From Octopus vulgaris (Eukaryota), in contig OX597824.1 in assembly GCA_951406725.2 (NCBI GenBank), positions 97,898,001 through 97,962,000 on the forward strand: 64,000 bases of DNA, given 5' to 3'. Within the stretch, counting starts at the first letter, position 1. Each line of letters opens with the position of its first letter. A program made the translations under genes and the position numbers. This document shows, in pieces, positions 1-64,000 of the stretch. Under the pieces are notes generated by a model. That model was given only the letters and a program-made list of their open reading frames with translations. It was not told the DNA's origin and made no database searches.

Positions 1-283
1 ACATTTGCACATGGTGCTACAGCGGATTCACAAAATTTCTCTGTGTGAGAGTATGTGTCTGTGTGTCTGTCTGTGTGTGTCTGTGTGTGTGCGTGCGTGT
101 GTGCGTACGTGTTTGTGTGAATCCCTTTATGCGATTTTCATTAATTTTATTATTGAAATCCCAGATAAGATGATAAATATATTTAGGAAGATTCTAGACT
201 GCTGTGCAGCGAAGATGCGACCTGAAATGTTATATTTTGACTTTAAATCTGTAATTTCTGAATTTTGTCATTTCTCCCTGAAC

Positions 284-346
<63 letters not shown>

Positions 347-1324
347 AATGAACGCTACTTCATTAACTTATTATACTCGAGATCTGTTAATATTTAAGCT
401 ACCCTTTTAATGACTTCTCTCAAATGTTTTATAACTTCATTTCCTAATAACCCTTCCCTTAAGACCCACATTATTGCTCACCTTTAAATCACAGCAACAT
501 TTCACGAACTCAAATTTAAATTTCAGTTATTAAAATAGTCGTAATGTTCATTATCTCCTTTCAATTGCAGCACCTTATATTAGGATTGGTGTGGTGACTA
601 AACCTTGAAAATGGAACCCCAGCATGGCATTTGCGCATTAAAGCATGCAATGTGGGCCGAACTTCACACATAGGACCCGGGTTGATTTTTTTTTAAGAAA
701 TAATTTTTGCAAAAGAAGGGAAAGTGCCTTTTGTACACCATAAAATGTGTTACGTCTTTTCATTTCAACTTTTAACTCCATCGAGCTCAAATTTTTCTTT
801 CATTTTTCCGATGTTGATATAATAAAGATATAAAATAATTAAGTGTGATGGTTTACACAGGATTAATTAAAATATGATTAATGAAAAGCTTTGAAGTGGT
901 ATCCCAGAACGACTGATGTCCGTGACTAATTTAGTAAAATACACAACGAGCGGGCAGTAACACGATACACTGAAACACAATGAATAGTGACACAGTATAT
1001 AGCGCGCATATATTGTCCTTAAGAGTCCAGATCTTATCTATTAATAATAGTTTTTGTTACAATAAACTTTTGTCAGAAACTGGGATCTGACGTCTTTGTC
1101 CATCGAGACAACGTTGAACTTATTGTTAGACATACGTCATTCGGTGTTTATTCCAAAACACCAAACTATTGTACGTGTGGCCCTTGACTGTTCTGTGTCA
1201 CAGGCATTGTTTCGCGTCCAGTTCCTTTGACATCCATATGGTAAACGGTTCGATTCCACAGCAAGGTATCGTGCACTGATTTAGTCACATGTGGCAGTTT
1301 GGACGACGAAAACTGGAAATATAT

Positions 1325-1632
1325 ATACTTCGGCCACCCTGAAGCACCATCTTGAAATATTTTATAGCCTGATACTTATTCTGGCAGCCTATTTTGCCGA
1401 ATAGGGGACATAAACACACCAGCATCGGGGGAAAAACACAGGCACAATCACATGCCTATAGATAGATATATATACGACGGGCTTCTTTCAGTTTCCGTCT
1501 ACTGTCTCTACTTACATCCGTCAGCCCGAGGCTGTAGCAGAGGACACTTGCTGGATGTGCCACACAGTGGGATTGAACCTGGAACCATGTGGCTGGGAAG
1601 CAAACTTCTTATCACATAGCTATGCCTGTGCC
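1325..1632 (-). mobile_element. SINE family A, degenerate
   Basis: cgacgggcttctttcagtttccgtctac and gaacctggaaccatgtgg are reverse complements of the family A head; tail remnant at 1325-1440. Confidence 0.7.
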
Positions 1633-1653
1633 TATATACGCGTATTTCTACGG

Positions 1654-1728
<75 letters not shown>

Positions 1729-1775
1729 CTGCCGATGTATGTCGATGAAAGAGATACACTTCGTCTAATGAACCG

Positions 1776-2119
1776 ATGGTGCATGGCTCAGTGGTTACAG
1801 TGTCGGGCTCACACTCATGAGGTAGGGAGTTCAATTCCCACACTGGGCTGTGTATTGTCTTCTTGAGCAAGACACTTCATTTCCCATCACTCCAGTTCAC
1901 TCAGCTGTAGAAATGAGTGGTGATGTCACTGGTGCCAAGCAGTATCGGCCCCTTTGCCTTTCCCTTGGATAACATCGGTGACATATAGACGAGAGGCTGT
2001 TATGCATGGGCGACTGATGGTCCTTCCATAGAAACAACCTTGCTCAGACTTGTGCCTGTGGGGTGGGGGGATCTTTCTAGGAGCAATCACACGGTCATTC
2101 ATGACCGAAGGGGGTCTTT
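1776..2119 (+). mobile_element. SINE family B
   Basis: Colinear with 15197-15531. Confidence 0.8.
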
Positions 2120-3636
2120 ACCCTTTTAGTGAACCAATGAATTAGCGCATTAAAACGAAAACCCATTGTGGTATTTATTCCGCCCGGATTGCAAAAAGAG
2201 TTCCTTGTTACTGTCACCGTTATAGAAGTAGTGAATCGGTGACTGGCATCTTGTTACAGAGATCAACGATCTCTACTTCAGAAAAGCATAATGTAAAATT
2301 ACTAACATTCGAAACGATCAGTCATAATCCTAAAGACGTGTATTCGGTCATTGCCAAATACATATATTTCTGTCGACCCCATAGGAATAGCAGCCAAATC
2401 TCCCTCATATAACACAATATCGCCTTAAGATCAAGACAGCCCATAGGATCATGTGGTTATAGATACATCAGGCTAGAAAAAATCGTTTGTTAGGTCACGG
2501 TTGGAACGCATTTGATCCGAGTTCTTTCTTCCTGGTTCTTTCACCTGGGCTAAACAATAACAGCAGCAAAATCAATAACAACAATGTATTCATCGATAAT
2601 AATCATTGTCAATCAGGAAATTATTTTGATCATTCATTCAGTTATTTCGAATGAGGTATAATCGATCTTCCCACATCACCCCCCCCCAAAAAAAAAATAA
2701 ACTTGAAGTATTGGTAAAAACCGATATTAATAATATGTCGAAATTTGAACCTCCTTTCTAGTCACGTGATTATGCCAGAAATCAATAATCGATGATCAGA
2801 ATTCACAAAGTTTGATTTTGAGGTATGCCCCAGGTCAACCCAAGTCATGCCCTTCGATTGATGAAGACATGGGATCAAAGACGCTCCAGCTCTGACCATC
2901 CCATTTTCATATACCAAACAATATATTGTCCAATGTGGACCTCCCCATTTGAGACATTGAATCTGAGTTGAGGGAAATTTAGGAAATTTAGAGATGGGCA
3001 AAAGCAGTCTGGAGAAATGGACAAGAGGGCAGTTGTCGGGTGCCTCACGAACTTAGGGAACCAATACTGATCTGTGTATGATGCGGGTGGCTGTCAAAAA
3101 ATAAATGTTTTAGGACGCATTGAATTAATTTGAACGGGGACCTAATATGTTGCTCAGATGCCCCTGCACGCAGTTAGCTGTCGCTTTGGAGCTGTTTCGA
3201 ATCCAACCTGAAATATATTAAGAATTTTATATTGGTGGTGGTGGGCATGGACAGGATTTCACTGGAAATAATATCAACGACAAACAGAAAGAAAAGAGGA
3301 AAACAGAAAAATCACAAGTTACACGCTAAGGTATAGAGAAGACGCATTTGTCAAATAGTCCTATATACTCACTTTAAAAGATGGGATGGTCACGAACGGA
3401 ATGGATGGAGCTAATAAAGAAACAACAGTTAGCGAATGGATAATGGCAAGTCTTATTAACGGCTAGTCATTATCACATTATGTTGAGTAAGAATTACTCA
3501 TCAACGAATATAATGTGTTCATTGGTAGAGTCACGTGAGGTGTGTCTGAGCGTTGGTTTATGCATTCATACAGAGAAAATACACGTGTGTGTATATATCT
3601 ACACACACTCGGATGCGCACAGACATGTATATTAAA

Positions 3637-3639
<3 letters not shown>

Positions 3640-3702
<63 letters not shown>

Positions 3703-3734
3703 ACATATATATATGTATATATATATATATATAT

Positions 3735-3776
<42 letters not shown>

Positions 3777-3916
3777 CATACATGTGTTTATATATATGCA
3801 TATAAGTATACATGTATAAGCAAAGTGATGCATGCATGCATACATATGCATATATGTAGATATGGATCTACATATGTGTATATGCAATATATATATATTT
3901 GCATATATATCTACAT

Positions 3917-4014
<98 letters not shown>

Positions 4015-4074
4015 TGATATATATATATATATATACAAATATATATATAGATATATATACATGTGTACATGAAC

Positions 4075-4105
<31 letters not shown>

Positions 4106-4155
4106 GTACGTATGAGTGCATGCATATGATATATATATATATATATATGCACATA

Positions 4156-4228
<73 letters not shown>

Positions 4229-4235
4229 GCACATA

Positions 4236-4302
<67 letters not shown>

Positions 4303-4365
4303 ATGTATGTATATACACGTATGTATGTATATATGTACACACACACAAACACATATATATGTACA
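3640..4365. repeat. Compound (TA)n/(GATA)n/(TG)n microsatellite
   Basis: Direct inspection. Confidence 0.95.
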
Positions 4366-4640
4366 GAGAGAGAGAAAGCTAAAGACGGAACTGGCATGCG
4401 TTACGCCATCAAGTATAAAAAAGAAATACAAAGGAACAAGCGGAAGTAGAGAGAGAGAGGAACGATGGTGATTGATTGATTGATATATCGATCAGATGAC
4501 TCAACCAGGGAGAGAAGTTACCTGTTTGATACCTGGCACTAATCACTACGTGTTACTCACTTGCCATTCTAAATATCAATTATGTATGCAGGTAGAATAT
4601 TTGTATGGATATATGTGTGTCTGTGTATCTCAGATTTTCG

Positions 4641-4708
<68 letters not shown>

Positions 4709-4792
4709 GTATATATATATATGGATGTAAATGGATGAATTTATAAACTTGCACACGTGCGTACACTCATATATATATACTAATATATACAT

Positions 4793-4863
<71 letters not shown>

Positions 4864-4940
4864 CATATATATACATCTATCTATATATCCATTTATCTAT
4901 ATGTATATATATATATTTATAAATATATATACATACATAT

Positions 4941-5104
4941 AGGCGCAGATGTGGGTGTGTGATAAGTAGCTTGCTTATGAACCACATGGTTCCGGGTTCA
5001 GTCCCACTGGGTGGCACCTTGCGCAAGTGTCTTCTGTTATAGCCTCAGGCTGACCATAACCTTGTGAGTGGAATTGGTTGACGGAAACTGAGAGAAGCTC
5101 GTCG
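4941..5104 (+). mobile_element. SINE family A head
   Basis: ggcgcag...ggttccgggttcagtcccact...gacggaaactga..gtcg. Confidence 0.8.
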
Positions 5105-5106
5105 TA

Positions 5107-5154
<48 letters not shown>

Positions 5155-5200
5155 TGTGTGTGTTTATATATGTATATATAATATATATATATATATATAT

Positions 5201-5378
5201 TCTTTATTCTTTTATTCTTTTACTTGTTTCGGTCATTTGACTGCGGCCATGCTGGAGCACCGCCTTTAGTCGAGCAAATCGACCCCAGGACTTATTCTTT
5301 GTAAGCCCAGTACTTATTCTTTCGGTCTCTTTTGCCGAACCGCTAAGTGACGGGGATTTAAACACACCAGCATCGGTT
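5201..5378 (-). mobile_element. SINE family A tail
   Basis: Reverse complement of the family A tail (catttgactgcggccatgctggagcaccgcc). Confidence 0.8.
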
Positions 5379-5484
5379 ATATATATATACACATATATAT
5401 ATACACATATACATACACACATACACACACACATATATATATATGAGTATATATATATATATATATATATGTATATGTGTGTGT

Positions 5485-5696
5485 GTGTTTGTCTGTGCTT
5501 GTACCCCAAACATCACTTGTCAACCGGTGTTGGTGTGTTTACGTCCCCGTAACCTAGCGGTTCGGCAAAAAGTGACCGATAGAGCAGGTAGGCTTACAAA
5601 GAATAAGTCCTGGGGTCGATTTGCTCGACTAAAGTTGGTGCTCCAGCATGGCCACAGTCAAATGACTGAAACAAATAAAAGAGTAAATAAAAGAAT
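5485..5696 (+). mobile_element. SINE family A tail
   Basis: gtgtttacgtccccgtaacctagcggttcggcaaaa...gtcaaatgactgaaac. Confidence 0.8.
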
Positions 5697-6016
5697 GTAT
5701 ATATATATATATATAGGAAGATATAGAGTGGGAGAAGAGCAGTAAAAAGATCAACCCTCATATGTGTTGAATGGGCGTTATTTTATAGTAAAACTGGTAC
5801 GAAAATGATGCAAGGCGTGCGAGATAAATGAAGTTTCTCCTAAGGTCAGCATGGTTAACACAAAACCGGTTTCACGTTTAATGTACAAACTAAATAAACC
5901 AATTTCTTTTAAGGATTATGACAGAGCATATTCCCTACCGATAGTTTACAAAATAATATGAGCCAAAAGAATCCGTTGATCATGAGAACTCACAGTAATT
6001 GACTTAGGTTTGAACA

Positions 6017-6740
6017 CATCATCTGGGCCGGATGGTCTCCCAGCTATACTGCTACAAACGTGCGAAATCTGTCTCGCGAAACCTTTAAAGATACTATTTC
6101 AAAAGTCGCTGGATATCGGCGAATTCCCAGAGCTATGTAAAGACATAATGGAAAGGTAGCAGGGCTGAAGCTAGAAATTACAGACCTGATTCTCTCACTT
6201 CTGACACATCTAAAATTATCAAACGCATTGTGCAAAACAGAATTATTACACACCTTGTAGAAAACAATCTCGTAGATGGCATACAGCATGGTTTGGGGAC
6301 TGGACGAAGTTGCCTTTCACAACTATTACAGCACCATAACATGATTCTTAATCTCTTGAGAGGAAACAACATTGACTGTATATACCTTGATTTTGTTAAG
6401 GTGTTCGATAAGATTCTTCATGGAATCATCTGTCATAAGTCAAAGAATCTTGGTATCTCAGGAAAACTCAGAGAATGGCTCTTTAACTTCCTACATGGTA
6501 GGAGCCAATCTGTTGCCGGAAATGGCTTTCGCTCTGTATGGTCACCTGTAATAAGTGGTATCCCCCAGGGAATGGTTCTAAGACTATTATTATTATTTAT
6601 CAACAACTTATTACCAATGCACTCATCCGAAATAACAGGTTACGCCGATGATGCAAAACTATCCATGGCTGTCCAAATTCCAGAAGATACTCACCGTCTG
6701 GCATAGAACAATAAGCATTAATAACGGAATGCATTTCTTG
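6017..6740 (+). mobile_element. CR1/L2-group LINE reverse transcriptase fragment (degenerate)
   Basis: SGPDGLPAILL..KPLKILFQKSL, QHGLGTGRSCLSQL, IYLDFVKVFDKILH, LGISGKLREWLFNFL.GRSQ, SGIPQG, YADD (ORF 6230..6706). Confidence 0.85.
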
Positions 6741-7603
6741 AAATTCCCGCCATTTCCAAAGAAGGTAGAATGAGTATTTCGGTCGCGAACACAAATTCTT
6801 CAAAATCGGTGTTACCTCTTTACTCCAAGGTATATTGTGGATATTTGAGATACCTATGTCTTGGCCAACAGATGCACAAATCGGATGCAAACTGTTTCGT
6901 CCACTACTCTTTCCAATTGACCATTTCTGCTCGTCCGAAACTGCCTAAACTTTATTGATTGAAGCATTTCAACCTCTCCTACGGGGTCAATTTTGTAGAT
7001 TAACCATATTCCTTCACCCCTGCATCGCACGCAGCATACATATACATAATTACATTTACAGCCATACAGAAACACACATACTTAAGTATATACTCACCCA
7101 CACATACATACACACGTAAGCGAGTGTGTAAATGCACACACGTGCACAACAAATGCACACAGTAATACAACTACATCCGCATACACTGAACGTAGGCAAA
7201 TAGGCTTTGAAACACATATTAACCTGCACAGATCTGTACACATACACACACACACACACACTACAGATACACGAACACATACACACATGTGCAATAGGTA
7301 CGACTTCCTGGAGTGATTTATTAATTTCGGTCAAAGGGTGTGTGTTCGCGTGTGTGTGTGTGGGGGGGGGGCCCTGACTGTATTAGGGATTTTGTGAATA
7401 ATGCGTCTGACATTGTGTATATGTATGTACATATGCATTTTTGCTCCTTTGTAGACATACGTATACATAAAGACACACACATACACAAACACATATATAT
7501 ACATATATGCTTATATGTATAAATACACACACAGAGATATGTGTGTATATATATATATTGGTATGTGTGTGTGAATGTGTAGGGGTGCGTGTGTGTGTTT
7601 AGG

Positions 7604-7666
<63 letters not shown>

Positions 7667-8269
7667 ATGTGTATGTATACAAATACATATATATATGTAT
7701 ACACACACATATATATATACATACATATACAGATATATATATAGATATATACGGGCATATATATATATATACATGCATATACATATATATGCATATATAT
7801 ACATATATATACATACATATATATATATATACATACACTAATATATGCATACATATATATATATTCATACATATATGTATATGTATATACATATACATAC
7901 ATATATATTCATATATATATATATATGTATGTATATACATATACATATATATATGCATGTGTATGTATTTGTGAGTGTGGAAGCATGTGTGTATTTATGC
8001 GAGCTTTATATTTTATTCCCATTGTTTGCAATATATTGGAAAATGTGTCGGTTTTTGCGTGTACTAATGTGTGTGTGCACGTGTCTGTGTATGTGAGCAT
8101 ATGTAACAATCTCAGCAGGTATGTATGTGCAGGTGTGCGCGAGAGCGAACGTGGGGATCAATTAAAGACGAAATTGATAGCCAGGGTTTCACGCATTGTC
8201 GCCTTCTTCAGCCGAACAGTAATGAACCAATGAAACATTTATTAACGTCATCATCATTTAGCTGTGCAC

Positions 8270-8625
8270 TATATGTGTGTGTATGTATGTATGTATGTAT
8301 GTGTGTATGTATGTATGTGTGTGTGTTTGTACTTGTATGTATGTATGTATGTATGTATGTATGTATGTATGTATGTATGTATGTGTGTGTGTTTGTACTT
8401 GTATGTATGTATGTATGTATGTATGTATGTATGTATGTATGTATGTATGTGTGTGTGTTTTGTACTTGTATGTATGTATGTATGTATGTATGTATGTATG
8501 TATGTATGTATGTATGTATGTTTGTACTTGTATGTATGTATGTATGTATGTATGTATGTATGTATGTATGTTTGTACTTGTATGTATGTATGTATGTATG
8601 TATGTATGTGTGTGTGTGTGTGTAT
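8270..8625. repeat. (TATG)n-based minisatellite punctuated by tttgtacttg (5 times)
   Basis: Variant block recurs every ~50-68 bp. Confidence 0.9.
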
Positions 8626-8777
8626 GTACACATACATACAGACATACACATATTTGTATATCTATATATACACACACATGTATGTATATCCAAAAGTGTA
8701 GATAAATATACACATATTCATGACTGTATGCACGTAGACGCATATACATATACACGCATGGATATATATATGTGTTT

Positions 8778-8857
<80 letters not shown>

Positions 8858-8865
8858 GTAAGTAA

Positions 8866-9480
8866 GTCATACTGTGGAACATATCTCAAACTCATGCAGA
8901 GTTCTGGCCCAAGGGGGTGGGTACACATGGAAGCACATTGAAGTGCTTAAAGAGATCCTACACGTAATTTGTAGTGTGAGAGGGAAGACGATGCTACCTA
9001 ATGGCCTATTAATGTTCTTCCTACGCAGCTAGGTGTTAAAATATTATGGCCTGAAACATCTGTACCAATCGAGTCGTGGAAGTAGGAACTCTTCTGGATG
9101 GGGTCGATGACTGGGAGCGCATAGTAGATCTTCCAGAATGGAAAACTAACCCAGGCATCATTCACAAGCATGGTATGAGACCGAACATTGTGCTCACCTC
9201 ACGTTCATTCAAATATCTGCTTCTAGTTTAACACATTGTGTCATATGACTGCAGAGTGAAGGAAGCCCACATCAACAAAACTAAAGATATGACAGAATCT
9301 GGCTTCCAAACCAAAATCCTGAGGTGAATGCAACAGGGTTTATGGGCAAATCTGCCAATATTCTCATGAAACGGTTCTTAGTTTCGGGGAGAAAAGAGAA
9401 AACAGAGCTCTTAAGCTAAGAGCAGAAGCAGCTCTTAAGTGTTCCAACTGGATTTGGTCAAGGAGGAATGGAAGGGATTT
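8866..9480 (+). mobile_element. 3' end of a restriction-like-endonuclease non-LTR retrotransposon (Hero/NeSL-like), degenerate
   Basis: Across frames: EHISNSCRVLAQGGGYTWKHIEVLKEI (zinc knuckle and R-H motif region), DDWERIVDLP, MRPNIVL, EAHINK, GFMGKS, AEAALKCSNWIWSRRN. Confidence 0.65.
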
Positions 9481-9652
9481 CCAGAAGGCATACTTTACAC
9501 TGCTGTCAACTGGCGTCTCAGACTTAAGGGGTACTTTTAGTCTGAGGTACCTGACACCTAAAAAGGGTGCAATGCAGACGGTAGCAGAGAAAATGGTGCG
9601 TGTGTGTGTGTGTGTGAGCGCATGCATGTGTGCATGTGATAATATATATATG

Positions 9653-9709
<57 letters not shown>

Positions 9710-10295
9710 CCGTACAGAGGAGGATATACATCAGTATATATATATGCACACTCACACACACACACACACACTCAAACATACACATATATTCATAAATACG
9801 TCAGTGTGTGTGTGTGTATATATTTAAATATATATGCACACGCACGTACACATGCATACAAACACACACACATTCACATATATATATATATATACACACA
9901 CACACACCTATATACATATACAGACATTCGTATGTAAACCTAAATACTGAATACCTGTATTTGTGTGAACAGTGAAACATATATTCAAAAACATGCGCAC
10001 ACACACACACACACACACACATATACATACATACACACATACATATACATAAGCTCACACACACACTCACACACATTACTACTATAATAATAAGATGTTA
10101 CAAGTAATAAAAGGAGGAGGGGTGGCGATGAGTGTTTTCCTGACATGGATGCCTTTGCCAAATGCTTCAACGGCTGAAATATATCGTTTCTGCCTGGCTT
10201 TCGAAACCGATTCGTGTTTGTGGTTCACCGACGAGTGACTTCGTGAATTATTACACCGAGCTCTTAAGCATACACATACACAAACACACACGCAT

Positions 10296-10345
<50 letters not shown>

Positions 10346-10407
10346 ACACTAATATACACACATCAATAAATATATATATTTGTATATATACCTATGTACA
10401 TATATGC

Positions 10408-10577
<170 letters not shown>

Positions 10578-10600
10578 AATACATACATATGTTTCTATGG

Positions 10601-10633
<33 letters not shown>

Positions 10634-11042
10634 TAAATATATGTATATGTATGTATGGAGGGACGGCTGCGTGTGTGTGTGGTAATTGAACTAGAAGTGA
10701 CGATGGAGTTTTCACGCGTTCTTACTTTCTCCAGAAATATCTGACGAACGTAATATGGCAGGAAACTCTCGGATACCAATTTACCTCGTCTAATTACCAC
10801 AATCACTCACACACACACACCGACACACACACATACACACACCAACACACACCGACACACACACATTCCGACGTAAACCTATACAGGTATCATTTAAATA
10901 ATTGTTTCTGACTTGGGCAAAAATATCAGCTGTGTGTGTGGGGGGGCGGTATACACGTGTACATACAAATGTATAAGTTTTTATATATATGTGTGTATGC
11001 GTGCGCGCGCGTCTATGTGTATTTATGTGTGCGTGTGTATGC

Positions 11043-11127
<85 letters not shown>

Positions 11128-11128
11128 T

Positions 11129-11269
11129 GTAGCCTGCTTACGAACCGCATATAGTTCCGGGTTCAGTCCCACTGCGTGGCACCTGGGGCAAGTGTCTTCT
11201 ACAATAGCCTCGGGTCGACCAAAGCCTTGTCAGTGGATTTTGTAGACGGGAACTGAAAGAAGCCTGTCG
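11129..11269 (+). mobile_element. SINE family A head
   Basis: ccgggttcagtcccactgcgtggcacctggggcaagtgtcttctac...gaagcctgtcg. Confidence 0.8.
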
Positions 11270-11277
11270 AATATATG

Positions 11278-11356
<79 letters not shown>

Positions 11357-11749
11357 TTGTTCTACTTCTGCCCCGTCAATCAATGCCTTTGTGTGGTGTA
11401 CAAGAAATAGCAATCAAACGCCCCTTAAATCACAACTTGTGTGTCTGTAAAGGAGAGATTGGATAGTATAGACCTGAGCACACCATAGATAAAAGAATTG
11501 GGAGAGTCACGGCTGGAGTCAGCTTTAATCATAGATCACTTGGGTCAGAGTTGACTCGTGGATGAACAATAGCCACATAGCTCGTATTACATATTCACGC
11601 ATACACACTCAGCACGTGGGGTCCCACTCACATGCTCACACCGTCACTCAACTCCAATATCGCCACTCCATATTTTCACTTTCCTTCATTCCATTTTGTA
11701 TCACCCTCACTCTCACTCAAAGGTAGCCATCACTCTTTACTTCCGTGTA

Positions 11750-12325
11750 AGGCCGAACCGAGGTGGGAAGTGGTTAAATCGTAGAGGTGAAGGAATCCAT
11801 GCACTTGGGACAGCCAGAGTGAATGTACTGCGAGGCATGGAAGTTGAAACCTCGAAGAGGAGGAAAGCAGGATGGAAGTCGCTTGCATCAATAAAGAATG
11901 TGCTCGAAACAAAGTAAGACAAAACCTTATGTGAGGCACTCTTCAGCGGGGCCCTGTTTTACCTGTGCTCTTATACACAGGTAAGACGTGGGTCGCTACG
12001 AAAAGGGGAAGAACATCGGGAATACCGTTGCGAGAGCATATTTGGAATGAGATAATTGGAGAACGGAGCGGAGAGGGCGATGTGGTGGGAGAAAAGCGAA
12101 AGCACATGTTGCGCTCGGCTGGACATGTCGCTGGGTTCATGTGGACATGTTCAGTTGCAGAGTGATAGCCAAGGGGTAGGGAAAAGCCCTGTCGGAGAAC
12201 TTCCACGACAACGGGAAGACGACTTAGTTAAACAATTTAGGTAAAAACGGGAAAAGAATGGCGCAATCAACAAAAAATTAGAAATGCATTGTAACCAGCG
12301 ATGTAGAACAGCCTCAGATGGTATT
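11750..12325 (+). mobile_element. RTE-clade LINE 3' fragment (degenerate)
   Basis: RRKAGWKSLASIKNVL, VLPVLLYTGKTW, ERSG..DVV, LRSAGHVAG, then a KRP.GRP..RW-like stretch. Confidence 0.65.
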
Positions 12326-12485
12326 AAATACATTTATATATATATATATGTATATATGTATATATGGCCTGCTCGCTTAGCCAGCGGGGTGGCGTCATTT
12401 GAAGGCTAAAACAATGCGAAGCGCATTGTGACCAGCGATGTGGAGCAAAATCTGATAGCCTGGTCGGTCACGGTGATCACGGTGG

Positions 12486-12519
<34 letters not shown>

Positions 12520-13704
12520 TGTAGTGAAAGGAAATAGCTTACAGCTGTTTCTGCAACGCCTGAGCGAAATATTAAATCAATATGCGTGTATGTGCGCGCG
12601 CATATATAGCAATCTATCTCTCAACTTCCGTCCCCATCTAATCTCTCTTCTCAATCTGATTTAATCTATTGACATATCTGTATTTTTCTTTCTGTCTTCC
12701 TATCAACCTCTTCATCAATCTTTATTCATACATAACCGTGGTGTGGTCGAATGTTTAAGAAGTTCGCTTCGCAAGCACGAGATCTCTGGTTCGATCCCAA
12801 TGCGTGATTTCATATCATTTTCTGTTGACCAACGTGGACCCCTACTATGTGAGCAAAATTGAGGAAACAGAAACTGTACGGAATCCTGCCGGATGGATTG
12901 TACCTACAATTCAACAAGTACAGCCTTGACATAGACTGTGTCACCCTGATTAGAGATTCAAGTGTTAAGAATAACGCAAGCGGTACATGCACACTTACGG
13001 AATACTCATCCGGAAACACCTTAATTCAGGAGCAGGTAATTCGTTTGACTGGACAACATTGTTTAAACCGACGGAGATCCGCCACTGTATCAGTAGGTGG
13101 AGGGTGCTTGTGTGTGGTGTGTGTGTGTGTGTGGTGTGGGTGTGTGTGTTGTGATGACGTGATTATACATACATAAACAGATCATCACATTCTCCTTACC
13201 TATCAGTTTACACCCATTTCATCGCCATCATCATCATTATCATATACGTAATCCGAATAACCGGATACTTTCCACTATCCTACGTCTCTTTTTTCCTGCA
13301 CCCCGCCACACCCTACTCCATCCATCCATCTCGGGCACTTCTCCCTAATCCCCGTCTCCAACCCCCTTCTAAAATATCCCCTGCTTATATTTTCATTTTA
13401 TCTCATATCTGTATCGTATGTCACTCGGGGTCTATTTTCTGAATCGCTAAATCTCTCGTTCCTCTTTCATAGTGACACTCCTTACCACCACCACCACCAC
13501 CACCTCCACCACCATCTGTGTGTGAGTGCGAGAGGGGCAGTGGGGGGTGTATTACCGTTCCTTTACTGAACCCCCCCTCCCCCCAGCCACACGAGCATCT
13601 TAAATATACTCGTGACATTTTCACATCACAACTCATTCATTTTCTTTATCAGAATTATTTATCTATAAAATTACATAAACACAAACAACGTAACACTCCT
13701 GAAA

Positions 13705-13772
<68 letters not shown>

Positions 13773-14404
13773 ATATCCTGTACATGTGAGTCTATATGTG
13801 TATATATGTGTAGCTGCATGTGTGTATGTATATGTGTGTATGGTGAAATTGTGTAGATATTAGTACAAGTGCATTTCCGTACACAAAGAGGTAAAAAGGG
13901 TGAAAAGGTGCATTTGTTGTGCCATTTCCCCGTTTGCGCGTGTTGAGGAATTCCAAACTGTGCATCGATCCATCTAATCAGTCATGCATCAGCAGTCTCC
14001 GATTGAAACTAAGAAGGATCCCGTCGTGAGATTCGAACGGCGCACCTATCGCTTGCTGGGCCATCGCACTTCCGATTATACTCGGCGGATTTTGAACGAA
14101 TTTGATCCCTGAAATAACAGAGATGTGTTTTTAATGAATATACTTAACACTCGAATCTCTAGGATCGCTGAATAAGTAGCACTTACTGGCTCACCACATA
14201 CATACATACATACATACATACATACATACATACATACATAAATACATACATACATACATACATACATACATACATACATACATACATACATACATACACA
14301 TATATATATATATATTTATATATATATGTGTGTGTGTGTGTGTGAGACACACATAGACACACTTATATATATATACATACATATATATATATATGTATTT
14401 ATGT

Positions 14405-14894
14405 ATCCAGTCAACATCATGATTTTTGGAGTGGTCACTATGATGGTGATGTTATGCACTGGGTCAACAGGGCCAAGTGCTGCTCTGGATCAAGAGGGTG
14501 ACAACAGGACTCTGCACCATGCCACACAAGCAGGAGAACCCAGCCGTGACTGTCAGACAATATCTGCTACTGGCCCCCTAACTCGTCAGACTGTAACCCC
14601 CTTGATTATTATGTGTGGAGCGCAGTTGAGCGAAAGACCAACAAAACCCCTTGTAACATCAAAGGTGAAATGAAGGCAAACTTAAACAAGGAGACCGTCC
14701 AGAAGAGTTGCAGGAGAATCCGAAGTCGTCTGGAGTCCGTGGTTGAAGCCAATGGCGATTTTATTGAATAAATTTAATCTTTCGTATTTCAAGATATTTT
14801 TATGTAATTTTGGTAAAAATATCTGTTAAAATGAGATATCAGTGCTATTTTCATTTTTGCGTAACTTAGACGACAATTTATTCACCGCACCCTT
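14405..14894 (+). mobile_element. Tc1/mariner (maT/DD37D-like) transposase remnant with right terminus
   Basis: PVNIMIFGVVT, QQDSAPCHTSRRTQ, WPPNSSDCNPLDYYVW, CRRIRSRLESVVEANGDFIE*; ends ...ttcaccgcaccct followed by TA. Confidence 0.8.
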
Positions 14895-14909
14895 TATATA
14901 TTATATATT

Positions 14910-15115
14910 CTTTTATCTTTTAGTTGTTTCAGTCATGTGCTCCAGCATGACTGAGCATGGCGGTACTCCATGCATGACTGTACTCCAGCATGGCGGTACT
15001 CCAGTTTGACTAGTACTTATTTTATCGGTCTCTTTGCCGAACCGCTAATGTTACGGGGACGTAAACATACCAACATTGGTTGTCAAGCGATGATGGGAGG
15101 ACAAACATAGACACA
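14910..15115 (-). mobile_element. SINE family A tail (rearranged, with local duplications)
   Basis: tttgccgaaccgctaa..ttacggggacgtaaac; repeated ctccagcatg units. Confidence 0.7.
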
Positions 15116-15196
15116 CAAACATATATACCACACACACACACACCACACACACACACACACACATACATTCATACATACATATATATATATGTCCCT

Positions 15197-15531
15197 GAAG
15201 GCACGTGGCTCAATGGTTAGAGCGTCGAGCTTACGATCGTGAGGTTGTGAGCTCGAATCCCGGACCGGGCTGCGTGTTGTGTTCTTGAGCAAGACACTTT
15301 ATTTCACGTTGCTCCAGTTCACTCAGCTGTAGAAATGAGTTGCGACGTCACAGGTGCCAAGCTGTATCGGCCTTTGCCTTTCCCTTGGACAACATCGGTG
15401 ACGTGGAGAGGGGAGGCCGGTATGCATGGGCGACTGCTGGTCTTCCATGAAACAACCTTGCCCAGACTTGTGCCTCAGAGAGTAACTCTCTAGATGCAAA
15501 TCCATGGTCAGTGTCTGACCGAAGGGGGTCA
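15197..15531 (+). mobile_element. tRNA-derived SINE family B, full length
   Basis: tggctcaatggttagagcg (A box), ctcgaatccc (B box), central ttcttgagcaagacactt..cactcagctgtagaaatgagt, tail tgaccgaagggggtc; homologous to 1776-2119 and 42275-42487. Confidence 0.85.
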
Positions 15532-15549
15532 CCTCACTTCATATATATA

Positions 15550-15714
15550 CGACGGACTTTTTTCAGTTTCCGTCTACCAAGTCCACTACAAGGCTATAGT
15601 GTCGGCCAGACTCTATAGTAGAAGACACTTGCCCAAGGTGTCCCTCAGTGGGACTGAACCCGGAACCATTTGGCTGGGAAGCAAGCTACTTACCACACAG
15701 CCACTCCTGCGCCT
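15550..15714 (-). mobile_element. SINE family A head
   Basis: gggactgaacccggaaccat...ttaccacacagccactcctgcgcc. Confidence 0.8.
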
Positions 15715-15774
15715 ATATATATATACACACACACATACACACACAAATATACATACATATTTGCATATATATAG

Positions 15775-15994
15775 AAAAAATAAGTTCAAAAGAGAACAAT
15801 TCAAACATTTTTGGAGGATCCAAAAAGAGAGAAAAGAATAATTTCTAATAAAGATTTATTATATTCATAAAAAACAGCCAGAGCAAGTAATAAGAATATG
15901 AAATTAGTAGTTGAAAAATTTCGTTATAAGTATAAATATACCATAAACAAGTGTAGTTGTTTATGGTATATTTATACCTATAACGAAATTCTTC

Positions 15995-15999
<5 letters not shown>
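15775..15999. mobile_element. Short fold-back element between (TA)n tracts
   Basis: 43-bp arms 15908-15950 and 15957-15999 with loop gtgtag. Only a GAAA half-core is visible. Confidence 0.6.
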
Positions 16000-16040
<41 letters not shown>

Positions 16041-16043
<3 letters not shown>

Positions 16044-16262
16044 AGTAAAGATATGACAACAAAAGAATGAAAGAGACCTCAATATTATGTAAATAGGGGA
16101 ATTTATCTGTAGATGTAATATGTGACAATTATTCGGTAGCCAAGATAAAACTCCGAGTTTCGGATGTCGGGGTGGAAACCCGTACCGGCATCTCTTCAAT
16201 TATCTGAAACTCGGAGTTTTATCTTGGCTACCGAATAAGTGTCACATATTATATTTACAGAT
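16041..16262 (-). mobile_element. Fold-back element with hammerhead variant, in (TA)n
   Basis: Arms ~16105-16163 and ~16203-16262. Minus strand 16143-16205 reads AGATAA-TTGAAGA-GATGCCGG...CCGACATC-C-GAAAC-TCGGA-GTT-TTATCT (6-bp helix I, long helix II). Confidence 0.75.
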
Positions 16263-16302
16263 ATATATATATATATATAGATATATATATATATATATAT
16301 AT

Positions 16303-16642
16303 AAACAATTGCAGCGTGGAAGGTGTTTATAAGCCATTTAAGAAACACACAAAAGCCGTTCGATTCACTCCAACATTTAAGTTTAATTTGACAAAATATT
16401 TTCGTCGCTAAAATCCGCGACCTGTTCACTGACAAAGTCCGTGCTGCATCTCTGTCAGTGAACAGGTCGCGGATTTTAGCGACGAAAATATTTTGACAAA
16501 TTAAACTTAAATGTTGGAGTGAATCGAACGGCTTTTGTGTGTTTCTTAAATGGCTTACAAACACCTTCCACGCTGCAATTGTTTTCGTTTCAGCACACGA
16601 TCTCAGATCAAATTACTTGCTATGCGAGTACATCTCCGTAAC
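16303..16642 (+). mobile_element. Fold-back element with variant-core hammerhead, in (TA)n
   Basis: ~130-bp arms 16303-16434 and 16453-16584 with an 18-nt loop. 16453-16498 reads TGTCA-GTGAACAG-GTCGC ggatttta GCGAC-GAAA-ATATTT-TGACA; helix III palindrome AATATT. Confidence 0.75.
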
Positions 16643-18148
16643 ATATATATATATATATCTGTAAATATATATATATATACATATATACATATATGCATAT
16701 TAAGACAGATATATATTTACACAGTATACACGTATATATTTATATAGACGCATGCATACAGACACATACACATACATACGTGTGTGTGTGTGTGTGTGCT
16801 TGTCGTTGTTTACTATGGCTCAAAGACATCCACAAAGGGTTACAGTGAGTCTCCCTTAACTTCTCTTCAACAAGAAGTGAAGTTGATAATAAAGGACCAG
16901 AAACAGAATGGCGGATGAATAAATAAGACATCGCCACATCGATAAAATCGATAAAATCGATCGGATCGCTTTCGTCAGTCGTTGAACCTCGGACAAAAAT
17001 CATTTTAGACATAATCAATGAAGACTGCCATTTTTTTCCGTCATGCTTTGCACTTAGATGCTTGCAAATATATATATACATACATATGTATATATATTTG
17101 CAAGCATCTAAGTGTGTGTGTGTGTGTATACACATGTATATAATACATATATATATCCATATATCAATAATAAAGGGTGAAATCAATTAATTAATTTAGA
17201 AATAATCATTAATTTCACCAAGTAGAGTTCGGCATGTAAAAGACCCATTCAAGGAAGGTTTAAGTAAACCAAAGCACCTATAGGTGCTTTGGTTTTGCTG
17301 GGATCTCCCTTTTAAGTAGAAAGAATAGCCACAACTTTTTGACTGCTATTTCTAAATTCGGTGTGTGGTGAGGCAAATCGTTGCTGAACCCTCAATTAAT
17401 TAGTATATATCCATATATATATATATGTGTGTGTGTGTGTATGCATGCACATATGCATGTATGTGTGTATGTATGTATTTCAATCTCAATAAATGTTATT
17501 TCCAGATTGAATAGGGGTTTTCCATCGCCGCAGGATGAGCCAGCAGGGTGGCGGCCCCTGTGCTTCCACTCTTCTTCACTCCAGACTTTAACATAACAAA
17601 TACATAATTGATTGAGATGCTGACCTTCTGCTCCGCCTCTTCCACCTCGTCACACACAGCACACACATGACGTCATTTCCGCTCTTTGTCCCTTTATTAC
17701 TCTCATGTGTACATGTCTATATGCACGTATACATAATATATGTATATACATGCATATATAAATATATATGTGCGTGTGTGTGTGTGAGTGTATGTATGTA
17801 TAAGCGTATGTACGTGTGTGTACATATTTGTGTGCGTGTGTGTGTGTGTGTGTGTATAATATATGATTCTATGTACACTCTACGTATATATTCATACGTA
17901 TTTTAAATAAACATGTTTGCATGTATTTGTGTGTATGTATATATATATATATATATATTCACATACACATATATATATACACACACATATATATATATAA
18001 ACATATATAAGTATATATATATATTCATACGTCCACATATATACATATGTATTTTGAATAAACGTATATGCGTGTATATATCTATTAAACACGAGTGTAA
18101 TAAATATATATATACAACACATACATGTATGCATTCTTCTTCTTCTTC

Positions 18149-18265
<117 letters not shown>

Positions 18266-18292
18266 TCATCATTATCATCATATTCCCTTTCG

Positions 18293-19202
18293 AAAGCACC
18301 TGGACAATTGGTGGCCTTCGGTGAAGCTGTTTTGGGGCTGTCGATTAGTCTCCCTTTCAATAACTCTCCAGCCGTGTTAGTGCGTGGCATTTTAATCAGG
18401 CGAGTTTCGAGGCCACAGTTTTGGTGTTCTGTGATCGTAAGAATTGTCTGACACCCATTCTTGGGCTACGTGGGTTTTGTAAGAAAACGCTGAGCATTGC
18501 TGAAAGACCGTGTTGCCTTCCAATGTCTACTTCATCCTTTCAGGGCTTAGCAACTGTCTCCAGCACCTCAATATATCCAGCAGCATTAATTCTAAGACTC
18601 TGTGGAAAGCTGAGATAGCATGACATAATCTTCGTTACTCACCATTCCCAAGACCATCGCGCTGCCGGAAATGTAATGCAATTTCCTATGGGGACAGCAG
18701 AAGGATCTGAACATAACTATCAGTAATTTCTCCGGTTAGATTTTTGGTTCTGGTTCAAGCTTTTCTCATGAATAAACCAGAGTTTGTCGTGTTTGTGTTT
18801 TTAACTTTCAAACAGTTTCCGCCTCTTTCCAGACACGAATTGGCCACTTCTAGTTACGTAAGACGTGTATCGAATGTCTTCGTACACCATATATCTGATA
18901 ATCCCCTCCAACACCAAATACGTTTTTGGCGAAGAACCTCATTGATTTTCCGGAATCATTATCGATAATGTTTTGAACCCTTTCGATGATTCGCAGAGTC
19001 ATTATAATATCCGAACGTTTAGGAAGTCTTTTTCTCTCTTTGATATATTTAAAGCCTTTCCGCTAGAGGTCATCGGTTCCATCCGGGTTTTCTGTACAAA
19101 AGATCTTGTAACATTTAGAAAGTTGGTCATTTCTAAACTGCTGGGTTCCGTAAATATGGCAGCAATAAGGACTGCATTGCTTTCCATTTCTTGTGTTGGC
19201 AT
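18293..19202 (-). mobile_element. Tc1/mariner (maT-like) transposase remnant
   Basis: Minus strand: MPTQEM..LEMTNFLNVTRSFVQK, FPAAMVLG, LRINAAGYIEVLETVAKP, FQQCSA..QEWVSDN..PKLWPRNSPD. Confidence 0.7.
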
Positions 19203-19203
19203 T

Positions 19204-19317
<114 letters not shown>

Positions 19318-19692
19318 CATATTTTAAATTCGTTTATGGTAACGTTAGAGGTATGCAATTCGGATCAACTGGATGCCCACGATAATACGGATTTTACTAT
19401 ACTAATCCCATGGATGCCAACTCTGATGTCAAGATCATGTGATTTGTGGAAACGCGCGTAGCGATGTATTGAATATTTATAAATTCCATTCTAGAATTAC
19501 TGTTATTATATATACGTATGTGTGTGTATGTGTGAGTGTCTGTGTGTATGTGTGTGTTTGTATATTATATCATTCTATACTACTAGATGTTTCCGTCTAT
19601 TGATTGCTGTCATTCAATTGTGCGTCCCCCGTGTACAACTATATTCGATACACATACACACATACATGTATGCATTACATGTACACACACAT

Positions 19693-19747
<55 letters not shown>

Positions 19748-19749
<2 letters not shown>

Positions 19750-20165
19750 CGCAGGAGTGGCTGTGTGGTAAGTAGCTTGTTTACCAACTACATGGTTCCG
19801 GGTTCAGTCCCACTGCGTGGCACCTTGCGCAAGTGTCTTCTACTATAGCCTGGAGCCGACCAAAGCCTTGTGAGTGAATTTGGTAGACGGAAACTGAAGG
19901 AAGCCCGTCATATATATATGTATATGTATATATATGTATATGTATATATATGCGTGTGTGTATGTGTGTGTCTATGTCTGTGTTTGTCCCCCCACCATCG
20001 CTTGAGAACCGATGTTGGTGTGTTTACGTGCCCCTAACTTAGCGATTCGGCAATTGAGACCTATAGAATAAGTACTAGGCTTACAAAGTATACGTCCTGG
20101 GGTCGGTTTGTTCGACAAAAGGCGGTGCTCCAGCATGGCCGCAGTCAAATGACTGAAACGAATCT
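19748..20165 (+). mobile_element. tRNA-derived SINE family A, full length, with internal TA/TG microsatellite
   Basis: A-box-like tggctgtgtggtaag, B-box-like ggttcagtccc, central accttgggcaagtgtcttct-type motif, microsatellite, tail ending gtcaaatgactgaaac; many copies in the window. Confidence 0.85.
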
Positions 20166-20191
20166 AAGAAAAAATGTTATATATATATATA

Positions 20192-20562
20192 GGCGCAGGA
20201 GTGGCTGTGTGGCAAGTAGCTTGTTTACTAACCACATGGTTCTGGGTTCAGTCCCACTGCGTGGCACCTTGGGCAAGTGTCTTCTACTTGTGAGTGGATT
20301 TGGTAGACGGAAACTGAAAGAAGCCTGTCGTATATGTATATATATATACGTGTGTGTGTTTGTGTGTCTGTGTTTGTCCCCCTAGGATTGCTTGACAACC
20401 GATGCTGGTGTGTATATGTTCCCGTTACTTAGCGGTTCGGCAATAGATACCGATAGAATAAGTACTGGGCTTACAAAAAGAATAAGTCCCGGGGTCGAGT
20501 TGCTCGATTAAAGGCGGTGCTCCAGCATGGCCGCAGTCAAATGACTGAAACAAGTAAAAGAG
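20192..20562 (+). mobile_element. SINE family A, second tandem copy with small internal deletion
   Basis: Same head and tail as 19748-20165; ends caagtaaaagag. Confidence 0.85.
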
Positions 20563-21205
20563 TATATATAAAGAGAGAGAGAGGGGGCAGACAGAGAGAG
20601 AGAGAGAGAGACTTCCGCTGCTACTACGACTACGGGTGCTGCTGTTGCGGTGCAGTCGTTGCCGATCTTGGCTTACAAGGATGAAATAAATGCTGAAGGG
20701 AATATGATGAATGGAATGGGAGGGGGAGTGGAAATATTGGAGGGAGAAGAGAGGAAAACTAGGGGGTGTATGTGAGAGAGAGAGAGAGGAAAATGAGAGA
20801 GTGGGAGAGTTAGTGAAAGGGAGAGAGAGAGAAAGAGAATAACCGACTTTGGCATTTTATACCAAATACCTTTATTGTAATTGTGTACCCTCATGTTTTA
20901 ATAAGTGTGTGGACGTGTGTACGAAAGATATAGATAAATCCATCGGTAGGTATATAAAGATATATATATTATTACATGTGTGTGTGTATATATTTGTATG
21001 TATAAATATATATATATATATATATATCTGCATACGTTTACACGCACGTACTTTCATATTTAAAAGCTTTTGTCAAAAATACTTGATAAAGTCGCAATAT
21101 TTGAAGAATGATTTCCTTTAAAGTTATTAACAATTTTTTTTTTTTTTTAAAAGTCTTTGATAAAGAGAATGAGAGGAACTTTTGGGAATGAAATTTTCAT
21201 ATCAT

Positions 21206-21240
<35 letters not shown>

Positions 21241-21339
21241 TTTAATGTAACATAGAGAACTTGTGTTTATATATATATACCCTCATGCTTTTAAATAATT
21301 TAAATCTCTGACTCTCAGTGATTGTGCATGAATGTAGAT

Positions 21340-22666
21340 ATGTGTGTATGTACGTATGTATGTACGTACGTATGTATGTACGTATGTATGTGTATGTATG
21401 TATGTATGTATGTATGTATGTATGTGTGTATGTATGTATGTATGTATGTGTGTATGTATGTATTATGTATGCATGTGTGTGTATGTATGTATGTATGTAT
21501 GTATGTATGTATGTATGTATGTATGTATGTATGTATGTATTGTATGTATGTATGTATGTATGTATGTATTTATGTATGTATGTATGTATGTATGTATGTA
21601 TGTATGTATGTATGTATGTATGTATGTATGTATGTATGTATGTATGTATGTATGTATTGTATGTATGTATGTATGTATGTATTTATGTATGTATGTATGT
21701 ATGTATGTATGTATGTATGTATGTATGTATGTATGTATGTATGTATGTATGTATGTATGTATGTATGTATGTATGTATGTATGTATTGTATGTATGTATG
21801 TATGTATGTATGTATGTATGTATGTATGTATGTATGTATGTATGTATGTATGTATGTATGTATGTATGTATGTATTTATGTATGTATGTATGTATGTATG
21901 TATGTATGTATGTATGTATGTATGTATGTATGTATGTATGTATGTATGTATGTATGTATGTATGTATGTATTTATGTATGTATGTATGTATGTATGTATG
22001 TATGTATGTATGTATGTATGTATGTATGTATGTATGTATGTATGTATGTATGTATGTATGTATGTATGTATGTATGTATGTATGTATGTATGTATGTATT
22101 GTATGTATGTATGTATGTATGTATTTATGTATGTATGTATGTATGTATGTATGTATGTATGTATGTATGTATGTATGTATGTATGTATGTATGTATGTAT
22201 GTATGTATGTATGTATGTATGTATGTATGTATGTATGTATGTATGTATGTATGTATGTATGTATGTATGTATTGTATGTATGTATGTATGTATTTATGTA
22301 TGTATGTATGTATGTATGTATGTATGTATGTATGTATGTATGTATGTATGTATGTATGCATGTATGTATGTATGTATGTATGTATTTATGTATGTATGTA
22401 TGTATGTATGTATGTATGTATGTATGTATGTATGTATTTATGTATGTATGTATGTATGTATGTATGTATGTATGTATGTATTTATGTATGTATTTATGTA
22501 TGTATGTATGTATGTATGTATGTATTTATGTATGTATGTATGTATGTATGTATGTATGTATGTATGTATTTATGTATGTATGTATGTATGTATGTATGTA
22601 TGTATGTATGTATGTATGTATGTATGTATGTATGTATTTATGTATGTATTTATGTATGTATGTATG

Positions 22667-22700
<34 letters not shown>
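21340..22700. repeat. ~1.35-kb (TATG)n microsatellite with recurring TATTG and TATTT variants
   Basis: Direct inspection. Confidence 0.98.
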
Positions 22701-23871
22701 GATATGTATATATGTAAGTACGTATGTATGTATGTGTGTATGAATGTATGTATGTATGTATGTGTCTATGTACGTGTATATGTGTATGTTTATGTGTGTA
22801 TGCGCATGTGTGTTTACCTGTATATGTGTGTGTGGGGGGGGTATGCGTTGTGTTTGTTTTTAATATAAATCGATGCCAGCATAAAAATAGCGAAAGTGAT
22901 GCGACGGATGAACAAGGTCCACAACACAGCTCCGCCACACGCGGCACGACTCAAACCACCACCACCACCTCAACACGGGACCACCACCACCACAACACGG
23001 GACCACCATCATCACCACCAGCACGCCAGCGTATGACATCACCGCACTAAGACAATACCACCATCCGTATACATCACCGCCCCATCAGCAGTATATATAC
23101 ACCCCTACACCCATGCCTTACAAACACCGACCCACCCACCCTGTTCACCTCCTCGCAACGAACCCCTGACAAACGACAGGTGAGAAATCAGGTCTCACTT
23201 TTACAACCGCCACCCACCATTATGCTCACCCACCCGTATCATCTTACCAGCACCACCGCCATCGCTACCACCACCATCACCTCACCAACACTTCTCCCTT
23301 CTATTCGTGCTCTTACTCCTCCAGTCTTCCTCTTCTTAGATACAAAGAGACAAAGAGAAAAGGAAGAGAGAGAGAGGCGGAGTAAAAGGAGCAGGTGGAG
23401 GAGATTGGGGTGGGAATGGGCGAAGTTAAGCGAAATATATTACGGGTAGTTTTGGTGAACATTGATAGATTGACGGATGGATTTGTGGGTAGGGGATAGG
23501 CGAAGAGGTGGGTAGAAGAAAGGATAATCGATAGGTGAGTGGACGGGTGGAATGACGAGTGAATAAATGGGGGAGGGCAAAGGTAGATGGATGTTTAGAT
23601 GGTTGGATGGAGAGATGAATCGATAAGTGAGTGGATGAATGGACGGGTGGGTGGGTGTTTGGATATGTAGTTTCGATGGGTGGATTTGGAAAGACGAGTG
23701 TATATGGGTAGAAGGATGTGTAAAAAGATAAATATAGGGAAAGGTGGATTGATGGATGTATAGAAATGGGGGGGGGGTGAGTGGGTGAATGGAAGAATGG
23801 GTGGGTTGCTAGATGGGTGGATTGTTGCAAAGATGGGATGAGGGGTAGATGGATGAATGCAAGGGTTCGAG

Positions 23872-23957
<86 letters not shown>

Positions 23958-26056
23958 CTGATTGATTTATTGATTGATTGATGGGAGACGGGTAGCTGGC
24001 TGATTGGGTACCTGGCTGCTTGGACGGTTGGATGGATGGGTAAATCAGCCACTAATAAACAAAACAAAAAACCCATCTCTCAAACGATTGTATCTAAATG
24101 AGATAATGTATGATATGAATTAAGTGCTGTTTCATTTCTCGTTATCAGACGAGAAATAGACGGAGGTGAAGAGAGGAAAATAGATGGGTAGATGAGAGAG
24201 AAATGGTTGATCTAGTTCTGATGTTTATAGGGAAATTTAAATGAAAACATAGACGGATATGTGTGAAAAAAGGGATGAGATTAAGTGTTGCTATTATAAT
24301 GAAATTGTATCAGAGATATACAGGAAAGGCTTCAAGTGTTGAAGTTTTCGTTATTTTACAGAAATTGCGAAAAATTTATTTTCGGTGATAGATTTGTAGA
24401 TGCCATTTAAATGGTGAGTAATGTTTTGATAATCTGCAATAATAGCTTGAGATCTGTATCAATGGTAGCCGGGTAGATGTTAGAATTAATGAGGTACGTT
24501 GTGGCATGATAGCGTAATCGTGGGAGATATATGTGGGAAAATAGACGGGTAGATGTGAGATAAGGGTGGCTGTGAGAAATGTGTTGTGTCAGATGTAATG
24601 ACAAAAGTTGGGTAGCTGATTAAAATAAATGATATGAGGAGTTACATCTCGGGTATTAGAAAGGAAATTAGTTGATGAAATGAATCGAGAGAGTAAAAAA
24701 ATGTTGGCAGCTAAATATAGGAGCTGGTTAAACGGGTGGATACGATATATTTGGAAAATTGGTGAAGAGGTAATTGTAGAGACTTCTAAAGTCGTAAATA
24801 TGAATTAACAATGGGGGCGAGGGGTTTCTCTGTGACCAGTTGGGCAGTTGGTCAGTTGGTCAGTTGATCCGCTGCGGCCGTCGTCGATGTTGTTGTTGTT
24901 ACTGCATGGTGTTTATTGTTGTTGCTCGTGTTGTTGTTACTTTTAATTCCATATCGGTCAATACACAAATGATCAAAGACCTTTCAATCGAGACCATCCT
25001 ATATTTTTTTCTCAGACGCTGTATATAGAACCACATTACCGAATGTTTCCTTATTTTTCATGGCGTTGCTTCTAAATCTTCCTCAAATAACACCTTCATA
25101 AAAAAAAGGGCTTCAGGCGATGGCTACACTTGAGAACGAGGGAACGGCCATCATGCAAGCATGTATGTCATTGGTCAGAGATATATAGTTGGAGCGGGTC
25201 CTTGCAGCGGATAAGACCTAAATAAGCTGTAGGTATCCTTATTGATGCTCTAAAACAACAAAGCTTCTGCAGCACTACAATGAGGACCAGCGCCACGTTG
25301 CACCCTATTCTGTTCTTAAAGGGCGGAGATGAGAGAAAAGATCAACGCCACACTGGATGTAATCGAAGCAAAGGCAATGTCGAGATTCCTTCACGGTGCT
25401 AATGGCCGTAGAGTACAAGGGATGTGAAGGAAGCATTCTCATTTTTAGTGAAATAGTGATAACAATGTAATACCCGTACCCCATGCCATGGTCTGACCTT
25501 AGAAAAATATATGATTGTTGAGTTAATGGTACTTCGAGAAGGTTATGTAAGTGGGTATTTAAAAGGGAGAGTATAGAGTATGAAGGTTCTAGCGAATCAG
25601 GGAGACTTAAGTTTGGCAATGTACGGTGCCTCCGATGGAATATCGTGTATTTATAACTCGATCCATTGCTTCCTGTTCAGATGGTATGAGTTTTAGGGAG
25701 GGCAGCAGGAAATTGATTGGTGAATAAGACAATAAAACCGAAAATACTTTATCGTGAATTTAACTGATGCTGGTAAAAGAAAAGTTGAATGTTCGGCGAT
25801 TAGTAAAACGAAATAGGTTGATGTATAAATGGATTGGAATCAGGTGCATGCTGTTGGGTGTAGTGACGCTAAGGAAACAGAGGGAAGAAACGTGTTACGG
25901 TGAGGGCTACGAGAACCTGAATATTCCTTGGTACCATAAATGCTGCTTTAGCACGAGTAGAAGGAGCGAAACTGTTGAAGAGTGTCGAACTTGATGTAGT
26001 CACATCTCGATGTCTGATGAAAGACGTGGAATGCAGTGCAACCTCCATGTAACATA

Positions 26057-26110
<54 letters not shown>

Positions 26111-26456
26111 TGTGTGTGTTTGTGAGTGTCAGTCTATGTAAATGTGTTGTGGAATTGGAATGGTAAAAGCGGTGGATACAGAAAACCGGTTAAGTTAAAT
26201 GGAAAGAGACTGGATTTGTGGTAAGATTCTTTGATCGGTGTCTTTGTACGTTTCGAGGCAGGAATGACTTTTGTACCGTGGCACTGGAATAAGCAGGAAT
26301 TCGGACTGAGCAACAGCTTTGAGGACTTTTCGCTTTTGAAGACAAAAGATTTCACATTAATGTCCTCATACGCTTTGAAATCCGCTAGGTGTCACTGTGT
26401 TCGAATTCCTGGATTCCATAGTGTTATGGTATATAAGTAATTGCACCAACTAAACA

Positions 26457-26523
<67 letters not shown>

Positions 26524-27046
26524 ACACATACACATATGTGCATGTGTGTCTGTGTGTCTTTGAGAATGGGTAGCAGGTGTACATTGTACCAGGAATTTCT
26601 AGAGATCTCAAAAATGTTTACATACTTCGAAGACTAAAATTCTCAGAAGGGAAGGTCACCTAAAAGAAACTTTGTAACATCTGAGAAAATACTCTTTCAG
26701 TAGTATGTGGGTGTGTGTGTACATGTGTACATATGTATGTGTGTGTGTGCGTGTCTGTATGTAAGTTTATATGTGTATGTACATATGCATACACTCACTC
26801 ACATATGTGTGTGTGTATATATATACATACATACATACATACATACATACACACACACATCATGGTTTAGTGCATTTGTATACAACCCTGAAGTCTAAAA
26901 TTATTAGCAAATGTGTGTGCGCGCGCGCATGTATGTGTGTGTATTTGTGTGTGTATATGTGTGTGTGTGTGTGTGAAAGTATGTGTTTTTGAATACATAT
27001 ATATGTGAATGGATGTCTGCATGAATGTGGGTTGTCAACATGTGCC

Positions 27047-27082
<36 letters not shown>

Positions 27083-27194
27083 TCCTTGTGTAATTCTATC
27101 CCTGTTGTCTGCTAAAACAACACCCTGCTTGTTCACAGACAATAGAATCACCAGATTTCATTGTCTCTGCGAACGTCACACTTGTCTAACGTCT

Positions 27195-27400
27195 TACATA
27201 TATCCTTTTCTACTCTAGGCACAAAGCCCGAAATATTTGGAGAGGGTGGGGCCAGTCGATAAGATCGACCCCAGTGGGCAACTGGTACTTAATTTATCGA
27301 TTCCGAAATGATGGAAGGCAAATTCGACCGCGGCGGAATTTGAACTCATAACGTAAGTACAGACGAACTGCCACCAAGCATTTCCCCCAGTTGGCCGCCT
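27195..27400 (-). mobile_element. SINE family D (left member of a divergent pair)
   Basis: cgaccccagtgggcaactggtacttaatttatcga..ggcggaatttgaactc. Confidence 0.75.
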
Positions 27401-27446
27401 TCAACGTCTTATAAATATCATTAACATATTTCTGATGTTCCCGTGG

Positions 27447-27665
27447 CAAGATGGCAGAATCGTGACGACGACGACGACGAGCCAAATGCTTGACGCCATT
27501 CCGTCCGGCTTTACGTTCTAAGTTCAAAGTCCACCGAGGTCGACTTTGCTTTTCACCCCTTTTAGGGCCTATGATATGAATACAAGTTGAAGACTGGGGT
27601 CGACGTAATCGACTTGCCCGCCTCACCCAAAATTTCAGGCCTTGTGCCAATTGTAGCAAAGATAT
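27447..27665 (+). mobile_element. SINE family D (right member of a divergent pair)
   Basis: tggcagaatcg..ttacgttctaagttcaaagtccaccgaggtcgactttgc..ctggggtcgacgtaatcgac. Confidence 0.75.
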
Positions 27666-27819
27666 CACTAACGGATGCCAAACGTTTCTCCAGCTGTTTA
27701 CTTACTTCTCCATCTTTCTATAAATCGATAGTCAGACAGACAGACAGACAAACAAACAGACAGACAGGCAGAATGATAGATAGATAGACAAACAGATAGA
27801 TAGATAGATAGATAGATAT

Positions 27820-27883
<64 letters not shown>

Positions 27884-27958
27884 ATAAATAGATAGATAGG
27901 TAGGTAGATAGATAAATAGATAGATAGATCGATAGGGGGATGGATGGATGGATGGATG

Positions 27959-27997
<39 letters not shown>

Positions 27998-28950
27998 TGA
28001 CACACACACACATAAATACTTAGAAACGCATCTCTCGTACAGACGTTGGGTATTGTAATTTCAAACACTTGTGGTCCTCAGATACCTTCAGATTTTACGG
28101 CAGACGAAATACAGCTACCTTCAGATTTTAAAGGTTGCCGTTACGGAGCTTTGTATTTGTTAACGATGGATTAAGTATTTCACCCTGCCCAGCTAAGCCC
28201 CGAGTCCCTCCCTGATATCCCATCTTATTCATAACAAACGTTATTGTCGAATTCATAAGGTGGAAGTAATTGAAACGGTTGGACCACTTCAGAGGAATGC
28301 CTCCATTAACACCGATGCGCTAGCAGAGTGCCAGCACTTGCTGACATTTGGCCATACGCAGGACTGTCTAAGAGATTTGATGACCCCAGGGTTACAGACA
28401 ACGCGCAAGGGGCTGAAGTCAGAGCAACCGTCCGAAGAAGGTGGGTGTGTAGACCACTGGGAGAGGGAGAGAGAGGGGAGAGGGAGAGAGGGGAGAGGGA
28501 GAGAAGGGAGAGCGAAAGTTTGAAGAGAACCGATTGACTTAAAGTAAGAGCATTCACACACATATACATACATATACACATACACATACATATATACACA
28601 TACATACACACACGATCGCTTGTATAAATTTCGCTGAAGGCAAACGAAAGCTTTGTATCGTGTGACGGAGTAAACAATACCGATTCTTAAATGAAGATTC
28701 CATTAAAAGCGCCAGACAGAGATGACAGAATCGGTTTTAATGTTGCTTCCTGTCCATGTTTGGCGTTTAATGGTGATTCCTCACACAAAGTTATGATAGA
28801 CATGCGTAGCCAACAGGTGTACAGCATAACAGAACAAGACGGGTGTGAGGGCGTGTGTGTATGTATATATCTATGTATCTATGTAGGTGTGTGTATGACT
28901 AAAGTCAGTAAATAATCTATCTAGCTATCTACACACACACACACACAAAC

Positions 28951-28984
<34 letters not shown>

Positions 28985-29119
28985 AGATAGAAAGACTGAC
29001 TGACAGATAAATAGACAAACAGATACATACATACATGAATACATACGTACATACGCGGACGAGTAGACAGACAGAAAACAAGCAGATAGATAGATAGACA
29101 TATAGACAGACAGGCAGGC

Positions 29120-29150
<31 letters not shown>

Positions 29151-29335
29151 TAGATAGATGGATGGATGGATGGATGGATGGATAGATAATATCATTAAGT
29201 AACGACCTTCCCTTCTCGCCCCTCCTCTGTTCCAATCCATTACTGGCAGACAAAGCCAGCAGCAATTTCATCACAGCCGATATTCTTGTGTTTATCTGTG
29301 TGTGTATATTGATATACATATCCTTTGCTCTTAAA

Positions 29336-29394
<59 letters not shown>

Positions 29395-29864
29395 CTAAAA
29401 TATAAATTTGTTGTATATTTACATGTATTTCTCTCCAAGTATTTCACACGAGAGTGTGACGCGCGCGCGAGCGTGTGTGCGTGTGTGTCTGAGTACATAT
29501 TATAATAAAGGTCTTGGTATGTTTATTTTCTAATTTATAGCTTTTGTGTCGCACTTCTTGAGTGTAAAAATAAGAGGATGTGCCACAGAAGAAAGTGAAC
29601 GACGATGGTAGGAGCCGGCGGAGGGGGGGAGCGCGGGGGGGGGTCGGGGGAGAGGGCATCTCGCCAACGCTTGCACACTAACGCCTGCATACATACTCAT
29701 GCACACATCCACGCCCCACGGAGGTGATTGTGACATAATAAATTCCGACATTTTTTCCCTCTGCAATTGCCGTTTCTTCGAGATTTCCGCTTGCAAAATA
29801 ATGTATTCCCAAATCATATCGATGCGCACAATAACATACACATACATATACTAACGAGACATAT

Positions 29865-29954
<90 letters not shown>

Positions 29955-29996
29955 GCACACACACACACACACACGCACACACACACGCACAAACAC

Positions 29997-30044
<48 letters not shown>

Positions 30045-30423
30045 CTACACTTTAACCCATTCTCATATTCATATCGAATGCTGAGACATTGAAATTTAAT
30101 AGAAATGTTTTTCATAGCAGATAAGTTTTAAATTCTTCGGTATTCTTTGAATCGTAGCAATAAACCTTAGAAATTCCTCGGTTATGGTTGGAAGTTTGTA
30201 GACATCCGTGAACAATAGAATTCCTCGTCAAATTGTATTTTGTTTGACACATTTGATTATTGAGGTTGTGTCGAAGTCCACCTAGGTAGCATTGAGGGTG
30301 CAGTCTTTGGATACAACATCTCTGAAAACTATAATCCCAGTTATATACTTGTGTTTTAATGTCAAGAAGTAAGCAATCTTAACTATGCCACGAAATCGAA
30401 TACAGTTTATCGATATTATTCGA

Positions 30424-30828
30424 AAGGCGGCGAGGAGCTGGCAGAAACGTTAACACGCAGGGCGAAATGCGTAGCCGTATTTCGTCTGCCGTTACGTTCT
30501 GAGTTCAAATTCCGCCGAGGTCGACTTTGCCTTTAATCCTTTCGGGGTCGATAAATTAAGTACCAGTTATGCACTGGGGTCGATATAATCGATTTAATCC
30601 GTTTGTCTGTCCTTGTTTGTCCTCTCTGTGTTTAGCCCCTTGTGGGTAGTAAAGAAATAGGTATTTCGTCTGCCGCTACGTTCTGAGTTCAAATTCCGCC
30701 AAGGTCAACTTTACCTTTCTTCCTTTCGGGGTTGATAAATTAAGTACCAGTTGAGTACTGGGGTCAATCTAATCAACTGGCTCCCTTCTCCAAAATTTCA
30801 GACCTTGTACCTAGAGTAAAAAGGATTA
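30424..30828 (+). mobile_element. SINE family D, partially dimeric
   Basis: ggcggcgag..ctggcagaaacgtt head, gagttcaaattcc B box, cctttcggggtcgataaattaagtaccag core; the core is repeated at 30660-30828 with a different tail. Confidence 0.85.
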
Positions 30829-30996
30829 TTGTAAAGCTAAAAATATCGCTACAGAGACAAGTGGTTCTGAGTTCGGTCCCATTGCGTAGCAACTTGGGCA
30901 AGAATCTTCTATTAAAAATTTGGATTGGTTAATTCCCTCAATGAAATTTGGTGTCTTCGAGATTTACGCCGCAAAAACACAAGACAACTAATTCTC

Positions 30997-31086
<90 letters not shown>

Positions 31087-31979
31087 ACACACACACATCA
31101 AGAAATACCTATACATGCGTACATGCGCGTGCGTATTGAAAGTTGAAATATCGAAATTAAACAGAACTAAGAAATGCCAAAAGTGTTTCTTTTTCAATAT
31201 GTCTGTATGTATATGAGTATATGTATGTATGACTGTATATATAGATATCTTTTTATTATGGCCACACAGGGCTAAACACAGAAAATAGACGAAATACAAT
31301 GTAGAGTTTTAAGCATAAATCTAGTGGTAGACAGTCACCCCAGTGGCGCTTCCCCTCATATTTAATTCTCTTTGCAACCAATCTTTCAAAGTAGTTTCAA
31401 TATCAATTTAATTATTTTTACTGTACAATTCTGTATCAGGAATACGGAACATGTTATAAGTGAAAATTTGGTCGATTTCTTAATAACCATTAAAACACAA
31501 TCTGCAAGCTGCTGGCTTCACGCACGCGAAATTTCTTTCAGTCAAACTGGGGTCGATGCCACAGAGACAGAAGGCGAGTCTTAGTCTTCCAATCAAAACC
31601 AGATTTATTCAAGTTATTATTTAAATAATCTCTCAAAAGTCATTTCGCTGCATAGATCTGGTTTTGAAAGGAAGCTCTTCGTTATTTAATGTCGATTCAT
31701 AACATTTCCACGTGCTGTTGCTCTTAAAGGATTTTGGAGTCATGACTTCTGGATATTCCATTCGAACTTGACAAGGAATGGTACCTTGTCTGGGTTTTTT
31801 TATGTTTGTTTGGTTTTAGCAAACTGGATTTTATATCACTTTCACAGCAGTCAGGTAAAAGTGTGTTATTTTGAGTAGTTACATAAAATTAATCTACATT
31901 GTGTGTAGTTCTGACGATAAGCAAGTGAGAAAAATCACCGAACGCATAATACAGCATAGAAAGGAATTTTTTAACTTGA

Positions 31980-32235
31980 AAATATCAATTATCAAGAGTC
32001 GGATGGAAGAACAATCTCTGAAGCCTGATAAATAGTGTGATCCCTTCTAACCCAAACTTTACCTGAAAGATCTTTAAATGGGAATTAACAAGATACGGGG
32101 AATATAAGTGAAACATTACCATTAATAATTGAAGTACAAAGTTAAGAGAACCATAGACAAAAGCGTCATAAACGGTCAGAAACAGTCAGAAAGATGTCCA
32201 TGTTAGGCACAACCTACAGAAAACCTTTTCTCTTT
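31980..32235 (+). mobile_element. Possible R4/Dong-like LINE C-terminal remnant
   Basis: KDL.MGINKIRGI..ETLPLII..VRKMSMLGTT..RK resembles the C-terminus of R4/Dong endonucleases; very degenerate. Confidence 0.4.
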
Positions 32236-33549
32236 TACAACACAGTCGTTCATTCACTTTCCTCTCTGCTCAACTTACACAACATATTCTACACCTATCA
32301 TTCTCAGCCTGGAGCCAAATTATTCGTAGATGAGGCAGAGAGGCTTTACCTCCTTTTTAAGGGCTGTATGGAATAAATTATATATCTGGGGCCAAATAAT
32401 AGTCTGAGGAAGCCCTTGGAAATTTTGTTGCCTGTAGTCACTCCAGGCTATTGTGAGAACATAAGTCGCTTTGATAATTGGAGGAATACGGTTTCGAATC
32501 CGTTGCGGATTATCAGTTAATCTATTAAAAATAAACCTATTGTATGCGTAATTTGGTTTACCCGGAACAATGAAAGGATTCTCACACGACAGACAGCTTT
32601 TACTTTCCTGCCCTGAATTATCATCGAATGACCAACTGGAGAATTCAGGGAGTGGAAGTGGTCATCAGAAGGGCCAAATAAGAAAAGGAGAAAACCTATA
32701 GACACCCCCCCCCCGATCCGCAAACGTCTCAAATGTAGACATAATAGCAAAGCATGCAATTAGTCAAGCAGTCGCACAACAACAACAACTAAAACAATAG
32801 CAACAGCAACAACAATAGCAACAGCAACAACAATAGCAACAGCAACAACAATAGCAACAGCAACAACAACATTAGCAACCAGGCCTGTTAAGTCGCTCAC
32901 AGCAACAATAACAGCAGCAACAAGAAAAACATAAAAGTTGGGGAAGAGCAAGAACATTGGAACGAAAAATAGAGCTGTAATATTTTGCGATGAAGAGGTT
33001 GATCGTTATCATCGACCCAAGTATATGACAGGTACTTCACTTTATCAACCCTGAATGGAAGAAAAGCACAATGGAAGAAAAGCACAATTATAATAATGTT
33101 TGTAGTCAGTTGTATACCGAAGAGTTAAGAAATTTAGGCGACGCACCTTTAGGGCGGGAGTTCCAAGCTGGAGATGGGGGTGAGGTGGGAGTTAGAGTGA
33201 TGATGATGATGATGATGAATCACGATGTCGACACGACGATGATGGTGATGATGACAACGACGATGACAAGAACGATGACGGTAACGAAATTGATGGTGAT
33301 GAAACCAGTGAGTGAGTCAGTAGTTAAACGGATCTCAAAGTCTGGTTGTGATGTCGATTCTGTCAGTCTGTCAGTCTGCCAGTCAGTCTGTCTGTATAAG
33401 TGAAACCGGACCATCGGGTCCCACCCACCTACCTCCACCACCACCTCCACCACCAGACAAAATCTACCTTCCCTTTGTTTTAATATATCTCATGTGTGTA
33501 GATTCATATATTCCTGTCTTCTCTCTGTCTCTCCACCACGACTCTCTCT

Positions 33550-33605
<56 letters not shown>

Positions 33606-33627
33606 ACACACACATACATATATACAA

Positions 33628-33675
<48 letters not shown>

Positions 33676-33793
33676 ATATATATATATCTATTCATACATT
33701 TTATAGTTATATAGGTATATGTAAATACATGTGAGTCTATATAAGTATACGAATGTATACGTATGTATATATACGTGTATATATATATATGTA

Positions 33794-33861
<68 letters not shown>

Positions 33862-34496
33862 CATATTTATATATGAATGTGTTTCTGGTTTGAGTCTGTG
33901 TGTAGTCATACATCTATGAGTAGTGTGTGGCGAGGATGAGTTGTCTTACTGCGCAGAGGTTTTCTCATGAACAAGACGAGATGAGGGAGGGATAGAGGGA
34001 GGAGAAGCAAGCGTTGGGGTGGGAGGCGTTTAAGATGTGAGTTTTGCAGATCGTCTTTCTGGTATGAATAAATATAAACAGACGAAATAGCTGGGGGGGG
34101 GGGGGGAGTGAGCAGAAGGGACAGGAATGGTAGGGAGAGGAGGGAGAGGTCAGAGGATAGAAGCGATAAGGAGAAGGAGGAAGCAAAGTAAGGCTCTTTA
34201 AGCTGTATATCATGAGGAAGTGGGAAGAGGGAGGGGAGATATTGGTTTTTGACAAAGAGTCCCTAAAGGGAAGCAGGGAAAGAGTGAGAGGGGGAGAGAG
34301 GGGAAGAGTGAGAGGTTTCACTTGCGTATGTGTGTGTGTTCCGCATGCTGCTGACGTGTATGTGTATGCATGTCCGCCTGTATGTGTGGGTGTGTGCATT
34401 AGAAGCATGTGTATATGAATACACGCAGGGTGTATACATATCTATACACGTATATATACACCGAGGAGTACACACTCCCGTTCATACCCATAGACG

Positions 34497-34690
34497 TCCT
34501 TTGATCTTGGGCCGGTTTCAGTCATTAGACTGCGGCCACGCTGGAGCAACGAATGAATCGAGCTCACTACTCATTTTTCTTTAAAGCTTGCTACTTATTT
34601 TTTTGGGTTTTTTTGCCGAACCGCAAAGTTACAGGGACGTAAATCAACCAACACTACAGTCAAGCAGTGGGGGGAGGGAAACACAAACAC
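34497..34690 (-). mobile_element. SINE family A tail, degenerate
   Basis: gtttcagtcattagactgcggccacgctggagca..ttttgccgaaccgc. Confidence 0.65.
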
Positions 34691-35036
34691 ACACATACAT
34701 ACATCTATATAAATATACGTATGCATGTATTTATATGTGTGTGTATGTGTGTGTGTGTGTGTGTGTGTGTACGTGTATGTATATATATAAAGTGGAACAA
34801 AAATGCAATACAGGACAATAAAACATCCAGGCAAGTAGACAATACAAAGGCGGACAGGTCATTCGTGGCTTTCCTTCGTCAGTCAAGTTTCCAGATTGTC
34901 CTTACAGTTTCGAGCAGTTACACTTGAGACTGTTCAAATCTGGCTGGGCCCAAGAAAATCGAAGCTAAGAGCATTAGGTTTTTTGTAAGAAAGCAAGTGA
35001 ATGTGTACGACAACAAAGAGAAAAGGAGAGATAGAA

Positions 35037-35137
<101 letters not shown>

Positions 35138-35845
35138 ATTGTAGAATCGTAGAATTATAGATTCGTAGAATTGTAGAATCGTATTCATAGTGTTGCAATG
35201 ATCTGATAAGTTAGTTTGCTTTATTTGCATTGATTTCTGAACATACAATTGTCTTGTATAAAAGCTGAACATTGATGTAAACATGGACGTACAGCATTTT
35301 GCAAAACGGCCATAATTATAAAGAAGTTATGTAGGGAAATAATCTGTGTTCACCTCTCGCGCATTCTCTGATTATGTTCTCTACTCCACACGGAAAAAAA
35401 ATTATTTTTCGGATTTGCTCGATTTTCCGTTACACGGACACATTACGTCACACTTCTTTGGAATTGTTTAGCGGGCGTGATAGTGTCTGACTCTATCTCC
35501 GGAAGATGCGAAAGCAAGTTGTCACATGGCTCTGTGGTGATGGTCGTAAAGGTTTCCGCTGGTTAGTGAGCAGTGTATACATGTGGCCGCCCCATTCTGC
35601 TTCTTCCAGGAATATTAGTAATCAAACGACATCGCTCTCACTAAAGCATTCTCGCGGGTTAAAATGGTTAATGACTTACACTAAAATGTTCACCTTTGAA
35701 GCTTTCAAAATGAAAATCTGGAATTTGCAAACAGGTAGATTTTCATATCTTAGAGATGACGTGCCGTCGAGGTTGGTTTAAGTCGAAGGCTGTCAGCATA
35801 CCTATTTTGTGCATTTTGAAACTAAGAATTGGAAAAGTGGTGATA

Positions 35846-35879
<34 letters not shown>

Positions 35880-36074
35880 CGACGACGACGATGATGATGA
35901 TTACGATGATGATGATGATTGTGACAGCTCATCTGTATGGGCAGATGGAGAAGCCACTGGATTTCCAAATAATGACTTTTCTGTTTCATACATTTTTTGA
36001 TTTATTTCTTTAAACACATCTTGTTAAGATGTTTCGTTTTCTCTGATTAGTTTACCCTTCACCACGTAAATGTC

Positions 36075-36780
36075 CATTTTATTTTATTTTTCTTGTCCAT
36101 TCATAAAACTGCGTTGCTCTAAACCTTTCAGCCATTCCCTTATCAAAAGAGAGACTCTTTCGGTTACATTTTCCTTATTTTTATCACTAATCTCTTCTTC
36201 TCACGCTTATTGCATTGGATTTACCATTATCTGCACAATTTCTGAGTCAGTACAACGATGAGCCATCGCTGCCTCTTCATCTACATCCATCCGTTCTCCC
36301 AATATCATCCTTCGGCCATCTTCGATGCAATTGGGTCAGTTAAATAATGACCATAACAAAACAACTGATGAACATTGGTTTCCTTTCGAAGCCCTAAACC
36401 TCGTAAGATCATTCCCAATGTCTTCGTCAGGTTCTTAGATTCAAATATCAACTCAGAAAACATTTTATGCCATCCATTTTACCGTGTAGATGCTTCTACA
36501 GACGTTCCAGCATTAACAAACGCCAAATTGTTTCTTTCACATTAAATTCCTTAAGAAACTCTTGAACTAATCTTCCGAAGCCAACAGCATTCAATAGGGG
36601 TCACGTTGAAAGGATGCTATATTTGGCCTTAAAGGAATGAAGTTTGCCATTGTCTTGGGGCTGGTTTAGTGCTGTTGCAGCAAGATGGAAGGTAAATCCC
36701 CAAAGCGTTGTTCTTTACCCGGAATTCTACTTTCGGATGTGCAGAAACCTTTATCTAAGATAAGTATTATCTAACAGATG
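36075..36780 (-). mobile_element. pogo/Tigger (CENP-B-like DDE) transposase remnant
   Basis: Minus strand: LLDN..SAHP..IYLP, TALNQPQDNG..SFKAKY, FLKEFNVKETIW..NGWHKM. Confidence 0.55.
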
Positions 36781-36789
36781 TAGTTCAGA

Positions 36790-36998
36790 ACAACAGATCC
36801 ACAGAGAGGACAAACAAGGACAGACAAATGGATTAAGTCGGTTACATCGACCCCAGTGCGTAACTGGTACTTTATTTATCGACCCCGAAAGGATGAAAGG
36901 CAAAGTCGACCTCGGCGGAATTTGAACTCAGAACGTAACGGCAGACGAAATACCGCTAAGCATTTCGTGCTAACGTTTCTGCCAGCTCCTCGCCGCCT
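36790..36998 (-). mobile_element. SINE family D
   Basis: Reverse complement of the first monomer at 30424-30630. Confidence 0.85.
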
Positions 36999-37429
36999 TA
37001 GGCATTATATAATGTGATCACTTGCTTCGTTTCTCCTTCGTCAGCCGGTCGGACAGGGAGGTTGGTGTGAGAAAAATTTCCAGCGGACCAAAACTCTCTC
37101 GGAAGCCGAGTGACGTAACAGTCCATAACGAAAAGGAAAACGTCGAGGCAGCGACGCTGCTCCAAATACTGGCGAAATCTATTCCAATTCGCTATCACAG
37201 CTGATGAGCTTCGTTATTACGTTTGCCTCATAATTTTCGACAGTCCTCCCGCCCACCACCACCGTCAACGATTAATAATGATTCATTTTGACTCGAGGGA
37301 AAAAGGAACGGTTATTGTAGCGGAGAAGTGCTCGGTTGTTCGTCTCGTCTTTAACCTTTAAATGTCGATGATGCTTCGACTCAGAAAGAGCCTCACGAAA
37401 TCTTCAGTCGCTGAAGTACTTTAAGCATT

Positions 37430-38622
<1,193 letters not shown>

Positions 38623-38645
38623 ATATATATATATATATATATATA

Positions 38646-38933
38646 TCAAAAGAAAAACAGGATGCAAAGGATTTAGCGGTACATATGTTTCTGGCTTTTA
38701 TTAAACAGTTTATATCAATGCATAATTGATGTAATATGTATGTCAATAGCCTTCTTCAGCCGCGTACTATTACCACTCCAAGGACATGTATTACATTATA
38801 AGTTTGGACAGTAATGTAATACATGTCCTTGGAGTGGTAATTGTACGCGGCTGAAGAAGGCTATTGACATACATATTACATCAATTATGCATTGATATAA
38901 ACTGTCTAATAAAAGCCAGAAACATATGTACCG

Positions 38934-38936
<3 letters not shown>
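38646..38936. mobile_element. Fold-back element with hammerhead-like motif in both arms, in (TA)n
   Basis: Arms 38674-38798 and 38812-38936 (~125 bp, 13-nt loop). Right arm reads GCGG-CTGAAGA-AGGCT...AGCCA-GAAA-CATAT-GTA-CCGC (38847-38934); helix III palindrome ACATATGT. Confidence 0.8.
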
Positions 38937-38992
<56 letters not shown>

Positions 38993-39018
38993 AAAAGCAA
39001 CAAGAATGGATCAATATA

Positions 39019-39103
39019 TCGGTACAATTGTTTCGTACGAAGACATCTTTAATAAGGCTACAAAAATTGCAGTAAATATAGGTGGCTCGTACTCATCAGC
39101 CGA
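39019..39103 (-). ncRNA. Inverted copy of the same hammerhead ribozyme
   Basis: Near-perfect reverse complement of 39323-39407, in the left arm of the fold-back. Confidence 0.85.
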
Positions 39104-39322
39104 AAAAACATCCGAGATTCCCAAACATCAAAGGGGGTAATGTTACACTCGTGAAACATCATGGAAAGTTCTATAAAAATGAGAATTTAGATAACAAATT
39201 GGTTTCTAAAAGTTCAATTAGTATTACACAGTCATATATCAGGTTTTTAAAAAAATTTTTCAAAACCTCTTAGTTTTCCAGAAAGTGAAGATGAAAGTGA
39301 AGATGAAAGTGAAGATGTTTTT

Positions 39323-39407
39323 TCGGCTGATGAGTACGAGCCACCTATATTTACTGCAATTTTTGTAACCTTATTAAAGATGTCTTCGTACGAAACAATT
39401 GTACCGA
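39323..39407 (+). ncRNA. Hammerhead ribozyme with canonical core
   Basis: TCGG-CTGATGA-GTACGA...TCGTAC-GAAA-CAATT-GTA-CCGA: helix I TCGG/CCGA, 6-bp helix II, palindromic helix III ACAATTGT, GUA cleavage triplet. Confidence 0.85.
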
Positions 39408-39525
39408 TATATTGATCCATTCTTGTTGCTTTTTTCCTATTTGTAATCAAATATAGATTTCCGGTGCATCCAAGTTAAGTACCATATTCATGTGAATTCA
39501 ATTGAACTCGCTTGAATCTTAATTG

Positions 39526-39612
<87 letters not shown>

Positions 39613-39641
39613 ATATATATGCATGTATATATATATGAATG

Positions 39642-39672
<31 letters not shown>

Positions 39673-39695
39673 ATATATATGCATGTATATATATA

Positions 39696-39801
<106 letters not shown>

Positions 39802-40056
39802 TAGATATATATAATATATATATAAATGCATATATGGGTACGGGACGTCACCAACTGTGCACGTAACATGAAATACGTAAACAAACGAAGGGAAAAACAA
39901 GTGAAATACATAAACAAGAAATAAAAATGGAAAACAGGACAAGTTGTCGGCTGTGTATCTACTCCTCATTTCGAATATGTGTGTGTGTATATATATATGT
40001 ATATGTATGTATGTATATGTATATGTATGTATGTATATGTATATGTATGTATGTAT

Positions 40057-40265
40057 TTGTGTGTGTGTTTGTCCCCACCATCGCTTGATAACCGACGCTG
40101 GTGTGTTTACGTCCTCGTAACTTAGCGGTTCGGCAAAAGGGCCCAATAGAATAAGTACTAGGCTTAGAAAGAATAAGTCCTGGGGTCGAGTTGTTCGACT
40201 AAAGACGGTGCTCCAGCATGGCCGCAGTCAAAAAATGACTGGAACAAGTAAAAGAATAAAAGAAT
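40057..40265 (+). mobile_element. SINE family A tail
   Basis: gtccccaccatcgcttgataacc...caagtaaaagaataaaagaat. Confidence 0.8.
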
Positions 40266-40279
40266 TTATAAAGTCAGCT

Positions 40280-40700
40280 GTCTCTCCTCCCTCTCTCTTT
40301 CTCCCTCTCACTCTCTTTCTGTCTCGCTCTGTCTCTCTCTTTCTCTCTTCCTCTCTCTTTTACCCTTTCTCTTTCTTTCTTTCTCTCTTATTCTCTCTCT
40401 TTGTCACACTTTCTTTCTCTTTTTCTCTTTCTCTGTCTCTCCCACTCTTTCTCTTTCTCTGTCTCTCCCACTCTTTCTCTCTCTCTTTCTCTCTTCCTTT
40501 CTCTCTCTCTTTCACTCTTCCTCTCTCTCCCTCTTTCTCTCTTCCTTTCTCTCTCTCTTTCACTCTTCCTCTCTCTCCCTCTTTCTCTCTTCCTTTCTCT
40601 CTCTCTTTCACTCTTCCTCTCTCTCTCTTTCTCTCTTCCTTTCTCTCTCTCTTTCACTCTTCCTCTCTCTCCCTCTTTCTCTCTTCCTTTCTCTCTCCCT
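40280..40700. repeat. Polypyrimidine tract with ~48-bp minisatellite
   Basis: ttcactcttcctctct recurs at ~40511, 40559, 40607 and 40653. Confidence 0.9.
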
Positions 40701-41090
40701 GATTAGAGAAAGCGGTGACAGACACACAGACAAAGAAATACAAGAAATTAAATGACTGTCGGGTTGTCTGGTTCTTGGACCAAACCGTTGGTTGTCCGCC
40801 TGCCCGCCCGCCCGCCCGCCCGCCCGCCCGCCTGCCTGCCAGCCCGCCTGCTTGGCCGGGTGGACGTGCGAGTTGATGGTTTACGTACGACGAAAGTATC
40901 TGCTGCACAACCATAATACACTATTGTTACACAATACATCCCGACTTGAATATATTAACGAATATATAGGCTTGAGATGGGGTAGGGGCGGGAGAGAGTA
41001 TGATGGATTAGTGGCGACAGACAGACAGACAAACAGACAGGCAGACAGACAGACAGACAGGCAGACAGGCAGATAGATAGGTAGGTAGAT

Positions 41091-41156
<66 letters not shown>

Positions 41157-42167
41157 TCAATAGAAAACTGCAAAATTCCCAGAAGACTTTGAAATAATGA
41201 AAGTATGAGACGGGTGTGGGTCGGGGGTGTTTAAAGCTGATTTAAAGAAAGTGAAAAAATATATTTTAAAAGACTGGGGTGTGGTGAGAGCGGTGGTGGT
41301 GGTGGGGGTGGTGTATAAAGGATCCAGAATAACAATGTCGGACTGTTCTGTAATATAGAGTAAGGGTTAGGGTTAGGATAGGGAGGGAGGAAAGAAAGGA
41401 AGTAGGAAAGAAAGAAAGAAAGAAAGAAAGAAAGACAAAATGTGAGAACAAATACAAGAAACGATGGGTGGTGGTAGTGGTGGTGAGGGGTCCATCCACC
41501 CCACCCCCCGCTGGCAGTGTTACGAAACTTACTCCACACAAAACGGGTGGGAGGTGAGGCGGACGGTGTGAATATATGACCGTGTCTCTTCAATTAATTA
41601 ATTGCTATGATTTTTGTTGTTGTAGTTGTTGTTGTTACGACAGGAGAAACGCCGCCGCCGCCGCCGCCATTGCAGTAAAAGAAAGACGAAACATTGTTTG
41701 TAAGACGGTCTTCTCTCTCTTTTCGACCCATTAATAAAGAACTCCGAAACGCCAACCCTTGCTGCCACCCCGCCGCCCAAAGCCACCCCTTACACCAACA
41801 CAACCATCGTTCTCACACATACACATACGCACACACACACACGCAAACACATACACATACACACACACAAGCACACGTCTTCCCCACCCGCAAGATACGT
41901 TTCCATCTTTAACTGTCTGGGTGGTCATATTTCGTTCCGCGAATCTCGGGTGGATGATGAGAAGGAGGAGGAGGAAGTGGAGGAGACGTAGCCTGCTAAC
42001 TTACCAATTAGTCTACCCGTCTTTATTCAGTAGGTTATCCGTCTAATTGAAGGTAGAAGGGGTCGTTTTTGTTGTTGTCGTCGTTGTTGTTGTTGGGGGG
42101 GGGGGAGACTCTTGTTTTTGTTTATTAGTGTTATGATTGTTTATTTTTCTGTTTGAAAAGCACTGTA

Positions 42168-42258
<91 letters not shown>

Positions 42259-42274
42259 CTGTGTGTGTGTGTGT

Positions 42275-42487
42275 GGAGGCGCATGGCTCATTAGAGCGTC
42301 GAGCTTACGATCGTGAGGTTGTGAGTTCGAATCCCGACCGGGCTGCGTGTTGTGTTCTTGAGCAAAGCACTTTATTTCACGTTGCTCCAGTATCAGCTGT
42401 ATATTGCGACGTCATATATATATAACACTGGTGGCAGATAGAAATGTATATATACTGGTCTTCCATAAAACAACCTTGTTGTGCCTC
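42275..42487 (+). mobile_element. SINE family B, internally deleted
   Basis: Head nearly identical to the 15197 copy; ctggtcttccataaaacaaccttg tail piece. Confidence 0.75.
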
Positions 42488-42507
42488 ATATATATGCACA
42501 TATATAT

Positions 42508-42635
<128 letters not shown>

Positions 42636-42913
42636 GTGTGTGTATATATATATGTATATATACATATATATATATGTATGCATGTTTGTATGTATATTAT
42701 ATGTGTGCGTATATATATACATACATATATATATGTATGAATGTATATATGTGTGTGTATATATATATGTATATATATGCATATATATGTATATATATGC
42801 ATATATATGCATATATATGTATATATATATGCATACATATGTATATATGTATATGTATGTATATACATATATATATAGAGAGAGACAGAGAGACAGAGAG
42901 AGAGAGAGAGACT

Positions 42914-43265
42914 GGAGGCGCAGTGGCCCAGTGTTTAAGGCAGCAGACTCATGGTCATAGGATCGCGGTTTCGATTCCCAGACCGGGCGTTGAGAGTATT
43001 TATTGACCAAAAACACCTAAAGCTCCTCGAGGCTCCAGCAGCGGGTGGTAGTGAACTTTACTGTACTCTTTCACCACAACTTTCTCTCACCCTTTCTTCC
43101 TGTTTCTGTTGTACCTGTATTTCAAAGGGCCACCCTTGTCACACTCTGTGTCACGCTGAATCTCCCCCGAGAACTACGTTAAGGGTACACGTGTCTGTGG
43201 AGTGCTCAGCCACTTGCACGTTAATTTCACGAGCAGGCTGTTCCGTTGCAACCGACGGAGTGCCG
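42914..43265 (+). mobile_element. tRNA-derived SINE family C (tail type 1)
   Basis: ggaggcgcagtggcccagtg...gtttcgattcccagaccgggcg head; body ctctttcaccacaactttctctcac. Confidence 0.8.
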
Positions 43266-43413
43266 CGAAGGATATATATACATATATAGATATATCTATA
43301 TATATGTATGTGTATACACGCACATATATAGATATAAAGATATGTTATAATAATACATGCTTGTTGTCTACACCATCCGTCTTCGTCTTTTGTTTTCTTG
43401 TGAATTCTCCCTT

Positions 43414-43576
<163 letters not shown>

Positions 43577-44284
43577 GTGTGTGTACATATACATATGTGT
43601 GTGTGTGATCATTATATTGTAATAAAAACATAAAAGTGTTCAATACAAATTTATTTCGGAACGGTGTGTAATCTAATGTATATTTATATGCTTTAATATA
43701 TGTTAATATATGCAAATTAAAAATAGATTACATAACCGAGACCATGGTTTCACTCGGTCGGTCGTCTGTACACGTGATCGGATTTGAAAGTAATATAAGA
43801 TGATTCACCACTGGCTGTGTGTCGGGGGTGCAGAAGACGGATATCGCCCGCAAGGAATCGGGATAAAATGTTAACTTTTTTAATTCTCAAAGAATTTGAG
43901 CATTTGTTAAGGAATCAAAATTAGTTCGTATGAGTTCTTCAAGGAACCTAACGCTACCCCATGGTGCATCAACAGCTAATGCAATTACACAATAAACATC
44001 ACTAAACATGTTCTAGCAAATAGCGGACAATTACATTGTTCTCGGAAGAACCCACCTTCAATGAAGGTTGAATGAACCATTACATGTAGCAGATAGCAAG
44101 AGAGAATAAAATACTTGGCAAACAAACAACAACACCCGAATAATACCCGGAAAGTGGATATTATTCAAAATTAGTCTTGTAAGAAATTTCTTCTCACTGA
44201 CCGGAAAATATTTTCCCGAATGGCGATAAAGTCTATAAAATAGTAATGTACGTTACAGTTGCCATGCATTTTGCTGAAAGATAG

Positions 44285-44590
44285 AGTTTTGCTCTTCCTT
44301 CTCGAGCCACGCCTGGCTCATAAGGGCCGGTTTCCTGGCTTTCTTGACGTATAGGTTCTCCACCTGGACTGGACGCCGGTCCGTCGCAGGTGAGCTGCAA
44401 GGTGCAGGAGGAAAGAGTGAGAGAAAGTTGTGGCGAAAGAGTCAGCAGAAGTTCGCCATTACTTTCTGCTGGAACTGCGTGGAGCTTAAGTGTTTCGGTC
44501 ATAAACACACACATCGCCCGGTCTGAGATTCGAACTCGAAATCCCTCGACCGCGAGTCCGCTGCTCTAACCACTAGGCCATGTGCCTCCA
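44285..44590 (-). mobile_element. SINE family C (tail type 2)
   Basis: Minus strand tggcctagtggttagagcagcggactcgcggtc..gttcgaatctcagaccgggcg; shares the body to actttctctcactctttc with the 42914 copy, then diverges. Confidence 0.8.
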
Positions 44591-45739
44591 CAGGAGAAAA
44601 GGGTATATTTCACTTGCTGTCTTTCCCATCAATAACATCAGCAAACTGCCAAAGGTTTGTGGAGCACCCTCTCAGATGGCGCCTACACCAGACGAAAGCT
44701 CGTGCAGCCATCATAATGATAAGGACATAATACTTTCAAATCATATTTGAATAGCTTGAAGCACGAAAAGAAGCCACCAGTATCTTGGAGATAGTGTTAG
44801 ACAAGGTGCTGGTATTTATGAATTAATCAGTCTTGCAACTTCTGCATCACAGAGACGTTTCACGCCGTGCATCGCCCTGCCGTTATGACCACCACCACCA
44901 CCACCACTATCACTACCATCGTCATTATTGTCATCACTGACATCAACATACTAGAATCTTCCTTGTGAATTCAAAAAAAGGCCCTCATCCGACTCCATTC
45001 TCTGATGCATAACAGATGATAACCAACGATTTGCGCCAATTACGCCACCTACCGTCATTTTATTACTTTTGAAACTGTCCGCGTCTACGGTCGACTGACC
45101 AAGCGAAACCACGCTTCGGATTACGTAATCCCTATTATATCACAACCGCACACACACATGCACACACACACGTACACACACATACACATACCACACACGT
45201 ATATAAAATGAGATTTTACATCAATTTTAATCCGAGTTTCCCATTACCACAAACGCATATACACACGTGCGCGCATGCGCACACACACACACACTCACGG
45301 ACGTATGTAAAATGAAATTTTACACCGACTTTACTCCGAGTTTCCCATTGTCGCTTTATCACATGAATCAGAGTAAAATCTCTGTCTTTTATTATTGCTA
45401 TTAACTCTATCTGCACGAAAATTACAACAAACAAACAAAAAAAGAAAGAAAACAGCAACACAAGTTTATATATATATATATATATATATACGTACTTGTA
45501 CTTATACATATATGTACACACAAACTTACACACACATGCCCATCTACATATGTGTGTGTGTGTGCGTGTCTGTGTCTGTGTAGAGATACGCTTACATAAT
45601 AATTTATATATAGAGAGAGGGAAATAGATCAGCCCATAAATATATGTGTATATATGTATATATTCATATCCATATATATATACATATATATGTGTATATA
45701 CACATATAACAGATATAGATACATACATGGAGAGAGAAT

Positions 45740-45793
<54 letters not shown>

Positions 45794-46196
45794 TGTAAAA
45801 AGAGTGAGAGAGTGAGGGAGTATTAGCCACCTCCCCACCCCGTAAAACTAGCGTCTTTGAAATCCAGCAAACAGAGATCATGTCATAATGTCATAACACA
45901 TAAAATAAATGTTCATAATGCTTACAACATGTTTAACATGTGCTCAAGAAATGCCTAAGTTGTTATTGTTGAGGCGCTGAGGATTGTTGTTGTTGTTGTT
46001 GTTGTTGTTGCTGTTATTGTTGCAGTTGTTATTGATTTTATTGTTGCTGTTACTGCTGCTGTTGTATTTGTTGTTGTTGTTGTTGTTGTTGTTGTGTCTG
46101 CTGGCTGTGTTATTGATTTGGTTGTTGTTACTGTTGTCGTTTTTATTGTTATTGTTAGCGGTGCTGTTGTATTTGTTGTTGTAATTCTTTTTGTTA

Positions 46197-46237
<41 letters not shown>

Positions 46238-47344
46238 ATTGTTGTCTCTTGCTGAAATTTCGTTATTGTAGTTTAACCCTCGGCCAGTCCAAACGGATCA
46301 GACATATAAACAAAAGTGATCCAGCTGTATTTCTCCTCTCTACAACGAACACTTGAACCACATTATTCAATATGTATGAATATGTCTTTTTAATACGAGG
46401 GGGGGGATAAACTGAAGGAGGTTTGTCTGCTATTTCTTGCAGATCTGTCAATCATTTAGACGCATCTTGGTGGAGTCACTTCTAAATGATTGAAAACTGC
46501 CTGAAATAGCAACTAGATAACCGAGAAAAACACATTTCAAAAACAGGAAGGACGTCGTACAAGTGGTCATCCTTGGAATGGCTGTGATGCTAAATCAGCT
46601 GATCAGATTTGACCAAGATGTGACAATACTTGTACAGTGATGATCCTACGAAGGAGCTACAACGAAGGAAGTCGATTTGCTAGAAATAGCTGTCAAATTT
46701 CCTTTAAATCATACCTTACTGTTTTAAATTCTGAGTATATTCAATATAGGATACAATGTAAGTTGCTGGAATTCCAATGTGATGAAGGCTGGGCCCTGTT
46801 GAGGAGTGTGGGAAAGGAAATGTGCAGCTCTCTGTTGAGGGAAGAAGTGCCGATAACTTATCGATACAACCACTAGTATAGCTGATGGTTCTGGCGAGTG
46901 CATTGGGCAAAGATCTGGGCCTAAGTGTATCAAGCAAACAAGTTGGTGCCATTGAGGCCCATTCTGATGCCCAGGGCCACTCTGGTGCCTGATCATCACT
47001 GATAAAGTAAAATCAGTTTATATATACGAGACGTGCGGAATGTAGTATGATGTCCAGAAAAGACTTCAGAGCTTTTCATAATATGTTTAATGATGTTGTG
47101 AGATTTTGTGACCTCACCGTAAAGTGTTTTTCCTTCTGCTGTAACTGCTACACTCTTATTCATGTTGCGCCATGAATTAGGTGTCAGAACCGCCTGAACA
47201 CCAGTATCGACCCCCAAGGCAAAACACTGGCACTGGGGTTCCTACATGCACAATCCCAGCACATATAGATTAATAGTGAACCTCCAAGACCCATGGGTCT
47301 CCCGGCAACAGAGCAGTGTTGCCTTGCCTTAAGATGGCACGAAG

Positions 47345-48330
47345 ATAACCCCCAATTACATCATTTTTTGTTGGTTACCTTGTGCACCCAATTTTTGCTC
47401 AATGCGCTTACACTACCCATGAGTTGTACGCCCATTATATTGACAACTTTATTTTCCCTGAACGGTCACTACTTTTTTCAAATAAGACAAATTTTTATTC
47501 GTCCATATGCTCAAGACTTCTTTCATCCGCAAACACCCCCACCTGGAAAGTCCGCCGTCTCTATCTTCACAAATCGAATACACCGCCTAAATTTCCGATC
47601 ACTTTCATTTCCGCTAATCTAATTTACTTCATTACAAACCACCATTCACCCGTTATCTATACGTAATCCCACTCACTTTCAGACTGATCGCATCTGCCAA
47701 CACTTATTCCATAATCAAAACAGTCGTGTCATCCTAAACATTTTTGCATGACAATTCCTCCCTCCATCCAACCATTTGGGGAGTTCCTCAACACTACAAT
47801 CACAATCCAGAGGTGACCTACTAATTCTAGTGAACGATAATTCATTTTCCAACTACGAACCTCCACACCTCCTGGTATGAACCCACACCTCCATTTCCTC
47901 CAATGCGGTCATATAACCCCAGCCTAGAGTCTCTCTCCTTTTCTTCATCGCAACCATTTGTCCCTTTGTAACTGTGTCTGTCACTCTGTCGTTGATTATC
48001 CCCCAATGCGACCGTCACACCATGAAGCACACCAGCACCCTGTATCCTTAGCTCATCCCTTCCCTTCACATCAATCACCTTCCTCTCTCTGACTCTCTGC
48101 TCTCTCTCTCTCCGCTCTCTCTCTCTCTCTCTCTGCTCTCTCTGCTCTCTCTCTCTCTCTGCTCTCTTCCCTAGCATCCCTACATCATACCCTTACCGCC
48201 TTCATCCTTAACTCCACCACTCCTCTCGGTCATTCCCTGACCACTGTTCATCAAACCTGTTGTGGTTCAAGCGTCGAGTTGAGCCACATCGACCGACAAC
48301 TAAACTCATTCATAAAAACAAACTCTTCTC
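47345..48330 (+). mobile_element. Old, internally deleted Penelope-like element
   Basis: PNYII..VGYLVHPIFAQCAYTTHELYAHYIDNFI parallels GPNYANLFVGYVEAQIFSNFTGPTPELYGRYIDDII of the 51-53 kb element; TFISANLIYFIT parallels TCTSSNIIYCVS; FIFQLRTSTPPGMN parallels LIFSLRSYTPFGLN. A CT-rich tail follows. Confidence 0.7.
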
Positions 48331-49180
48331 AACTATATTTACTATACACCCATCTATCTATTATATACACTCACCCATCTATTAATATATACCCACCCAT
48401 CTATTATATACACCCACCTATCTATTATATTATACACGGTTATATATTATATATTCAATTATCTATTTTACACTCGCTATTATTCAGTCATCAATTATAC
48501 ACGCAGCGATTTATTAAATCTCCTGTTATTCATTGTACACCCTGCTATTATCATATACCCTGTTGCCTATTACACGTCAACTGATAAAATGTAAATTCAT
48601 TTATTATACCGACTCTTATTTATTATACATCCAGATATCTAATATACACCCAGTTATTTATTATACACCCGATTACCATGTATTCAGTTATCGTATTGGC
48701 TGCGTCGGTAGAGCACTGGACGGAATACGTTGCCGTATTTATTTCTACACTTTACTTTTTAAGTAAAAATCTTACCGAGATCATCTTATCATTTCTTCCT
48801 TCCGGGATCGATAAATAAAGGGAGATTATTAGAACGATGGACAAGTGGAGACGTCTATTGTTCCAGGTTTTTGTTTGTGGGTTCAAATTTCGCCAAGATA
48901 CACGTGGATGCTAGACTTAATCTATCGCCCACCTTATCATTGCCACCTGATACTCTGGTACCTTTAGGGGACTCCAGTCTGTTGCCAGATCTCAGATTCG
49001 AGGATACTTGCCTTCCTTCCTACCACTAATGTTTGACCACCCCGTAAAAACATACAGATAAGATGCATGAGGACATCTTATACATACATAACTACATACT
49101 GACATATACATATACATCTGCAAACACACGCATATATATATATACGCGTGTGTGTGTGAGCATGAATGTATATACATACA

Positions 49181-49236
<56 letters not shown>

Positions 49237-49250
49237 AATCTATATATCTA

Positions 49251-49308
<58 letters not shown>

Positions 49309-50528
49309 TACATATACAGGTGCAGATATGGTTGTGTGCATAAGAAACTTCAACGTCTCGGGTTCAATCCCCGGGTGGAAACTGAGTAGAAGCTTTGTCA
49401 TATATCTGTGTGTGTGCGTGTGTGTGTCTGTGTATGTATGTGTATATATGCGTGTATTTAACCTATCTATAAATATGTATGTATGTATAAATATAAATAT
49501 TAATATGTACTTACAGATATACGTGTTTGTGTATGTATGTATGTATGTATGTATGTATGTAGATGAGGATGTATGCATATCAAAGAAAGCGATAAAGGGA
49601 GTGGATCATGTGAAAAGGAGGAGGAGGAGGCGGGGGAGACGGCAAACATAAGAGAGATAAAACTAAAGACAAACGACGGTGCATGGGGTGGAGGGGATTT
49701 GCACGGTTTCGAACCTCAGCCAGCCAGATGAGCAATCACCTTGGAATGTCAAAACGATCACTTCACAACACAACACAACACAACACAACACAACACACAT
49801 CCTCCTTTTTGAAACCACCACCACCACCACTACCTCCACCACCACCGACGCCGCCTTCGTCATCTTTATTTCGCTCTCATCCCTGTTGCTGCCTTTCTTT
49901 CTCTCCTTCTTTCTCTCTCTCTCTCTCTCTCCTCTTCCCACCACCACCACCACCACAAGCGATCTTAATGTGATGCTGACACACAGATTGTGATGTAGCT
50001 GGGAAGCTGTAAGTTGTAGGTGGAGGGGGCGGGGGCGGGGGTGGGGGTGCGGAGGGTGATGAAGAGATTTCGACGGATGACAGAGAGGGGAGAAGAGGGT
50101 GGAGGTGGGCAGACGGGAGTTAGAAGAGGGGTGGGAGGGAAGGTGCTGGGGGATTGTTATGGAGGGTGGAGGGGATGGGGGGGGGCGTCATTTCGGCGAA
50201 CATTCTGTTGCTTCTTCTGTTGCCTCTTCACTTGTTGTTGTTGTTGTTGTTGTGCTTGTTGCTATTGTTCTGCCAATATTTGCTGCTGATGGCGGCGTCG
50301 GCGGCGTCGGCGGCACCGCTTTTGCTGCTGCTCTTTTTCAGACGATGTTTCGCTAATGTTGTTCATATTGCTGCTCAGGTGGTGGCTGTGGCTGTTGCTG
50401 CCGCTGTTGCGCCCACAGTTGTTGTTGTTGTTGTTGTTGTTGTTGCTGCTGCTGCTGCTGTTGAGGATACCGTTCTAGACGAAGTTATTTTTGTTGCAGC
50501 AGATCTCCTCTCTCCCTCTCTTTCTCTT

Positions 50529-50583
<55 letters not shown>

Positions 50584-50664
50584 CATTCTGTCCTGTCATT
50601 ACTTGTGACAAGGTGAAATGGAGTGGGAAAACCGTGCTACTTTACATCCAATATAAGTTTAATT

Positions 50665-50708
<44 letters not shown>

Positions 50709-50809
50709 TGAATATGGTACTTAAGTTGAAGGCACCAGAATTTAGTATGGTTTTATCCATATAAATTAAAATAAGATGATTAAAATCAAAATCCTTGTTG
50801 CTTATTTTG

Positions 50810-50847
<38 letters not shown>

Positions 50848-50868
50848 GTATATGCTTATTACACGCAC

Positions 50869-50903
<35 letters not shown>

Positions 50904-51072
50904 TATATAACCCCTTCTCCCCTCCTGATAGGCTCCATCCACCTACACCTAACCCTACTGCCCCTCCCACACCCCACACCCCCCACACACCTCCCCAATC
51001 CCTCCTCCTCAGACCTCCACGAGCCCTACCACCCCTCCTACTTCTATTCCCCCCACCCCTTCTCCACTTCCG

Positions 51073-53268
51073 TCTGTTGTTACCATTCCCCCCGATCTTC
51101 CCCTCTCTGCGGCGGAACGCTCCGTCCTTAGTAGGGGTCTGCGTTTCATCCCCCTCACTCCATCCTGTAAGGAATTCCAGACGCGAGTTGATGTCCACAG
51201 CTTTGTGCGCCGCGTCCGGTTGGGTGCGCATTTCCGCGACTCACCACCCACATCCAACGAAGAAGACTGTTTCACTGATCTGGGCTGCTGACCATCCCCG
51301 TGGACGCCTGCCCCCGGCCAGTTCCTAGCAGTGGATCTTTTCGCGGGCGCTTGTCAGCGTGCATTGGAGCGGTTCAACTTCTCCAGGCGCCAACGCCGCC
51401 TCAACATCTCCCCGGCCGAGCTCTCGGCTCTTCGTTCCCTCCAACGGCGCGCTGACATTATCATCAAACCGGCTGACAAGGGTGGAGCTGTAGTGGTGTG
51501 GCGCGCGGACCTCTACAGGGCCGAGGCTCTCCGCCAACTCAATGACACCTCCTTCTACTCCCCTCTGTCCTCTAACCCCACACGTAGCTACCAACAGACG
51601 GTATCCTCTACTGTCCGCGACCTCATCTCGTCCTCCCGTCTCCCCCACACCACATCCAACCTAATTGTGCGAACCCCACGTACCCCCACCATTTACTTCC
51701 TCCCCAAAATCCACAAACCCAACAACCCTGGCCGCCCCATCGTCTCCGCCTGTAACTGCCCCACGGAGCTCATCTCTAAATACCTCGACCGTGTCCTTGC
51801 CCCCTAGTGGCGTCTCTTCCCTCCCACATCCACGATACCAACCATGCTCTCCGGCTTTTCAACTCTTTCTCCTTTCCTCCCGGCTCCTCCAAAATCCTTT
51901 TTACTATGGACATTCAGAGCCTCTATACCGTTATCCCTCACCACGAAGGACTGCAGGCACTTCAACACTTTCTTGACCTCCGCTCCAACCCTTGAACCTG
52001 ACACCTCCACACTCATTCGTCTGGCCGAACTTGTCCTTACTCTTAACTGCTTCTCGTTCACGGGCGAGTTCTACCATCAGGTCTCGGGAGTGGCCATGGG
52101 AACGCGAATGGGCCCCAACTATGCGAACCTGTTCGTTGGCTATGTTGAGGCCCAAATATTCTCTAATTTCACTGGTCCCACTCCTGAACTATATGGTCGT
52201 TACATTGACGACATTATCGGTGCCACCTCACTCTCCCGTGAACATCTAGATTCCTTCCTCTCTTTCGTTCAATCTTTCCATCCAGCCCTCCACTTCACTT
52301 CCACTATCTCCAACACCTCTGTCTCCTTCCTCGACATTTCGGTTAGCATTCTTCACTCCACTCTTACCACCTCCATTCACTACAAACACACAGACTCACA
52401 CTCATACCTCAACTTCTCTTCCTCCCACCCAGAACACACCAAGCTTTCCATCCCTTATTCCCAATTCCTCCGTCTACGTAGGCTCTGTAGTGACGACCAT
52501 GACTTTGAGACTCAGTCTCAACGTATGGCTCACCACTTCATCCTAAGTGGATACCCCCTCACCACTATCCACACCGCCCTTGCCAGAGCACGTTCCGTGG
52601 ACCGTGTATCTGCTCTCTCTCCCCGAACCCGCCCTGTAGTCTCCCGCCTCCCTTTTCCCCTCACTTACCACCCCACGACCCTACCTCTTCAACGCACCAT
52701 TCTTCGAGCTTTCCGTCATCTCCAGTCCGACCCGTCCACTTCACACCTCTTCCCTAACCGACTCCTCCCCTCTTTCAAACGAGCCCATAACCTTCGAGAC
52801 CTTTTGGTCCATAGCTCCTTCCCTGACCCTACCTCCCAACCTGGCTCGTTCCCCTGCTCCCGCCCACGTTGCCGCACTTGCCCTTACCTCTCCAACACCA
52901 CCCTCCTCACTGGCACCCATCATCGACCCTATCGCATCATCAACTCCTTCACCTGCACCTCCAGCAATATTATCTATTGCGTCTCTTGCTCTCTCTGCCA
53001 TTCCCTGTACATCGGACAAACGGGACGCCGTTTGGCTGACCGGTTCGCGGAACACCTTCGTGACATCCGCCTTGCGAACGACACACCGGTCTCACGCCAT
53101 TTCCGCTCCACCGGTCTCACGCCATTTCCGCTCCACCGGTCACTCCTTGCAACACCTGTCTGTGTTCGGTTTGTCCTTACACAGAGGCCATCCGCCGTGA
53201 ACAGGAATTAATCTTCTCTCTTCGCTCTTATACGCCATTTGGTCTCAACTCTCCCCCTCCTCATCTAA
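51073..53268 (+). pseudogene. Disrupted PLE RT/GIY-YIG ORF
   Basis: In-frame TGA at 51289-51291, frameshifts near 51805 and 51992, and a 25-bp tandem duplication (caccggtctcacgccatttccgctc) near 53084-53133 that shifts the frame in the endonuclease. Pieces appear as ORFs 51331..51807, 51807..51995 and 51844..53211. Confidence 0.9.
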
Positions 53269-53827
53269 CCCCCTCTCCCCCTCCCTCCTTCTTCCCTCTT
53301 CCCCTTCCCTCTTTCTCTCTGCTCCCTCACTCCCCATCTCTCTCTCTCCCTCTCCCTCTATCCTCCCTCCTCCTCTCCCCTCCACTTCTCCTCTCCTTCC
53401 TTCTCCCCCTTCTCTCCCCTCCTCTTCTCCTCTCCTTCCTTCTCCCTCCTCTTCTCCCCTTTCCTTCTCCCATTTATTTCTCCTCCCTCCCCCTCCCCTC
53501 TCCCCCTTACCTCCCCCTCTTCCCTCATCTCCTCTCTCTACACTACACCATACGACTTTACACATCACATCATATATACATACACACGTCCAGACCTCTC
53601 ATACGCACTAATACTCTCTCATACACACACACACACTCTTCTCATACACACACACACACTCTTATGTTGGAGCGAGGTCATTCAACCCTATTATCTCCCC
53701 AAATTTCGCTCTTGCGTCTCACGTTTGATCTTTGACTTCTGGCCGAAATCAGATCGCCATGTTGATTCGCTAGCCTCTGCACGCATATTTTTTTTCTCTC
53801 CTTCTTTCTGTGTTTTTTCTCTGTGTA

Positions 53828-53865
53828 TCTTTCTGTTGAAGAGCGTAGGCTCGAAACGTTAAAGA
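53828..53865 (+). ncRNA. Minimal type I hammerhead ribozyme variant in the PLE 3' terminal repeat
   Basis: TCTTT-CTGTTGA-A-GAGC gtag GCTC-GAAA-CGTT-AAAGA: helix I TCTTT/AAAGA, helix II GAGC/GCTC, palindromic helix III AACGTT. Core is CUGUUGA rather than CUGANGA. Confidence 0.75.
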
Positions 53866-53962
53866 CTTGTTTTATTTATATTTCATGAGCGCCATGCTAA
53901 TACAATTGTTTGTTTGTATTCCACCTGCCTTCGTCTTTTGTCTATTTTCATAAAGCTTCCCG

Positions 53963-54001
<39 letters not shown>

Positions 54002-54048
54002 CATATATACATACGTATATGTACATACCTACATCTATACGTATATAT

Positions 54049-54088
<40 letters not shown>

Positions 54089-54097
54089 ACATATACG

Positions 54098-54135
<38 letters not shown>

Positions 54136-54186
54136 TGTGCATATATACATACGTATATGTACATACCTATATCTATACGTATATAT

Positions 54187-54237
<51 letters not shown>

Positions 54238-55068
54238 TATATATATGTGCATACGTCTATACGGCATACGCCACAGGACGTAATGAAATATGTACAATTA
54301 AAAAAATACGAAGCACGAGCAAATGGAATATGAACTATTTTTTCGAACAACGAAAGACACAAATGGAAAACAAAATAAACAACACAAAGAACGACCCTTC
54401 ATCAGTTGTTGGCTGTTTTTCTAGTCTCGGATTTCGAGAATTTAGCAACATATATATATTACTGACGTCATAAGAATCGTGATAATTCGAGAACGTGAAT
54501 TAATTTATTTTAGGGACGTTTTGTCTATCTCCCTCTCTTGTTCTTCTTCCTTTCTGTTTTTCTCTTCCACCCTTTCCCCTCTCTCTCTCATTCTTCCTCC
54601 TTGACTCTCTCCTTGCTCACGCGTGACAAACGGTCATCCATCCTTCTTTCTTCCACTTCCTTCCTAAAGACAAGACGTGCTTTTGCCTGTCTCTTCTCAA
54701 AGCTCGTTTCCCAGCCTTCAGCATTTCACATCGCCTTGGCTTAACAGCCCCTCACCGTTTGTTTTTACAGTTTTGTTCTCACTGTCCTGTTTTTGTTACC
54801 ACTTTCACCCTCCGCAAAAAATCCCAAATTTTACTTAATTTGCTTTGCGGGAAGGACTATTTAAATGAACTCGCGTCTTCTTCTTACTTTCGAAACGCGG
54901 AGTAGATAAAACAGGGGACAACTGATGAAGGGAATGTTCTTTATGTTGCATGTCTCGTTCCTCTATTTGTTTTTTTTTCTTTATGTTCTCGTTTCACATT
55001 TTGTCTACGTTTTTTTATGTCCTGTACCCATATATGCATGTATATATACATATATACGTAGGTAAATA

Positions 55069-55860
55069 TTTGAATAAAAGAAGGATAAAAATACCGCTTG
55101 CCAAAGATGAAAGCGAAAGCTTCAAAACCCACCAATCCTGCGATAAAATGCACACACGAGCAACGCAGTGAACACTTGAAAAAATAGGCCTACCTTCAGG
55201 ATGGTGTTTGAAGATAGTTTACCCCCAATATCAATTGATTTCATGCTGTGCATGAGAAAATATGCTTTGCAATCTTCAGTTGGAGATAGTAACATCTATT
55301 TCTAAAATATTCACTACGTCAACTCGAGTGCGTTTCTTTTATTCAAACATTTAATATTATACCTCTTAAGGTAGAAATCTTGCTAACCGCCTCATTATTA
55401 CTGTTTTTAACAGTAATTATGCTTTCATATATTTGCTATTTTTATTGTTTACGATAGTTTTCTCTTTGAACGGAGCGGGACGTTTAAAGTTCGAAACACA
55501 CTCGAGTTGACGTAATGAATATTTTAGAAATAGTTGTTACTGTCTCCAACTGAAGATTGCAAAGCATATTTTCTCATGCACAGCATGAAATCAATTGATA
55601 TTGGGGTATGTAAACTATCCTCAAACTCCATCCTGAAGGTAGGCCTATTTTTTCAAGTGTTCACTGCGTTGCTCGTGTGTGTATTTTATCGCAGGATTGG
55701 TGGTTCCTGAAGCTTTTGCTTTCATCTTTGGCAAGCGCTATTTTTACCCTTCTTTTATTCAAACATTTAATATTATTCCTATTAAGGTAGAAGTCTTGCA
55801 AACTGCCTCGTTATTACAGTTTTTAACAGTAATAATGCTTTCATATAGTTGCTTTTTTTA
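55069..55860 (+). mobile_element. PLE-type element with inverted plus partial-tandem terminal repeats and HHR
   Basis: ~55069-55330 is the reverse complement of ~55499-55762, and ~55333-55445 is a direct repeat of ~55750-55858. HHR 55546-55604 reads CCAA-CTGAAGA-TTGC...GCAT-GAAA-TCAATTGA-TA-TTGG; inverted copy at 55225-55283. Confidence 0.8.
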
Positions 55861-55923
55861 TATATGTAGGTATGTACATATATGTATGTATATATGCATA
55901 TATTTATATTTTATTGATATTAT

Positions 55924-55954
<31 letters not shown>

Positions 55955-55962
<8 letters not shown>

Positions 55963-56327
55963 ATATTTCGGAATGGTCATATTGCCAGTTTAGCCAATAA
56001 AAACACACGCACTATATATTTGGTGTTATTTTGCTTCAGTGATATTTATTTTTTACATTAATCTTAATCTTATTTCGGCCAAAGTTCTTTCGTCACACTC
56101 CTGTGACCGCATCAGTGGTCCTTTGTTTTCTTCTCACTTACTTGTGTCTCTCCTTACTAACCGTCAGCCATTTTGTATACAAAATATCACTGAAGCAAAA
56201 TAACACCAAATATATAGTGCGTGTGTTTTTATTGGCTAAACTGGCAATATGACCATTCCGAAATATAACAATATCTGTTTCAACACACGACTTCACATAA
56301 AAAATCTTGCACAACAAATATTTAAAC

Positions 56328-56328
<1 letters not shown>
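55955..56328. mobile_element. Fold-back element with hammerhead variant in the loop, in (TA)n
   Basis: ~92-bp arms 55955-56046 and ~56183-56274. Minus strand 56077-56121 reads GGACCA-CTGATGCG-GTCAC aggagt GTGAC-GAAA-GAACTT-TGGCC. Confidence 0.7.
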
Positions 56329-56394
<66 letters not shown>

Positions 56395-56396
<2 letters not shown>

Positions 56397-56710
56397 TATT
56401 TAAAAATATATAAAGTGTATAAAATATTTTAATGCACAGAGAGGAGACCTTTGACAGAACTCCATACATGCTAGAAAGGGCAGTTAAAACCCAAACCAAG
56501 AGAAAAGGAATTCATGAAGTACGCTGTTATAACTCCAGAACGAACAAAAAGTGAATTAGTTAATCCCGAACTCGAGTTTCTCTGTTAATTGCCAAATAAA
56601 CAAATTTGGAATCTGTAGATCGTCAGTGAGATCGCTAATTAATGAATAATTATACAGTTTCAAATATGTACCGAAAAATATTTTATACACTTTTTATCTT
56701 TAAAAATATG
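56395..56710 (-). mobile_element. Short element with ~35-bp inverted ends and a hammerhead
   Basis: aaagtgtataaaatatttt (~56411) is inverted at ~56675. Minus strand 56563-56632 reads ATCTCA-CTGACGA-TCT...AGA-GAAAC-TCGA-GTT-CGGGAT; helix III palindrome AACTCGAGTT. Confidence 0.7.
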
Positions 56711-56978
56711 TTATGTCTCCTGACTTTTATTAATTAATTATTCTAATTTATTACCCTCATATTTACGATATGTATACATACATAATAAGTACACACACAT
56801 GCACAAGTATAAAATGCAATTTTTATATCCAACTCAACGTGGATGTCTTGTTAGAAAACCATATATTACACCATTAGTCTTAAGAGATCCTCTCATATAG
56901 GCACTTGATGCATAAAAGCACACACATAGATTGTGCATGCATACATTTATATGAATAAATGTATATATAGACATACAT

Positions 56979-57020
<42 letters not shown>

Positions 57021-57049
57021 TAATATATATATATATATACATATACATA

Positions 57050-57432
57050 TCTCTCTCTATATAAACGGCAGTTTGTCTGTGCGTGTTTCTGTGTGTCTGT
57101 TTGCTTGTACCCTCACCCTGACCACGGCTTTCAACCGATTCTGATGAAACTTGACACACACATAGCCCAATGTCATAATTCAAAACTAACGCAGTGAAAA
57201 TTTTGAAAAGTTCCCCCCAGTTCTGAAAAAAATCGATAAATTCGACATGGGGTCGAGAATCAGAAACACGAACCACAAACTGTCTAGGGGACGCAACTCC
57301 ACCTTTTTTAAATCTCAAAAAAATTTACCATCATTTTTTTCCATTTTTTGCTATTTTTTGGCTATAACTCTCTAAAAATGCTTTATAGTCATTTCCCTTA
57401 CAAACCCGAGCAACGCCGGGCGATACTGCTAG
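57050..57432 (+). mobile_element. Non-autonomous Helitron
   Basis: 5' TC(TC)nTATATAAA, ctgt-rich subterminal tract, 3' GC-rich hairpin cccgagcaacgccggg (57405-57420), CTAG terminus, inserted between A and T. Confidence 0.85.
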
Positions 57433-57443
57433 TATATATATAC

Positions 57444-57478
<35 letters not shown>

Positions 57479-57499
57479 CTAATATATATATATACTAAT

Positions 57500-57533
<34 letters not shown>

Positions 57534-57565
57534 ATATATATATATATACTAATTTATATATATAC

Positions 57566-57604
<39 letters not shown>

Positions 57605-57609
57605 TATAC

Positions 57610-57640
<31 letters not shown>

Positions 57641-57647
57641 TATACAT

Positions 57648-57678
<31 letters not shown>

Positions 57679-57756
57679 CATATATATATATATATATGCA
57701 TATATATATATATATGCATATATATATATATATATATGCATATATATATATATATA

Positions 57757-57802
<46 letters not shown>

Positions 57803-57963
57803 CGACGGGCTTCTTTCAGTTTCCGTCTACCAAATCCACTCACAAGGATTTAGTCGGTCCGGGGCTATAGTAGAAGAAACTAGCCCAAGGTGCCACGCAG
57901 TGGGACTGAACCTAGAACCATGTGGTTGGCAAGTAAGCTACTTACTACACAGCCACTCCTAAG

Positions 57964-57966
<3 letters not shown>
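57803..57966 (-). mobile_element. SINE family A head
   Basis: cgacgggcttctttcagtttccgtctaccaaatccactcacaagg...cacagccactcct. Confidence 0.8.
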
Positions 57967-58012
<46 letters not shown>

Positions 58013-58519
58013 GGTGATGGTCGTGGTAGCACTGGTTCCTACCGACCTCCTACTCATAATGTTGATGTTGTACATCAACCTAAATGTCTTTATGAAATAA
58101 CTTCCCGGCGGTTATGCCTGTCTGTCTGTCTGTCGATATGCTTTTCAATAAATATAAAGGATGCAGGTTTGGTGGGGGTGTCGGGGAGAGGAGGGGGACA
58201 TTGCTCAGGTGACGGGGTTACACTGACATGTTGATTTTGGATACGAAGTGGTGGTGGAGGTGGTGGTGGTGGTGGTGGTGGTGATAGTGGTGGTGGTATC
58301 ACAGAAATGGCAGAAATAGATTGAGATGTCTGCGCGCACGTGTGTATGAGCAATTGTATATATGTGTATGTGTATATATATGTGTGTGTGTGTGTGTGAA
58401 GTACTTTAATGTTGTTAATCGGCGGAGATTTTGTTGTTATGGGGTGTTTTTTGTGTGTTATTTTCTCCATTTTCTTTTCTTTATCCGACATGAAATCACT
58501 AACCACCACCACCACCCCC

Positions 58520-58520
<1 letters not shown>

Positions 58521-58591
<71 letters not shown>
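58521..58591. repeat. Poly(C) homopolymer (~71 nt)
   Basis: Direct inspection. Confidence 0.95.
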
Positions 58592-58906
58592 ACCACGCCG
58601 CCACCTCCTCCGCCCTAAACCCCCCAACAGCTATTTTCAGCCCCATAAAACCACTTCAAAGAAGACATTCCAGAACTCAAACTCCACAACTGGTGGCAAA
58701 AAGTAGAGGGAAATATATAGAAATGGTGGCGGCGGTGGCGACGATGGGTGTGACGGTGGTGGTGGTGAGAGGGGTAGAGGAGGAGGAGGATGGGTAGGGA
58801 GGAGGGAAGCGCAGAGGGGCGGGAGATAATATATAGATCAATAAATTATATATATTAAAAAAAAACATATATATATATATAAAGCTGTGAAGGAATGTGC
58901 ACTGAT

Positions 58907-58950
<44 letters not shown>

Positions 58951-59234
58951 TAATAATAACAATGATGACATTGATGATGATGATGATGATGAGGGTTTTT
59001 TTATTTGCCATCAGGGTGATGTATGAGTGGGGGGAGGCGACAATACAAAGACGGACATAAAGTGAGGGGATTTACATAGAATGAATAAGATGAAAAAAAA
59101 ATTAAATGCAAATAATAATAATAAAAATAATAATAATAAAAATAATAAAAATAATAATAATAATAAAGAACCTGCAGCAACAGCTTTATGTGCGTCTGGC
59201 AAACGCAGAAGTTTTCGCATGAAGTGGTAACTGG

Positions 59235-59840
59235 GAAGAAATAGCAGCCAGATCTCCTCGAGAACGTATCTTCAAAAATTGAAGGACACATTGGATAACG
59301 TAGTTCTAGATATAGAAATGAGATGAGATGGTCATGGCTAGAATGCCCTTTGTCATGCAGTAGTGTGTGTCTTTGTTAAGTGTCAGCTGACTGAGGGTTA
59401 AGCAGCAACGGTAGCAACGGGGAGAGATTCTAAGGAGTCAGTCGACCAGCCTGCAAGACATAGTAGCAAAATCGACCCCCAAATCACACGTTAACGTCTT
59501 AGATAAGGGAAGGATGTATTGGTGCTGTACTAAAAATATGGGATGGTCACCTTTGGATCATGGGTCTGCTGAATCAGGTCTGACCTGGGGCTATACAATA
59601 GCACAACAACAACAATAACCACATATTCCCCTGGTCAATGCGAAAGCCTCTACCTGGTCAATTAGCCAGCCAGACATAGCAGTCAAATCTCCTTCATGTC
59701 TCTACCGCCTTTAAAAGAAAAGGAAGGACGAACACAATTGTTGCTGAGGTTCTAGATAGACACACTGAATAATAAGTGACGGTCGTGGTTGGAATGTCTT
59801 TGATGTTTAGTCTGCTTGATCAGGGGGTGACCTGGGGGGG
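59235..59840 (+). repeat. Three head-to-tail diverged copies of an old ~200-bp interspersed repeat (family E)
   Basis: Shared motifs atagcagccaaatctcc / gaaggac..attgg / ctagata / ggatggtca.ggctggaatg / ctgacctgggg; related copies near 2385-2560, 11400-11570 and 46490-46720. Confidence 0.6.
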
Positions 59841-60669
59841 GGGGAGGTTAAACGAATTACAGTTAATCTCAATACAACCATCGTCGTCATCACTACCATC
59901 ACAATTATCATCAACATCATCATCATTGCCATCCCCACCACCATCACTGCCATCTTCACTATGACATCATCATCATCACCATCATCACCAACACCACAAC
60001 CACGTCAACCACCATGTCATCATCACCCTCACCGCCGCCGCCACTGTCCCCATCCCACCCCTCACCACCATCACTACCACCACCATCACCACCCCCGTCA
60101 CAACCACCATCACCACCACCATCGCCCAAAGCAATCACTGTACCCCTATCTCTAATCCACCATAAAAATATCCCTCTCATCTTTGTCCCCCCCTCCTCTT
60201 CATCATATCACTGGAATGTCTCTTAATGTCTTGGTGACCATCACCCTGTAATATTATGCATTGGGTGGGGGTATACAAGAGACATGCAAATGTGGTGGAG
60301 AGAGAGAGAGAGAGAGATGAAGGAAGAGGGATAGAGAGGGAGAAAGACAGAGAGAAAAGGAGATAGCGGGATTGTTATAGAAAGATAGAGGGAGTGGGAA
60401 GAGAGATGGAGAGTCCAATGATGAAGAGAGAGAGAGAAGTAAGGAGGTAATGATGAGAGAGGGAAAGAGGGAGTGATACTATGAAAGAGAAAGAGAGTGG
60501 GAGAGAGAGAGAGAGAGAGAGAGAGGAAGGCAAAGATAAAGAAGTGAAAGTGAAAGTGAAAGTATAAAGGATCAAAAAGACAGGCAGACAGACAGACACG
60601 CAAAAGACAGACAGACGCGGCAGACAAAAGGAAAAGTTATGACAAAGAGATGAAATATGTAGAGCGCAG

Positions 60670-60790
60670 TTATGGTGACGTCACGGCGGTGACGGTGACC
60701 GTATCAGAGCATCAGAGCGCATAGCTTCGTCTTTAACATTCCCTCACCAATCAACCGTGACAGATAATCTTTTGTCATGGCGGACATGTT
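60670..60790 (+). promoter_or_regulatory. Possible promoter or enhancer-like motif cluster
   Basis: CRE palindrome TGACGTCA 60676-60683, CCAAT 60747-60751 and YY1-like ATGGCGG 60777-60783 in locally CpG-rich, non-repetitive DNA; no transcript evidence. Confidence 0.25.
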
Positions 60791-60844
60791 GCTTGCTTCG
60801 CGTATTCCCCCACCACCTCCCTCTCGCGCTCTCGCATTTCTTTT

Positions 60845-60901
<57 letters not shown>

Positions 60902-61074
60902 CTATCTGTCTCTCCTGCCCATGTGTGTGTGTGAGAGAGAGAGAGAGAGACGTGTTCACATTCCACACCTAATGACTATCATAACAGCCGTACGATGATG
61001 TGTTGCATGTCTTTTCAACAAGTGATACATACTTGCGAGGGGAAACGCAATTTTTCCTATTTTATTTACATAGA

Positions 61075-61610
<536 letters not shown>

Positions 61611-61892
61611 TCATACATCCATCCATACATTGCACACTTCCATATTGCTTTTTGTTGTTTGTTTGCATGGTGTTTTTTGTCCTTTCCATTGCACATGAAA
61701 CTGTCTCCTTGTGTTTCGTGTGCATGGGTGTGTGGGTGTGTACGTTTATATGGATGGGTGGACGGAAATATTTATTTATGTGTATGTGGATTAATGTATA
61801 TATATGTTATTATTTTGATTTACTTGCAGAACCGGTTTTGTAAGCAACATTGAAGCCCCACTGGAATTCCATCAGCATCAACACGATAGATG

Positions 61893-61929
<37 letters not shown>

Positions 61930-62044
61930 ATTTCTAGGGTTTGTTTCATGTACGAAATCTCATACATTCTCGATGCATGTCTGGACATATACAAAAACGC
62001 TAAACTTTTTAGAAAGGTTTACATCTGCATGTATGTGTGTGTGT

Positions 62045-62093
<49 letters not shown>

Positions 62094-62269
62094 GGTATGG
62101 TGATGCAAATAGTCTTCAAAATAAGAGTATATGTATATCTTTGTTAATATTTGGCAGAAGTCACAGAGTGACTCAAGCCTCGAGAGTTTCGTGCGTTAGC
62201 ACGTATCAGACTAGTTTAATATATATATGTGTGTGTATGTATGTATATATATATATATATATATAACTA

Positions 62270-62430
62270 TCCATGTTGGATCTCCACCTTTAGAAGAGCA
62301 AATCGACCCCAGGACTTATTCTTTGTAAGCCTAGTATATATTCTATTTTGCCGAACCGCTAAGTTACGGGAACGTAAACATACCATCATCGCTTGTCAAG
62401 CAATGCTGGACGGGGAGAAACACAGACGCA
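62270..62430 (-). mobile_element. SINE family A tail
   Basis: gcaaatcgaccccaggacttattctttgtaagcctagta..ttttgccgaaccgctaagttacgg. Confidence 0.75.
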
Positions 62431-62433
62431 CAA

Positions 62434-62523
<90 letters not shown>

Positions 62524-62705
62524 CTGGAATTACGAGATTCAGTGATTGGTGCAGGTCCTTCTGCTCCCAGATGTCTGGGGAAATGCCAGAGTTCTTCATG
62601 TGTCTCTTCAGCACATCCCTGTATCGCAGACTCCGGCCACCACGGCTCCTCCTGCCCCGACTCAGTTCAGCAGAGAAAACTGCCTTTGGGAGACTGTACT
62701 TTTGG
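62524..62705 (-). mobile_element. RTE-clade LINE C-terminal fragment
   Basis: SLPKAVFSAELSRGRRSRGGRSLRYRDVLKRHMKNSGISPDIWE, a typical RTE C-terminus. Confidence 0.75.
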
Positions 62706-63269
62706 GTTGGCATGGCAACTCGTCGAGAAGTGAGTACTTTTTGAAGAGTTCACTGCCGACCCATGATGTGTTATTCACTTCATATTTGAGCACTTGGTTG
62801 ATATATTTACTTCCGTTATTTAATAGATACAGTCTGAATAATAGCATTGGAAATCCCAAAAGCTGTTTGCACTGAACTTAAGCTTCCTCTTATCTCATGC
62901 ATTCTGAGATACACCCTTTCCTATATTAAATTTTCTGTGAAAGCTTCCAGTTGCTGCAAGGATGTTGCGAGGTGTAATATCTAAAGACCGTTTTTTTTTC
63001 TAAAACCACTTAAGCAGCTCAGAAAGTTTTATCAGAACTGATACTGCAGATGCAATGAAGGAAAGCACCAAGTGCAATTTTAAACTACACACACATAAAC
63101 ACACACACGCACGCACACAACCAAACAAACAAACACACACACATATTTGCATATATGTATGTGTGTTTTGGAGAGAGCATAAATTTCATTAATTCACACT
63201 AATCTAGTTTCCAGTCAGATGGGGGTGGGGCTGGCGATTTAATACGGTTGAGGGGGTTGAACGCCCCAC

Positions 63270-63700
63270 CCCAGGCAGATAGGGAGTCTATTGATCTTGG
63301 CAGAAATGAATGGCAAAAAAAGATCTTGCCTAAAGTAAGGGATTTTGAAGTATGAAACGAGAACTATGGGAAGATAACATCTTACTAAACATGTGGCAAG
63401 AATTTCCAGAAAAAAAAAAATCTTACCACATGAGTTTTCGCATCTGAAAACTCATCCTACATGGTTTTTGTGTCATTCGTGTCATTTGCACATCATTCCA
63501 GGAGATACGGTCTCATGCCATCTTCGTTATAAGATTTACCAGTCCTGTACTGCTCTGAAAAGGCATTTAAACATCCACAAATCAGACCAGACAAACAACA
63601 TGGCGTCACTTCATGTGAGACATATATTTGCACTGCTTGTAATGCAAATTTCAAACAGTTCTTGGTACCCAAAGGCCACTTACGTGCTCACACACGGGAA
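63270..63700 (+). pseudogene. Degenerate RTE-like C-terminus followed by three C2H2 zinc-finger remnants
   Basis: RESIDLGRNEWQKKILPKVRDFE, then Y*TCGKNF..SHLKTH, SCHL(R)YKIYQSCTALKRHLNIH, and YICTACNANFKQFLVPKGHLRAH (exact C-x2-C-x12-H-x3-H). Stops and frameshifts are present. Confidence 0.6.
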
Positions 63701-64000
63701 AAGCATATCTAATGAGAAATGGTCTAGCTTTGAAAAGGAACAGATTAATTCTCTTTATGTAATGCACAAATATGTATGTTTGTATGTATTGTAAATATGT
63801 GTATATTTGGATGTACGTATATATGTGTATATATGTGCATGTACGTATATATGGATGTGGGTGTAAGATTTATGTCAGAAAGTTCTGGTTCTTAATGATA
63901 GCTTAAAGAAACTGGAAAAATTATTTTCACATCGTGGTATGCGTGTTTGCATTTATATGTGTGTATGTGTACATGTATAAGTATGTGTGTATACATGTAT

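Follow-up and report, generated by a model that had tools for sequence, protein, structure and literature searches.

Between positions 38991 and 39527 of the window, the 64,000-nucleotide stretch of Octopus vulgaris DNA analysed here, a hammerhead ribozyme motif stands on each strand, one in either arm of a single fold-back. The question raised by this locus is whether the pairing of a ribozyme with its own antisense constitutes a regulatory device or is simply what the insertion of a mobile element leaves behind. The best explanation, at a probability of about 0.82, is that the 537-base fold-back is one truncated, head-to-head insertion of a Penelope-like element (PLE), in which the ribozyme is a passenger, locked into a hairpin in read-through RNA, and whose copy holds no reverse transcriptase (RT) or GIY-YIG frame.

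Scanned on both strands for hammerhead structure, the window shows type I hammerheads at 39323-39407 on the plus strand and at 39019-39103 on the minus strand, in exact agreement with the coordinates given in an earlier note on this DNA. The core of CUGAUGA, GAAA and GUA, the 4-bp helix I and the 6-bp helix II closing a loop of about 46 nt, all described in the same note, are likewise present in both arms. In total, the real window yielded four hammerhead motifs, two of them with a helix II of at least 6 bp, whereas 60 windows simulated with an order-3 Markov model gave one loose hit overall and none with a helix II of that length. In the plus-strand motif, the 4-bp helix I is formed by TCGG (39323-39326) and CCGA (39404-39407), the CUGAUGA core occupies 39327-39333, and helix II pairs 39334-39339 with 39386-39391 through six Watson-Crick pairs and one G-U pair, enclosing a loop of 44-46 nt; GAAA (39392-39395) and the cleavage triplet GUA (39401-39403) complete the core. 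Cleavage is predicted after 39403 on the plus strand and after 39023 on the minus strand. Both motifs follow the type I order, with a CUGANGA core, GAAA, an NUH triplet and ends that lie in helix I, and all three helices can pair (helix I, 4 bp; helix II, 6-7 bp; helix III, 2 bp in a monomer or 8 bp in a dimer).

Helix III is built from an 8-nt palindrome, ACAAUUGU (39395..39402, plus strand), which equals its own reverse complement. Within one molecule this segment offers 2 bp and a 4-nt loop; between two molecules it forms 8 bp, at -6.4 kcal/mol. The earlier note had called the hammerhead canonical, a description that holds for the intact core but not for the class, given the palindromic, dimer-type helix III, the 4-bp helix I and the lack of an Rfam match. 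None of the Rfam hammerhead models matched across the window at the gathering score, and the 43 matches returned for 38600-39600 at E values of up to 10 included no hammerhead family; the miRNA-family matches over 38730-38880 all fell below the gathering score and reflect the palindrome of a neighbouring fold-back. Canonical metazoan and non-LTR retrozyme hammerheads combine a helix I of about 6 bp with a helix II of 4 bp (PMC4209133), as against 4 bp and 6-7 bp (with the 44-46-nt loop) here, and are expected in tandem units on the same strand, whereas the window has only two copies, which are inverted. The traits of metazoan PLE hammerheads are present, namely a short helix I, a long helix II and the G10.1-C11.1 pair, and ACAAUUGU supplies the palindrome characteristic of positions 15.2-16.2 and loop 3. 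Metazoan minimal hammerheads typically, though not universally, leave one base unpaired where helix II begins, between positions 9 and 10.1; that base is absent here, as it is in Penelope-13_HM, Penelope-1_NV and Hydra-2_aMil as given in the supplement of PMC8557442. On modelled structure, the hammerhead of 38991-39527 is thus of the Penelope type, in its dimer-dependent form, with self-cleavage standing as a prediction.

The layout of the unit is asymmetric. It lies between a (TA)28 microsatellite (38935..38990), the likely insertion target, and a (TA)38 microsatellite on its right (39528..39603). The left arm (38991..39112, minus strand), which would be the 3' end of a longer truncated copy, ends at the (TA)n run without a tail. 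It is followed by a spacer (39113..39313, minus strand), which would be the part of the element body lying 5' of the minus-strand hammerhead, itself cut short at its own 5' end near 39305-39313. A 12-nt unit repeated 3.1 times (39281..39317, plus strand) lies at the head-to-head junction, beyond which the right arm (39314..39439, plus strand) would be an inverted, more strongly 5'-truncated copy. Only the right arm carries a 3' extension, or tail, of 88 nt (39440..39527, plus strand). Aligned over 38993-39112 and 39314-39433, the arms are identical at 119 of 120 bases across the 201-nt spacer; they differ by one substitution and by two bases in the outer A run. The two hammerheads are directed outward, away from the centre of the fold-back.

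Based on this anatomy, a simple model would derive the whole unit from a single event. A full copy elsewhere would have provided the RT and the GIY-YIG endonuclease, which would have cut a (TA)n target and copied the 3' end of the element RNA there twice, in opposite directions. The longer copy, of about 320 bases on the minus strand, would run from 39313 to 38991, and the shorter, of about 215 bases on the plus strand, from 39314 to 39527, tail included. The hammerhead would be the family's own pLTR ribozyme, whose palindromic helix III would normally allow tandem transcripts to be cleaved in dimer form, and at 38991-39527 it would merely travel along.

Several observations favour such an insertion. 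Outward-pointing hammerheads, together with a gradient of sequence depth in three of four public sequencing runs, fit an inverted, 5'-truncated copy joined head to head, and an adjacent fold-back, unrelated in sequence, repeats the design. The (TA)28 and (TA)38 flanks agree with the (TA)n target of the Neptune, Hydra and Naiad clades; a target-site duplication is unreadable inside (TA)n. Counting against this reading are the spacer, which lacks a protein match, the 88-nt tail, the missing unpaired base in helix II and a fourth run (X17) without a gradient. With regard to the tail, a 112-base relative of this segment occurs between (TA)n runs at 50704-50815, lacks a hammerhead and stops at the match to position 39495; this stop point leaves the last 32 nt of the one-sided 88-nt tail, and published tails measure 30-40. 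Of the two ends of the 50704-50815 relative, one looks like the direct tail of 38991-39527 and the other like the outer end of its inverted arm.

Protein searches with the spacer returned no recognisable protein. A 63-codon open stretch on the plus strand (39082-39270) was considered as a gene and rejected: it belongs to no Pfam family, and its two hits among 1.84 billion proteins were both short alignments with unrelated repeat proteins. The absence of a protein match would be expected if the family were non-autonomous and gene-less, borrowing PLE enzymes, with the same anatomy and insertion route and a spacer that never leads to a frame. Non-autonomous derivatives of PLEs do exist, as described in 10.64898/2026.07.22.740005 and, for non-autonomous Chlamys, in PMC8557442. 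We nonetheless consider a gene-less family improbable, though the strongest of the alternatives. Retrozymes are by definition tandem, with their hammerheads on one strand, whereas the pair at 38991-39527 is inverted; the 200 bases upstream of the 3' hammerhead may be just untranslated; and relatives of the unit in public data behave as expected for a truncated longer element, with depth dropping toward the 5' side in three of four runs and one contig diverging at 39305.

These relatives were drawn from the 24 public runs listed, 20 of which, across 8 studies, contain part of the stretch. None of the 24 is recorded as an RNA run that contains it; two of the aligned runs are presumed to be RNA, and as contigs they are uninformative about strand, level or origin. 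Four runs (X1, X2, X6 and X17) were aligned to 38600-39600 at an identity of at least 85%, and 1160, 270, 123 and 32 contigs matched in the four runs, in identity classes from below 90% to above 99%. The wide spread of identities and the large number of contigs place both fold-backs, to judge from sequence, in abundant, diverged families. From 39110 toward 39313, summed contig depth over the spacer, which is not a measure of copy number, falls from 23070 to 3956 in X1, from 1792 to 129 in X2 and from 534 to 25 in X6; in the small run X17 it is flat, at 14 to 11. The junction between left arm and spacer is bridged by two X17 contigs (records 12 and 13) under a 31-letter rule, which three further contigs, in X2 and X6, miss by 1-4 letters. 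The junction between spacer and right arm, at 39313/39314, is bridged by none among the 32 listed of 1595 pieces, and it is an X17 contig that diverges into other sequence at 39305. The native element therefore probably has the minus strand as its sense strand, with the spacer leading into the left hammerhead, and is truncated near 39305-39313 in the present copy. In other copies, seven joints, no two at the same place, span the fold-back centres (two at 38991-39527, five at its neighbour); identified at 85% likeness, with 21-58 letters on a side, they are weak singly and may stem from other repeats. A pattern specific to this hammerhead family gave no match in metagenome contigs, none of three 12-mers from the two hammerheads was found in the supplement of PMC8557442, a weak miss given its line-broken sequences, and among the papers listed on octopus hammerhead ribozymes none describes this family by title or abstract.

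The functional alternative depends on how the RNA folds. As the earlier note had stated, a transcript of the whole unit, whichever strand is read, includes one ribozyme together with its complete antisense, and the hairpin of about 120 bp that it had envisaged is indeed predicted, as a 120-bp near-perfect duplex within a 537-nt RNA fold of -253 kcal/mol (z = -27), a value that none of 100 shuffled sequences equalled. Forcing the ribozyme fold within the full unit costs 128 kcal/mol on the plus strand and 132 kcal/mol on the minus strand, and the pairing probability of helices I-III there is 0.00. When the spacer is kept and the opposite arm removed, the cost decreases to 4.4 (minus) and 8.5 (plus) kcal/mol. 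In the isolated motif, helix II forms with a probability of 0.42 on the plus strand and 0.84 on the minus strand; for helix III the value is 0.02-0.04. It is important to note that these energies ignore the tertiary core of the hammerhead and proteins, which matters for the monomer and for small gaps, not for a difference of about 130 kcal/mol.

Since each ribozyme faces outward, transcription of the unit from either strand reaches the antisense arm before the ribozyme. In read-through RNA the 120-bp duplex would form with that arm already in place, and editing or dicing would be by-products; only an RNA started within the spacer would carry a free ribozyme, and even this one would depend on a partner in trans. 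The proposal that ribozyme and hairpin compete, as in a switch, is not supported by this comparison, since the cost of about 130 kcal/mol and the early antisense arm describe a lock. Nor is there support for the suggestion that the locus is the best candidate for activity in the window: helix III of the monomer is predicted to form with low probability and a same-sense partner should be needed, which an inverted pair does not give, and no same-strand hammerhead partner lies near 38991-39527. According to these models, read-through RNA is predicted to be a locked hairpin, and the unit is predicted not to be a strong candidate for ribozyme activity.

The duplex could still serve its host or its family in another way, as a self-silencing device maintained by selection. 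In this view the unit would be fixed, and its hairpin RNA would either yield small or edited RNAs that hold the family in check or gate the ribozyme. The near-perfect 120-bp duplex is what such a device would require, and siRNAs match inverted copies of Penelope in transgenic Drosophila melanogaster, although the same report states that they failed to silence Penelope efficiently (PMC3681739). We regard this reading as very unlikely. Besides the energy gap of 128-132 kcal/mol, which makes a lock rather than a switch, the junctions vary among copies, and the arms differ at a single one of 120 positions, showing neither compensatory changes nor an editing scar, so that their near-perfect pairing reflects the recent date of the insertion. 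A more elaborate version would have the read-through hairpin of a fixed, selected unit shut the ribozyme and feed small RNAs or ADAR editing against the abundant family, while transcripts initiated in the spacer release the minus-strand ribozyme for dimer cleavage in trans with other copies, so that the choice of start site toggles between silencer and enzyme; we give it equally little credence. An editing scar was sought in both fold-backs and rejected, with arm differences of only 1/120 at 38991-39527 and 2/122 at the neighbour, since hyper-editing of one strand would leave many arm differences where only one is present. If transcribed, the 120-bp duplex is a possible substrate of Dicer or ADAR, by analogy with Penelope in Drosophila.

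The same design recurs about 60 bases away, in a fold-back that the earlier note did not mention. This neighbour (38647..38934) carries hammerheads at 38676-38763 (minus) and 38847-38934 (plus) and is unrelated in sequence. Its arms share 120 of 122 bases; only the left one carries a tail, of about 29 nt, and (TA)n runs flank the fold-back on both sides. Its hammerheads are outward-pointing and of type I, with a CUGAAGA core and an 8-nt palindromic helix III, ACAUAUGU; the helix III palindromes of the two fold-backs differ at two central bases. That the palindrome at 38991-39527 arose by local inverted duplication or as an assembly artefact at microsatellite edges, as might be suspected from the (TA)n runs that abut both ends of the unit and from the unbridged 39313/39314 junction, is the least probable explanation of all, given that the arms differ by a substitution and in the outer A run, that the tail is one-sided, that a second family next door has the same design and that this design has been published for PLEs.

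The region from 37886 to 39835 consists of inserts chained between (TA)n runs, in which a LINE-like RT fragment (about 37890-38620, minus strand; RVT_1, E = 2.7e-10) is followed by the two fold-backs, and it looks like one microsatellite hit repeatedly. To the right of 38991-39527, about 140 bases of non-simple sequence (39836-39975) lie between microsatellites and are possibly a retroelement stump. Elsewhere in the window, inspection of the ORF list by eye indicated a LINE-like reverse transcriptase fragment at 6149-6706; a very long (ATGT)n array of about 369 copies occupies 21328-22802; and an open stretch at 63378-63794 shows, by eye, a His/Cys spacing like that of decayed zinc fingers.

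A broken PLE reading frame is present in the window at 51292-53211, where 958 of 7993 scored candidates match at E values of at most 1e-20. Among the 120 relatives listed, many have the RT domain PF00078, in some cases together with GIY-YIG PF01541, and the window's own 51292-53211 piece has no Pfam match. Viewed by eye, 51292-53967 reads as RT followed by a cysteine motif and a motif resembling GIY-YIG, close to the printed Neptune row. Downstream of this frame and on the same strand, a minimal hammerhead (53828-53865), altered at one core position, is followed by (TA)n. The combination of PLE frame, 3' hammerhead and (TA)n at 51-54 kb shows that the link between the three exists within the window. 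No DNA match was found between this PLE and the fold-back at 38991-39527, and the two are different families.

Read as a PLE insertion, 38991-39527 is one more truncated copy, ordinary in kind. More generally, head-to-head PLE units are ready-made sources of long dsRNA, which is of relevance in a cephalopod host with heavy ADAR editing. In addition, two unrelated, adjacent families that share a long loop II and an 8-nt palindromic helix III provide clean substrates for a test of dimer cleavage.

Comparison with known systems places the unit closest to insertions of EN+ PLEs, which are reported to comprise an inverted, 5'-truncated copy, a tail of 30-40 bp at one end only and a bias for (TA)n (PMC8557442), with head-to-head as the most frequent direction of the inverted copies (PMC3846280). 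The Neptune and Hydra clades, the candidate clades for this family, are both TA-biased and hammerhead-bearing, and Penelope-13_HM appears in the supplement with an inverted copy and with hammerheads on both strands (PMC8557442). The family of 38991-39527 shares with these units the head-to-head ends, a hammerhead near the 3' end and hence on both strands, the tail at one end, the (TA)n flanks and many 5'-truncated copies; it differs from them in that the present copy lacks a reading frame and in its tail of 88 nt (last step, 32 nt). PLE tails are reported to reflect two start sites of reverse transcription, and ribozyme mutants to have no effect on PLE insertion in vitro (PMC11167929).

At the level of the ribozyme, animal PLE hammerheads are described as having a short helix I, a long helix II, G10.1-C11.1 and a palindromic helix III (Cervera and de la Pena 2014, PMC4209133), and the motifs at 38991-39527 resemble them in their type I order, 4-bp helix I, 6-7-bp helix II, G10.1-C11.1 and palindromic helix III, differing in the length of loop II (44-46 nt) and in lacking the unpaired base that would separate positions 9 and 10.1. 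The Schistosoma hammerhead is reported to show no cleavage as a single motif and low cleavage as dimers (PMC4209133). Non-LTR retrozymes (PMC7229834; 10.64898/2026.07.22.740005) are similar in being gene-less repeats with a type I hammerhead and a tie to PLEs; however, they consist of tandem, same-strand units with canonical hammerheads and release circular RNA, whereas the inverted unit at 38991-39527 cannot release a monomer. Inverted Penelope copies in Drosophila (PMC3681739) are likewise inverted repeats made by insertion and able to form dsRNA; those copies are matched by siRNAs, whereas dsRNA from 38991-39527 is a prediction. Finally, "dual min-HHRs" on opposite strands, about 100-700 bp apart, were reported in 2014 (PMC4209133), and the pair described here falls within that arrangement. 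The opposite-strand layout is already known in other animals, and by analogy with these systems its sense and antisense hammerheads are explained by the mode of PLE insertion, an explanation that would need no function.
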